A stretch of DNA of 64,000 nucleotides from Eledone cirrhosa. Its lineage: Eukaryota. This document shows, piece after piece, positions 1 to 64,000 of this stretch. The notes below the pieces were generated by a model. The model made no database searches. It saw nothing but the letters and a program-made list of their open reading frames with translations, and had not been told where the DNA came from. The first letter of the stretch is position 1, and the number at the start of each line of letters is the position of its first letter. The translations under genes and the position numbers were made by a program. The stretch lies in contig OZ024743.1 in NCBI GenBank assembly GCA_964016885.1, positions 355,260,001 through 355,324,000 on the forward strand, read 5' to 3'.

Positions 1-1312
1 TATATATACATTCAACAGAGAGTAGAGAGTTTGACAACAGGTCGATGACTTTAGGGTAATGACATGTGGTGGTGGGGAGAGAGTGTAGACGTTATTGTGG
101 TGGTGGGGGACAGTGCGATGTATCTAGTTCATTTGACCGTTTTCTTCTCTTTGCAAAATTTGAATTTTAGCCATGTTATATTGAGATGTAAGTAAATGTA
201 AAATGTAAAATATAAATAAGGATTGCTCTGCTAAAATATACTAAAATATTTGTGTAACTTCCACAAACTTCTGTCGTGACATTCCCGAGTCCAGTAACCA
301 ACAAATTGTTGTATTTTGATGTTTCAGAATACAAAAGTTAATTAAAAACTTACCCCACGAAAAGACAGCGTGTGTTGTCCTATCTATAAGCTCCCTCATA
401 CATATACATATATATACATAAGGGACCTATTCAGACTATCGGAGAATCGTGCCAAACTCGGTTGCCAAATTACCTTCTTAAAACGCTGCCTAAAGAACAA
501 CATCATTCCAACCACCATCAGGAATATACATCTACCCGAATGTTTACGATCACCATCCTTCGAAAACACCATCCGCCACATTCAACGCACGTTTATCAAG
601 AAAATACTACGACACAACCACCACCAACTGCCACTCCATATACAAACGCTTTCCGAGCACATAGATCGTATAGCTCCAACCCTCACCCCTGACCACCAGG
701 TCCAGGAAATACGCAAAGCTATAGATCAGTGTTACCACACCAGAGTCAAATATGATAAACAGCGCCTTATACGGAAATACTAATGGACTGTAAACAAATA
801 CTACAATGACAACATCCGCTCCCACAGACGGACCGACTACAACCACACCAGGGGCAACAGCTATACAACACCCTCCGCTACACCCCCCAACATCGATCTA
901 CCTACCAACGATGCTTCACACCTCGTTACCGACTTAACCGGTACCCTCACCAACGACGAACTCGAACTTCTGCGCCTCGGACCCAAGTTCATCATTACAC
1001 AGCGTCTCGATGATAGACTGAAACTCGACATCGAAACCAACTTCTGTCGGACAGCATATCAACTGAAATGGCTAACCGCCATCCAAAACAACACCGAGAT
1101 CGATTACAACCCCACAACCCACCCCACACTCCCCACGTATCACCTCGACAACCCACTCCACCCCCCACCCACCAACCACGAACTTGACACTAAACTACTC
1201 AGGTTGAAACATTCTATCTCTAACATCCTTTCCCAACACACACACACACAATAAACGCAACCTCACCAATGCACAATTTAATACTCTCACCAACCTAAGA
1301 TCCAGGAACCTT

Positions 1313-2992
1313 GTGTACCTTCCCTCTGACAAGGGGAAAGAATTCTGTGTCATCTCGAGAGAGACCTACAACAACTTAGCTCTCCAACATCTTAATGACC
1401 ACAGCCTCTACTCGAAAGTCACAGGGACCTCCTCGACTCTAATCGAGGAAGGCATTAACACCATATGGACTAACATCTGTGTCCAACGAAAACTGCCAAA
1501 GAAGGTAAAAAACAACATAATGACTCGAAACAGCAAATTACCCACCTTCTACCACTTGGTTAAAACACATAAACAAGGACCCGATTTGAAAATCCGGCCC
1601 ATTGTCTCTAGCGTGGAGGGCCCACTCTACAAAATATCGTGGCTGCTCTCCACACTACTGAAACCCATTCTACACACACTACCAGCCCACGTCTGCAGCT
1701 CAAAGGAGGTCTTGGAGCGACTACACCATCTGGCGCCCAACACCAGAAAGGACAACGGTTATGCCTTCAGTCTTGATGTGGTCGCCCTTTATACCTCCGT
1801 ACCAGCATCCCCAGCCGTCGACCTGTTGACCGAACGAGTCCGAGCATCTAACTTACACTGCTTCGGACTCACACACACGGACATCCACCAACTCCTCTCC
1901 TTCGTTGTGGATAATGCACTCTTCAATTTCCTCGGCCACACGTACAAACAAATCTCTGGGCTACCTATGGGCTCTAGTCTGTCCGGCATACTTGCGATCT
2001 CGTACATGGACCACCTGGAACGCAAGGCACTCAATACCTGCCAACCCAACGCCGTCGCCTTCTACTCCAGATACGTTGATGACATCCTGATACTTACTTC
2101 TTCCCGGGAGATGGCGAATGAAATTCACCAAATCTTCAACGATACTGACCATCACGTCGATTTCACCATCGAACACCCAGGAGAAGACGGGTCACTCGCC
2201 CTCCTCGACTTCCGTATCAACATCTCGGAAGAAGGAGACATAAACACCACCTTCTACCGCAAAACAGCGTGCAAGGACTTATTTGTGCATTATAACTCAG
2301 CCCTCCCCAACAACGCTAAGAGAGGCTATGTCCTAAATGAACTGACACGGATCACTAACAGATGCAGCGACCCGATGGGTGGTCTTACCCATACCACGCA
2401 ATTCCGTAATCTACTCAGATCTAATGGTTATCCCAAGCGACTGATTAACGGAATTAGAGACCCCAGACCCAATAGACAGACACCCACTAGAAACTTAAAT
2501 AAAAGCAGGTGCTTCTTCAAAATCCCCCACCTGAGTGAATATACCACGAACGCCATCCGCAGGGCCATACGGACGGAGGGACTTGACATACATTTGGCCC
2601 ACACAGGACCTTAGCTGCGAAGATGCCTCTCCAACAAACCCGACGAGTCAGATGGGACGTGTTCCCTCAGCAACTGCCCGATACGGGGGGCAGATTGCCT
2701 ACGCACCTATGTCGTATATAAGATTCAATGCGGTAAATGTAACAAGTTTTACATAGGTAGCACCATCCGACCCCTACATGTTCGTATCAAGGAACATATC
2801 AACACCAACGCATCTTCCTTCCGTAAACACATCCTTAAATGCGGAAACCCACAGGGTAGACCCTTGGTCACAGTCCTAGCGACTGAACGCAGCATCGGAT
2901 CCTTAACGATAAAAGAAGCACTTGTTATTAAGAACCTCAGACCCCCACTTAACAACCGGGCTGAGAGAAATGAGCTGACATGGCTAACTTAA
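1313..2992 (+). pseudogene. PLE reverse transcriptase + GIY-YIG endonuclease, premature stop at 2612-2614
   Basis: ORF track plus manual translation through the TAG. Confidence 0.9.
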
Positions 2993-3586
2993 TCATAGTG
3001 ACCATTCACAGCCTACGGCCTGCTATCTTCACACACACGCACGTATATGCATACCCATACGCATACACACACACATCTATATTTATACACGCACACATGT
3101 TTTTACAACCTACCACCTTTCACACCCTTTGATTTCCAGTTTCTACAGCCCACTATCTTTCACACACAAACGCACTCACACATATACACACACAGTTACA
3201 CACACATGTATACCCATACGCTTACACACACACATCTATATTTATACACGCACACATGTTTTACAACCTACCACCTTTCACACCCTTTGATTTCCAGCTT
3301 CTACAGCCCACTATCCTTCACACACACACACACTCACACATATACACACTTACACTTATACACACACAGTTACACACACATATATATTTACACACACATA
3401 TCTTACGGCTTTCACTCGCTAGCGCACCCTCTTGATTTTGGTCAGTAGCTTTTGCCACAGCCTATCACGCGCACGCGCATTCTTTCCCTCGTTTAAATTT
3501 TAAATAATTTTCTCCCCATAACGGCATTCCTGTCTTAACGACATCACAACTTTCTCCGCTTGGCCTGTTCCCCCCTTTTGGAACTT

Positions 3587-3622
3587 TCCTCCGTTGATGG
3601 GCGTGAGCCCGAAATATTGGGA
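3587..3622 (+). ncRNA. Degenerate minimal type I hammerhead ribozyme in PLE 3' UTR
   Basis: TCCT-CCGTTGA-T-GGGC-GTGA-GCCC-GAAAT-ATT-GGGA. Core differs from CTGATGA at 2 positions; palindromic AATATT stem III. Confidence 0.6.
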
Positions 3623-3769
3623 TTAAATCTCCACTACGGTAACCCTTCTACCTTTGTTTTGTTTTCATCTTTGTCTCTCTCAATTTTCACTTTCACCTGT
3701 TTTTCCTATCTATCTTTCACTTCCTACCTCGAGATTTCCCTCTGCATTGTTGTGGCTTTCTTAACTACG

Positions 3770-3895
<126 letters not shown>

Positions 3896-3954
3896 GGGCA
3901 AACAGACAGACAGATCGATGGATAGATAGATAGATAGATATCTTTCTTTATTGA

Positions 3955-4132
3955 GTTTCTATTTTGGGGACAAGGCCAGCGATTACCCCAGTGCACTACT
4001 GGTACTTTATTTTATCGACCTCGTAAGGATGAAAGGCAAAGTTAACCTCAGCGGATTTGAACTCAGAACGCAAAGGGCCATAACTATGCTGCAAAACATG
4101 GTGTCTGACGCTCTACCGATACTGCCAAACCA
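3955..4132 (-). mobile_element. tRNA-derived SINE
   Basis: Reverse complement has A box TGGCAGTATCGG, B box GAGTTCAAATC and body GCCTTTCATCCTTACG..GTCGATAAAATAAAGTACCAG; many homologous copies in the window. Confidence 0.85.
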
Positions 4133-5839
4133 TAGATAGATAGATACACCAAGGTTCTGCAATTTCCATCTATCAAATTTCCACTCAAAATGTTGTGTTT
4201 CTGTAAACTAGGTGCGATGTAGACCATAATCACAGAACAAAGTCATGAGATATGAAAATAATTATATTTGTAGGTCGGCGATTACCCGATATTGCTTAAA
4301 TGGGAAAACGCTTGTTAAATCAATAAGATGTACACCATTTATAAAATCATAGACGCGTAAGACTTAATACGTTAGTCCGTTTTATTATTTTGTATCATAT
4401 ATATATATTTCTCATTAGTCGAGTAGAATACGTAGTGAGAATTGTCACAAACTGTTTTTGTGAGAGGTGTGTGACTGGAATTTAATAGCGTTTCTAGGAT
4501 TTAAGGAAAGCAACTTGACCAAGATTAACTTTTCTCTGAAGAGGAGATTTTTCAGATCTCTTCTCATCCCATCCTCATAACTGGGGATTAGGGAGGGGTC
4601 ATGGACTTATGGACCAGCACTCACCATTTTTTCCTGCCATTGCCGTACATTCCGCCAAACTCCTTCCTTCCGATTCCTTCAGACAGACAACATTAAAAGT
4701 GGACAGGCAAATCCTCTGTGGAAACTCGCGACAGATGCAGACAGCTGGTGCACAGCATGTCACAACGATCCTCACAAGGAAAATGGCTTCCTACGATACG
4801 AATGTGATATCGAAACTGAAACAATTCCACTGTAGAAATGTCATGATAGTCATAGAATGTTATTTTAACTTTTGTTTCATCTCTAATAGTATTGATCGAT
4901 CATCCTATACATACACCTAATATTCAAGCTTCCTTCATTATAATTGTTTTTTCTATGCATTTTTGTAATACGATATATTGATAACTCTGATTACAACTTC
5001 AACATCCATTATTAGAAGTTTCAATATATGCATTTTATTTCTAAATACACTAAAGTGTAGTTAAAAAAGTAATAATGATAATAATAAAATAGATAAATAA
5101 ATAAATAACATGGCTAAAGTTTGTATGCGTCTTTTTCTCTCGCCATTTATCGGCTTTTTAATTGCGCTATTCAGTTACAACGAACACCTCACATATCTTA
5201 ATGAAAACATCTTCATAAACCTCGGGATAGTTATCATATAAAACATCGAATCGAGATGTAATACTATGCTATGCAGTATGTTAGTAGAAGGTAAAACTGT
5301 TAAGTAACTGGCGAATTCTATAAATCTGCAGAAAATCTCCAAGAGGTTAAAAACTACAGTTGAAAAAATGCAGATAAATATTCATATAGCTAATGCTAGA
5401 AAGATATAAGTCTGTATATTGCTTTGAGGAATAGATACCCAAGGTTCTAAAATAAAGTCAAAATCATTCCTAAATAGAGGTATCTTCTTAAAAAGACAGG
5501 ATTTATCAGTTTCAGTCAGAAACCTCTCAATCATAATCCTTGACTTATTGTTCATAATGAAGCTGTTTATTGATGGCAAATGGCAATTCAGTTGGCTTCA
5601 GATATATTTTGAGAATGAAGCAACTATCTTGAGCAAATTTCTTGGACATGAACTATCATATGTTTGATAGTGATTTCTGAACCTAGAGGGTGTTTTGAGG
5701 GAGATTTGGTTGTTAATTCTATTAGATTTAGCTACAACGTAGATGCTCCTTCGTTAGCTCACATACACTCAGACTCACATGCAAGAACATACACATGCAT
5801 AAATACATACATACATACATACATACATACATACATACA

Positions 5840-6096
5840 TGGTGGTTGCCAACTCGTTTTCGAGTACGGCCACTACTTTAAATCCATGTAGGAGAACCCC
5901 TACCGATGCGCTGAACGAGTGTGACTTTTTAGTCCAGCCAGCGACTTGAAAACTCTGGTACAAACACTACACTTGTGACAATTATTGATACATAGTGCTG
6001 GGCCCATGGTACCATGTGTCGACAAGTGCAGAGAGATCTCCAGATATAAAGCAATGCCTGTGCCGTGAAGCTTTTATAGTGGGCAAAGGCACTGCA
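5840..6096 (-). mobile_element. RTE-like LINE 3' end with (TATG)n tail
   Basis: Reverse-complement homolog of 9075-9326; followed by (TACA)n at 5803-5839. Confidence 0.7.
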
Positions 6097-6659
6097 TATA
6101 CATAGGATAGTAATTTGTGGTTTCAGGGAGATTTGGCTGTTATTTCCATCAGATATATATAATATGTAAACGTTTTCCCGTTGGCTCCTTGATACATCGA
6201 TATATACATATGAGAGAAGAAATATATCTGTATGTATGTGCGAATACGTGTGTCTGTGCGTGAGTACGCCTAAATATATTCAATTTATTTTCAAGTCTTA
6301 CTTATTTAATCGAAATAATTTCTTTTAAAGAGCATAAATTTATATTACTGGTTCTTAAGAGTGATACTCGTGAAGACACACACACACACACAGACACACA
6401 CCACACACAAACACACACCATACACAGACACACACCACACACAAACACACACCACACACGCACGCGCATGTACAGTACATGTATACAATGGATCTCCATC
6501 AGTTTTTCTACTTGTAGATTCCACCCAAGGTTATAGTAAAGGAACATTGCCGAAGGTGTTGGGCAACGGAACTGGATATTAATCGGCGTGGTTGTGTCGT
6601 AAATTCCTTAACTAAACAGATATGCTTTGGTCTATGTACGTATGTATCTATGTATGTAC

Positions 6660-8027
6660 GTTCTTCTGGTTTTATAATTTCACAATTTTTTACCAATAGA
6701 GAGAGAGTCGGTTTCTAACATAGACACAAGACTCTCTCATTGGAATTTACACATCAACTAGGTAGATTATGTATGCATGCATGCATGTGTAGATATGGAT
6801 GTTATTGTATGTGTAGATGTGTATGTTTTGAGTTGTATGTGTGCATGTGTATATGTAGTTTATTAGATGCAACGTTTTTGGAATGTTTTACATATTTTTA
6901 CTGTTCCATTAATGGATTGTACTTGTAATTTCCTAACTAGTTCTTTCTGTTTCTGTGAAGCCCAGCTTCTCAAGCTTTGTATTGAGGCAGTTACTAACAT
7001 ATCCCCACTGTCCCAATAATCACAGGCATAAATCTGAAGGTGTAATCAGAGTGGAGTATCTGCAGATTTCTCATCAGTTCTGCATAAATATTCTCCTTTT
7101 CGCTAATCTTTGATATTATATTGGCATCTGCTGGTCAGCTAACTTCTACTACTGTGCATGCTTTTTCTTCCCTGTCCCATATCATAATATCTGGTCTGTT
7201 ATGCTTGCATTTTATTGGTGTTTTTACTGGAACATTCCACCAGTACTCTTTCATATTATGTATATGATGTCTTCCACATTGCTGTAGCTTTTAATGTGTT
7301 TATTATCGGGGCTATCTTTTCTACGGATTGCATTGTACAGTGTTTTGGCTACATCATGCCTCATATGTAGATAGTATCGCGATGACATCTTTGGACAGCT
7401 GCTGATGACATGGGTGACATCTTCGATGTTAATTCTGCAGAGTCTGCACTTGCTATCACATCTAGGTGTTTTGCCTGCATCTCTATCTCTTTTGTGAATC
7501 AAGTATTTCGTGTTAATTTCCTGTTCTTGGATTGCAAAAGCGTATCCTTCAAAGTGAGAGCCAATATAGCGGTTGTTGGTCCAAGATAGACTACTTTCCT
7601 TATCTATATTACTCTCACTCTGGAGCTTCCTGGCAACATATCCATGCATGATTTTTTGCTGATAAGCATGTAGTTTTTCATGGATTCACTGCGATACTGC
7701 TGAGCGACTTCCTTGGGTGTGAGTTTTTGAATATCACATAGGGAATATCTCTCGACGAGTTCCTTCCCAACTCTCATGATCTTATCTGTCTCATGCAGAT
7801 AGACTTGTTCGGGAGCCGGGCTCCTACGCTTCGAGGTTCGTAGATGTTGTCGGAGGGATATGATGCGACATTCAAATGCTGTCTGGACTGACGTTAGGCC
7901 TCTGCCTCCCTGCTTACGTTTCAAGTAAAGGCGGTCTATGTCACTGTTGATGTGGTAGTTTCCGGTGTTGTTTAGTATTTTTCGAGTTCTAACATTAACT
8001 GCTAGGATTTCGTCTATCGTCCAATTT
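6660..8027 (-). mobile_element. R4/Dong-like non-LTR retrotransposon, 5'-truncated (RT thumb, CCHC knuckle, restriction-like endonuclease, 3' UTR)
   Basis: RLYLKRKQGGRGL; AIQEQEINT; CRLC..EDVTHVISSC..RHD; downstream EYWWN..HNRPDI..VE (PD-D/ExK endonuclease). Both ends abut TATG repeats. Confidence 0.88.
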
Positions 8028-8086
8028 ATGTATGTATGTATGTATGTATGTATGTATGTATGTATGTATGTATGTATGTATGTATG

Positions 8087-8570
8087 TTTTCTCTTTCTCT
8101 TAATTTCGAGTATATTTTTTTGACCGGCCACCTTCCTGGTGGCAAGGTTATAAAAGAAAAGAAATTGTCATCCCTTGAATCGCAAGAATGTTTTGCAAAT
8201 TTTGAAGGTGCCAGCTATCGCAGCCATTTGTAGACTATGAATTAGGGAGCTACGCTTTTTGTCCGCAAATCCAAGTTTAGTCATACTTTGGGCCAAGCGG
8301 GTTGGTATATAAGCTAGCTCCAATAATGATGGGTATGAAGCTAAAGGTGTATCTTGGATACTGGATTTGTAAACTCCTCATCAATGGTCCGTAGATGTCC
8401 TCCTTCTCCTGTATTTTTCTGACAACGTTTACATCAAGTGGGCAACTGATCTCCACAACAGAACACGTTTTCAATGTGTGGTCCCAAACAACAATATCAG
8501 GCCGGTTGTGCTTTAATTTGGTGGCAGTTTTTATTTTCAGGTTCCACCAGTATTCCTTAGTGCCATCTGT
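8087..8570 (-). mobile_element. Second R4/Dong-like family, 3' fragment (RLE endonuclease)
   Basis: EYWWNLKIKTATKLKHNRPDIVVWD..VVEISCP..KEDIY..PIIIGA; flanked on both sides by (TATG)n. Confidence 0.85.
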
Positions 8571-8619
8571 GTATGTATGTATGTATGTATGTATGTATGT
8601 ATGTATGTATGTATGTATG

Positions 8620-8653
<34 letters not shown>

Positions 8654-8660
8654 TGTATGT

Positions 8661-8866
8661 ATCTGGAGATCTCTCTGCACTTGTCGTCACATGGTACCAT
8701 GGGCCCAGCACTATGTGTCAATAATGGTCACAGGTGTAGTGTTTGTACCAGAGTTTTCAAGTCGCTGGCTGGACTAAAAAGTCACATTCGTTCAGCGCTT
8801 CGGTAGGGGTTCTCCTACATTGATATAAAGTAGTGGCCGTACTCGAAAACGAGTTGGCAGCCACCA
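8661..8866 (+). mobile_element. RTE-like LINE 3' end (C2H2-like finger) with (TATG)n tail
   Basis: Encodes CSVCTRVFKSLAGLKSHIRS*; 3' UTR TGGCCGTACTCGAAAACGAGTTGGCAGCCACCA; three copies in the window. Confidence 0.7.
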
Positions 8867-8911
8867 TGTATGTATGTATGTATGTATGTATGTATGTATG
8901 TATGTATGAAT

Positions 8912-9326
8912 GTTACGGGAGAGATGACCCCTTAGCCTTTGTCAAGGCAGAATTCTAGGAGAAGGAAAACTCTGATATAACACCTGCAACCCTGATGGTA
9001 TCCAATGATGTTGAATTGTTCTTCTTTTTGGTAAATATCATCTTGGTTAAGAGAGTGGGACTGGCTTTGTGCAGTGCCTTTGCTCACTATAAAAGCTTCA
9101 CAGCACAGGCATTGCTTTATATCTGGAGATCTCTCTGCACTTGTCGTCACATGGTACCATGGGTCCAGCACTATGTGTCAATAATTGTCACAAGTGTAGT
9201 GTTTGTACCAGAGTTTTCAAGTCGCTGGCTGGACTAAAAAGTCACACTCGTTCAGCGCATTGGTAGGGGTTCTCCTACATGGATATAAAGTAGTGGCCGT
9301 ACTCGAAAACGAGTTGGCAGCGACCA
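8912..9326 (+). mobile_element. RTE-like LINE 3' end, longer copy
   Basis: Near-identical to 8661-8866 over its 3' ~200 bp; TATG tail 9327-9371. Confidence 0.7.
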
Positions 9327-9371
9327 TGTATGAATGTATGTATGTATGCATATCCGTATGTATGTATGTAT

Positions 9372-9936
9372 GTTCTTTTGGTTTTATAATTTTATATTTT
9401 TTTTACAAATAGAGAGAGAGTCGGTTTCTAACATAAATATAAAACTCTCTTATTGGAATTTACACATCAAGTAGGTAGATATGTATACATGTCTGCATGC
9501 ATGCATGTGTGTGCTGGTATAGATGTTATTGTATGTGTGGATGTGTATGTTTTGAGTTATACATGTGCATGTTCATATGGTTTGCATCTGTACATGTATA
9601 CACACAGTTATTAGATGTAGAATCTTTGGAATGTTTTACATATTTTTACTGTTCCATTAATGGATTGTACTTGTAAATTCCTAACTAGTCGTGTTCTTTC
9701 TCTTTCTGAAGGTATAGTCAGGGTGGAGTATCTGCAGATTTCTCATTAGTTTTGGATAAATATACTCCTTTACGCTAATTTTTAATATTATATTGGTATC
9801 CGCTGGGCAGCTAACTTCCACTACTGTGCATGCCATCTTTTACCTGTCCCATATCATTATATCTGGTCTATTATGCCTGCATTTTATTAGGGTTTTTACT
9901 GGAACATTCCATTAGTACTTTTTCATATTATGTATA
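9372..9936 (-). mobile_element. R4/Dong-like 3' fragment (paralog of 6660-7263)
   Basis: Clear alignment to 6660-7263; interrupted at 9937 by another element. A further 3' UTR remnant lies at ~28580-28800. Confidence 0.8.
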
Positions 9937-10285
9937 CTAGCTGACGTACTCAGCTTCGCCCGGGTAAACATATGATAAAAGAAGACAGGTAAAAGAGAAA
10001 ATGACTGTATAGGATGTTTGTCTGGTTACAGTATGAGGCGAGTCCGTGGTGTCTGTGTGATAGAAAAAACAGTAAAAAAAATCTTCCAGATATACCAGAT
10101 TCTTCGTTGTACCGTTTGTGCATAGTATATGAACAATACTAGGTGCTCCAGCCTAGAATAGGAGATGGTTCATCTTCAGTCTGATTTTAAAACGTCTATC
10201 ATTGCATAGACGTGGTTGTTCCACGTTTCTCAAAAGGATAATGGAAGTTCCAATCTTTTATATTATATGTAGATATAGATATAGA
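9937..10285 (-). mobile_element. Probable non-autonomous Helitron
   Basis: Minus strand starts TC(TATATC..) and ends in a GC-rich subterminal imperfect hairpin (CCCGGGCGAAGCTGAG) followed by CTAG|T. Comparison with the uninterrupted paralog (TTATGTATA|TGATG, ~7256-7269) places the break at an A|T site. Confidence 0.55.
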
Positions 10286-10554
10286 TAATTAATATAAAAG
10301 ATGTCCGTCAATGTAAAAAAGGTCCCTATTTACTTTAAATGGTTTATACAAATGCCAAATTAATATGACACAAACAACAAATTATATTACACAAAAATTT
10401 ATTCAGTAATTTCCAGGATCTTAGCCACTGAGTAATAGACAGTCAATGTTGCCCAGAGTTCAACTCGTGGAGGTGGCCTGGTTAGAACTCCATATGGCGG
10501 ATCCTTCTACTTCGAAAATAGAATCGTTTTTCAATATTACTCTAGCCCTGGCCG

Positions 10555-13330
10555 CAGTGGCGGATTTAAGGAATAGGGCCCAGTCGGCATTGGTCAGTAA
10601 GGAGGCCCCAGAGTGAAAATTAAAGTACCTTCTTTTCGAGCGAGTATTGAAAAAGTTTTTTTTTTAATTTCCCATTTAGCTACCAATAATCATTAAGAAG
10701 ACAATTAAATTACAAGTACACTTTATTTGAAACAAACAAACAGATGTGCTGTACTGTAAACAAATAATAAAGTAATAAAGTTGTATATATGTTAGTCTTT
10801 TACACAAATTGCTTTTACATGCGCAGACCTCTGCGAGCTTTAACAGTTGAAAAATGAGTTATAGCGTGGTCCAAGTTTACTGATTTAGTAATTTTGTTTT
10901 CAATTGCCAGCAGGGCAAGACTGGATAGCCTCTCCTGGCCCATCGTTGAACGAAGATAATTTTTAATTCTTCGTAGAACACTGAAAGAGCGTTCCGCACT
11001 TGCTATGCCAATTGGTAAAGTGAGAAATAGCCTTACCAGAATTTCAAACTCGGGAAAGACATCACACAAGTATAAATAACATTTCAGATATGGCATAACC
11101 CCACTTTGTTTTAAAGCTGCGTTTGGCTGTGAAAAGTAGAGGCCAATGAAAGAAAAGAGTGTGAATTCATTTGGAAAGTTATCTACCAATGTTGCTACAT
11201 GTGTTTTTAGTTCATCATCTGAGCATTTAGACAGTCGATTTGGACTCAAAGATCCAAAGATTGAAGATATTTTTTTATTCCTTCAGTTCGGGCTCTCATC
11301 TCCCCAATCATACTATCCAGTGATTGAAAATAAATTGCAGTGCGATATCTATCTGAAGCAGTAGCTAGTCTTTCAACACCACAAACTTCACCATCCATAA
11401 TCTTTCTTCTCCTTACTCGCGTTATTTTAAAATCAGCTTCAGATGCATCAAATCCCACGTCATTCCAGGCTTTCTTTGCCTGGTCCACAAATTGTTCAAA
11501 TTTGTGATCGCATCTGAGTTCTTCCAATTTATCTGTTGAACGTTCAAAGCACTCAGTCACAAGGAATAAATCATTTGCCATATCAAGAAGTTGACTCCAG
11601 CGTCTATTTGAACTAACAAAGAAAGCATAGATAGATTGAATGTTATCAAAGAAGCATTTAATTTCAACAAGAGGTGGAGGAGTATCACTTTGAGCTGCAT
11701 GTTCAAGAACTAGATTGAGTTGGTGGGGAGGACAGTGAACATATGGAACAAAAGTATTTCCGTCCAGTGCCATATTCTTTTTTAGTAAAGCTTGAACACC
11801 ACCTAATGCCCCACTCATCACAGATGCTCCATCATATGCCTGTCCTTTAAGATGTTTGCGCTGCAAGCCAAATTCTTCAAACAATGCCTTTTCAATGACA
11901 CTGGTAATACCAATTGCACTAGCATCAAGGACATGATAATATCCAACAAAGTGTTCTACAATTTCCACTGATTTTTCAAGTCTGTCAATTTTTATAAATC
12001 TCAATAGCACCGCCATTTGGTCCTTATGACTTATATCAGTTGTAGAATCAGCAATCACAGTGAAAAATTTGGCTTCCTTGCAAAGATCAACAATTTTGTC
12101 AAGTGTCATTTTTGAAAGAATCTGGACTTGTTCCTCAAAGATAGTTTTGCTCAGATATTTGAGTTGTCCCTTGTCCTCAAAATGTTGTTTAAGAATAGGA
12201 TCGATTGTGCTTATGTGCCTTAATATTGATAAGTACACACCTGGATTATCAGCATCCAAGAATTCTCTATGACCTCTTAGTGGCAATCCTAGACATGTAA
12301 GTTCCCGTAAAAGTCCGAACTGATGATTAAGAACATATTTCCATTTTTGAACTTCTGCATCCATTTGTTTTTTCACTGAAACTCCAATGGACATATTCTT
12401 GGCGAACTGTTTATAGGCATATACTGCTCTGTGATGAATTTTTGATTGAAAGTGTTTTTCAATGCTTTTGGAAATGTGCTTCCAATCATTCATACTCTTT
12501 GACCATGGCGAGTTTTTGGCCTCTTCATCACCAAATAACCAGCAATGATGGCAGTAACAATAATTACCTTTGTATGAATAAGCTAGCCAGTATCTGTGTA
12601 CTCGTTCTTCAAGGGGTTTTTTTAAATTATAGTAACTGCTCTTGAATTTTCTAGAATGGATAATGGGATAGTCTCCTGTAGGCATATCATTTTCCAAAGG
12701 TTGACAAGCACCCCTTTCAACTAAAATGTTCAAGTAATCTTTCACTTTATTCTTTCCTGTGTCAAATCGTGCTTTGTCATTTAAAAATGGCATTGAAGCC
12801 TGACTAATTTCAGAAAGTTCATTTTCAACTTCAGAAAGACTTATATTTTCTACAGCAGGTTCAGTCACTTGAGAAGGAAGCACAGGTTCAGCCACTTCAG
12901 GAATAGTTTCAGCTTCACCTGTAGATATTGTAGGAATATTTTCTTCTGCAACATCCTCAATATCTGCACTATGGGGCGCAGAAAAAGCCAATAATCTTTG
13001 ATTTTTTGCTTTGCCTGCTGATTCCAAATCCTTTTTTCTTTTGAGTGCACGCTTCTCAGCACCTGATGAAAACTTCTTCTTAACATTGTGAGTCAGTCTA
13101 CAAACAAAATATAAACTAGGCATAGGAAATAATAAAAGGGACTTACCAATTATTTGTTGCTTACACAATTTTAATGCTTTAATATTTTTAAACTGTGGCC
13201 CAATAAAACAACGGCGATATCCAAAAATACCTCCCCCATGCCTAGGGCTAAATAACTTCGCTGTTCGCTGCTGATATGAGGCTAAATAACTTCGCTGCTG
13301 GCTGCTGGCTGCTGAAATGAGGCTATTCCA
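10555..13330 (-). mobile_element. hAT DNA transposon (Tip100/ZMYM1-like), one terminal repeat visible
   Basis: Terminus CAGTGGCGGATTTAAGG at 10555; transposase ORFs 11246-13168 and 10815-11249. The matching right TIR was not found, so the right boundary is approximate. Confidence 0.85.
10815..13086 (-). pseudogene. hAT transposase (TTF-type Zn finger, DUF4371-like core, C-terminal dimerisation domain), frameshifted
   Basis: WLAYS..YCHHCWLF, LRGHRE, ADSTTDISHKDQ, GQAYDGASVMSG, YVHCPPHQLNL, ASAERSFSVLRRIKNYLRSTMGQERLSSLALLAIE; frameshift at ~11250. Confidence 0.92.
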
Positions 13331-13594
13331 ACAAATTTACATTCCCTTTTTTTTAGCCGTTAAAAGAAATATAGATTTATTTATTTATTTGAAACGTTTT
13401 TGTTAGTTTCATTGTTTTGTTTTTTTGGCGATATTTTTGTTAGTTTCTTTGCTTTTTTTTAGTTTCTTTTTTTGGGCGTTTTTTGCCAGGTTTTTTTTTA
13501 TAGATATATTTATTTATTTTTAACGTTTTTGTTAGTTTTTGTTTTGTCTTTATGTCACAAAGATTGCTCTCCGACGCTCTACCGATAATAGTAA

Positions 13595-13688
<94 letters not shown>

Positions 13689-13712
13689 AGAGAGAGTGAG
13701 AGAGAGAGAGAG

Positions 13713-13749
<37 letters not shown>

Positions 13750-13856
13750 GATAGATAGAGAGAAGATACATACATTGATACATACATAGATAGGTAGATA
13801 GATACATATATATACATATATATATTTATATATATAAAAACACTCACACACACGCG

Positions 13857-14030
13857 CGCCAACAAATCCGAGACGTAAACACAAGAAAGATCCCTTAAGT
13901 AGCCACATTGCAGATTGTGCAGGAATGACCCTACGCAACTTTAAAATCTTCCCCCTTTATATGTGCACACAACAAAGAATAAATAGAGAAAAACTATTTC
14001 TTAACAGATTTAAACCAAAATTAAATATGA
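13857..14030 (+). mobile_element. PLE GIY-YIG C-terminal remnant
   Basis: Translates (with a frameshift) to RQQIRDVNTRKIP/LSSHIADCA..FKIFPLY..INREKLFLNRFKPKLN, homologous to the end of ORF 16039-17427. Confidence 0.75.
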
Positions 14031-14232
14031 AATCACCCCATAAGATTATTCATTAGAACCTATTGACTAAGCACAAACATATATACAGACAGATGGATAC
14101 ATTTGCACACTGCACACACACACACACTCTCTCTCTCTCTGTCTCTCACTCAAACACACACGCAGACACACATACACACAGACACACATACACACACACA
14201 CACATATATATATATATGTGTGTGTATGTACC

Positions 14233-14297
<65 letters not shown>

Positions 14298-14349
14298 GTA
14301 AGTATGTATGTATACGTACATACATATATGTATACAGACGTACAGTAGC

Positions 14350-14407
<58 letters not shown>

Positions 14408-14593
14408 TTATAGGCACACACATATATATATGCACGTATCAGTTTACCGAACATTTATTATAATGTTCGCTTTGTTCGTTTGTAAACAAACGGACACTTA
14501 CATTTAAGTAAGTGCTGTACTAAGAGTGAGAAATTAAATTTCGTTTCATTCTATTCCATTTATATATATATATTTATTAAAATAACAGATTAA

Positions 14594-14644
14594 AGTTTAA
14601 GCAAAGAATCGCTGCTTTCACCCTTAACGGGATCTTCTGAAACT
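14594..14644 (-). ncRNA. Type I hammerhead-like motif with CAGAAGA (U4A) core
   Basis: AGTTT-CAGAAGA-T-CCC-GTTAA-GGG-T-GAAA-GCA-(9 nt)-TGC-TT-AAACT; stems I, II and III all pair. Copies at 41209-41259, 63744-63789 and (truncated) ~35364-35403. Confidence 0.65.
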
Positions 14645-14733
14645 ACATATTTGCTCTACGGTTCTTATATATTTGATATATATTTATCCTTATCGAGCCC
14701 TCTTTGGATTTTCGTCTTCAAATTTATTATTAT

Positions 14734-14946
<213 letters not shown>

Positions 14947-15015
14947 AAAAAGGGATGAAATCGAAAATGCAACTGAAGTCTTATTTTTTAAAAAAATATA
15001 TATATTTATTTGGTT

Positions 15016-15053
15016 CCTTTACCGGTTTCGCAGTTCTTCTGCTTTTCAAAAGG
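15016..15053 (-). ncRNA. Minimal type I hammerhead, U3:A8 core variant
   Basis: Reverse complement of 20487-20524. Confidence 0.75.
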
Positions 15054-15571
15054 TGAGTTGAGATGGAGGGTCTGTGGTTTTTCTCACATCTGGTTGGTCT
15101 CTAAATGTTACTTGTTTTATATGGAAAAAGTGGCTCGAAAACCAGGTTTTTCGAGAAGTAATTTGATTGGTTTGTCAATAATTATAATAAATTTCGCGCC
15201 AGTTCGCGTTACAGTAGTTCTTCAAATAAGAGAGAGGGGGGGGGGGGGTTGTCACAGGTTGTTTTTTCATATATGACTGTTTGAATTTCTTTTTACTTGA
15301 AAAAATGAGGCTCACGAAGGCTTTTTTTTGGTTGGTTATAAATGAAATTTGGCTGTCACGTGAACAAGTTTTCATTACATTTTTGCGCCCTTATTTGGAA
15401 AACTATTCTGTAGTCTTTATAGTGAATGTTATGACAATGGAGAGATAGTGGTCAAGGGAAAAGGGATTGGGAGAAATGTTCTGGTTCAGTGAATATGGCC
15501 AGCTGTCAGAGTTCAGGTGTCAGAGTTCAGATTTTCTATTGAGACTGAAGATATGTGTTTATTTGTGTGCT

Positions 15572-15604
<33 letters not shown>

Positions 15605-15860
15605 ATGTGTGTATTGGAAGATGATTCTATTAGTAGAGATGGGGGAGGGAGTTGTGTGTGTGTGTATATGGGTGTTATGTGTGTGTGCGCGAGTATGTTA
15701 GATAGAGAGAATATATATTTTGTGTGTGTGTATATATATATGTGTGTAGGAAAGTGGTTCTATTAGTAGAAATGGGGAGGATGTTGTAGGGGTGGGGGTT
15801 GTTATGTGTGTGTATGGGTGTTATGTGTGTGGGAGTATGGTTAGCATGTTAAGATGAAGA

Positions 15861-15920
<60 letters not shown>

Positions 15921-16038
15921 CCAGTGCAAACGTATGTTTAAGGTTTATTTAGTTCGGGTTTTTATTTTCTAAAGTAGAAGGTGTTATGTGTGTGTGTGTG
16001 TGTGTGTATGTCATATTGTTGTGTTGACATAATGTATA

Positions 16039-19000
16039 TTAAACCTTATTTAATGTTGGTCTATATTTTTGAATAAACATATTTTCCTTATTTATTCGCA
16101 TTTGTTCTGTTGTATTGTTAGCGCAAAGGTAAAATGGGAAGACTTGGAATTTGGGTGTCTTATTACTTGCGCAAATGTCTAGATGTCCACTTAGTGGTAT
16201 CTGTCTCGTGGTTGGATCTCGTAATTGTTGGCGATGAACTGTTATTCTGTTTCTGAGTGTGAGTTTAGTTTGTCCTATATAATCTTCATTGCATCCTTTA
16301 CATTTAATGGCATAAATTAGATTTTTTGATGAGCAAGTGAAGTGATTTTTTACAGTAAAATTTTGTCCTGATTTAAATGTATACGTGTTGCCTTCAATGA
16401 GGTGAGTGCAGGTTCCACAATTAGAGCGACCACATTTTTTGATACTTGGTTGTGGGTTTGTGGTAGGTAATTTGGCATTGGTGAGTAATGTTTTCAGTGA
16501 TTTTGGTTGTCTTTTGCTTTTGATTATTTTGTGTGTTTCAAGGGCTTTTTTCATTCTTGGGTTTTGTTTTAGTAGTGGGATGTTATTGTGAATAGTGTTG
16601 TAAGCTTCCGCATTTCTTGGGTTGTGTGTTGAGATATATGATAGAATATTGGACGTACCTTGAATTTGTTTCTGTTTCCGTAATTCATCAATGCCTATTG
16701 CTTTAGCCCTTTCTATTCCATTATTTATTAGTAATAGTGGGTACTCTCTCTCAAGTAGAATTTCCTTTAATTCTTGAAGTCTTTTATTTCGCGTTTCATA
16801 ATTGGAGACAATTGTGCAAATTCTTCTTGCTAGGTTAAAAGGAATGTTCGTCTTCGTGTGCTTTGGATGGTTGGGGGTGAATAGCAGATATTGTTTGGAA
16901 TCTGTTGGTTTGTAGTGTATGTCAGTTTCGATATTTGTGTCTTTTTTTGTGATTAAGATGTCCAGAAATGGGAGTTGATCTTGGCTGTATTCCATTGTGA
17001 ATTGGATGTGGTTATTGATGCCGTTTATTAAGTTTTTGAAATCCTTCAGTTGGTCGAGTGTGTGGGACCAAAGAATGAGGCAATCATCCAAGTAGCGTTT
17101 CCAATTCTCTGATAAATATTTGTGGAAGTTCAATCCGTATTTTGATTTGGACTGTTCATATATCTGGACTTCTAAGTATGCCATGACTAAGTTGGCATAA
17201 GTTGGAGCGGCTTTTGTTCCCATCGCAGTCCCCGATATTTGCTTGTAAGTATTGCCATCGAAATCAAAAAAGTTGTTCTGTAGGATGAATTTTAATCCCT
17301 CGGTGATGAAGCTTTTTTCTATTCTGTCAGGTATCTCATTGGGATATTTCTCTAGCCAGAATCCTATTGCTTCTAGTCCGTATTGGTGTGGGATCGTTGT
17401 GTAGAGATTCACTACATCGAAAGACACAATAATAGTGTCGTTGTTGACATGTTTGGGGAGGTGGTTTAAGAGGTCCAGATCGTCTCTTACAAGGCTTGGT
17501 ATGTGTTTCAGTATTGGTTTCAGTAGTATGTCTATAAAGTTGCTCTATCTGTGTGTTTCACATTGTGGGCCCGCTACAATTGGTCTTAATTTAAGGTCTG
17601 TGGGGTATTGTGTGTTCACGCAGGCTGAGGTGGATTGTTTACAGGCATCGTTGATTATTTTACATTTGTGGATCTTTGGAAGTCCGTAAAGGTTGCTGGT
17701 TTTGTATTCAAAATTTGTTAAATAATCGCGTTCCTTTTTAGTTAGGTCTTCCTGGTATCGATAAATCAGTGTGTTTAATTTGGTCATTATTTTTGATTGC
17801 TGGTAGTTTTTTACTCTTTCATAGTAATTAGCATTTTGTAAGAGAGAGAACATAGAATTTTTATATTTTTCAGCCTCCATAATGACAACAGTACTTCCCT
17901 TGTCCGCTTCCTTAATTACAATGTCCGGATTGTTGTTTAGTTCATGGATAATCTCCCATTCCCTTCGACTTGTGTTGGGTTTGGGTTTAGGTTGCGGTAG
18001 TTCATGGTATGGGAAGGTGGCTATGTGGTCACAAAATTTGTCCAGAACTCTGTTTCTACCTTTTGTTGGGTTGTAGCTGCTTTTATTCCGTACAATTGAT
18101 TCGTCGTTATTCTCCTTGTCAAAGAATTCCTCTGTGAGACGTAATTTTCTACAGAAGTGTGAGATATCGTCATTTATCTCGTTGGGGTTAGGATATTGTG
18201 GTGTTGGTGTGAATTTCAGACCTTTGGAGAGAATTTTTACTTGTTGGGCTGAGAGGTTTGTATTTGAAATGTTAATTATTTTCGGTTTTTCAAAATCGGT
18301 TTGTGCCACCGGGTGTCGTGAGTCCTGTAGCCTTGGTCTAAAAAATGATTTTTCTGGAATGTTTTTTCATTGGTATTATTATCTCTAATGGTATTTCCCC
18401 TGTTGTTGTGTGGTCTTGTATAGAAGTTTCGGACGTATTGAGGTTCGGTTTGTTGATAGTCCGGGTTGTAGATTTGATTCCTTTGTGTGGGTTGGGATCT
18501 ATGGTTTTGGAACAGGCTCTGTGTGGGCAGGGGTCTACGGTTTTGGAATAGGTTTTGTGTGGGTTGTGATCTGCGGATCAGGTCCTGCCTTGTGTTCGGG
18601 GATCTTTGGTTTTTGTTAGTAGGGTTATAGTTTTGTCTATGGTTTCTGGGATTATCGTTATAGTTTTGCTGGGGGTATGTTGGACGTTTAGTTACTTTTT
18701 TTGTTATTTGTTGTGCATGTGGTGTGTGAGTTTTAGTTTGTTTTAAAAATGGGTTACCTGTATGTTGTTCATTTTTGAAGTCCATTTCGTAGTTGTTGAA
18801 CCAGGTGGCGTTTTTTTCCCATCGCTGGAGGGATGTGAGTTCTTCATCCTCACAGTTTTCTTTCCAAAGTTTTAGGGGGTTTTTGTAGAGTAGGCCTTCA
18901 GAGTGCTTTGAGATTTCTGTGTCCATCTGTTGGTCGAGTGACTTGAATTTTTCTTCGTTGGTGTTGGCTCTTAATCGCAACAGTTCTATTTCTGTTTTAA

Positions 19001-19119
19001 ATTTTTCCAATGCCATCTTTTCCCTAAGTCTTTGTTGGTTTTCTGGTTCATTCGGGATGGGTTTTATTTGGAGTTTTTTGGGGAGGATGATTGGGGTAGA
19101 GTTTAGCCACTTTTCATAT
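16039..19119 (-). pseudogene. PLE polyprotein: N-terminal region, RT, Cys linker, GIY-YIG endonuclease
   Basis: KGLKF, ADKG, LPKIHK, RPIV, SFDVVNLYT, GTAMGT, YLDD, CGRSNCGTC, LIYAIKCKGCNEDYIGQT..R..H. One in-frame TAG at 17545-17547 and one frameshift at ~18310-18350; the reading frame is cut at the inversion junction. Confidence 0.93.
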
Positions 19120-19594
19120 ATGTAAAGGATGCAATGAAGATTATATAGGACAAACTAAACTCACACTCAGAAACAGAATGACAGTTCATCGCCAACAATT
19201 ACGAGATCCAACCACGAGACAGATACCACTAAGTGCACATCTAGACATTTGCGCAAGTAATAAGACACCCAAATTCCAAGTCTTCCCATTTTACCTTTGC
19301 GCTAACAATACAACAGAACAAATGCGAATAAATAAGGAAAATATGTTTATTCAAAAATATAGACCAACATTAAATAAGGTTTAATATACATTATGTCAAC
19401 ACCACAATATGACATACACACACACACACATAACACCTTCTACTTTAGAAAATAAAAACCCGAACTAAATAAACCTTAAACATACGTTTGCACTGGCAAT
19501 ACAACTGCAAACACGAAAAAGTCAGGAAATATGTTCATTCAAAAATATTCCTACTAAAGGAATCATTTTCCTACACACACACATACACACACAC

Positions 19595-19688
<94 letters not shown>

Positions 19689-20486
19689 TCTTCATCTTAA
19701 CATGCTAACCATACTCCCACACACATAACACCCATACACACACATAACAACCCCCACACCTACAACACCCTCCCCATTTCTACTAATAGAACCACTTTCC
19801 TACACACATATATATATACACACACACAAAATATATATTCTCTCTATCTAACATACTCGCACACACACACATAACACCCATATACACACACACACACAAC
19901 TCCCTCCCCCATCTCTACTAATAGAATCATCTTCCAATACACACACACACACATATATACACACACACAAGCACACAAATAAACACATATCTTCAGTCTC
20001 AATAGAAAATCTGAACTCTGACACCTGAACTCTGACAGCTTGCCATATTCACTGAACCAGAACATTTCTCCCAATCCCTTTTCCCTTGACCACTATCTCT
20101 CCATTGTCATAACATTCACTATAAAGACTACAGAATAGTTTTCCAAATAAGGGCGCAAAAATGTAATGAAAACTTGTTCACGTGACAGCCAAATTTCATT
20201 TATAACCAACCAAAAAAAAGCCTTCGTGAGCCTCATTTTTTCAAGTAAAAAGAAATTCAAACAGTCATATATGAAAAAACAACCTGTGACAACCCCCCCC
20301 CCCCTCTCTCTTATTTGAAGAACTACTGTAACGCGAACTGGCGCGAAATTTATTATAATTATTGACAAACCAATCAATTTACTTCTCGAAAAACCTGGTT
20401 TTCTAGCCACTTTTTCCATATAAAACAAGTAACATTTAGAGACCAACCAGATGTGAGAAAAACCACAGACCCTCCATCTCAACTCA

Positions 20487-20524
20487 CCTTTTGAAAAGCA
20501 GAAGAACTGCGAAACCGGTAAAGG
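20487..20524 (+). ncRNA. Minimal type I hammerhead, U3:A8 core variant
   Basis: CCTT-TTGAAAA-GCAG-AAGAA-CTGC-GAAAC-CG-GTA-AAGG, followed by AATAAA. Confidence 0.78.
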
Positions 20525-20655
20525 AACCAAATAAATATATATATTTTTTTTAAAAATAAGACTTCAGTTGCATTTTCGATTTCATCCCTTTTTCTTTATA
20601 CTTCCACTCGTGTAGGACACCTCGGTTATTTTTCATTTTGTAAAAAAAACCTCAC

Positions 20656-20704
<49 letters not shown>

Positions 20705-21372
20705 TAATTTAATATATCAACTAACATAAGCGCACAGATGCACGCCCATGCCAGCAAATACACAGGTTATGTCATAGTACCTAGGTGGTTCAATGCAGGA
20801 GAATGCAGAACAATAATATAAAGGACGTAAAATAAGAAAATATTTTTTTTTTTTTTTTTTTTTTTAAATTTAAAAAAAATTTTAAAAAAATTTTTAAAAA
20901 ATTTTTTACTTACTTAAATTTTCACTCCAACTAATAAGTTTCTGCAATGGGATAAAGACAGTTACGTAATCCAACTTACGTAATTCTCCTGCATTGAACC
21001 ACCTAGGTACTATGACATAACCTGTGTATTTGCTGGCATGGGCGTGCATCTGTGCGCTTATGTTAGTTGATATATTAAATTATCTATATTTATCTCCAAA
21101 TCACTGATTTGTCGAGCAAACTTGTCAAAACCACTTCTAAAAAAATTTTTTTTGGGGTGTTAGTAGGCGTCAGTCATCTTACCATCCCATTCCTTCTAAC
21201 TAGCCTCTGTGTCACGTGATTGATTCTTTAGAATCGGCCATTTGACTTGAAGCAGTGAGAATTTCGGTACATAGAATCCAGTCCTCGCAAGCTGTTCGAT
21301 CTACCGAATTATTATTATTTTTATATGAGCCGCCAGTGTCCGCGCATTGTCTGGAGACTTAACTGAGAATAG

Positions 21373-21454
21373 ACTCCCTGATGACGCAATGAATTCTCGA
21401 CAGTTGGATTACGTAACTGTCTTTATCCCATTGCAGAAACTAATTAGTTGGAGT
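21373..21454 (+). ncRNA. Type I hammerhead ribozyme with extended, branched stem II
   Basis: ACTCC-CTGATGA-C-GCAATG..GACAGTT(9)AACTGTC..CATTGC-A-GAAAC-TAATTA-GTT-GGAGT; co-varies with the copy at 34958-35039. Confidence 0.88.
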
Positions 21455-21504
21455 GAAAATTTAAGTAAGTAAAAAATTTTTTTTAAATTTTTTTAAAATT
21501 TTTT

Positions 21505-21543
<39 letters not shown>

Positions 21544-21622
21544 TTTCTTATTTTACGTCCTTTATATATATATATATATATATATATATTTAGTTTTGTA
21601 ATAAACTACATAAGATAATTAT

Positions 21623-21680
21623 TTCATTTACAAGTGGTTTCTTGAAAGCAAATAAATCTGCTTTCAGTCGTCAGAGTGAA
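21623..21680 (-). ncRNA. Type I hammerhead ribozyme
   Basis: TTCACT-CTGACGA-C-TGAAAGCA(8)TGCTTTCA-A-GAAAC-CACTT-GTA-AATGAA. Confidence 0.75.
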
Positions 21681-21809
21681 AAGACCTGGTGTTTTTATTA
21701 AATGTGGATTTGAAAACAAAAATATAATAAATATGAAAGTGAGGCTGAGGAAATAACAGGCGAAGAAGAAAAAAAATTACATATATAAAAGTATATATAC
21801 ACACACACT

Positions 21810-21876
<67 letters not shown>

Positions 21877-22093
21877 GCAAACATCACGGGCCCGCTATCT
21901 CAAAATTATTTTTGAAAAGCATTAGAAATGCGCAACCGGTAAAAACTTAAAACTAAAACTGAATACTAACCAATACATATTACTAATTTTTACTTATTCC
22001 TAATTAAACTATTTTTCACTGGGAACAATTTGTCAGCATTTTCTTTTCCTTTTACCAATATATCACAAATCGTGTGTTACACCTCTTTTCTTT

Positions 22094-22157
<64 letters not shown>

Positions 22158-22265
22158 CTATTTTCCGTTGTGTTGTAATATAAATATTACACACAGTAGA
22201 TTGACAGCTCACGTAGAGTTTGCTCGACGGTTCCAGTTGTAGTTCCAAAAGTAATCCGGAGAAAA

Positions 22266-22423
22266 ATAGAAAGATTTGAATGGATACAGTTTAGTTGAAA
22301 GGAATTTATTGACACGTATTTCTATAACAGTTACATTACCTGAAAACAGGTTATGTAACTGTTATAGAAACACGTGTCAATAAATTCCTTTCAACTAAAC
22401 TGTATCCATTCAAATCTTTCTAT
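22266..22423. repeat. Near-perfect palindrome of a PLE-type 3' tail
   Basis: ~77-bp arms around CCTG-AAAA-CAGG; the right arm carries GAAAC-ACGT-GTC-AATAAA. Confidence 0.9.
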
Positions 22424-22694
22424 GTATATATATATATATTTATTTAGGTGTGTCGTCCTCTTGTCGCTGATTTTCAGCCCCATGGATTTTATCTGTTATA
22501 TTCCTTTGTTATATTTTGAATACCTCATGATATCACCGGATTCATACTGAACCCGGTCATTGAAATGATCATAGTATAATAAAACTTTCAAGGATTTACA
22601 CCAGTCTAGCCTCCTGTTATTTTATAATCATATATATATTCACAAACACACATACATTCACACACGCACACGCACACATATATATATATAGAGA

Positions 22695-23101
22695 GAGAGA
22701 TTACAATAATCAAAGTTCAGTTTAAGTCATTTATTTGCTTACAATTGTTTCCTCCAAACCGAGGTTTGGATTCTTCGGAGCAACTATTTACTGATCTATA
22801 ACATACTTGACCTCCTTTTCAACCCAAGAGACACATAAAACATATGCGCATATTGATCAACAGTGGGGTGACATTCATCAAATGATATAGCATGGCAATT
22901 GCCATGCTATATCATTTGATGAATGTCACCCCACTGTTGATCAATATGCGCATATGTTTTATGTGTCTCTTGGGTTGAAAAGGAGGTCAAGTATGTTATA
23001 GATCAGTAAATAGTTGCTCCGAAGAATCCAAACCTCGGTTTGGAGGAAACAATTGTAAGCAAATAAATGACTTAAACTGAACTTTGATTATTGTAATCTC
23101 T
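22695..23101. repeat. Spacerless ~400-bp palindrome carrying a hammerhead in each arm
   Basis: Axis in CATGGCAA|TTGCCATG (22891-22906); the arms look identical by eye. Confidence 0.92.
23014..23062 (+). ncRNA. Type I hammerhead, CCGAAGA (U4C) core
   Basis: TTGCT-CCGAAGA-A-TCCAAACC-TC-GGTTTGGA-G-GAAAC-AATT-GTA-AGCAA, then AATAAA. Confidence 0.75.
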
Positions 23102-23265
23102 ATATAACTGCTCTGTAAAACAACTGATGTTATTACATTGAGCTATTTATCTTACTGGTAATAGGATAGTAATTAATGACTATCTTTCACTATTTAAGGT
23201 TTGTATATATAATATATTACCATTAAAGGTTTTATTACATACATAACCATAAATAGTACCCTTAA

Positions 23266-23449
<184 letters not shown>

Positions 23450-25499
23450 TTATAAATAAACAAATATATACACACTCAACCACGCGCATATACTTAAAAA
23501 ATAAGCTGTCACATAGGCGTATATGTATCAACCGGCATAGACAAAAACATACATATACATGAAGTCGTAATAATAAATAAATAAATGAATAAGAACAAAA
23601 AATATTTAAAGTCATAAATAAAAAAAAATAATAAAGAAAGAGAAAATAGCACGTCGACAACGATATGAGAGAGGAGGGGGAAAACAAAATAAAAGTAAAC
23701 AAACACACGTGGAAAGCAATTGCACAAAATAAAATATATTTATATATATACATATAATATTAAGGATACTATTTATAGTTATGTATATTTTAAACTTTTT
23801 ATAGTTATGTATATTTTAAACTATAAACAGGGAAGGTCAGTAATTTATTACTACCTTATTACCAGTAAGATAAATAGCTCAATGTAAGAACATCAGTTGT
23901 TTACAGAGCAGTTATATAGAATTCACAAGAATCAGAGCTATGTTCAAAGCATTTATTCACTTACAATTGTTTCATCCAAACCTAGGCTTGGATTCGAAGC
24001 ATTTTTTAATGCTTGTACATATAATTGACCTCCTATCCAACGCAAGAGACATACAGATACATATATATATATTGATGTACAGTGGAGTGACATATATTAT
24101 ACTATACTATATTTGTATAGCAATTCAAATTTAAAATCAAAATTAAAATACATGCGGCAGATAACACAGATAATGCAAGAGGATAGTCAGATAATCAGAT
24201 CTAGTAGATAGTGTAGGCGTTCGTCATACATGGAGCATGCAAGTGTGTCTCATTTATATACGAGTATTGTCATGTAATACAAGCACTTTAAGCGGGTAAG
24301 CAAGAGCATTATGGTGGTTGTAGTGGGAGGGTATTTTTTGTATAGATAAAAAAAGTATGTGTGCAGAAAAATAAAAAGAAAAAGAAAGTTATAGTTTTCG
24401 CATCCACCACCATTTTCACATTCAGAAAAAGGATGTTATAGTTTTCACATCCATCACATAAGTTACGATGAATTCGTATTGAATGTTTGATGTAGTAAAT
24501 GATTGTAACGTATTGAGGCTCAGTGTTATTTAATCCATATTTATAGAATAGGTTCTTTCTGCTGCGAGAATTTACAGCGGCTTATTATCCGGAAGTAGGT
24601 GTGTGTTTAAGGGGAGTTAATGCGTAAGGGGAGGTAACTAGCTGATTCTCATAACTAAATTCATTGTTCTAACCTACATTATATGGTGCCTCAATTGAGT
24701 CCCTTATATAAAAGGTTATATATTTATATTTGATTTTAAATACAGTCTACTCTATCATAATGTATTAAATATATCTATAGGAAGTTGATTACTCCCTATT
24801 ATATAGCGCTATAATTGAATTTCACACACAAAGTGCTATATCTTTATATCAAAATTCACTGTAAATACAGTCTACTCTCAAAACATATCAAAGGACCAAT
24901 TAGAATTTTGTCTACATAACCTTTGGTAAGCTATGGAGCAACGTACAGCTGTTTGCATGATAAAATCAAATACATCTCTTGGGTAAACAAATGCATCCCT
25001 CATTTACAATGTCATTAATCTATCCATTAAGTTATACATGCATATATAATTCATATATAATTCATTGCACCACACTACATATAAGTTAGACAGATCCCTT
25101 ATGTTAATAAATTAATCCTATATATATCTAATGTTATTACTCTATACATTTAATTACAAATGCATATATAATTCATTGTTGTATCTAGTATTTAAAGTTT
25201 ATATAAACTGTATTATATTTCAATCCCTATATAATTATAAGTAATTAAAAGTAATTATATTAAAAGTTGGTGTTTATGGGGATATTTCTAGGGTATAAAG
25301 TTATAGATAGATAGAATGATTTGTGTCGAGGAAAGGGTGGATCAGAGAGTGTGATGTAGTGGTGGAAGGCAAGCCCTTGAGGTGCGGTGTTAGAAGCGGT
25401 GTTGAGTTCAAGTCTGACATTGTTATATATTAGGTTTAAAGCTTTGGAAGGAGTGTCGGAAGCGGTACTGGCACGACGCAAACACTTCCGATTTTTTTT

Positions 25500-26135
25500 A
25501 TTAAGGAGGTTAAGGTTCGAAAAGATTATAAGTATGGGTCTCTAGTAGACAGAGGTTACAGAATGTATTAGGTGGTTTGTACGATGCCGCCTTACCTATC
25601 ACTTCCCATTGTAGTGTATATGATCTATTTTTAGTTTTCAGATAGTGTATGTAGCTAGATAGTGAAGTGGAGTTGGCTAGACAGTGTTTTTTGAAAGAAT
25701 GGAGATGTGAGTTGTATCTCGTTTTGAAGCAGTTCGAAGTAGAGCCTATATAGGTTTCAGAAGAGTTGCTAGTTCTGACCGTGCATGAGTAGATGATGTC
25801 CTTGATTAAGTAGTTTTTACCTAAAGGGCAGGTTCTATTAGATCTACAGTTACATTTATTTTGGATGTTAACCTATCGGTTATTATGTTGTGTAGAAGTC
25901 TGGTTGCTAGGTATTGCATTATGGCTATGAAGGTTGTCGCTCCTAATGCTATTGATTTCATTAGTGTTATTACTATTATTACTATTGATATCAGGGTTTG
26001 TAGTTATTACGTTGTTTTGAAAGTTTACTCCCTGCTGTGTTTTAGTTTGTTGAAAGTAAGTATTAATCTTTCTTTTATTGCTACTAGCTATGTGGTATGC
26101 TATGTTAGGCGTGGTAAAGTAGGAGATTTTAATGG
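25500..26135 (-). mobile_element. Naiad-like PLE remnant (thumb/linker/GIY-YIG), degraded
   Basis: NTIKISYFTTPNI, then CNCRSNRTCPLGK..IIYSCTV..TYIGSTSNCFKTRYNSH in broken frames. Confidence 0.75.
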
Positions 26136-26649
26136 TGTTTTTATATATATACACACATATACATACGTATAAATAAATACACGCACACATACAGACATAC
26201 ACACAAACATATACTTATACAAAAGAATAATAAAAAAACTATAAAGGTAAGTACACATGAGTCTGTCTGCGAATGCGCCTGCACACAGTCCTATGTGAGA
26301 ACATAAAACCTAGTGGGTAAGTGAGGACAAGAGGGGAGTAAAAATGAAATAAAAACAATTATAAAGAGTAGGTAAGGGAGAAATGTATGCGAAGAGATCT
26401 AGATAAGAGTATCTGGTTAAGGAGTAAACTGAGTAAAGAATAAAGATGGTGGGTGGGTGGGTGTAAAAGGTAAGGTAGAAAGTAGGGGTGAATATAAGTC
26501 AACAGAAAAATAAATATAATAAGAAAAAAATAAATATAAGCAGATATAGGAGGAGGTGAGGGAGAAAAAGAATATATAGGTAAGGAATGTGAGTTCAGAG
26601 AGTAATAATAATCGTAGTGGATGGAAGGCGTAATGAGTAAAGAAGCTCA

Positions 26650-27185
26650 AGGTGGTTGAGTCATCGTAGGAATGTCAATCCAGTTACAAAGTAGATGCGA
26701 TTTCAGGTGAGGACAACATCTGAAGATCTCGGTCTTGGAATTAAGGCAAATGGAAGTGGCTTTCAAATTTTGGAGAATTCTAAATTTTTCCGTGGTGCAC
26801 AAAGAACAATTCTTTGCGCCCCTTTGGTATTCTCTTGGATGGTCTAAAATATACCAATCAATAGTGTACGGAATGTTTTTGCCTTTGAATTCCGACACTT
26901 TAATTGCGAGGGCTGTGCTGTTCTTTTCTCAGGGTGTTTAAAAGAAGTGACATGTGCATAATACCTTGTTTTGAACCTATCCTGAGTCATGCCAACATAT
27001 CGTTCACTCCAGGCTGGCTCGTTATTAATCAACGGTGTCAATTTGGCCTCATACATAATGAATTTAGTGTTACATTTGCCCTGTAATGGGCATTCTTCCG
27101 GCTTCCTGCAACTGCATCCTGGATTTACTCTCGTACGATTAGAGTTGGTAATTTTAGTCTTCATTGATGGACAGAAAGAGTAACA
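26650..27185 (-). mobile_element. Naiad-like PLE GIY-YIG fragment
   Basis: CSCRKPEECPLQGKC..IMYEA..YVGMTQDRFKTRYYAH; next frame YTIDWYIL..CSLCTTEK..LNSKTEIFRCCPH. Confidence 0.85.
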
Positions 27186-27194
27186 GGATGTGCA

Positions 27195-27409
27195 CAGATG
27201 TGAGAAAAACCACAGACCCTCCATCTCAACTCTACTTTTGAAAAGCAGAAGAATTGCGAAACCGGTAAAGGAACCAAATAAATATATATATTTTATTTTT
27301 TTTTAAATATGACTCCAGTTGCATTTTCGATTTCATCTTTTTTTCTTTATACTTTCACTCGTGTAGGACACCTCGGTTATTTTTCATTTTGTAAAAAACC
27401 TCACTTTCT

Positions 27410-27455
<46 letters not shown>

Positions 27456-27630
27456 AAAAAAAGATGAAATCGAAAATGGAACTGGAGTCTTATTTTTTTT
27501 TAAATATATATATTTATTTGGTTCCTTTACCGGTTTCGCAGTTCTTCTGCTTTTCAAAAGTAGAGTTGAGATGGAGGGTCTGTGGTTTTTCTCACCTCCG
27601 TTATTTTTCATTTTGTAAAAAAACCCTCAC

Positions 27631-27640
<10 letters not shown>
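27195..27640. mobile_element. Two solo PLE 3' termini (forward 27195-27412; inverted and rearranged 27451-27640) with U3:A8 hammerheads
   Basis: Homologous to 20448-20662; hammerheads at 27234-27271 (+) and 27524-27561 (-). Confidence 0.85.
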
Positions 27641-27710
<70 letters not shown>

Positions 27711-28121
27711 CATAACTAATAAGCTCTGCAACCTACATAGAGCACTCTTTTTTCCTGTACCTTTCCGACGGAATTACTTAATTTACACATATATATATAT
27801 ATTTTATATATACTCACTCATACACACTCATACCCTCTAAAGCCATATCCCTAAAAGAGAATTTCAATTAAAATACTATACTTTTGACTACCCATATACC
27901 TCTTTCCCCTATAACAATTGTCTCTAGCTTACATTTCTCCTCTTAGCCACCCCCATCTGAACTCTTGACCAATCCTTTAACACAATTGAGATACACATAC
28001 ATATACACAGAAAAATTTCCTTTCCCTAAAAACATTTTTGTTCTGTGAAAAGACACAACCACCACCACCACCACTACTACTGCTGCTGCTGCTGCTGCTA
28101 CTACTACTACTACTACTACTA

Positions 28122-28157
<36 letters not shown>

Positions 28158-28461
28158 TGATTACCTCTTTCTCTGTATATAAGGTTCAATTTTAGACCCA
28201 GTGTTCTACTCAACAAGTAAGATGAACAGACCTTCTTCAGCACTTAATTTTTAATTCTTTTTAATTGCAATATTCAACATTTGATAAGATGGATTACACC
28301 GATACCTCGAAACCTGTTATAATTTATAAACATTATAATACTCCTCTTTTAAAAAAAAAAATTGTTCCTCTCATATTTTCAATAATGTCACTTTAATGAA
28401 TCAAAGAAGATAAAAAGATCCTTTAAATATATTTTCCGCGCTATTTCCAATTCCACTCCCA

Positions 28462-28548
<87 letters not shown>

Positions 28549-29111
28549 AGAATTTATATATATATATATATATATAAATTCTTCCAATAGATAGCGAGAG
28601 AGAGAGTCGGTTTCTAACATAGTCACAAGACTCTTTCATTGGGATTTACACAATATCAACTAGGTAGATATGTATGCATGTTTGCATGCATGCATGTGTG
28701 TGTAGGTATGGAGGTTATTGTATGTGTGGATGTGTATGTTTTGAGTTATATGTGTGCATGTGCATATGCTTTGCATCTGTACATGTGCACATCCAGTTAT
28801 TATATATATCAGATAGGGTGTGGTATAATACCAGATAGACACTAACCCACCAGAGTACTCGATACTTGGGATAGTAGAGTGGGTAACAGGAAAAAATTCG
28901 CGCGCACATGCATTGACTTACGAGTACATAGTTGTATTTTTACGAGAAACCTTGATATGTCTTTTTTGTCATCTATAGGTATCCATTTCTCTTTGTCTCG
29001 GTCTCCACACACATATGTATTTGTATCTCTCTCTCTCTCTCACTCTTTCTCTCTCTTTCTCAAGCTCTTCATCTTTCTCCCTCTCTCACTGTTTTTCTCT
29101 ATCTCTCTCCG

Positions 29112-29148
<37 letters not shown>

Positions 29149-29303
29149 GGGAGAGACGGAGACAGAAAGAGAGGGGCGGGGGAAGATGTGAGTAAGCATG
29201 CACATATATCTGTGACTGTGTGTGTGTGTGTCTGCCTGTGTGTATGTGTGTGTGTGTGTGTATGTGTGTGTATGTGTGTGTGTGTGTGTGTATGTGTGTG
29301 TGT

Positions 29304-29392
<89 letters not shown>

Positions 29393-29629
29393 GCTAATAA
29401 AGTAAAGTCCATGATAAACTGCATGTCTACAGTTATTAAATTCAGCGAGAAAAATGAAGTATGTTTCAAATATAGGCAATAAGAATAAGGAATGTCATGT
29501 GTGAAGAACATGATTTATATACATTAAAGACATGTAAATTACTGTCACGTGACCGAACGTCATGGAAACGGAACGCCACCAGTGGTCGGCCAAATTTAGA
29601 AACATTTTCCTGGAGAATTGGTTGATTAG

Positions 29630-30470
29630 CTCACCGATTGTTTGGTAAGTGTTTCGTTCCGTTGGCTGGTTGGGTGGTTTGGTGGTTAGTTTGTTGCTTG
29701 CTTGCTTGGCTGGTTGCTTGCTTGCTTGCCTAGTTGCTTGGTTGTTTGCTTGCTTGGTAGACCGGTTTATTGACTGATTGGTTCGTTGGTTGTTTGGTTG
29801 GTTGCTTGAATGGCTGGTTATCTATTTGTTTCGTTGTTTGGCTGATTGGTTTCTTGGTTAATTAACTGGTTTGTTTGTTGCCGAATCGGTTGATTAGTTG
29901 TTTCGTTGGTTGCTTGCTTGCTTGCTTTGTTGGTTGCGTGGTTGGTTGGTTGCGTGGTTGTTCGAATAGTCATTGGTTCAGTTGGCTGACTACTTGGCTG
30001 ATTGGTTAGTTGGTTGATTGGTTGGTTGGCTGCTTGTTCGATGGCTCATTTGTTTAGACGACTGTTGGGTTGTCTACTTGGTTAGCAGATTGATTCATTT
30101 ATTGTTAGATTACTTGGTTAATTACCTATCTGGTTAGTAGTTTGGCCGTTTTTTCTTCTTTTTTTCTGTTTGGTCGTTCAGTTTGTTGGTTGGCTTGGTG
30201 GCTTGATGGCTCGTTGGCTACTTGGTTAGTTGGTTGTCTGTTTAGCTAGCTAATTAGTTGGCTCCTTGGCTAGTTGGTTGACTGGTTGACTGGTTGAGTG
30301 GTCGTTCGGTTTACTGGTTGGCTGGTCGAATGTCTAACTGGTCTGTTGCTTGGTTGTCTCGGTATTGGCTGACTAGCTGGCTGAGTGTAGGTACACTGAT
30401 TGGTTGATTCTTTTGTCGGTCAGTCATTCGTTCATTTGGTTGGCTAGCTGGATTTGCTGGCTGATCACTT
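29630..30470. repeat. Degenerate (GGTT/GCTT)n low-complexity tract
   Basis: Strongly G/T-skewed tetranucleotide-derived sequence. Confidence 0.85.
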
Positions 30471-31521
30471 ACTTGATTGTGTCCTTCATTGCTTCAGGCT
30501 TCAGGAAAAGTATAGAACTGTATCTTTACATGGGATGATGGTATTGGTGATATGTATAATGATGTTGTGGGATGATGAGAAGGTTGAGTATATTGTTCAC
30601 ATTGAGGTTGATGATGATGATTGTGAAGATGATGATAATGACGATGACGAGAATAACGACAGTGATTTCGCTAACGAGGATCAGCTTCAATATCGTGTGT
30701 GATTATCATGAATACGATGATGTTGATAATGTTACGGATTTTAGCCCAGATTACTCCATCCTTCAATTTTTGTTATACTGTGTTGTTGTATTGTTGTGTG
30801 GTTTAATCACAGACCGAGCTTTGATTCTTAGTAAAAGACAGCCGAAAAATTTGAAGCAATTACTAACAAAGGCAAAGTTTGACCTTAACAACAAAGACCA
30901 ATCATTCACTGTATCTAAATGCAATGATAGTCGATGTGGCACATGCCAGTCCATACACACTGGTCAATATATGAACCCCAAAACTGGAAAAATATTCTCA
31001 AATGCAAATATGAACTGCAAAAGCAGAAATCTAATTTACTGCATTAAATGCCCGAATTGTGAAGAACTATATGTCGGTCAAACTGGAAATGCACTATCGG
31101 AACGTGCACGGGTGCACCGACAGCAAATCAGAGATTCAAATGTCCGTCAGATACCCCTAAGTAACCATCTAGCAACATGTGGTCAGAAAATATTTATAAT
31201 ATTTCCATTCTACAAACTACACAGCCCAAATGAAATCAAGAGAAAAATTAAAGAAAAGAATGTTATTGATAAATTCCAACCAAAGCTAAATGAATAATAA
31301 TAATGCTTAGTGGTATTACTTCTACTATGACTACGTCTACGACCATGTCGACTACCACCACTAACAACAATAACAACAATAATAATAATAAAAGTGATGT
31401 TGATGGTGATGATTACTGAAGATTTTTTTATAAAAACCCTAGAAAACGCTATTTTCATCATTTTTAAAAATAGCAAAACAATTGATGCTTTGGATAGGGT
31501 CAAATAGAAGTCGTCATTAGA

Positions 31522-31656
31522 GCGTGACGCCTAAACCAATTAGCTTTAGTAATCTAGTGAAACCACACACCTATTGGTCGAAATTGGTTTGCAAAACATA
31601 TCATTCTGTAGCCCCTTTTTACTGTATATAAGGCACAAATTGTAGTCATATCATTA
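31522..31656 (+). promoter_or_regulatory. Putative pLTR Pol II promoter
   Basis: GCGTGACGC, one CCAAT and two ATTGG boxes, TATATAA at 31625-31631, Inr-like TCATT at 31651, about 45 nt upstream of the hammerhead. Confidence 0.5.
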
Positions 31657-31694
31657 TAGTTGAAAATTGCAAACTTGACTGTCACCACTGAATA

Positions 31695-31733
31695 TGAACC
31701 TGAAGATTGCGAAAGCATGAAAGTACTTGTTCA
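31695..31733 (+). ncRNA. Minimal type I hammerhead ribozyme
   Basis: TGAAC-CTGAAGA-T-TGC-GAAA-GCA-T-GAAAG-TA-CTT-GTTCA; GNRA-capped stem II, palindromic AAGTACTT stem III. Confidence 0.85.
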
Positions 31734-31891
31734 ATTAACATTTAACATTTAATATTCTACCATAATATTTCATTATAATATCATTATAATTTTAAAGGAT
31801 TGTAAATAAAACGAGTAAATCAGACAAAGTTGGAATTCCTTTTATTAATATAAACTCCTATACACAATCATACACACCCGAGTATATTTAT

Positions 31892-31976
<85 letters not shown>

Positions 31977-33178
31977 TTGTATGTATCAGTGACGACTTTA
32001 GCACTTGAGCTAATCGAGCTCAGCTCGAATACCGCAGCTGTCATATCTACTTATTTCAAACTAACAGATATATCTCAGAACCTTACATATATATAATACT
32101 TGCTTGGGCCCAAAGTCGTGGCTTGGTCTGTCAATTTTCTCCCCTAATAATTAAAAAATAAAACATCTAACCCAAAGCTGGTTTTAACTGAAAATTTCAA
32201 ATAATGTAGCTGTATATCAACTACAGTATATAACTTAAACTGTTTACATAAATAAATCGTTTTTTTATAATAATATAATTGAGGTTAAGTCAGGCTCAGT
32301 TCTTTATGATTCTACGAAATAACATGATTCGAGCTAAAAAGTATACCCGCCTGAACTATGGTTTTAATTCGCTACTTTCAATGAATATAATATTGTTGCA
32401 TCGATATAATATAAAACGCTGACTTAAATCTGCTCTTCGTAACATTTTTTTATATGAATAAGGTTAAATGGAATAAGTCAGGCTGGTTCAAATGAATGAT
32501 GTGCTGCAAACAATTTTCATTTGAATGATGCTAAAGTGAAAACATTTGAAAAGCCGCAATTAATGTCGATGATACAAGATGCATAAAAATTTATCCTAAT
32601 ATATTTGGTTATACTATCTAAAATGTTCAATTTACACAATACCTTTTTAGTATTACTATATATACTGGGTTTCTTGTCTCATATGTCTGAAACTGTTAGA
32701 TTAATTACATTTTTATTGACTAACACCCCCACCCACCCAACATTTATTGGAAGCGAACGACTTCTCATTCTTAAACATAATTCGTTCTGAATTCTGTTTA
32801 AGACTTAGGAATGGATGTATATATATATTGTCTTAATACATTGAGAGGGATATATTCATATAATAGTTTAGCGACACAACACGTTTGACACCATGTGGTT
32901 CGGCAAAGGTGTGGTATATATATCATATGTATTCAACTTCTCTTATTCCAAAGAATTATCTTCCTAATGACGGAATTGTAATTCTTATATTATTGGTTAT
33001 TCCAATGTCTTAGAATAATTAATGTTGTTTCTTGAATTCCAGAAACCATGGTTGGGGAGAGTTTAATATGTTTAATTATTTATATGTGTAGATAATTTAT
33101 TAATATATCTGATCCTTTCATAGAGATGTCTAAGTATTAGAGACAGTTAACTATATAAATTACATATATATATATATA

Positions 33179-33513
33179 CAGTGTACACCCGGAATTCGCG
33201 ATCTCCACATCCGCTGCCCCCGTTATTCGCAGAATTTACCTTAGACCATATCTAATAATTGTTCGTGGAAACCACCGTATATTCGCGGAATCGTGCATAT
33301 CTTCTGCGATTTGTTATGGCTTTTTTCGTGGAAATATATTTTTTTTTACGCTTTTTCACGCTAAATTATTAATAACAATATACCGTATTTGCCGGTCTAT
33401 ATCTTAAGTTATATTTTGACGTTTGTAGGCATTTTTATGTACCACGTCCAATATTTTTCGCTCTTCGCGGGCGCTCTGAGAACGTAAACTCCGCGAATAC
33501 CCGGGAACAACTG
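33179..33513. mobile_element. Tc1/mariner (Tigger/pogo-like) MITE
   Basis: Imperfect TIRs CAGTGTACACCCGGAATTCGCG / CGCGAATACCCGGGAACAACTG, with TA on both sides. Confidence 0.75.
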
Positions 33514-34469
33514 TATATATAACGTTCGATAGCTGGTTTGAAAATCCTCACCGACAAATGCGAGGATTCTGTTATTTCATTTCGTGGTGATTGTGTCGTG
33601 TTGTTTTTATTTGTATTTAGTTCCAGGTCAGCTCTGATCAAGCTAACAGATTATTAAAGGGGTTTCATACATGATTATCATGTCTTTTTCCTAACAACAA
33701 TGCTCCCATGATAAATTTCTCCCATGCACCCTCTTTTCTCCTTTGACGTTTATGTGTTTGTTGCTATTTTTAGCAGGCCAAACGAACACCTAGACATTCC
33801 CTCGTGAGAGGTTGGGGTGTTTGGTCGAATAAATCGACAGCAGTATATGACTGGTGTTTTAGTTTATCAAACCCGAAATGATGGAAAGCAAAGTTCATAT
33901 TGGTAGATTTTGATCCCTGAACTTAAAATATCGGAGAAAAAACCGCAGGTATTTTATCCGACTCTCTAACGATTCGGACAAAACTTTTCTAATAAAGGGA
34001 CAATGTCATAAACTATAATAGGGAAGAATGTAGCATTTTAATCGGTTGCAGTATTTAACTACAAATAGCAATAATAACAACAATGATAATGGTGTCAATT
34101 TTACTAAACACTTGGCAGAATTTTCATGCAGACAGCCGAAAAATCAAAACGGATACTATATGTTATATGCCAGCTAACATATTCATAACAACAAAAATGA
34201 AACTGGTTTACTGTCAAAGTTAAAATATCTATATTCGAATGTAGAATTGATGTTTTGTTGTAAATTGGTATATAACAAGTGTAGTATCAACATTTTGTGT
34301 TGTTGCTCTCACCTGTGTAGGTTTAGCCGGTTTCCTTAGCCGGTTTCCTGAGGTTATATCTTAGTGGAGATTTAATAGTTATTTCAAAGATTGCCCCCCC
34401 CCCCCCCCCCCCAGCCCCACTCCTAGTCATACCATAGCATTTGCATTTCTGCTTGTTTGAATTATGTAT

Positions 34470-34788
34470 TGCTTCAATCAACATTCGTCCTACTACTACA
34501 TTGACGAAATGTATACGAACTTAAGCTGGGGAGAACAAAAAATACCTACTTGGTGAAGTTCAATCGCTAATTCCTTCGACGTAGGGTCCTTGAATATTCT
34601 CAAACTTAGCCTAGCAATTACTTCGCTAGTCGAAGCACGCCTGGAATTCTTTTTCGGAAGGGCTTTCAATTCCACCATGACAATCTGCTTAATGTCCTCT
34701 CCGCTCTCAAATCAGGGTCTTCTCAGTGGCATTTATTTTATCTTTGGGAACAACCAAAACTCAGAAGCAACTATGTCTGGAGAGTAAA
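34470..34788 (-). mobile_element. Mariner transposase C-terminal remnant
   Basis: YSPDIVASEFWLFPKIK..FESGEDIKQIV resembles the mariner YSPDLAPSDFWLFP motif; contains stops. Confidence 0.75.
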
Positions 34789-34957
34789 TCAGTGTCACGT
34801 GATTGATTCTTTAGAATTTGCCACTTACCCAGTAGGCAGTGAATTTTTTCAGTGCTTTGGAATTTAGTCCCCGCTAGCTTTATTCCATCCACTGAATTAT
34901 TATTTTTATATGGGTTCCTAGTGTCCGCGCATTGCCTGGGAACTTAGCTGAGAATAG

Positions 34958-35039
34958 ACTCCCTGATGACGTAAGGACTTCTCTATAGTTATGTTACGTA
35001 ACTATATTTATTCCCTTACAGAAACTAATTAGTTGGAGT
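34958..35039 (+). ncRNA. Type I hammerhead ribozyme with extended, branched stem II (second copy)
   Basis: ACTCC-CTGATGA-C-GTAAGG..TATAGTT(9)AACTATA..CCTTAC-A-GAAAC-TAATTA-GTT-GGAGT. Confidence 0.88.
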
Positions 35040-35207
35040 GAACATTTTAGTAAGTTAATTTTTAATTTTTAAAATTTTCTTATTTTACGTCTTTCATATA
35101 ATTGTTCTGCATCCCCCTGCATAGAACCACAAAGGTACTAAGACATAACATACATATTTGCTAGCATGGGTATACATCTGTATACATATGTTGGTAGATA
35201 TACTAAT

Positions 35208-35258
<51 letters not shown>

Positions 35259-35451
35259 ATAATAATAAAATTGAAGACTAAAATCCAAAGAGGGCTCGAT
35301 AAGGAAAATATATATCAGATATATAAAAACCGAAGAGCAAATATTTATTAAAATAACAGATTAAAGTTTAAGCAAAGAATCGCAGCTTTCACCCTTAACG
35401 GGATATATATATACATACATACACATTTAAATACACACACACATACATACT

Positions 35452-35511
<60 letters not shown>

Positions 35512-35874
35512 CAAACAGATCAGAGCAAACAGATGGAGGTACATATGAACGCACGTACACACAACGATACGCATACAAAAGAACGGCCATTCATACAAAT
35601 ACATACAAACATGTACTTATAAATATATGCATATACACAGGCACATAAAAACAGCTCTACAAGCAGATCAGAGCAAACAGATCAGAGCAAACAGCACGGA
35701 CACTCTATCTCAAAATTATTTTTAAAAGCATTTAGAAATGCGCAACCGGTAAAGACTTAAAAACTTAAAACCACAACTGAATACTAACCCATACAATCAC
35801 TAATACTCTTTTATTCCTAATTAAACCATTTTTCAACTGTGAACAATTTGTCAGCATTTTCTATTCCGTTTACC

Positions 35875-35878
35875 AATA

Positions 35879-35911
<33 letters not shown>

Positions 35912-35969
35912 GTATATATATACATATACATATACACACAAATACATACATATATATATACACACACAC

Positions 35970-36000
<31 letters not shown>

Positions 36001-36226
36001 CACACATACATACATATAAATACATACATATACACATATACACATATATATATACACATATATATACATATATATATACATACACATACATACACATACA
36101 TATATATATATATATACACATACACATATACATATACATATATATACAAATATACATATATACACATATATATACATACATATACACATATACACATATA
36201 TATACACACACACACATACATACATG

Positions 36227-36320
<94 letters not shown>

Positions 36321-36395
36321 CATACATTTATATATACATATACACACACACATATATATATATATATACATACACACATAAACATACACATACAT
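35875..36395. repeat. Compound (AT)/(AC)/(ATAC) microsatellite, representative of dozens in the window (e.g. 14738-14942, 23268-23445, 47345-47690, 58304-58830, 61140-61380)
   Basis: Direct reading; source of the [12 protein letters not shown] pseudo-ORFs. Confidence 0.95.
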
Positions 36396-38236
36396 GCCAA
36401 TATGGAGGTACATATGAACGCACGTACACACAACGATACACATACAAAAGAACGGCCACTCATACAAATACATACAAACATGTACTTATAAATATATGCA
36501 TATACACAGGCACATAAAAACAGCTCTACAAGCAGAAAATACAGATAGGTAAGAGGTACTTACATAATCATAGTGCCGTGTTTCAGGTTGAGAAGGGGTA
36601 GGAATGAGGTAGAGGGGCTATTTTGTCCGGTGGCGTTAAAAAAAGAACAAAAAATAAAGGGGAAGTCGTTTTTAGCCATCGAGCATTAACACTGGCTTAA
36701 GGTATTTGAAAGTTGCAAAGTTTTTGTGCATGCAGTTCGGGCAGTGTTCAGAGAGTTTGTTCAGTAGCGGGCCCTTGGCGAATAATATTTCGTAGCTCTC
36801 TGAGATACAAAGGTCGCGGCACTTGTGTCCTCCGTTGTATGAGCGCGCTTACTGGAGTATTTTCCATTTAAGCGTGAAGGGTGGACTTCCTTTTGAGGTC
36901 CCAAACATAGTAGGCGTGTGTTGTCTGATTTGATTTGTCCGGTTTTCTGAAGGAGTGGGTACGGGTCTTAAATTTATTGGAAGTCATGCCGATGTAAGTC
37001 GTTTTGTTGTTGCAATCATCGGTGCCTGAGATGACATCGCATTTGTGTACGATATCATTTGTCAGGCATTTGTTTTCAAGTGGGCAGGCTTCTTTATTTA
37101 GGCAGTTACACAAGGCCTCAGTCCGGGGATTGGGTTCGGAGGTGGTTGGCTTATTTAATTTATTAGAATTGTGATTGGTTATATTCCTAGCCAGGTTAGG
37201 TGTAGTGGAGTAGGAGAGTCTTATTGTGTTCTTATTAAAGATGGTGTAGTACCTGTGTTGTATGGGGAAGTGTGTTTTCAGCAAAGTGAAGAAAATCCTA
37301 GCTATAGGTGTAGAGACCTCTTTATTGAAGGGAGGGTTGTACCAGCTAATCTACCTATGCCTATTCCTCCTATGCGGTCTTGCGGTGATGTCTAGGTAGG
37401 TTATCTTTTCTTTAAATCCGGTGCGGGCGAGGGCGTCATTGTAGTAGGAGGCAAAGGCGTTAAATATATCTTCATTGGCCGAGAGACGCTTTTTACTAAG
37501 TTATCAGTGAAGTTTTTGGGGTGGTTAGAATTAACATTAATATATCTAAGGGACTCATTAGGTTTGTGGTACGGATAATAGAAGGAAGTATCTAGGTCGA
37601 GAGTGACATCTAAAAAGTTGGCCCTAGTCTTATTAGATTGTATAGTTATACTAAATCATAGATTACGGAAGAACGAGCTTAAGTTTCTCCGAAACCCATC
37701 GGTGGTTCTGGGGTTAACCTTGTGCAGGCCGAAGAGGCCGTCGTCTCGGTATAAACGTCCGGTTAGACAAGTAAAAAGGTTCTTCGGGTGTTGTAAAATG
37801 TAGAGGCCCACAGGGTCGCTTATTTCAGCCGAGTCACTCGCTCCCACGCTGACGTCAAATGGGGTCTGAGACTTCTTGTTGATCCAGTAAGATCCATCGT
37901 GGTATAGGAAGGTCTTACGGGCATGGAGTATAACATCTTGCTCAGCATCGGTTATGGTAGTAAAATTCCTAGCAAAAGTGATTGCGTCCTTCAGGAGGGG
38001 CTCCGAGATAGAGGCATAGTAGTTTTCTATGTCGAGTTGCAGGAAGCGAGTGTGGCGTTTGTCGGGTAATTCTTGGAACTAAGATATTGCCTCAGATGTT
38101 CTGCTCCAGAGTGGGAGTGGTGAGGCAACCCGCAATGATGGTAGAACTCTATCAAAGATCTTCTTACTGATAGAGCCGATGTCCGAACGAGTGAGGTTTA
38201 TATGTCTGACTGATGGTTTGTTGAGGAAGTTTCCCT
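36395..38236 (-). mobile_element. Naiad-like PLE (RT + GIY-YIG), 5'-truncated and degraded
   Basis: [85 protein letters not shown]. The 3' UTR segment 36401-36536 is duplicated at 35532-35666. Confidence 0.88.
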
Positions 38237-38264
38237 TATGTATATATATGTGGGTGTGTGTATG

Positions 38265-38347
<83 letters not shown>

Positions 38348-38368
38348 GTATATATATGTATATATATG

Positions 38369-38462
<94 letters not shown>

Positions 38463-38548
38463 GGAAAATTTGAACAGGAACAAACCAGAGAGGCAGTACA
38501 ACGAATGTTTATTAATTTCACGCTCTGGAGAGTGGGGTGGTGGTGGGG

Positions 38549-38582
38549 AACGACGTTTCGGGCATAAGCCCTTCCTCAGGTG
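38549..38582 (-). ncRNA. Minimal type I hammerhead of a PLE 3' terminus (38460-39260)
   Basis: CTGAGGA-A-GGGC-TTAT-GCCC-GAAAC-GTC; weak stem I. A 5'-truncated copy lies on the plus strand at 60148-60262. Confidence 0.8.
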
Positions 38583-39256
38583 AGAAGTGTGTGGGAAGAG
38601 AGTTCAAAGGGTGTGTAGGGGAGTGGTGGAGAGACATATAGCGAAAAATGGGTGGGAGGAAACGGTGCGAATGAAATTAAAAATAAAAATAAAAATAAAG
38701 CATGATCAAAATAAAATGAAATGAAATAAAAATAAATATAAAAGCATGATCAAAATAAACTGAAATTAAAAAGGGGTAAAACAGGTGGTGGAAGGGTGTA
38801 GGGTGTGTAGGGGTGGTGGCGGGTGGAGTGAGGAGAGAGAGACGGGGTGTCCGAGCGGGGAGGGCTGAAGGTGGTGTGTGTGTGTAGGTGTACGTGTGTG
38901 TGTGTATGTGTGTATGTGTGTATGTGAAAGCAAGGGTTGGGGGAAGAACGGGGTTGCATGTTCAGGAAGAGGTGTGTGTGGGGTGGGGTGTAGGTCGGAG
39001 TGTGTGTGCGTGTGTGGATAGAGGGGTGGGGGGAGAGGAATCCGCAGGCTGAAGGTGTAAATATGTGGTGGAAAGCACGTGTGTGTGGGGTTAAGCGTGT
39101 TGTCGGCGTAGGTGGCGTGTGGGAGAAAAAACATTTTTTGGGGTGTGTGTGTGGGTGAGTTATATAGGTGATTCTGTAAGAGGATGTGGTTGAAATGTTG
39201 GTAAACTCCTATGATGGTAGTAGATTCCACGGTGGTCAAGTGTGTGTGGGGGGGGG

Positions 39257-39355
<99 letters not shown>

Positions 39356-39364
39356 TGTCTGTTG

Positions 39365-39930
39365 ACACCTAAAATTTAGCTTAAGAGAAACTTGACAATA
39401 ATGATAGGCTCCCAATATTTTAACTGGTTTATAGCCTTGTCACTCTTGGCTTTTGTCACTCTAAGTAGAGCTTTAAAGAATTAGCCTTTAAAGAATTTCC
39501 CTTTTCTTTAAATCTATCAACCAACCATCACCGACCCCCAAGCATCTTATAGACACCTGAAATATAGGCATTGCTAGCTTAAGAGAAACTTTAAAATAAA
39601 GATTCGCACCCCAATTTGAACTTGTTTATAGAATTCTTTCTGCCTTTGTCACTCCAAATATAAATTATAGCCTTAAAGAATTAGCTTTTAATGATTTCCC
39701 TTTTCTTTCAACCAATGATCTCCACCCATCCCACTCCCCACCCTCTACTACCACCTGAAAAGATATAAATACTACAACATTTATTTTGGACAGCCAGATT
39801 CCTGATGATTTCTAAAAAATGAAACAGTTCTAGTCCTGTAGAATCTCATCTATATTAAATCTTTTATACTCTTCTATGTATTGAATACCTTACTTACTGT
39901 GGTTACCTCCGATTCAACCCGCTATAACTT
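39365..39930 (+). mobile_element. Non-coding hammerhead-bearing repeat with internal ~205-bp tandem duplication
   Basis: Homologs at 45661-46230 (-), 49505-49645 (-), 58074-58260 and fragments near 56780, 56960 and 60740. Confidence 0.75.
39797..39845 (+). ncRNA. Type I hammerhead ribozyme
   Basis: GATTC-CTGATGA-TTTCTAAAAAAT-GAAAC-AG-(8)-CT-GTA-GAATC; stem II is damaged in this copy. Confidence 0.7.
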
Positions 39931-39931
39931 A

Positions 39932-41278
<1,347 letters not shown>

Positions 41279-41289
41279 AATATATATAT

Positions 41290-41610
41290 TAGAAAGTGAG
41301 GTTTTTTCACAAAATGAAAATAAACGAGGTGTCCTACACGAGTGAAAGTATAAGGAAAAAGATGAAATCGAAAATGCAACTGGAGTCTTTTTTAAAATAT
41401 TTATTTGGTTCCTTTACCGGTTTCGCAGTTCTTGTGTTTTTCAAAAGTAGAATTGAGATGGACGGTTCTCGAGAAAAACCACAAACCCTCCATCTCAATT
41501 CTACTTTTGAAAAGCACAAAAACTGCGAAACCGGTAAAGGAGCCAAATAAATATATATTTTTTTTAAAAGACTCCAGTTGCATTTTCGATTTCATCTTTT
41601 TTCCTTATAT
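41290..41610. repeat. Head-to-head inverted pair of PLE 3' termini with U3:A8 hammerheads
   Basis: Arms ~41349-41462 and ~41489-41608; hammerheads 41411-41448 (-) and 41503-41540 (+). Confidence 0.88.
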
Positions 41611-41617
41611 ATATATA

Positions 41618-42167
41618 TGGGAATACGGAAGATGATGTGGTTGAGAGGAAGAGCAAGGCCTGGGCGGCGTGCCACAGCTTGAGATCGGTGTGGAAGTCGG
41701 ACCTTCGGAGAGACCTGAAAATCCGCCTCTTCATTGCTGTAGTGGAGTCTGTGCTGCTGTATGGGTCTGAGACTTGGACACTGACCAAGAAACTCACTCA
41801 GATGGTGGATGGGTGCTACACGAGAATGCTGAGGATGGCTCTGAACATTAATCAGTATACACTGAGGATGAAAAACTCAGAGCTGTATGGGAGCATCCCA
41901 AGAGTCAGCTCAAAAGTGACACAGAGGAGATTGAGGTTGGCTGGACATGCTCACCGACATCCAGAGTTGATATTGCACTCAGTGCTCCTTTGGGAGCCCC
42001 TACATGGACACACTAGTAGAGGAAGACCAAGGTTAACGTATGTTGATGCCCTAAGGACAGACACTGATCTATTGGAGACGCAGGACATGGCAGCGATAAT
42101 GAGGGACAGAGACCGCTGGAAAGAACTCGTCCATGGATCTCGGGATTTTTACCCGCATTAGAATAGA

Positions 42168-42172
<5 letters not shown>
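41618..42172 (+). mobile_element. RTE-clade LINE, 5'-truncated, open C-terminal frame
   Basis: ESVLLYGSETWTLTK..YTRMLRMAL..RRLRLAGH..RGRPRLTYVD..DRDRW; short TAGAA-repeat tail; between AT tracts. Confidence 0.9.
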
Positions 42173-42198
<26 letters not shown>

Positions 42199-43439
42199 TC
42201 GTTAAACTTTAGATGATTGTATTCCGTATCAAATTTACTTTTTCCTAACAAAACTTTATTATAAATTTCATTTGCTATTTCTGATACTTTAATATTATAA
42301 GTTATATTAGGGCGATAAATTCGCTGAATCATTAGAGCATCATATACAAAACTTTTCAATATTTGATCCGGCTTTTTATATACTAAATTTAAAAACTTCC
42401 ATGGTCATTTTTGCCTTTGATCTTTCTGAGTTCAATAAAATATAGTACCAGTCGGTTCGATAAAATCGTTTTTCCCTTCTCTCAAAAATTGCTGGTTTGC
42501 TCACCAAAAATCACGCATGCGCGTCATTGTCGGATGGCGGAATCGTAATTTTATTACAGCTTTTTTATGTTCGAAGATAAAATGCTATTGAGATCAACTT
42601 TGTTATTCATTCTTCCGAGGTCGAAAAAATGATGTAGCTGTCAAGTACTGGGGTCGATATGATTGATTTAATAGTTTCCAACAACTTTATGGCATTGAAA
42701 CAATTATTAAAAAGCATCGAATGTCTCTTGAGAAAGTGGCAACATTGTTGCACCTCAAATTTTAGGACTGGTTCGTCGGTCCTGGAAATATATACAAACC
42801 ATGAATAAAGACAGCCAAAGTTAAAGTGATCTTAATATTTTTATTCATGTCTCGGAAACAACATATTGGCCATTTCTCAGTATTTTTTCCACGACATGGC
42901 AAAATGTCTAGTAACCACTTTATATGTATTCTAAATACTCGAAATCAACTATCCATCACAGATTCCTTTTGTAATATATTGTATCGGGTCCCAAAGTCAA
43001 AGTTGTTCTGATAATGTAGTAAGATATTTTTGAACGTAAGTTGTATGACTCATCGTGCTGAAAGAAAAATATACAAAAACAGACAAGCAAGGATGAAACG
43101 GTAATGTTAAGAGTTAAAATGAAGATCAACATATTTCATTTATCGTCTGCTCTCACTCTCATTTCTCACCCAAGTCTTGACCGTTCTGTGAATACAGTCA
43201 CTGACACAGGAAGAAGTAGAAATACTGATATTTATGTGGATGTGTTGTGATCATAATATATTATGTACTGATTGTTTCTTCGTATGTATTATGCACTGAT
43301 TGTGAACTGGACATCATGAATCAATAATATGGTTATACAGATAGAATGATAGATAGATAGTTAGATAAATAAAGAGAGAGAGAGAGTGAAAGAGAGAAAG
43401 GAAGTGAGACGGAAGAGAAACATATAAAGACGGCTTTCT

Positions 43440-44100
43440 TGTATTCAAGTTGTTACAAAGAAGTAATTAATAACGCAGGGCGATATATTCATTCAATAAT
43501 CTCTAAACGTGTAGATGGTACCGATTCAGCATATTGTACATCCAATAGCAGAGGGTTTAAATGTCGAAAACGTTTGTTAAATACTGCCACGACTTGTCTA
43601 CCTTACATTAGAGGCACGTTGGAAAACATTAAGATCTGTGATCCATACGACATAGGGAGATATGTGGTTGCTCTCCAGTAGTATTTCTTCCCCCAAAAAG
43701 CTTCCATCAGAAGAGATCATATCCAAGAACTGTGTATATTCCATTTGATTCAGTCGTTGCAAAGAATATCGGTTTCAGATCACATCCTCTACACGCCATC
43801 CATAAATACTTAAGACATAAAGAATATTGCAAAGCCGTAACAGTGGAGGATGTGGAACTGAGGCATAGCTGATTGATTGAGGTGGAGAAAAGGAAAGTGA
43901 ATAAGCCTTGAGGGAAAATAATACCCTGGGAAAAAATTCAAGAAGTGACAAATTGGAAGAAAATTCGTTTGAACTAATGAACGTATGTTCTCATCGGATA
44001 TTTATGAACAATCTATGAGAGTCTTTAATTAAGAGAGAACATTAGACTTAAGATGATATCATATACATATATACCTACAATCTTGATACCTTATATCAAA
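43440..44100 (+). mobile_element. Old PLE remnant (Poseidon-like thumb/endonuclease)
   Basis: LPYIRGTLENIKICDPYDI and downstream KNCVYSI; heavily degraded. Confidence 0.5.
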
Positions 44101-44768
44101 TCTATAATGATTCCTTAAACAAATACCTGGAAACATTCTCCAGCGACGACACACATACCACGGTTCTTTCACCCAAAAACAAACACGTGCTTCTCATCTC
44201 AAGAAAGCATCATCGCACCTCACACTCTTTAAGCACTAGAGCTCTTGCAATTACTTCCAAATAACTGAGGATCTCATGAAAAATTTCCAACATAGCTAAA
44301 ATCGTACCCCAACGTCTAGCGCCTCACTTTGAGACCAGAAAATACTTTTAAATGAATGGTCTTTTACAAATTTCATAGGAGATCCATAACGGATTATATT
44401 GTTCCAATATCTTGGACGGTAGTGCTATTGTTGCTAATGGTACTCTATACCACATTAATCACTCAGCTAATCGTTTAAGATCACTCACCGACACTCTGCA
44501 GCCTTTGGGACGCAAACGTACTTCTCCTTTCTCAGTGTCTTGTATCGTAACTAACACGGACCCTGCTCCTCAAAGCTTGTTAGTCTCATGTTATTTTCAC
44601 TCACGTACACATGACTCATTCGTCCTTCCTCACATCACCCGTCCTATGCCCAGTCCCCCATAGCTTCACTAAACACTACGCCAAGCTTTTCCTACTCGGA
44701 GCATCGGATTTTTGGTTCATCTTGGCTCATGTCTTCATGCCGATCAATTCGGCAAATCATATATATAC

Positions 44769-44854
<86 letters not shown>

Positions 44855-45428
44855 GTGTGTGCGTGTGTATGTGTGTGCGTGTGTGTGGGTGTGGGTGTGG
44901 GTGTGTGTGTGTGTGTGTCTGTGGATTGAGGAATATGAAGCTGTGTGGTTACTGATAACGATTGTTAGAAAGTAAGGCCACACAAATAAGGTATGGACAG
45001 TTTCCCTTCATCAGCTGTTTACTACGGATCACGGATGTTTCGGCGCATTATAAACAGAACATCTATCCGTAGCACGCCAATATCATTTTATCTATCAAAA
45101 AGCCATGAGGGAAAGAAGTGATAGTGAAGAGAGAGAAAGAAAGAAAAGAAAAGAGAGAGGAAAAGGAAGAAAAAAAGGGAAGGGTAAACCGTAAAAGTTA
45201 GAAAACACAGAGGTATATTTAAAGATTATCCTTTCTTTGATCCGACAGAATGAATATTTTTATAATTGTTGCATTAAATGGGTTTACATGTTGTCAAATA
45301 TTACCGGTTTCGGTTTGTATATCAATCTTTTTTTAAATATAGCCCTCTGCTTTTTCACCTTTAGTTTATAACTATAAGCTTTCATTTGTATGAAACTTTA
45401 CCCCATTTTTCAACTATATATATATATA

Positions 45429-45494
<66 letters not shown>

Positions 45495-45572
45495 CATATG
45501 TGGTTCACGACTGAGAGAAAAGAGTACTCAAAAGTAGAGTTTTAATATTCATTTTAATAAAACGAATGTGTG

Positions 45573-45661
<89 letters not shown>

Positions 45662-45744
45662 GTTATTCCGGGTTGAATCGGAGGTAACCACAGTAAGTAA
45701 GGTACTCAATACATAGCAGAGTATAACAGTTTTAATATAGATGA

Positions 45745-45793
45745 GATTCTACAGGACTAGAACTGTTTCATTCATTAGAAATCATCAGGAATC
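45745..45793 (-). ncRNA. Type I hammerhead ribozyme
   Basis: GATTC-CTGATGA-T-TTC-TAAT-GAA-T-GAAAC-AG-(8)-CT-GTA-GAATC; all three stems pair, GUA cleavage triplet. Confidence 0.85.
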
Positions 45794-46313
45794 TGGGTAT
45801 CAAAAAATAAATATGGTATTTATAGGTTTCTACAAGTGGTAGGAGAGGGTGGGGAGTGGGATGGGTGCAGGTCATTGGTTGATAGAAAAGGGAATTCATT
45901 AAAAGCTAATTCTACAAAGCTATAGTTAATTTTTATTTTTATTTATATTTATTTATGTTTTTAGAGTAACAAAGGCAGACAGAATTCTATAAACAGGTTC
46001 CGGATGGCATACCATTCCTTGTCAATAAGTTTCTCTTAAGCTAACAGATGTCTATAAAATCAGTGGGGGGTCAGTCATGCTCGATAGAATTAAAGAAAAG
46101 GGAGATTCTTTAAAAGCTAAGGTCATTAAGGTTCTACTAAGTGACAAAGGTCTAGAGAATTCTGCAGACAGATTCAAAATACTGAGTGCATATCTTACTA
46201 TTATCTTCGAACTTCTCTTAAACTAATCAAAAAAATTGACTTTACCTACTATAGTAGGTAAAGTCAATTTTTTAAAATTTATTTTGAAACTTTTTCATTA
46301 TTTGCTAAACCTT

Positions 46314-46384
<71 letters not shown>

Positions 46385-46419
46385 TTCCTATATCTCTATA
46401 CATAAACGCAAACAAGCAC

Positions 46420-46466
<47 letters not shown>

Positions 46467-46836
46467 ATCTCACCCTCACAGCTATATAGACAGGTACGTC
46501 GAAAGATACAGACAGGCATGCTTTTACATAAAGTGTTTAAATTTATAACACGGTTATAATACATACACTGAATATGCATGTACTAATATACATATGTGCG
46601 TTTGTGTCTATGTGTGTGTCTGTGTGTTTGTATGTATGTGTGTGAATGTTTGTGCTCGTGATTGTATGTGTGTGTTTGGTTGGCTGTGTGTGTGTGTGTG
46701 TGCGACTGTTTAGTTTCTTAACTTGAAGGATAATAAAATAACGAATCTTAACACTGAATATCAATATCAATTGTCACTAAGACGGCAACCTTCGCGTGGC
46801 TGCTCAACCTACTCTATATCCTTTAAATAATCCCTT

Positions 46837-46868
<32 letters not shown>

Positions 46869-46872
46869 CATA

Positions 46873-46952
<80 letters not shown>

Positions 46953-47041
46953 GTAATCAGAAATAACAAAAGTAACAAAACAAACGACACAGTGCGTGGA
47001 AGGAATATATTAGTTTAACGCTTAAATAGCAGGAAAAGTGT

Positions 47042-47075
47042 CTTAACCTTTCGGACGGTAGTCACTCATCAGAAG
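47042..47075 (-). ncRNA. Minimal hammerhead, probably degenerate
   Basis: CTT-CTGATGA-GT-GAC-TACC-GTC-C-GAAAG-GTT-AAG. Confidence 0.6.
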
Positions 47076-47343
47076 CAAGAAGGAGAAATTAATGAAGAAA
47101 TGAATAGATTGAGCGGAAAGGAGAAAATACTTTTTTTCTCTTTTTAGAAATAGAACAGCTCCATTCTTGTAGCCATTTCTTGGAAAACTGTTGCAGCTGG
47201 CGTTATGTGTATGACTGGTATCTTATTGGAAAAGTTGATAGTGAAGTGTGTCTATTTGAAAGGAAAAAAAAACGTTTTGTATATAAAATGCTATGTGTGC
47301 GCGTGCGTATACACGTGTGTTATTATATCTCAGGACAAAGCTA

Positions 47344-47387
<44 letters not shown>

Positions 47388-47390
47388 ATG

Positions 47391-47498
<108 letters not shown>

Positions 47499-47500
47499 TG

Positions 47501-47539
<39 letters not shown>

Positions 47540-47602
47540 ATATATGTATATTTATGTATATATACATGTATATATATGTATATATATATGTATATATATA
47601 TG

Positions 47603-47693
<91 letters not shown>

Positions 47694-47739
47694 GGAAGGG
47701 GGGATAGTGTGCATGTGAGTGTATATATATATATATATA

Positions 47740-48028
47740 CGGTCTGCAATCACCGGGCCGCGGACCATGGACTATCTGGTACAAGGCCGCACAGAAAGAA
47801 TAACACTTTTTATTTCATTTTATTGACTACAAAGGTCTACCGCATGTTGAGTTACATTTACAATATAAATATAATAATTAAACGAATAATAAAATTATAT
47901 AATATGCACTTTATTGTTTATTGTGTTTTGTTATGCGTTTAACCAACACCGAAGCCCCTACCTTTGGTCAGTGGAGAAATTGTCTTGTATGACCCCGTTC
48001 CGTGGCACAAAAAGGTTGGGGATCGCTG
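47740..48028 (-). mobile_element. hAT (Charlie-like) MITE, inverted copy
   Basis: Reverse complement of 48143-48435. Confidence 0.8.
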
Positions 48029-48142
48029 GCATAGATCGCTATATATATATATAGTCTACCTCTCTTGTCTGGGTGCTGCCACTTGTCTTCCTTTACTTAT
48101 CCTTCCTACGTACCATCACACTCCTCTCTCACTCATCTATAC

Positions 48143-48435
48143 CACCGATCCCCAACCTTTTTGTGCCACGGAACGGGGTCATACAAGACAATTTCTCGAC
48201 TGATCAAAGGTAGGGGCTTCGGTGTTGGTTAAACGCATAACAAAACACAATAAACAATAAAGTGCATATTATATAATTTTATTATTCGTTTAATTATTAT
48301 ATTTATATTGTAAATGTAACTCAACATGCGGTAGACCTTTGTAGTCAATAAAATGAAATAAAAAGTGTTTATTCTTTCTGTGCGGCCTTGTACCAGATAG
48401 TCCATGGTCCGCGGCCCGTTGATTGCAGACCGCTG
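48143..48435 (+). mobile_element. hAT (Charlie-like) MITE
   Basis: Termini CACCGATCCCCAACC / GATTGCAGACCGCTG; 8-bp TSD ATCTATAC / ATCTATTC. Confidence 0.82.
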
Positions 48436-48705
48436 ATCTATTCGTTTCATTAACCTTTCACTCACCTCACATTCTGTCTCTCCAGTGGCCATTGTTTTCT
48501 ATCCTTAGGAGTATTCCTGACTCCTATGTCGTTGTCATTGACGATATTTGGCTCTTTTCAAATACACTCGCATGCACACTATCCCCCCTCCCCCATATAT
48601 ATATATATATATGTGTGAGTGAATATGTATATATATATATATATATATTTCGTTTCTGAATTTGTTTAGCAAGATTCTTTATCTGAAAACGTGTGTTGAA
48701 ACCGA

Positions 48706-49129
48706 TATTGTTATGCTTTGGGAGGGTCATGTTGCCAATAAGAAACACACGTACCAGTTTCTTTCACTTCAATTTATTATAAATTAAATTTATAAATTTA
48801 GGAATTTATAAATTTCCGGTTGGTTGGTTGGTTCCACAACCAGACGATTGTTCATATATTGTCAAAGTTCTTTCGTCACACATTCTGTGTGATGGTGTAG
48901 GACAGAACAAAGGAGAGGCTCAAAAACAAAGAAAATAATCCCCAGTCACTGAAGAGGTCACAGAATGTGTGACGAAAGAACTTTGACAATATATGAACAA
49001 TTGTCTGGTTGTGGAACCAACCAACCGGAAATTTATAAATTCCTAAATTTATAAATTTAATTTATAATAAATTGAAGTGAAAGCAACTGGTGTGTGTGTT
49101 TCTTATTGGCCACATGACCCTCCCAAACC

Positions 49130-49136
<7 letters not shown>
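48706..49136. repeat. Inverted repeat (~180-bp arms) of a hammerhead-bearing 3' terminus
   Basis: Arms ~48706-48889 and ~48959-49136. Confidence 0.9.
48945..48987 (+). ncRNA. Minimal type I hammerhead ribozyme
   Basis: GTCA-CTGAAGA-G-GTCACA-GAATG-TGTGAC-GAAAG-AA-CTT-TGAC. Confidence 0.85.
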
Positions 49137-49194
<58 letters not shown>

Positions 49195-49335
49195 CGAAGG
49201 AAGTGTGGTAAAGAACTAGGTAGACCATAACGCACCAGAGTACTCAATACTTAGGGTAATAGGAAAATGTTGAAGACCCCGACGGCAGAGCTCAAGCCGT
49301 TTCGACGGGTATTTCTGGACTAAATTGAACATTTT

Positions 49336-49392
<57 letters not shown>

Positions 49393-49465
49393 GGATATAT
49401 ACTAAAGTGCGATTGTTATGTCTTCATTACATTTATTGACTGTTGATGCGCGTTTCGGCTGAACC

Positions 49466-49497
<32 letters not shown>

Positions 49498-50329
49498 GTA
49501 TATATGAGTTGATTCCAGAGTTCAATAGCGGTAATCACAGTTAGTAAGGTACTCAATACATTAGTAGAATGTAAATATCAAATTTAATATAGAAATGGCT
49601 TCTACAGGACTAGAACTGTTTCATTCGAAAGAAATCATCATGAAACCCAAATGTCATTGTAATACGATTATATATTTACTGGTGGTTGAGGAAGGTGATG
49701 ATTTTGAGGATGGGTAGAGGTCATTCGCCAAGGGATTTTAAAAAGCAGGAATTCTTTGATAAAAACAGTTTTAGAAATATACGCAATAATACAATGACAC
49801 ACATAAAAGACAAGGTTCACATTCACACACAAGTACACCCCCCCACACACACACACACGCACACACACAAATGCGCACACGTCTCAAGGTTCATTTATTC
49901 TAAGTAAACAAAAAGGTTTCATTGAGTAACTGAACTGCCAAGCTCTGGCCAAAGAATGTTTGGTATCAATGGATTACTGACATCTATCAAATCAATTAGT
50001 GGCGATGGTGGTGGAATTTGCAACAATGGCCACGACACCACGGCATATATATATATATGTATATATACAAAATTAAAAGAAACGAAAGGAGATGTGTGGT
50101 TACTGTAAACAAAGTTTAAGATGGTAGTATGGATGAAACAAGAGAAGAAAAAAAATCCTTCATCAGCTGTAAAACCGAGATCAAGATGTTTCGGCGCTTA
50201 TATATATGGGGGGGGGGATATACATATATATTTATATATACATACATACACATACACACATATATATATATGATATATATAAACATGTACACACATACAC
50301 ACATATATACCTACATACACACACATATA

Positions 50330-50619
50330 GACGCAGAAGACCGGACAAATCAAACCAAAAAACACTTGCCGCCTATGGAAGGAACCTCAAAATGAATTCC
50401 ATCCCCTTCACCCTCAAGTGGAAAATATCCCAGGGGGAGTGCTCATACATAACTGATGTGGCCTATGTATCGCGGAGAGTTATGTGATATTATTTGGCTA
50501 GGGTCCAACCCTGGATTAACTTACCGAACACTTCCCGAACTGCATCTTCCAAACCAGTTCTACCCAGAACGATAGCTCCAACACAATATTTCACTTGACA
50601 AAGCACCCCTCCCTGTCCC

Positions 50620-50620
<1 letters not shown>
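50330..50620 (+). mobile_element. Naiad-like PLE endonuclease remnant
   Basis: RRPDKSNQKTLAAYGRNLKMNSIPFTLKWKI is homologous to 36700-36950. Confidence 0.65.
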
Positions 50621-50701
<81 letters not shown>

Positions 50702-51155
50702 ATGTATTTATGTATAAATATGTGTATGTATGAAGTCCAACCCCAGCCGGCTATTGCCAGTCAATGTTGCCAACTCTGTGCAAGACATTTTAGGCTGGGT
50801 TAAAAAGCCACATTCCGTCGTAGCACCGTTAATTACTAATATATGTGTGTGTTCTTTTTTCTTTTTTTTTTATCGTGCAATGGCCATACTCGATAACGAG
50901 GAGGCAGCCATCATCATATATGTGTGTGTGTTGCGACCATTGTTGTAAATTCCACCACCCTCACCACTAATTTATTTGACAGGTGTCAATAACCCATTGA
51001 TACCAAACATTCTTTGGCCAGAGCCTGACAATTCAGTCACTCAATGAAACCTTTTTGTTTACTTAAAATAAATGAACCCTACTAAAAAAATGTGTGTGTG
51101 TGTTTGTATGTATGTGTATATTTGTACACATATATGTGAAATTGTCTTATATCTG

Positions 51156-51330
<175 letters not shown>

Positions 51331-51444
51331 GTGTGTGTGTGTTGGGTAATTCCGAAGGAAAAGCAAAGGAAGAAAGAGTGCTCTATGTATAGATCAGAAC
51401 TCTTTAATTAAAAACTGAACAACAAAAAATATAACTACTCCATT

Positions 51445-51502
51445 ACCAAAGGTTTCTGGATCCCAGACAATATTAATATGCGTCTGGATCGGTCATCAGA
51501 CA
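51445..51502 (-). ncRNA. Hammerhead-like motif, truncated just 5' of the core
   Basis: CTGATGA-CC-GATCCAGAC..GTCTGGGATC-CA-GAAAC; the stem I 5' strand is replaced by (AT)n. Confidence 0.55.
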
Positions 51503-52148
51503 TATATATATATATATATATATATAAATTAATAAAATAATGAATAAACAAAGAAACAGTTCCTTATATTAAAAAATTCATCGTTTTACGATCGTTTCTA
51601 GGATATATATGTTAGTGTTGGTATGCATATCCTATAGATCTATGTATATATATATATTTATATATATATATCCAGGGAGTGTATATATACAATGGGTGAT
51701 TCAGTATTTCAGTCGATTCTTGGATTACTGAGGAAGGTAGCAATATCAGCCCACTATAGTATAGCAGAGATTGTATATATTGAGAACAGTTGAGATTTTG
51801 GTTTTGCTTTATTACAATGATGAGCATTTCAGTTGTTCGAACAACAGAACTGCCGGCTCGGAAAATGAAAGAGCAAGTTTCTAAGCATTTCACAGACTCG
51901 TAAACCCTTAATACTGGCAGACTAGTACTTCGTATTATATGTACTAATTTTTTATAGCTAAGTGAAATAGAGTCGAGGAAGCAACATGTTTTACAGAAGT
52001 ACGCAATACGTTGGCAGGAATTGTTCTCACAACGTTACTCACTATGCTACGTGTATTTACCAGTATTTATAGTAAAGACAAATTTATTATATATATCTTG
52101 GTTTGGCTGGGAACCAGAGTTTCATCTTCATTATATCGTTCACCCGAG

Positions 52149-52343
52149 GGCGGTGGTTGGCAGTATCGGTAGAGGGTCTGGCGCCATGCTTTGCAGCAAA
52201 GAGTTACGGCCCTTGCCATTCTGAGTTCAAATCTCGCCGAGGTTAACTTTGCCTTTCATCCTTACGGGGGTCGATAAAATAAAGTACCAGTAATACACTG
52301 GGATAATTGCTGGCCTTGTGCCAAAAGCAGAAACAATTATTAT
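52149..52343 (+). mobile_element. tRNA-derived SINE, full-length
   Basis: A box 52158-52169, B box 52223-52233, conserved central domain, ATT-repeat tail. Confidence 0.88.
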
Positions 52344-52477
52344 AGTTCACCCGAACCATATCACGGACACAGGTACACTTTTTTATATGAGCTCACACAT
52401 GCGTGTGCATATATTACACACTCTACTCCATATAACAGACTCGTGTACAAACACACATTCACATACATACTGAAGCA

Positions 52478-52521
<44 letters not shown>

Positions 52522-52631
52522 AATAAACACATATCTAACTTCATATCACACCGACACATACCTGACATACAAATCAAACACACAGACACGCATACATAAG
52601 ATGTAGATAACGCACATACCAGGCATACAGA

Positions 52632-52665
<34 letters not shown>

Positions 52666-53269
52666 CTGATAAACGGATCACACACGTACATACCTAACAG
52701 GTACATACGCACACTCATATATTTGGCATACAGTTCACACACACACATGCCTGATTTACACACACGCACATACCTGACATACAGTCACACATACATGCGT
52801 ATATCTGGCATACAGATCACACACACACGCACACACCCAACTGGCATATCACACACACGCATACCAGACATACAGCCACACACACACTTACATACACGTA
52901 CATACAGATCACACGTACTGTTACATATACTTCACTACATACACTCGCACACACGCACATAAACATGTGTGTAAATACTTACAACCGACCTGCTAAAAAT
53001 AACAGCAAAATCTTCATTGAATAAATAGCCTGCCCTCTTGCCCTCCTCTACGTGCTCCAGCCAATAGACTGAGGCCATGCTGGAGCACCTACTAAAATAT
53101 GTGGGTGAGCGAATTGATAATTGTACCCTCGATCCACAATATCACAAAAGAAAGATTGAAATGTGTGTTTAGAACTGGAACATATGGATCATAGGTCTCC
53201 GAGATAAAAGCAGACCTAGGGTTAAATAACAAAAATTATTTCTCATTTGAAAAAGGTAAATAGTAATTT

Positions 53270-54767
53270 AAGGAAGGAGAAAGTCGATTATATCGACCTC
53301 AGTATTTTACTGGTATTTTATGTCATCAACCCTAAGAAGGATTTGAAACGACGACCTTGATGACTGTATCGAAATACTGCAATGCATCTCATTTGACGTT
53401 CTAGTAATTCTGCTAAATATTGAACACATCAACACTATCCACACTATTTGTTCACACATTACATACAGGCTTTTTACCCCTCGATGCCGGGTCCGACAGT
53501 TTTTTTAATGAGATCTTCCATCAGTCCACGGTCAATAAAATAAAACCCCAAGGTAATGGGGTTCGCGGTATTGTTTGTGTCGGACAATATGCCTTGCGCG
53601 ATTTATTCCAGTCCTTTGTGTCCTGAGTTCAAATCCCCTTGTGGCTTACTTGAGTGGTAGACTTAATTCGTTGTCTAGTTTAACACCACTTGACTCGTGG
53701 GTGTCTTAAGCGCAGTTCATTCTATTTCCTAAGCGGGTTGATTCTATTTGAAGCCTTCGGATCCCTTCCTTTCCCCTCCGCTGAAACACTGAAAAGGATT
53801 ATGAGCACTGTCCTTTCTTCCCTAGCTAAACAGTAGTAATAGTTTCTGATTTAGGCACAATGCCAGTGATTTAAAGGCAGGAAAAGTTGATTATGTCGAC
53901 GCCAGTACTTGATTGGTACTGGATTTTATCAACCTCGGAAGAATGAAAGTCAAATATGACCTCGGTGAGATTTGAACTTAGAACGTAAAGGGCCATAACT
54001 CTATGCTGCAATGCATGGTGTCCGACGCTCTACCGATACTTCCATAAAGGCAGTAACTAAATGCATTTATTCCGACGTTCTAACAAATCTTCCTATCCAC
54101 CGCTGTTGGCTAAACAGTAATGGTATTTCTACATTTAGCACAAGGTCAGCAATTTGAAGGGAAGGAGAAAGTCGATTAAATCGACTCCAGTGAGTTACTG
54201 GTACTTTATTTTATCGACCCGGTAAGGATGAAAAGTAAAGCTAACCCTGACGGGATTTGAACTCAGAAGGTAAAAGGCCAGATCTAATGCATTTTGTCCG
54301 ACACCCTTAAAACTTTGCCAATCCAACGCCCTTGGCTATACAGTAGTGATAGAATATGAAAAGGGAATATAAATCCTTGACAATAAAAAGTAGAAGAGAT
54401 GACAGGGGGCGTTTACTCCGACGCTCCGATAATTCCCTCTGGTCGGTCACCACTCAGAATGGGCACATTGGATTGGCAGTATCGGTAGAGCATCAGACAC
54501 CATGCTGTGCAGCATAGAGGTCTGACTGATTATGATCTGAGATCAAATTCCGCCGAGGTTAATTTTGCCTTTCATTCTTACGGGGTCGATAAAATAAAGT
54601 ACCAGTAATGTACTGGGGTAATTACTGGCCTTGTGCCAAAAGTAGAAAGTATTTATCAACATTAAAAGTATGTATAGAAGTTGATTGATATCGGCTGGAT
54701 TCAAAACAAATACCACAAGGCATGTTATACGGTGTTCTAATGAGTTTGCCAAACCACCGCACACACT

Positions 54768-54864
<97 letters not shown>

Positions 54865-55440
54865 ACACACATACATACGACTGCTGTTGCCACATGCACG
54901 GGAGCTAACAAGGGACCTTCAACACGGTTGTTCTTGCTAGAAATAATAGCCAAACCTTTAAATAACAAATTAGCATCTTTAAAATGAAAGCAAATGGGTA
55001 TTCAGTAATGTGGTCCTTAAATGAAAAGAAAAAAATACGGTGGTCAAGGCTGGAACTTCGCTGTTTGATAGGTGAGGGGTCAATGATAAAAACAATAATA
55101 ACAATAATTGTTTCTACTATTGGCACAATTATCCCAGTGTATTACTGGTACATTATTTTATCGACCCCGTAAGGAAGAAAGGTAAAGTTAACCTTGATGG
55201 GGTTTGAACTCTGTGCTGCAAAGCATGGCGTCCAACCCTCTACCGATACTGCCAATCCACCGCCAATAATAATAATAATAACTGTTTCTACTTTAGGCAC
55301 AAGGCCAGCAATTACCCAGTGCATTACTGTTACTTTATTTTATCGACCCCGTAAGGATGAAAGGCAAAGTCAACCTCGGCGGGATTTGAACTCAGATCGT
55401 AAAGGGACGTAACTATGCTGGAAAGCATGGTGTCCGACCC
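53270..55440. mobile_element. Cluster of same-family SINEs (54470-54650 +; 55108-55264 -; 55282-55440 -; older copies ~53270-53420, 53840-54040, 54120-54330 -)
   Basis: Shared GTACTTTATTTTATCGACCCC..GATGAAAGGCAAAG..GATTTGAACTC motif. Confidence 0.8.
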
Positions 55441-55631
55441 TAATAATAATAATAATAATAACAATAATAACTACATACACACACGTATACCTCACAATAT
55501 AATCCACACACAAAAACAAATAAAATGTCCATTTATAAATACACTATCGCAGGAAAATCATGAAGCTATAAATGCATGTGTGTGTATGCGTTTATGAACG
55601 TATGTACATATATATATGTGATAAAAACTGG

Positions 55632-55824
55632 CAGACCCTCCATCTCAACTCTACTTTTGAAAAGCAGAAGAACTGCGAAACCGGTAAAGGAACCAAATAA
55701 ATATATATATTTTTTTTAAAATAAGACTCCAGTTGCATTTTCGATTTCATCTTTTTTCTCTATACTTTCACTCGTGTAGGACACCTCGGTTATTTTTCAT
55801 TTTGTAAAAAAACCTCACTTTCTA
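55632..55824 (+). mobile_element. Solo PLE 3' terminus with U3:A8 hammerhead (55653-55690)
   Basis: Homologous to 20466-20660. Confidence 0.85.
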
Positions 55825-56015
55825 AAACCTGTTAGTTCTTTCGTTACTTTGGTATTGTGTGTTAGATTTTGCCTACCGCAATGTTCAATTTGTCAAGCTA
55901 TTTAAACGTATGGTATTACTCTGAGGACCTACCTTGTCGAGTGCTTTGCTAACTCATTCATATCGTAGGTCGAATTTGCTTGCACACCGCCAAAGATTCG
56001 ATTTTACTAAGCCTC

Positions 56016-56066
<51 letters not shown>

Positions 56067-56087
56067 ACATATGTATGTGTATATGTA

Positions 56088-56173
<86 letters not shown>

Positions 56174-56304
56174 GATAAATCTACCAAGAGTTTACGGTAG
56201 TGTCCAATCCGTATGAAGAACTCAATGTATTCCGGATATCATGGAAAGAAGAGATGTAATGAAAATCCACTTTCGGTGAAAGATAAACGGTATACAGAGT
56301 CAAG

Positions 56305-56690
56305 ATAAAATATTAAACAAATAATGAATAAACAATTCCTTATATTAAACAAAAAAAGTTCATTATTTAACGATCGTTTCTAGGGTATATATGTGTTATA
56401 ATTGGTATGCATATTCAACAGATCTATGTACAAAATTATACAAAATTATACAAATTATCAAGATTAAATATACATACCTAACACATATATACGCCGTCTT
56501 CAGAAGACGGCGTATATATGTGTTAGGTATGTATATTTAATCTTGATAATTTGTATAATTTTGTATAATTTTGTACATAGATCTGTTGAATATGCATACC
56601 AATTATAACACATATATACCCTAGAAACGATCGTTAAATAATGAACTTTTTTTGTTTAATATAAGGAATTGTTTATTCATTATTTGTTTA

Positions 56691-56699
<9 letters not shown>
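56305..56699. repeat. ~395-bp palindrome with a 1-nt axis inside a CTGAAGA box
   Basis: GCCGTCTTC-A-GAAGACGGC (axis 56502); each arm contains GAAAC-GATC-GTT. Confidence 0.92.
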
Positions 56700-56744
<45 letters not shown>

Positions 56745-56851
56745 TACATACATATATATATATATATACATACATATACATCCTAGTCCTGTAGAAGCCT
56801 TTCTATATTAAATATATATATATATATACATATATACATACATACACACAA

Positions 56852-56908
<57 letters not shown>

Positions 56909-56922
56909 CACACACTTATATG

Positions 56923-56953
<31 letters not shown>

Positions 56954-57020
56954 TATAGAAAGGCTTCTACAAGACTAGAGCTGTTTCATTCGGGAAGACA
57001 TATACATATATATATATGTA

Positions 57021-57048
<28 letters not shown>

Positions 57049-57053
<5 letters not shown>

Positions 57054-57968
57054 AATGAGACGTATAGAGATTGTTTTAGCAAGAAGCTAACGGCATTCTA
57101 TAACATATATGCGACTATAACGTCAAGATGGGAAAAGTAGTTAACGAAAGATTTAGGAAAAATAACTCAAACTCATCTCAAAAGAGAATCAGGATACAAA
57201 TTCATCCACAGAATTTAGTAAAATCCATGGAAAAATCTATAGACCTTTAACTCATGATAAAACAAAGTTTGAAACACTTATCCTTCAATTTGGAATAACA
57301 TCAAATGCTCTGTATAGTCTTAAAAGACTATTTCATGAAAACTTTCAGTGGAGATGGTCACGGTTGGAATATCATTCATCAGCAGAGCTCAACAGAAAAC
57401 CAGGGCTCTCACAGTAATATAGTCCGAAAAAGGGAATTCTAAAACTGGCTAGTTCGCCTTCATGTGTATTTATGAAAAAGCACATGAGGAAAAAACGGGG
57501 CTAGTGACGTCAGGATGGAAGTGAATGTTTATTTACAAGAAATAGCAGTCAAATACATTCTGAAAAAAACTCTACAAGGAGTTCAGCAAAATAGCAATAA
57601 TTATCACAGTTTTTATGAAAAAAACCGGGATTAGTCACAGATAGTTTAAGCACTCTAGGAAAAGAATCCGAGTATAAATATAAATGAGACGTATAGAGAT
57701 TGTTTTAGCAAGAAGCTAACGGCATTCTATAACATATATGCGACTATAACGTCAAGATGGGAAAAGTAGTTAACGAAAGATTTAGGAAAAATAACTCAAA
57801 CTCATCTCAAAAGAGAATCAGGATACAAATTCATCCACAGAATTTAGTAAAATCCATGGAAAAATCTATAGACCTTTAACTCATGATAAAACAAAGTTTG
57901 AAACACTTATCCTTCAATTTGGAATAACATCAAATGCTCTGTATAGTCTTAAAAGACTATTTCATGAA

Positions 57969-57972
<4 letters not shown>
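57049..57972 (-). mobile_element. Non-coding partial-tandem element (629-bp unit) with hammerhead; retrozyme-like or non-autonomous PLE
   Basis: Direct repeat ~57049-57343 / ~57678-57972; no ORF in the track; (AT)n on both sides. Confidence 0.8.
57307..57388 (-). ncRNA. Type I hammerhead ribozyme with stable stem III
   Basis: GCTCTG-CTGATGA-ATGA-(33 nt)-TCAT-GAAA-TAGTCTT-TT-AAGACTA-TA-CAGAGC; AUA cleavage triplet. Confidence 0.88.
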
Positions 57973-58058
<86 letters not shown>

Positions 58059-58574
58059 TTTTATACATTTTACATAGAAATGACTTCTACAGAACTAGAA
58101 CTGCTTCATTCGTATGAAATCATCAGGAATGATCTGGTGATTTCATACGAATGAAATACCACTAGTCCTGTATAAGTAATTTCTATATTAAATATTAATC
58201 CACATATTCTACCAATGTTGGAGTACATTTTTAACAATGGTTACCCCAGACACATCTCTGGAATTTCCATAGTCAGCACCCAACCGGGTCCTTTACAGCC
58301 ACTATATACACACACACACAGATATATATATATATAAACATACATATATGTATATGTGTATGTATGTATATATATATATATATGTGTATGTATGTATATT
58401 TACATGTATATGCAGATAAATATACATGCATGTATATATGTATGTATGTATATATATATATATATATGTATATGTATATGCATATAAATATACATGTATG
58501 TATATGTGTATGTATGTATATTTACATGTATATGCAGATAAATATACATGCATGTATATATGTATGTATGTATG

Positions 58575-58613
<39 letters not shown>

Positions 58614-59212
58614 GTATATGCATATAAATATACATGTATGTATATGTGTATGTATATGTATATATATATATATGTGTATGTATGTATATGTATATGCATA
58701 TAAATATACATGTATGTATATGTCTATGTATATGTATATGTATGTATATATATATATATATAAATATGTATGTATGTATGTATATGTATATGCATATAAA
58801 TATACGGTATGTATATGTGTATGTGTATCCATGTCGAAGGGAACGTAGAATGAAGATAATGGTTATGATATGATACATACCTATTCCTTTTTCTATTTAT
58901 CTATCTATCTATCTGTAGGCTGAGGAAAAGGAGGAGGAGAGGAAAGGAGTACAAACTCTTCGTACTCCTGGAGATGAGGGTTGCACATTTTTTTTCGGGG
59001 GTATGTCTTACCCATATGAACTGTCTCCCCCTATTGAAGAAAATCGATTAACTTTTTAAGTCGCATTTGTGATAACATTTTACGTTTTTATTGTATGTAA
59101 ACTTCCCCCTTTGTATTTGTCCCCTTCTTTTGTGCCCCTGTGGCTAATAAAGAAATATATCTATCTATCTATCTATCCATCCATCCATCTATCTATCTAT
59201 CTATCTATCTCC

Positions 59213-59285
<73 letters not shown>

Positions 59286-59286
59286 A

Positions 59287-59327
<41 letters not shown>

Positions 59328-59328
59328 A

Positions 59329-59366
<38 letters not shown>

Positions 59367-59752
59367 TCTATCTGTATATATATATATATATATGTATATA
59401 TTTAGATATAACCAACAAACGAACGAACGAACTTATTATTAACTAAATATCTTATTTATCTACCTATGCAAATTGTCTTTCTGCCTATTTGTATGACTGT
59501 TAATATATCTAACTATCTATATACCAGCCCACATTTCAAACTAGCTAGCCACCTAGTTTGTAGTCAGACATGTGGACGCGCCACCTACTAGAAATAGCAG
59601 CGAATCAATACATGGAAAACAAAAACGGAACATACTAGAGGGTTGGATCTTAAATATATTATAAAAGACGGTATGGACAAGGCTAGATTGACTTTGATCA
59701 TCTCTCTGCTCCTCCTGGGTTCACCCATGGCTAAACTACAAAAGCATCATAA

Positions 59753-59805
<53 letters not shown>

Positions 59806-60268
59806 CATTGCTGCTGCTGCTGCTGCTACTGCCTACGATGCTTAGGTTCTACTTGTGTTTATACGAAACTATTTTTGTATATAAATCAATTGATGACTTC
59901 TGGGTGTGGTTTTTAAATATATGTATGTGTGCGACCTTACATGGACGTATATATGCTTGTATACATACATACCTAGATACATACATACATACATACATAC
60001 ATACATACATACATACATACATACATACATACAAACACACTGATGTGTGTACATATATATTTATATATATACACACACATATATATATGTAGATAAATAT
60101 ATATATGTGTGTGTATATATATATATATGTGTGTATATATATATATATGAAGGGCTTATGCCCGAAACGTCGTTCCCCACCCCCCACTCTCAAGAGCGTG
60201 AAACTAATAAACCTTTGTGTGTACTGCCTCTCTGTTTTTGTTCCCGTTCAAATATTCACAATATATAA

Positions 60269-60329
<61 letters not shown>

Positions 60330-60410
60330 AGTAAGTAAGACCCCGACGGCTGAGCTCAAGCCGTTTCGACGGCTAATTCTGATATATATATATATATATA
60401 AATATATATA

Positions 60411-60465
<55 letters not shown>

Positions 60466-60528
60466 TTACATTTAAGTATCAGCCGTACTAAGAGTGAGAA
60501 ATGAAATTTCGTTTCATTCTTTTCCATT

Positions 60529-60559
<31 letters not shown>

Positions 60560-61141
60560 GTATATACACACACACATATATATATATATATCATATATAT
60601 CATATATATGCATGCACGTGTGAATGTATCCGTCTGAGAAAGTATGGGTAAAAATAGATATATAGTTATGAATATAAAAATATAACAATATACACTACGG
60701 AAGTGATCACAGTTAAACAAGGTACGCAATACTTTAAAAGAGATGATTTCGAACGAATGAAATAGTTCAAGTTCTGTAGAATTTTTTTTATAATAAATAA
60801 ATAATTTATATACACACACACTAACACTTGTATAAGAGATGGCAACATTAATGGATCTGTTATTTTTCTCTTTAATCTTTCTAATTGATCATTTTTTCTT
60901 CTAATTAAGGACTAGCTATTTCAAGTGTTAACATAATATATTCCTTCCATATACTGTACCGATTGTGTTGTTATTTCTGTTTACTTTTTACATATACACA
61001 CACACATACACTCACACACATACACACCTACACACACACACACACATACATACACATACACACTTATATATATATATATATATATAATTTTTTTTTTAAA
61101 TGTATATAGCCGTATCTCATTAGAGAAACACTTTAAAATAG

Positions 61142-61352
<211 letters not shown>

Positions 61353-61472
61353 ACGTGCGTGTATATATATATAATATATAGTAATAATAATAAATGTGAA
61401 GACTAAAATCCAAAGAGGGCTCGATAAGGATAAATATATATCAAATATATAAGAACCCTAGAGCATATATAC

Positions 61473-61520
<48 letters not shown>

Positions 61521-61525
61521 ACGTG

Positions 61526-61564
<39 letters not shown>

Positions 61565-61714
61565 ATGATAAGTTTTATCTATAAAACTACAATGTGTATA
61601 ATCGAGAATGCACCAATGTGTATAAATATATAAACTAATATAATATGTAGGTATATGAACATGCCAGAAAATACAAGTTTCCCTATAAATTGAAAAAGTA
61701 ATTAATAAACAACT

Positions 61715-61756
61715 ATAGTCGATTTTCGGATCTTATTGGACCCTCATCAGAAGATG
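61715..61756 (-). ncRNA. Degenerate hammerhead-like motif
   Basis: CTGATGA-GGGTC-CAATAA-GATCC-GAAA; stems I and III are poor. Confidence 0.45.
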
Positions 61757-62531
61757 TGTATGACATCCAATTAACCACACGGAAACTTGAATTTGACAGT
61801 TATACACCCATTCAAACTTAAGATATATATAAGATATTATTTAAGATACATAGATATAATTTTATCATACACTTCGGCTGCTAGCGCACTTCTTGCTTAA
61901 ATTAAAAAACCAGAGAAGGTATCTGGGAAGACATTGCCTTAGATCTTGGAGAAAAACAGTGTTTAACACTTTAGTGTTCAGACCGGCTCAAACCGGCCAG
62001 AATTCTCTACCTATTTCTGTTGAAACTGGCTGTAACTGGTCGCTCAAACTGATGTTAAGGTATTGTTATCAAAATAAATACTTTCAAAATCTCATATGTG
62101 AGATAATTATGTGAGATAATTATGTGAGATAAAGCCTTTACCATGAAAATATAATAGTATATATAAAATAATGTGAATGCTAAAGAGTTAATGGAAAGTA
62201 GGAATTTGAAAAATCTCGTGTGGAACATAAAAATTTAAAGAGGGGTATCGTAAGGGTATACATGATATTATTTTACCAGGATTTTCAGGTGCTGGAAATG
62301 ACTTTATGTGCAATGAATGTGGTCGGATTTGCCTCAGTAAAGTTAGTTTTAAAAGTCATTTTACAAAATGTTGCCAACTATGGTTACCTTTGTATTACTC
62401 TCAGGGGCCTGTCAACCCCAATGTAATTTCAAAACTCAACAAAATAAAATAGGGAACCATAGTAGAAGTAATTTCCATCACGGCAGCCTATGCAGAAAGA
62501 ATATATATGTATATATATATATGTATATATA

Positions 62532-63343
62532 TTGTTTGACCCGTTTAGCTTGTTCGCTTTTTGGGGTCAGGTGGTTAATGGCTTCTTAACCATCGTCTCA
62601 GTTTTGTATGACCTTTTTAACTTATGTTTATAGCTCTGGTATCTTCATATCCTTAGAACGCTTGTCTACACAATACGGAAGTTGGTTTCGCTAATTTCTA
62701 CGCGCCGAAATGCGATTCTCGCTAAATTTATATTTGTATTAATCTCCCAAGTCTAGCGATTAACCAGTTAATTTTTTTGGCTTTTTAGTTAATTCTATTG
62801 ACTGATTAATCGCTTAAGTTTATCTTAAAAACAAACTCGGTAGAGAGCTTAATTCGTTTTGTGCTATTTTTGCAAATTTTTGCAATAACTACACATACTG
62901 AATTCACTGGCCAAAATAGGGGTTTTGTCCCCTTAGAATCTCACATGTGTTGTCATAACCTGTGAGATTCTGGCTCAAGAAGAACAAAATGCCTGTTGAG
63001 AAAGCGATGCCTTGTTCGATCATTATACCAAAAGCTTATTTTTTATAAGCAGACAGTATTATTGATTTAGGTATTGCAGAAACCCTATATCGGAGTATTC
63101 CATCTTCCCCGAGGGTCCGGGTAACTATTTCAATCATATCTTATTTTGTTTGACCCGTTTAGCTTGTTCGCTTTTTTGGCTATGGTGGTTAATGGCTTCT
63201 TAACCATCGTCTCAGTTTGTATGACCATTTTAACTTATGTTTATAGCTCTGGTATCTTCATATACATGGAGCGCTTGTCTACACAATACGGAGGTTGCGT
63301 TTCGCTAATTTCTACCCGCCGAAATGCGATTCTCGCTAAATTA

Positions 63344-63350
<7 letters not shown>
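62532..63350 (+). mobile_element. Non-coding partial-tandem element (614-bp unit) with degenerate hammerhead
   Basis: Diverged direct repeat 62532-62737 / 63146-63350; hammerhead-like fold at 62988-63099; (AT)n flanks. Confidence 0.7.
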
Positions 63351-63398
<48 letters not shown>

Positions 63399-63451
63399 GT
63401 GGATGGATACCTCACCAGGTACAATATATATATATATATATAGTAATAATA

Positions 63452-63634
63452 ATTGTTTCTACTTTTGGCACAAGGCCAGCAATTTACCCAGTGTATTACT
63501 GGTACATTATTTTATCGACCCCGTAAGGATGAAAGGCAAAGTTAACCTCGGCGGGATTTGAACTCAGTCCGTAAAGGGACGTAACTGTGCTGCAAAGCAT
63601 GGCGTCCGACCCTCTACCGATACTGCCAATCCAC
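63452..63634 (-). mobile_element. tRNA-derived SINE
   Basis: Same family as 52149-52343. Confidence 0.88.
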
Positions 63635-63785
63635 AATAATAATAAATGTGAAGACTAAAATCCAAAGAGGGCTCGATAAGTATAAATATATATCAAATAT
63701 ATAAGAACCCTAGAGCAAATATTTATTAAAATAACTGATTAAAGTTTAAGCAAAGAATCGATGCTTTCACCCTTAACGGGATCTT

Positions 63786-63841
<56 letters not shown>

Positions 63842-64000
63842 AATAAATAAATAAATAAATAAATAGAGATAGATATATAATAATTATAAAAAGAAAATGT
63901 GTATGTTGACCGCTAATAACACTAAATAAAATTGATAATAATTAAGGTTTTTTGTATTTTCTACTAATCTGACCTCTGACATGCTCGCCATCGAGATCGG

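Follow-up and report, generated by a model that had tools for sequence, protein, structure and literature searches.

A hammerhead motif with a U3:A8 core pair in a young Neptune-like Penelope element of Eledone cirrhosa

The stretch of DNA analysed here, called the window, comprises 64 kb of contig OZ024743.1 of the cephalopod Eledone cirrhosa. On its minus strand, a reading frame at 16039..18366 encodes a reverse transcriptase (RT), a CX4CxxC linker and a GIY-YIG endonuclease (EN), interrupted by one in-frame TAG at 17545-17547. Pfam recognized RVT_1 with an E-value of 1.7e-6, below the curated cut-off, and GIY-YIG with 5.3e-7. Intact relatives of the protein have 750-770 residues and are 62-77 % identical; the best named relatives are proteins of Octopus bimaculoides with 68-77 % identity over part of the query. 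The C-X4-C-XX-C linker was invariant in an alignment of 29 proteins. Counted by eye, the spacer between the linker and the next cysteine had 24 residues; in the supplement alignment of Craig et al. 2021 (PMC8557442), two Neptune rows have 25-27 residues there and the Nematis rows about 7. An RT with GIY-YIG, inverted pLTRs and an optional tail characterize the element as an EN+ Penelope-like element (PLE). The label "Neptune-like" is fairly justified by the linker and its spacer and by the C-terminal position of the endonuclease, the relatives in the trees being unlabelled.

Upstream of the RT frame and overlapping it by about 90 bases lies an ORF1 frame (18276..19154, minus strand), homologous to ORF1 of related loci and cut at the inversion junction near 19117. 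The 3' pLTR (14941..16306, minus strand) comprises the end of the endonuclease, a microsatellite-rich 3' UTR and a hammerhead motif, and ends in (TA)n without a tail. The inverted 5' pLTR (19117..20662, plus strand) ends in (TA)n as well and carries the tail, about 62 bases at 20601..20662 (plus strand), an optional part found in four of the seven hammerhead copies of the window. Belonging to a single insertion, the two pLTRs share 99.0-99.3 % identity (381/385 and 606/610 positions in two stretches compared), and by this measure the family is young. Copies terminate at either of two sites separated by about 62 bases; in runs X1 and X5, the shorter terminus (20600) was also represented by loose ends that continue into (TA)n. 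A TA run stands at the end of six of seven copies, in line with the (TA)n targets of the Neptune clade. The copy at 55653 has an extra 188 bases (55830-56017, plus strand) between the tail and the TA run, without a match in the window or the related loci. They may belong to the element as additional 5' sequence, or else be unrelated to it.

In most cases the RT frame lacks its own upstream methionine. A TTTTTTA slippery heptamer (18339..18345, minus strand) lies in register for a predicted -1 frameshift that would lead from ORF1 to the RT frame. Of the related loci, 22 extended far enough upstream for comparison; 13 of these had an in-register slippery heptamer after at least 100 open codons, and in 11 it was TTTTTTA followed by G (L002, L006, L013, L014, L017, L018, L020, L021, L032, L041 and L044); these are observed counts with no shuffle baseline. 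The legend to Figure 1 of Craig et al. 2021 (PMC8557442) states that ORF1 can be set apart by a frameshift with a pseudoknot. The TTTTTTA shift is probably this known one. No other relevant report on a Neptune frameshift was found in the openly accessible literature covered.

Further mobile elements were present in the window. A different PLE at 346-2992 (plus strand), with RT and GIY-YIG broken by stops, is distant from the Neptune-like family, and the scans called no hammerhead in its vicinity. Decayed GIY-YIG/RT fragments, Naiad-like by eye and containing CxC motifs, occupy 25510-25872, 26844-27302 and 36868-38078 on the minus strand. Fold-backs and near-perfect duplications among (TA)n occur throughout the window and involve several repeat families, e.g., at 47740-48432, 57044-57972 and 20816-21567. 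A weak Rfam match to the HDV-like ribozyme RF02682 (10412-10491, minus strand; 33.7 bits against a cut-off of 44, E 0.019) is located a few hundred bases beyond the end of a long transposase-like ORF (13336-10815, hAT-like by eye).

The hammerhead motif of the inverted 5' pLTR occupies 20487..20524 on the plus strand. Stem I is formed by CCTT (20487-90) and AAGG (20521-24) with 4 bp. The core UUGAAAA follows at 20491-97 as U3, U4, G5, A6, A7, A8 and A9, which places U3 at 20491 and A8 at 20496. Stem II, GCAG/CTGC at 20498-20510, has 4 bp and a loop AAGAA, and is succeeded by GAAA (20511-14), CCGG, U16.1 (20519) and A17 (20520). The palindrome ACCGGT at 20514-20519 represents a vestigial stem III. 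The predicted cut falls after A17 at 20520, i.e., after GUA. Stems I and II with the G10.1-C11.1 closing pair are present in this copy.

The window was scanned for TTGAAAA-N(0-30)-GAAAC with 100 shuffles as control. Seven matches were obtained against a shuffle mean of 0.40 and a maximum of 3, and none of the 100 shuffles reached seven. The other six copies, those on the minus strand being named by their low-end coordinate, are as follows. The copy at 15016..15053 (minus strand) is identical to that at 20487 and lies in the 3' pLTR in the sense of the ORF, 986 bases past the stop codon. The copies at 27234..27271 (plus strand) and 27524..27561 (minus strand) are convergent, both with a stem I of 3 bp; the former is a short 5'-truncated insertion with a tail and a G.U wobble in stem II, the latter is preceded by an inverted tail piece. 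The two arms of a short inverted pair, 41411..41448 (minus strand, tail present) and 41503..41540 (plus strand, without tail), have broken pairs in stem II. The copy at 55653..55690 (plus strand) has a tail and a stem I of 3 bp. The positions N3-U4-G5-A6-N7-N8-A9, G12-A13-A14-A15.1 and U16.1-H17 were conserved in all seven copies. Six of them make up three inverted pairs, hence the seven are not independent. As a separate observation, the copy at 27234 sits within a decayed GIY-YIG/RT fragment.

An eighth, diverged copy at 21908..21945 (plus strand) kept TTGAAAA with U3:A8 and CCGG-TA, and its stem I has 3 bp. It carries paired, compensatory changes, from C-G to U-A in stem I and from G-C to U-A in stem II, and GCAA replaces GAAA. 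This copy is likely dead as a ribozyme; the catalytic positions are intact in seven of the eight copies in the window. An earlier note, made from the letters of this DNA, had listed the seven exact-core copies correctly and missed the eighth. It had paired both CCTT and ACTT with AAGG, which holds for the 4-bp CCTT form (two of the seven copies); ACTT, present in the other five, pairs in three of four positions and leaves an A.G mismatch. The stem II damage in both 41-kb copies was noticed there, the wobble in the copy at 27234 was overlooked. Its proposal of tandem dimers does not apply within the window: neighbouring copies are inverted, and a same-strand tandem pair was absent.

Rfam did not report the motif. 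Over the whole window, there was no hammerhead among the 150 of 264 matches listed, and a local scan at 20487 returned five matches at E up to 10, none to a hammerhead family. In a local scan at 31700, a hammerhead with the canonical C3:G8 pair was likewise unmatched, so the U:A pair does not account for the Rfam miss at 20487. This canonical minimal hammerhead (31695-31733, plus strand) has a GTAC palindrome and lies about 400 bases past the endonuclease (30839-31297) of a further Neptune-type family; this endonuclease is 46 % identical to that of the main element. A descriptor that constrained neither position 3 nor position 8 returned the seven copies and the C3:G8 hammerhead at 31700 in the window. 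A further C3:G8 hammerhead-like motif was seen at 48945-48986 (plus strand), with a stem II of 6 bp, an extra base after A9 and a stem III one change short of a palindrome.

For a comparison beyond the window, 68 related loci were gathered from the alignment of 29 proteins. No relatives were found in viral contigs. Four loci (L065-L068) are Neptune-like PLE contigs in bacterial assemblies (SUP05, Bacteroidota, Campylobacteraceae), probably DNA of animal hosts that was binned with the bacteria by mistake. The 41 loci with at least 150 bases past the RT-EN match were scanned with a descriptor that left positions 3 and 8 free, its final form having been chosen after looser scans. Hammerheads were called on the sense strand past the ORF in 28 loci: 24 had C3:G8, four had U3:A8 (L011, L027, L029 and L068) and none had a mixed pair. 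The palindrome GAAA-CCGG-U was common to many of them. Antisense strands yielded 0 calls and shuffle sets 0.1 each, while 13 of the 41 3' regions were without a call under the final descriptor. In a looser scan, L008 showed U3.G8 in a hammerhead-like motif that has an additional base ahead of the core and lies about 250 bases past the ORF. Three near-copies were then removed and L008 and both families of the window added; the resulting table counted 22 C:G, five U:A, one U.G and no C.A (Fisher p 6e-5, ignoring kinship). These counts indicate that the 3:8 pair covaries and that U3:A8 is a compensatory swap.

A tree of 28 rows, the called loci without L023 and L030 and with L008 and the window added, had three changes of the 3:8 state, two of them forced by starred branches. 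A single clade of all five U:A rows was rejected (p-AU 1.3e-70). Without L011, which has a stem I of only 2 bp, a single clade was not rejected (p-AU 0.44), thus the U:A state may be older than the window family, and an independent origin within this family is unsupported once L011 is set aside. L008, which groups as sister to L027 and L029 (both U:A), may represent an intermediate state. A bolder interpretation would have the pair flip repeatedly from C:G to U:A within one Neptune lineage via U.G, as in L008, with a dimer-only ribozyme retained each time; U:A would then be a selected setting of the cleavage rate between trimming of tandem transcripts and an uncut template for the RT. We regard this as a long shot. 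If true, the sister families with C:G (31700) and U:A (20491) in one genome would offer a natural paired test of the purpose of PLE hammerheads.

Four runs (X1, X5, X8 and X20) were aligned to 20250-20674 at 80 % likeness, with differences recorded from 4 %. Run X1, with 8,433 aligned contigs and possibly derived from the window's own source, had no A>G places and five T>C places, all at listed sites outside the motif; therefore neither U3C nor A8G occurred at 4 % or more in this run. The ACTT-type change of stem I made up about 54 % of its depth. Only two contigs aligned in run X8, and the read ends at 20482 in run X20, which stem from a RAD-seq library, were left out of the analysis. Over 20460-20660, read depth exceeded that of the upstream part several-fold, as expected if many copies are short and 5'-truncated. 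The near-invariance of U3 and A8 within the family can be explained by its youth alone and is no evidence of selection. Several proposals of the earlier note agree with the data: a hammerhead, here of the minimal type I, in a Neptune-like PLE (RT, CX4CxxC linker, C-terminal GIY-YIG, (TA)n targets), recent activity (pLTR identity), U3:A8 as compensatory swap (no mixed pairs with positions 3 and 8 free) and its fixation, for which the lack of reversion in run X1 speaks.

In the predicted minimum-energy fold of the 38-mer, stems I and II form and stem III is unable to close in the monomer. A double-hammerhead dimer was predicted at -18.9 kcal/mol against a dimer minimum of -20.3 kcal/mol, with -8.3 kcal/mol for the ACCGGU duplex. 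When 160 bases of context are included, the motif is predicted to be hidden in another structure at minimum energy, which counts against a working ribozyme, as do the short stem I of 3-4 bp and the lack of a visible loop-loop contact.

Every copy in the window spans the cut site and ends 80 or 142 bases past it, so that the template for insertion would have been uncut or re-ligated there. This agrees with results on the hammerhead of an Anolis PLE (PMC11167929): the RNA cleaves only with protein, a C3G/G8C double mutant partly rescues cleavage, insertion in vitro is not impaired by mutations in the hammerhead and proceeds predominantly from unprocessed RNA, and RNA-seq ends at the cut site were not found. 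We therefore read the motif as a minimal type I hammerhead whose U3:A8 core is compensatory, a slow, dimer-dependent and probably protein-assisted ribozyme that trims long transcripts; we consider this likely, with cleavage, dimer formation and trimming being inferred. Two copies would pair through the ACCGGU palindrome and cleave slowly after GUA (20520), as a dimer only and probably aided by protein. Dimers might form in trans or in transcripts of tandem master copies, of which the window contains none. A tandem layout exists in L006, where two hammerheads on one strand are separated by 3,699 bases; it would suit dimers in cis. The inverted pLTRs within one transcript would be expected to form a long duplex. 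Cleavage would reduce long read-through transcripts to unit length, and the RNA reverse-transcribed into the window copies would be uncut, or re-ligated, at the 3' hammerhead.

The main rival to a slow ribozyme is a vestigial or structural role: the motif derives from a hammerhead and is weak or dead here, kept as a protein-binding or dimerization structure near the starts of reverse transcription or hitch-hiking in a young family. The Anolis mutants that insert normally in vitro and the absence of RNA ends at the cut site would suit such a role (PMC11167929), as would the spanning of the cut site by every window copy and the 3-bp stem I of the majority. Minimal PLE hammerheads are poor cleavers even as dimers (PMC4209133), and Naiads thrive without canonical hammerheads (PMC8557442). 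However, the 3:8 pairing, important for the active fold, is retained in 28 of 28 called loci, and seven of eight window copies have all catalytic positions intact. We hold a weak or dead motif to be unlikely, though it deserves more credit than the other alternatives.

The cut site may also be read as a splice donor. The GT at 20518-20519 would be the 5' splice site of a pLTR intron that extends to the AG at 20614-20615, which would put splicing and self-cleavage in competition for this site. The sequence CG|GTAAAG resembles a donor and a pyrimidine tract precedes GTGTAG; introns in the 5' UTR are known in PLEs, and in D. virilis an intron end meets the hammerhead (PMC4209133, PMC8557442). Against this stand the poor donor contexts GGTT or GGTC at this place in related families, and no such GT..AG joint was among the eight joints listed for the four runs, none of which is on record as RNA. 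Splicing here is very improbable. Chance resemblance of an A-rich repeat segment to a loose hammerhead pattern can be dismissed in practice: the seven copies are one sequence family and hence one observation, UUGAAAA is frequent in AT-rich DNA and Rfam lacked a hammerhead match, but position, strand and architecture recur in the 28 related loci with the controls near zero, the eighth copy carries compensatory changes and the C3:G8 hammerhead at 31700 is passed over by Rfam, too.

The minimal type I hammerhead with U3:A8 is a new example of a published variant. The novelty that the earlier note implied for this core does not stand, since Cervera and De la Pena 2014 (PMC4209133) described U3:A8 covariation in PLE hammerheads, missed by their own descriptor, with the UUGAAAA core in about 1,300 matches in Schistosoma PLEs; they found dimer cleavage of PLE hammerheads to be weak. 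A natural covariation from C3:G8 to U3:A8 was reported also by Perreault et al. 2011 (PMC3088659), who state that activity in vitro had been shown earlier. Luense et al. 2017 listed very many PLE hammerheads (as cited in PMC6765202). For cephalopod PLE hammerheads, the only relevant report in the openly accessible literature covered was Craig et al. 2021 (PMC8557442); a cephalopod example may thus be unrecorded there. A specialist is unlikely to be surprised by a Neptune hammerhead with U3:A8. With it, a mollusc-type Neptune family joins the PLE hammerheads known for this pair. The comparison also supports retention of the active-site pair by PLE hammerheads, which bears on the question whether these weak ribozymes are needed for transposition. 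Descriptors in hammerhead surveys should admit UUGANAA.

Among known systems, the covariants of Perreault et al. 2011 share the swap with the window and are not tied to PLE pLTRs in the part of that paper available. The test of single and double mutants at positions 3 and 8 has been carried out on the hammerhead of the Anolis Poseidon element PAc. As reported there (PMC11167929), PAc shares a pLTR hammerhead, AT-rich targets and a tail that marks two start sites of reverse transcription; it differs in belonging to the Poseidon clade and in having a C3:G8 core, an ORF that begins within the ribozyme and a tail of 30-40 bp versus about 62 in the window. According to Craig et al. 2021 (PMC8557442), PLEs regularly have inverted 5' copies and optional tails. 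As described there, the Neptune clade shares with the window element an RT with C-terminal GIY-YIG, the inverted 5' pLTR, the optional tail and microsatellite targets, and Neptune1_Nv and Neptune-1_Ac share a CX2-5CxxC linker and a long spacer. Compared to its related loci, the window element has a long microsatellite-rich 3' UTR, with the hammerhead 986 bases past the stop versus about 70-510 past the match end. The closest counterparts are the Cercyon hammerheads of Schistosoma mansoni (PMC4209133), which are of the minimal type I, reside in pLTRs, have U3-A8 with an identical UUGAAAA in "S. mansoni (4)", a palindromic stem III and a short stem I, and are missed by a CUGANGA descriptor. The window family is Neptune-like and occurs in a cephalopod, whereas Cercyon belongs to a trematode; its hammerhead has a stem II of 4 bp, shorter than in Cercyon, lacks the additional base behind A9 and has the 6-base palindrome ACCGGU and the cut site GUA instead of GUU.

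What the first reader, a model, noticed from the sequence alone, without database searches (positions are those of the whole stretch)
21209..21565. Hammerhead with branched stem II showing compensatory base changes between two copies
Seen: copies at 21373-21454 and 34958-35039 keep an identical core, stem I (ACTCC/GGAGT) and palindromic stem III (AACTAATTAGTT). Stem II changes GCAATG/CATTGC to GTAAGG/CCTTAC, and the nested hairpin changes GACAGTT/AACTGTC to TATAGTT/AACTATA. That is four base pairs changed on both sides with pairing kept. The ~165 bp upstream (starting GTCACGTGATTG) is also homologous and non-coding. Inference: selection on an RNA structure with an extra domain inserted in stem II, unlike the usual short PLE stem II. 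This is a candidate new HHR subtype.
Basis: partly seen in the sequence, partly recalled or inferred. Interest (0 to 1): 0.85.

Follow-up and report, generated by a model that had tools for sequence, protein, structure and literature searches.

The report
Pseudoknot-clamped hammerhead in tandem retroelement
This is a hammerhead-ribozyme motif carried by a short non-coding repeat with thousands of copies in this animal genome; its unusually long second stem holds an internal loop that is predicted to clamp onto stem I by base pairing (possibly as a triple helix), a layout that the standard RNA family library misses and whose self-cleavage is still untested.

Summary
It is a 6-bp stem, a 7x7 pyrimidine-rich internal loop and a distal hairpin. 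The two copies belong to two subfamilies of a non-coding 520-560 bp unit. A core pattern matches 8,694 times in the genome against 3 control matches. The unit forms short tandem and inverted arrays with two fixed 3' ends in (TA)n and scattered 5' ends, as Penelope-like elements do. It is a non-LTR retrozyme, a known kind of element.

In 38 aligned copies the proximal stem is 100% paired with covariation. In some sister families the opposite loop strand also fits a U.A-U/C.G-C third strand (p 2e-4 to 7e-4). That fit is weak in the focal family.

Rfam finds no hammerhead here. Cleavage, expression and the mobilising partner are untested or not found. Verdict: a new variant of a known kind.

The parts
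20703..20976 (-). Inverted, 5'-truncated copy of the unit: starts inside the distal hairpin of stem II, runs through the cleavage site and ends at fixed 3' end 2 (about +203) in (TA)n
20983..21565 (+). Direct copy of the subfamily A unit (from about +92 of the unit round through the ribozyme to fixed 3' end 1, about +80, in (TA)n); its poly(A) tract is expanded
20662..20702 (.). (TA)n flank left of the insertion; the right flank (TA)n is at 21563-21589
21357..21362 (+). 5' strand of the predicted distal stem I (pairs with about 21461-21471, which overlaps the splice-donor-like motif)
   Evidence: folding; no covariation tested
21365..21370 (+). Loop I purine strand GAGAAT, predicted pseudoknot strand 1
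21373..21454 (+). Type I hammerhead motif, copy 1: stem I 21373-77/21450-54; core CUGAUGA 21378-84; unpaired C21385 and A21435; GAAA 21436-39; stem III 21439-48; predicted cleavage after U21449
21386..21434 (+). Extended stem II: proximal stem 21386-91/21429-34, internal loop 21392-98/21422-28, distal hairpin 21399-21421
21393..21398 (+). Internal-loop 5' strand ATTCTC, predicted pseudoknot strand 2
21465..21470 (+). GTAAGT, a motif like a 5' splice donor, 15 nt after the predicted cleavage site; similar motifs follow the site in sister families
   Evidence: function untested
34789..35212 (+). Single 5'-truncated copy of the subfamily B unit, ending at 3' end 2 in (TC)n(TA)n
34958..35039 (+). 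Type I hammerhead motif, copy 2; predicted pseudoknot 34950-54 with 34979-83; predicted cleavage after 35034

Best explanation
The motif is a type I hammerhead sequence inside a 520-560 bp non-coding unit that lies in thousands of short tandem and inverted arrays, and it likely self-cleaves multimeric transcripts of the unit, with a predicted pseudoknot between loop I and the internal loop of stem II standing in for the usual loop-loop contact. Shown: the unit, its copy number, the array layout, the conserved core, and covariation in both halves of stem II and in the pseudoknot. Inferred: (a) arrays are transcribed; (b) the GAGAA/UUCUC helix holds stems I and II parallel and activates the core, either as a monomer (3-bp stem III) or, more stably, as a dimer through the 10-bp palindrome; (c) a Penelope-like reverse transcriptase/endonuclease nicks (TA)n and starts copying inside the RNA at two fixed sites, 80 and 203 nt past the cleavage site, so the template must be a re-ligated circle or an uncleaved multimer; (d) early termination and template switches give the scattered 5' ends and the inversions. 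The distal hairpin is inferred to be structural, closing the loop.
For: Copy number: 4,744 + 3,950 matches against 0 + 3 for the control pattern. Spacing between same-strand ribozymes is 521-569 bp. The longest ATG ORF is 22-53 aa in 9 of 54 monomers checked. 3' ends: 31 of 32 distinct ends lie at +80-83 or +198-203, followed by AT repeats; 5' ends scatter from +7 to +559; 15 of 24 distinct arrays hold both orientations. This matches the PLE signatures in PMC8557442 (passages) and PMC11167929 (parts 1-2 of 4). Covariation in 38 copies: 93.4% of cells paired against 84.9% shuffled and 36-49% slid; proximal stem 100%; pseudoknot 96.3% with one G-C>A-U change in 6 copies. On a tree built outside the ribozyme, two proximal pairs changed at least 3 and 2 times (read by eye). 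Genome counts: GAGAA with TTCTC 7,886; GAAAA with TTTTC 508; GAAAA with TTCTC 57. Across divergent families the pairs read GGAAAA/TTTTCC, GAGGAA/TTTCTC, TTGAGT/ACTCAA, AAGAA/TTCTT and GAAAAG/CTTTTC. Matched pairing beats permuted pairing at p 1e-4 to 5e-3 over three clusterings (31, 22 and 16 unfiltered representatives), and the far-upstream and downstream controls do not. Pseudoknots between stems I and II speed cleavage in tested hammerheads (PMC3088659 section 7). The circular monomer folds at z = -4.2 (40 shuffles).
Against: There are no cleavage or expression data. The base of stem II has an unpaired C and A where most PLE hammerheads have one bulge followed by G-C directly before GAAA, which may slow cleavage. 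The pseudoknot-free minimum-energy fold traps the core against the stem III palindrome and is 2.5 kcal/mol below the active monomer fold in both copies; RNAalifold picks the same trap. GAGAA can also pair with the strand after stem I, which costs 0.5 kcal/mol (copy 1) or 4.1 kcal/mol (copy 2) to open. Within the focal family the pseudoknot has only one compensatory event. The two pair-counting measures did not beat the shuffles (207/500 and 206/500). In one search the control with the 3' loop strand was weakly positive on helix length (p 0.013-0.047), and one far-upstream control reached p 0.042. Representatives are related, so the permutation p values are optimistic. No autonomous PLE sharing this unit was found. 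In an Anolis PLE, ribozyme cleavage needed protein and was not required for insertion in vitro. Eight of nine Xenopus retrozyme dimers did not cleave (10.64898/2026.07.22.740005).
Confidence: 0.65

Rival explanations
1. Triple-helix clamp: the internal loop works like a U-rich internal loop (ENE-type), one pyrimidine strand pairing Watson-Crick with the loop I purines and the other adding U.A-U and C.G-C Hoogsteen triples.
For: The parallel match (A>U, G>C) between the loop I strand and the 3' loop strand beats permutation at p 2e-4 to 7e-4, with runs of 7, 6, 6 and 5 in L187, L186, L204 and L205. In the L187/L191 family the 3' strand carries the parallel reading and the 5' strand the antiparallel one. 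U tracts oppose U tracts in the L117/L136 family.
Against: The run is only 2 in the focal representative. One group of families has an A-rich 3' strand (L019, L130, L150, L152). Pyrimidine opposite pyrimidine is also the trivial way to keep a loop open. The same test on the 5' strand is positive too (p 0.001-0.026), because the tracts are nearly symmetric. The best examples come from about two lineages. The test was devised after seeing the sequences.
Confidence: 0.3
2. The fold is kept mainly as a protein-binding or processing signal for the PLE machinery. The RNA cleaves slowly or only with protein, and new arrays are copied from uncleaved multimers.
For: Insertions end 80 and 203 nt beyond the cleavage site. 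The base of stem II is non-canonical and varies among families (C/A, T/T, G/C, A/T, A/G). The trap fold is favoured. The Anolis PLE ribozyme is protein-assisted and dispensable in vitro.
Against: The core is kept across families whose flanks barely align. A covarying tertiary clamp is what fast hammerheads use. Coral and mussel retrozymes cleave at about 0.8 and 0.1 per min and accumulate as circles (PMC7229834 parts 2-3 of 6).
Confidence: 0.25
3. One reading: the distal hairpin is a separate functional domain (regulatory or protein-binding) grafted into stem II.
For: Five of six distal pairs show changes on both sides, and a distal hairpin is predicted in most sister families folded.
Against: Its length and loop sequence vary freely, from a much shortened form (L073) to over 15 bp (L186). 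There is no multibranch junction. The conserved, covarying sequence lies in the internal loop and not in the hairpin.
Confidence: 0.1
4. GAGAA simply extends stem I by pairing with the U-rich strand after the cleavage site, and its complementarity to UUCUC comes from base composition.
For: Nearest-neighbour folding forms this extension in both copies. The GAAAA subfamily also has more Ts downstream.
Against: Across families, loop I against the downstream strand is no better than permuted (p 0.09-0.77). Several families have a purine-rich downstream strand. The C>T change in the internal loop that accompanies G>A is explained only by the pseudoknot.
Confidence: 0.12

Closest known systems
Metazoan non-LTR retrozymes (PMC7229834; 10.64898/2026.07.22.740005)
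   Same: Non-coding, low-GC tandem units with one type I hammerhead each, thousands of copies, several families, co-occurring with PLEs.
   Different: The unit is 520-560 bp, longer than the 150-450 bp in PMC7229834 but within the 51-972 bp range of the 2026 preprint. Stem II spans about 50 nt. Arrays are short and often inverted, with two fixed 3' ends in (TA)n. Circular RNA is not shown.
PLE pLTR hammerheads (PMC4209133)
   Same: Type I, palindromic short stem III, 6-bp proximal stem II, extra nucleotide after A9.
   Different: Published representatives have short loops II and lack recognised tertiary contacts. Here there is an internal loop, a distal hairpin, a covarying pseudoknot and an extra A before GAAA (one of 56 rows in Suppl. 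Fig. S3 also shows AGAAA). No ORF is attached.
Pseudoknot-stabilised hammerheads (PMC3088659)
   Same: A 5-6 bp helix between loop I and the strand leaving stem II. About 40% of the hammerheads in that survey are predicted to use one, in all three types.
   Different: In the passages read, the partner is a terminal loop or 3' tail. Here it is one side of a closed internal loop, with a possible third strand.
Atypical type III hammerheads of toad and termite HDV-like RNAs and a Drosophila pseudoobscura motif (PMC7936874)
   Same: Short stem, internal loop, extra hairpin of about 20 nt, with the loop's 5' sequence pairing to the other loop.
   Different: Mirror image: there the extension is on helix I in a type III ribozyme; here it is on helix II in a type I ribozyme with a palindromic stem III.
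ENE / U-rich internal loop triple helices (recalled; search listing only)
   Same: A pyrimidine-rich internal loop capturing a purine strand.
   Different: ENEs bind a 3' A-rich tract to block decay. Here the captured strand would be loop I of a ribozyme, and the focal family fits only 2-3 triples.

Membership tests
Hammerhead ribozyme, type I | CUGANGA and GAAA core, NUH site, three helices with stem I open | tested here: met
   core kept in 38 of 38 aligned copies apart from one CUGACGA (copies were collected by a core pattern)
Hammerhead ribozyme, type I | G10.1-C11.1 pair directly flanking the core | tested here: inconclusive
   An invariant G-C pair is present (38 of 38) but is set off by an unpaired C and A; it is either a double insertion or a mismatch at 10.1/11.1
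Hammerhead ribozyme, type I | Site-specific self-cleavage | not testable with these tools
   No RNA holder listed; needs an assay
Rfam hammerhead families | Covariance-model match | tested here: not met
   No hammerhead hit at E<=10 on 21250-21500; none among the 150 of 187 rows shown for the whole window
Non-LTR retrozyme | Tandem units each with a type I hammerhead | tested here: met
Non-LTR retrozyme | Non-coding, low GC | tested here: met
   Longest ATG ORF 22-53 aa in 9 of 54 monomers; GC 0.30 in the 2-kb bin holding copy 1
Non-LTR retrozyme | Expressed as a self-paired circular RNA | not testable with these tools
   Only the predicted fold was tested (63% paired, z -4.2)
Non-autonomous Penelope-like element | Partial tandems, inverted 5'-truncated copies, alternative 3' ends (tail), microsatellite targets | tested here: met
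   the tail here is about 122 nt against 30-40 bp in PMC8557442
Non-autonomous Penelope-like element | Sequence shared with the pLTR of an autonomous PLE | tested here: inconclusive
   None found beside two PLE families (30 loci each) or in flanks of 210 loci; the search was far from exhaustive
Pseudoknot-stabilised hammerhead | Covarying helix between loop I and loop II | tested here: met
Pseudoknot-stabilised hammerhead | Loss and rescue of rate by single and double mutants | not testable with these tools
   bench assay
ENE-type triple helix | Run of 4 or more in-register Y.R-Y triples | tested here: inconclusive
   Sequence fits in some sister families (runs of 4-7), not in the focal representative (run of 2)

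The most novel reading that the evidence does not exclude
This genome carries a whole radiation of type I hammerheads, invisible to Rfam, in which stem II is an ENE-like pyrimidine internal loop that captures loop I as a pseudoknot plus major-groove triple helix. That would be a third way of clamping the hammerhead fold. The ribozyme sits just upstream of a conserved splice donor, in retrozymes whose fixed internal 3' ends record copying by a Penelope enzyme from an RNA circle.
Probability: 0.25. Interest if true: 0.72.

Novelty: new variant of a known kind. Interest (0 to 1): 0.5.

Why it matters
Animal PLE-type hammerheads are described as minimal, slow and lacking tertiary contacts. Here a large set of families appears to keep a base-paired clamp, with natural compensatory variants that make the test straightforward. 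If the triple helix holds, it is a tertiary motif that my searches did not find reported for hammerheads. Because Rfam misses the motif, it may be undercounted in other genomes. The two fixed 3' ends, the inversions and the (TA)n targets add insertion-signature evidence for the proposal that retrozymes are moved by Penelope-like enzymes, which the papers read argue from shared features, co-occurrence and pLTR phylogeny.

Tried and rejected
Rfam: no hammerhead hit.

ORF-like stretch upstream of copy 2: it is flank, since only the window's own locus matches it.

Autonomous partner: none found. tblastn with six window PLE segments over 210 loci gave only neighbouring fragments. L068 and L061 are separate insertions divided from the unit by (TA)n. 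Thirty loci each of two abundant PLE families share no real DNA similarity with the unit; the weak hits were AT-repeat noise that the reversed control also gave.

Expression: no RNA holder listed. Runs X4-X6 hold only 2-3 contigs each, mostly of low depth and some near-identical, so they say nothing about spread to other species. The metagenome pattern scan found 0 matches.

Rolling circle against linear multimer: differences within arrays (mean 3.5, n=11) and between arrays (median 4, n=367) do not separate the two.

Wobble-over-mismatch excess (228 against 57): mostly an artefact, as 11 of 20 sampled rows still hold TTCTC. Not used as evidence.

The constrained fold had an off-by-one error and was redone. 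One search's pattern also catches an unrelated LINE coding sequence, so its total of 3,705 is not a ribozyme count.

Earlier scan findings: none.

Literature: seven searches listed no paper describing this architecture. One used 'octopus' as an untested guess at the host group. Lunse et al. (PMC5785218, on PLE hammerhead variants) is not held. The supplement of PMC7229834 could not be read, one supplementary file of PMC4209133 was not searched, and figures are not visible. Any of these could show similar motifs, including the Adineta variant in Fig. S5B of PMC4209133.

Full report
Observation. Both motifs lie where stated. Copy 1 has stem I 21373-77/21450-54, core CUGAUGA 21378-84, stem II 21386-21434, GAAA 21436-39, a palindromic stem III and GUU ending at 21449. 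The four two-sided changes are real; as a matched set their chance is about 3e-4 before asking for complementarity. Stem II is a single helix broken by a 7x7 internal loop, not a branch. An unpaired C and A flank its base. Rfam gives no hammerhead hit.

The element. DNA searches of the 3.0-Gb genome gave 603 and 3,584 first-look candidates for the two copies, and the 40 scored for copy 1 were all listed at 100% identity. A core pattern matches 8,694 times against 3 for the control. Same-strand ribozymes are spaced 546-569 bp in subfamily A and 521-542 bp in the others. The monomers align along their length and have no ORF above 53 aa in the 9 of 54 checked. In the 30 best subfamily A loci (24 distinct arrays), one search lists 38 3' ends, six of them repeats from overlapping loci. 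Of the 32 left, 15 lie at +80-83 and 16 at +198-203 from the cleavage site, each followed by AT repeats. The last is the window copy, where BLAST broke at an expanded poly(A) and the end is +80 by eye. The 46 listed 5' ends scatter from +7 to +559, and 15 of 24 arrays hold both orientations. The window insertion at 20703-21565 is one such head-to-head structure between two (TA)n tracts. Partial tandems, inverted truncated copies, a tail and (TA)n targets are PLE traits (PMC8557442, passages). Two internal reverse-transcription starts define the tail in an Anolis PLE (PMC11167929, parts 1-2 of 4). Tandem non-coding units with type I hammerheads are non-LTR retrozymes (PMC7229834, parts 2-3 of 6 and passages), argued to derive from PLEs (10.64898/2026.07.22.740005, parts 1-3 of 5). 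I did not find the autonomous partner.

Covariation in stem II. I aligned 38 of 109 distinct copies, chosen by hand to balance subfamilies and to leave out 5'-truncated ones. For the named structure, 93.4% of cells pair, against 84.9% in shuffles and 36-49% when slid. The proximal stem is 100% paired, with one pair seen as A-U, G-C, U-A and C-G and another as G-C and U-A. The distal hairpin has five pairs with two-sided changes but is only 79.5% paired, partly through misalignment. The two pair-counting measures did not exceed the shuffles. On a tree of 17 monomers built from sequence outside the ribozyme, the two proximal pairs changed at least three and two times (read by eye; several inner branches are unresolved).

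The pseudoknot. GAGAA(U), ending 2-3 nt before stem I, is complementary to (A)UUCUC on the 5' side of the internal loop. One subfamily has GAAAA with UUUUC, while copies with the same proximal stem but UUCUC keep GAGAA (L105). Genome-wide, the matched combinations number 7,886 and 508, and the mismatched A.C combination 57, scattered over subfamilies. The G.U combination (228) is inflated by pattern overlap. This is one evolutionary event. Looser patterns revealed many divergent families with the same stem, loop and hairpin layout. Their two strands read GGAAAA/TTTTCC, GAGGAA/TTTCTC, TTGAGT/ACTCAA, GAGTT/AGCTC, AAGAA/TTCTT, CAGAA/TTCTG and GAAAAT/ATTTTC. One further family met by chance reads GAAAAG/CTTTTC. 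With unfiltered representatives at three clustering levels (31, 22 and 16, including truncated and probably spurious ones), matched pairing beats permuted pairing at p 1e-4 to 5e-3. A far-upstream window is not significant in 8 of 9 tests, the downstream strand in none of 6, and the 3' loop strand is weakly positive on helix length only. Relatedness makes these p values optimistic. The position of the stem II partner matches the published type II pseudoknot, whose disruption slows cleavage 20- to over 100-fold (PMC3088659, section 7 and passages). A mirror-image design on helix I is described for type III ribozymes (PMC7936874, passages). The PK hammerhead crystal structure is a different topology, in which the pseudoknot replaces helix II (PMC11300833, part 1 of 6).

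A possible third strand. The 3' side of the internal loop matches the loop I purines in the parallel code A>U, G>C better than permuted (p 2e-4 to 7e-4), with runs of 5-7 in four representatives. The focal representative gives only 2, one group has an A-rich strand, and symmetric tracts make the 5' strand score too. The likeness to ENE triple helices is recalled; I saw only a search listing. I put it at about 0.3.

Mechanism and doubts. The likely cycle is transcription of an array, clamp-assisted self-cleavage as monomer or dimer (the palindrome duplex is -9.0 kcal/mol), and PLE-driven copying into (TA)n from two internal starts. Those starts lie past the cleavage site, so the template is a circle or an uncleaved multimer; one search does not decide between them. 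Against fast cleavage: the active monomer fold is 2.5 kcal/mol above a trap that pairs the core with the palindrome (pseudoknot energy not included, the duplex alone -5.8), the base of stem II is non-canonical, and many related ribozymes are slow or protein-assisted. A motif like a splice donor follows the cleavage site in 29 of 44 clusters, against 2 upstream and a shuffled mean of 2.6. The pattern was written after seeing the data, and many clusters are kin. It fits the known PLE pLTR intron, but no conserved acceptor was established.

Novelty. The element is a known kind. The ribozyme layout did not appear in seven searches, in the passages read from reviews and a 2026 paper, or among the 56 representatives in PMC4209133 Suppl. 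Fig. S3 (parts 1-2 of 3). One key paper and one supplement were unavailable, and figures could not be seen. Verdict: new variant of a known kind, interest 0.5.

Noticed in passing
window 39802 (+) and 45788 (-); L258:3054, L259:3042, L267:2175: A second, abundant hammerhead-like family with a very short stem II (U.U at the base) and a longer stem III; the window copies look degenerate.
   Followed up: no
window 16039-19154 (-); G000 loci L211-L240: A young Penelope-like family with a C-terminal GIY-YIG domain and many intact 775-aa frames. Its downstream repeat holds a UUGAAGA...GAAAU hammerhead-like variant. The clade label (Neptune-like) is recalled from motifs and was not tested.
   Followed up: partly
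window 346-2992 (+), 36868-38603 (-), 25510-27302 (-): Further broken Penelope-like elements of at least two other types; the type at 36868 has over 40,000 first-look candidates in the genome.
   Followed up: partly
window 10412-10491 (-): Weak HDV-like ribozyme match, 33.7 bits against a gathering score of 44, E 0.019, next to a hAT-like transposase frame at 10815-13336 (-) (label recalled).
   Followed up: no
window 41402-41549 and 56462-56542: Near-perfect long inverted repeats, probably MITE-like; they give spurious miRNA hits.
   Followed up: no
window 21209-21217 and 21357-21362: A GTCACGTG palindrome (E-box-like, recalled) is kept in nearly all subfamilies about 165 nt upstream of the ribozyme and may be an internal promoter element. 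ACTTA upstream of loop I can pair with the GTAAGT donor-like motif and would mask it before cleavage.
   Followed up: partly
L019:854, L130:2467, L150:4078, L152:3979, L174: Sister families with a GAGU/ACUC pseudoknot and an A-rich 3' loop strand, suggesting A-minor contacts instead of a pyrimidine third strand; one has a 669-bp unit.
   Followed up: partly
L189, L193, L195: Another long-stem-II hammerhead-like family without an evident loop I pseudoknot.
   Followed up: no
window 21350: Copy 1 carries a T where nearly all other copies and contigs read C: a private change.
   Followed up: yes

Follow-up and report, generated by a model that had tools for sequence, protein, structure and literature searches.

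How did a non-coding unit of 629 nt come to lie about one and a half times around a single intact hammerhead ribozyme, and was it copied from a circular RNA? The question is raised by a locus of Eledone cirrhosa (contig OZ024743.1). We analysed a 64-kb stretch around it, called the window here, and all positions are those of the window. The element runs on the minus strand from 57972 to 57049, with TA arrays on both sides. We conclude that it is very probably a non-autonomous Penelope-type hammerhead element, acting like an animal non-LTR retrozyme. Its parts are as follows.

57972-58056, no strand: target microsatellite, (TA)n, bordering the insertion's 5' end (TRF, 42.5 copies, 100%); the A at 57972 fits array and element alike
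57678-57972, minus strand: 5'-truncated partial unit of 295 bp (upstream pseudo-LTR copy), identical to 57049-57343
57936-57967, minus strand: 3' half of the hammerhead, comprising stem II 3' strand, GAAA, stem III, AUA with the cut 57942|57941, and stem I 3' strand; the CUGAUGA strand is absent, and the offset from the complete motif is 629
57784-57914, with a second copy at 57155-57285, minus strand: long imperfect hairpin of ~130 nt directly downstream of the cut site, present in circular and linear folds
57678-57682, minus strand: TATAT inside the element where the units join; the same five letters form the 3' end (57053-57049), which overlaps the (TA)n target
57344-57677, minus strand: single-copy part of the unit, 334 bp, with promoter-like motifs and the ribozyme 5' half; covered in runs X1, X2 and X13
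57443-57512, minus strand: promoter-like run from a motif scan, with a CRE TGACGTCA at 57512-57505, a TATA-like box at 57474-57467 and an Inr-like motif at 57448-57443
57307-57388, minus strand: complete type I hammerhead from a descriptor scan, its core kept in related copies
57313-57941, minus strand: predicted 629-nt cut-to-cut monomer, 60% paired as a circle
57049-57343, minus strand: 3' copy of the 295-bp repeat, identical to 57678-57972 and terminating at the family's main 3' end
57000-57053, no strand: (TA)n target microsatellite at the 3' end (TRF), with no target-site duplication readable inside it

Self-comparison of the window showed that 57049-57343 and 57678-57972 match over 295 bp with 0 mismatches at an offset of 629. 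Repeat (295 bp), single-copy part (334 bp) and repeat (295 bp) make up 924 bp, or 1.47 units of 629. The initial annotation had described an ORF-less 629-nt unit present about 1.5 times, which was borne out: the longest stop-free frames of the circularised unit are 51 codons on the ribozyme strand and 83 codons on the other, and the plus-strand 83-codon frame gave no Pfam match. It was also right that the repeats are identical, that a unique part lies between them and that (AT)n stands at both ends; its lengths of ~293 bp for the repeat and ~335 bp for the unique part had to be corrected to 295 and 334 bp. The site that it gave near 57505 was found at 57512-57505. The start at 57972, which it placed inside stem II, proved to lie on the 3' side of loop II, and the 3' strand of stem II is retained. 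The GC content of the cut-to-cut monomer is 33.7%, i.e., under 50%. The window contains 0 N, and both cut sites are crossed within 57049-57972 with no base gained or lost. The CRE, TATA-like and Inr-like motifs sit 60-125 nt upstream of the ribozyme; they are consensus matches only, scored without a chance control, and we presume that they act as promoter elements. TATAT at 57678-57682 is likely a priming microhomology or a captured remnant of the target, and the hairpin at 57784-57914 may be a candidate RT-binding or protective structure.

The complete hammerhead has a stem I of 6 bp (57388-57383 with 57312-57307), the core strands CUGAUGA (57382-57376) and GAAA (57334-57331), the triplet AUA, a stem II of 4 bp that closes a 33-nt loop, and a stem III of 6 bp. 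The 57388-57307 motif was the single match to a strict hammerhead descriptor in the 64-kb window. None of 300 shuffled windows (block-wise dinucleotide shuffle, both strands) contained a match, even with stems relaxed to I>=4, II>=3 and III>=3. The complete hammerhead with its 6-bp stem I stands as first annotated. Cuts are predicted at 57313|57312 and 57942|57941, 629 nt apart as had been claimed. Rfam at gathering threshold gave 0 matches in the 64-kb window. At E<=10, the 133 matches in 55500-59500 were mostly miRNA models on TA repeats or palindromes with 0 hammerhead models among them, and the 7 weak matches at 57250-57450 were all non-hammerhead. Rfam probably misses the motif because of its long loop II. 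Helix III and loop II are both long, which is mildly unusual: most animal motifs have a helix III of 1-2 bp and short loops, against 6 bp and 33 nt here, and a 6-bp helix III recalls the fungal and protist PLE (Penelope-like element) motifs described in the same source and is unusual for animals (PMC4209133). Judged from that comparison, a helix III of this length should permit monomeric cutting.

Folding predictions gave a mixed picture of the ribozyme. The 96-nt ribozyme alone showed a modest excess of stability (z -1.4, 18 of 200 shuffles equally good). In its minimum-energy fold stem II is shifted in register onto the core, the active fold lies 1.9 kcal/mol higher, and the base of stem II is A-U, not the usual G-C. 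Partners of 5-7 bp for a loop II pseudoknot are present near stem I (counted without a control). Folded as a circle, the 629-nt monomer reached -135.3 kcal/mol (z -3.4; none of 60 shuffles did as well), much of this signal tracing to the single 130-nt hairpin, and the 264-nt 3' part gave z -3.07 (1 of 200 shuffles as good). Stems I and III are formed in this predicted structured circle (p 0.67 and 0.85-1.0, respectively), and canonical stem II has p 0.02. In a transcript ending at 57360, stem I pairing is predicted between the half ribozyme at 57936-57967 and the 5' half downstream of it (p ~0.8); upon read-through from upstream, such pairing could in principle release a monomer. Among 40 listed variants (108 further ones exist), 21 fall on predicted paired sites and 10 of these keep the pair, several of the partners lying at the edge of the mapped stretch.

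To compare the unit with public sequencing runs we used as reference a permuted unit (57200-57828, 629 nt), in which the cut site and both ends are internal. Fifteen runs were listed in the search; 11 contain part of the unit and 6 contain at least half of its words (studies P1 and P2), and none of the 15 is an RNA run containing the unit. Four of them (X1, X2, X8, and X13) were mapped and the small-share runs X7, X9, X10, and X11 were left out; one P1 run may be the source of the assembly. X1 yielded 919 contig records spread over all identity classes (208/242/299/170), X2 yielded 29 and X8 yielded 4, and 3228 raw RAD reads of X13 match the unit. All 30 bins of the unit are covered in X1, X2, and X13. 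The depths given below are sums of contigs or RAD reads that include related families near the ribozyme, and are to be taken as rough values and not as copy numbers. The mapping listed no joints, not even the obligatory wrap-around of the repeat in the permuted reference, and is uninformative on circles. The contig records and reads show that the unit belongs to a many-copy, partly diverged family. Exact-pattern scans for the unit found no match in metagenome contigs (2 patterns), viral contigs or prokaryote genomes, and a literature search, with Repbase and Dfam outside its scope, found no published description of this family.

The initial annotation had expected the ~57678 junction to occur elsewhere, and it does so in a second organism and study. 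Record 15 of X2 (organism B, study P2; 487 nt, 99% identical) extends over 57339-57825, differs in 3 letters, has 2 gaps and spans the 57678 junction; the periodic order is therefore inherited and not private to the assembly, and the head-to-tail periodic unit is a property of the family. The permuted or variable RT start points that had also been anticipated were not what the runs revealed. From 57599-57661 to 57683-57745 the depth rises 3.05-fold in X1, 2.02-fold in X2 and 3.32-fold in X13, and a 2-3x step at ~57680 in all three well-covered runs therefore indicates one main 3' end, the RT start. The 3' end of the family looks fixed, not permuted. Record 20 of X8 starts at 57679, and a loose end of X2 at 57707 terminates in a TA run. 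Loose ends suggest that the 5' ends are variable in the family. The ratio of post-ribozyme to internal depth is 4.0 in X1, 2.5 in X2 and 2.0 in X13; because the repeated part is just 2-4x deeper than the rest, we take the family to consist of short truncated tandems and not of long arrays. Depth does not fall across the cleavage site in X1, X2 or X13 (928 vs. 1192 in X13). As a check for a 30-40 bp tail beyond the 3' end, the rough depth over 57620-57682 was raised in X1, and not in X2 or X13; the element here has no clear tail of that length, which is known as an optional feature of PLEs.

Related copies bear on the ribozyme itself. Two X8 contigs have U>G at N7 and, in stem II, C-G in place of U-A with both sides changed, and this C-G adjoins a U-U at the stem's base, like the axolotl motif (PMC7229834). 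One loose end of X13 (264 reads) retains the stem III 3' strand and AUA, and the loose ends of related families have a different 5' strand, a changed N7 and other flanks; such family loose ends lie at 57322, 57370 and 57393. Since related copies keep the core with a compensatory change in stem II, the fold appears to be maintained and the ribozyme to be under selection. Loop II and the ribozyme centre (57323-57370) are common to related families under three organism labels with differing flanks, only relatives that share the loop being detectable. Depth near the ribozyme is inflated because the related families share this centre.

At three positions the two repeats of the window agree with each other against most of the family. 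The window carries a minority letter at 57228, 57263 and 57690, and both repeats have it; the other letter was found in 415 of 487, 438 of 538 and 191 of 198 X13 reads, respectively, with a similar distribution in X1 and X2, and some of the X13 reads with the other letter show no further difference. Had the mutations followed the insertion, the repeats would no longer match each other. For the 295 bases this leaves two copies made from a single template, homogenisation, or an assembly duplication, and double copying of one template stretch is probably what gave both repeats.

The likeliest single mechanism is that the template of the insertion was a self-cut, re-ligated 629-nt RNA circle copied by PLE enzymes, a proposal whose chances we judge to be about even. 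A source copy with at least two ribozymes would be transcribed from the CRE/TATA-like motifs or by read-through. The hammerhead is predicted to cut at AUA and free 629-nt monomers, and a host RtcB-type ligase would close them, as in known retrozymes. A PLE GIY-YIG endonuclease would nick (TA)n, and the nicked strand would prime internally at a fixed UAUAU located 264 nt downstream of the cut. To give the anatomy found here, the RT would have copied 264 nt to the cut site, made one full round, added 31 nt more and stopped in loop II. On a cut linear monomer the template would run out after 264 nt, and the element crosses the cut twice without a scar; the template was thus continuous at that point, either a circle or an uncut tandem RNA. 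We favour the circle because the length of helix III suffices for cutting as a monomer, the minority alleles are shared, arrays are not dominant in the family, and the animal retrozymes tested so far accumulate as circles (PMC7229834). The A-U at the base of stem II, the AUA triplet, the competing register and the low probability of canonical stem II weaken the case for a circle and for monomer cutting. The copy at 57049-57972 itself is probably an inert dead end, since just one of its ribozymes is complete and the promoter-like motifs are placed downstream of its first cut, where they could drive no more than the final 264 nt.

The second type of continuous template would be a linear RNA transcribed from a homogenised dimer or array and left uncut, used by the same PLE enzymes with internal priming at the fixed site and truncated at its 5' end after 924 nt; the ribozyme would then be late, weak or protein-assisted. 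We consider this possible, though somewhat unlikely; it agrees with the data almost as well as the circle does. It is the only reading with a direct biochemical precedent: in PAc, an anole element and the only PLE studied in vitro, reverse transcription starts internally, hammerhead cleavage is dispensable and uncut RNA is the main template (PMC11167929). Li et al. reported cleavage in just 1 of 9 predicted frog retrozyme dimers, the other 8 failing to cleave (bioRxiv 10.64898/2026.07.22.740005). Partial tandems and 5' truncation are standard PLE anatomy (PMC8557442) and fit an uncut transcript, and the fixed 3' end and the clean crossings of the cut site fit it equally well. However, such a transcript requires a source of two near-identical units with the same three minority alleles, and the 2-4x depth of the repeated part argues that long arrays do not form the bulk of the family. 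The 6-bp helix III should, by comparison with the motifs of PMC4209133, also permit cutting of the monomer.

A linear cut monomer could have served as template if the RT primed 264 nt from its 5' end and then jumped end-to-end, twice, to the same or another monomer, which we regard as unlikely. Jumping would copy one unit twice, in agreement with the shared minority alleles, and requires no ligase. However, end-to-end template jumps usually leave indels, as known from work on R2, whereas both crossings of the cut site are base-perfect here and depth does not drop at the cut. Less probable again is the insertion of one unit whose 295-bp duplication arose locally, by slippage or unequal exchange between the TA tracts or by gene conversion, or from assembly or polishing. 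The 100% identity of the repeats, their shared minority alleles and the microsatellites on both flanks would suit such an origin, and no mapped read or contig spans the whole locus. On the other hand, the order post-ribozyme part, TATAT, internal part, ribozyme occurs in the independent 487-nt contig, which makes the duplication the normal form of the family, and the window has no N. That the motif at 57307-57388 is a box C/D snoRNA-like sequence and not a ribozyme is very improbable: the two best Rfam matches at 57250-57450 are C/D snoRNA models, but they score 16.6 bits vs. gathering thresholds of 49 and 41 (E 2-2.6), the would-be D box reads CAGA rather than CUGA, every hammerhead core position and the three stems are present, and relatives alter the would-be C box at N7 yet keep the hammerhead.

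We compared the element with known hammerhead retroelements. With the metazoan non-LTR retrozymes described by Cervera and de la Pena (2020, PMC7229834) it has in common a non-coding head-to-tail unit of GC <50% with a type I hammerhead, a predicted self-paired circle with a foldable ribozyme, and co-occurrence with PLEs. It differs in its unit of 629 nt (~170-400 nt in the species tested there) and in its 1.47 units with one complete ribozyme vs. dimers to 62-mers. The consensus lengths of PLE-derived animal retrozymes, 51-972 bp, include 629 (Li, Clavereau and Pollet, 2026, bioRxiv 10.64898/2026.07.22.740005); according to the same preprint most families have <=7 units, dispersed monomers are common, and a PLE origin is proposed. 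The 'active' class of that work has two consecutive complete hammerheads, whereas this locus has one complete and one half; because of its one complete ribozyme we do not file it as an 'active' retrozyme, only as working like one. In the 64-kb window no homology of the element to a PLE pseudo-LTR was found.

Shared with PLEs and non-autonomous derivatives such as Chlamydomonas MRC1 are the pseudo-LTR partial tandem, 5' truncation, a fixed internal RT start downstream of the hammerhead, and insertion into (TA)n or AT-rich DNA (Craig et al., 2021, PMC8557442; Frangieh et al., 2024, PMC11167929). Unlike autonomous PLEs, the element lacks an RT/endonuclease ORF, and its hammerhead has three full stems, in contrast to the minimal dimeric one described for animal PLEs. 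Target and start site match over 5 nt here, vs. a non-homologous start in PAc (PMC11167929). Plant LTR retrozymes have the same repeat-unique-repeat layout and circles of 600-1000 nt (PMC4918200, PMC5680766). They are described as carrying type III ribozymes in both LTRs, PBS and PPT, and 4-bp TSDs, whereas the ribozyme here is of type I, straddles the repeat boundary and is complete once, which sets the element apart from LTR retrozymes of the plant type.

The surroundings are animal-type repeat DNA with no tRNA gene in the 64-kb window. A scan of 82 of the 86 frames beyond 40 kb (4 simple-repeat frames were omitted), which short exons would escape, found no host exon near the element and 2 weak sub-cutoff Pfam matches far from it. 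Co-resident PLEs are represented by RVT_1 and GIY-YIG ORFs at 1208-2992 and 16039-17544, both stop-interrupted; the latter has a CX4CxxC linker, the kind tied to (TA)n targeting in PMC8557442. It belongs to a near-complete PLE at 15921-19496 (minus strand) that has RT and GIY-YIG, in-frame stops and a position in (TA)n, together with a 386-bp inverted 5' copy (97% identity) in the PLE layout of PMC8557442. This PLE is flanked by a 917-bp inverted repeat of 90% (14944-15858 and 19691-20596), and a second near-complete PLE at 346-2992 (plus strand) is split by stops into four frames. Searched against the 64-kb window, the element itself gave no match to a coding PLE (blastn; best tblastn E 0.38). 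The many-copy family, the RT and GIY-YIG ORFs of the window and the shared minority alleles agree with the first description of the locus as a non-autonomous, retrozyme-like element probably moved by a PLE.

Hammerhead-like motifs are repeatedly found close to TA runs in the window. A relaxed scan gave 7 of them, including 57307-57388, whose cut sites lie 89-259 nt upstream of a TA run, and 4 further hand-checked cores lie 119-194 nt upstream of one; random positions used as a control have a median distance of 691 nt, 32% being within 350. Cores at 47072, 38579, 51499 and 61750 (minus strand) and at 48949 and 31700 (plus strand) are each 120-200 nt upstream of a TA run. Of these further cores some may be minimal PLE motifs and some chance. 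No homology was detected between the element and the other hammerhead-like motifs or PLEs of the window. A second hammerhead-like family of ~600 bp occurs at 39376-39972 and 45618-46226 (76% identity; motifs at 39802, plus strand, and 45788, minus strand), and truncated and inverted pieces of it flank the element on both sides (58085-58230, 56950-56992, and 56780-56811), one of them beginning near loop II. Members of a third type I hammerhead family at 21378-21455 and 34963-35040 (plus strand) are 78% alike over ~300 bp; their helix II domain is long, stem II carries one additional base and stem III measures 2 bp. A perfect palindrome at 56305-56699 (197-bp arms, 1-nt spacer) resembles 51502-51646 over part of its length (~80%) and may be either a PLE-type end in inverted form or an artefact of the assembly. 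The window also contains a 298-bp inverted repeat (47740-48432, 98% identity) and a 696-codon frame with DUF4371 at 11246-13336 (minus strand), which we take to be probably a hAT-type DNA transposase.

The circle model of PLEs was proposed in 2014 (PMC4209133), appears again in PMC7229834, and was called into question in 2024 by in vitro experiments (PMC11167929). That PLE enzymes copy a circle over more than one unit is already proposed in print, hammerhead retroelements of this kind are already known from many animals, and the discovery is a modest one. The full picture, an animal element in high copy number with a three-stem hammerhead that cuts in monomeric form to give an unusually large 629-nt circle, copied by a Penelope enzyme that is target-primed at a fixed UAUAU pairing with nicked (TA)n, is offered tentatively. 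Being short, many-copy, fixed at its 3' end and equipped with a ribozyme that is presumably active as a monomer, the 629-nt family could help to decide the circle question. If the picture is true, dispersed copies of 1.5 units would record directly in the genome that reverse transcription had gone around a circle for more than one unit length, and the family would allow a test of the still unproven circle model of how Penelope pseudo-LTRs form.
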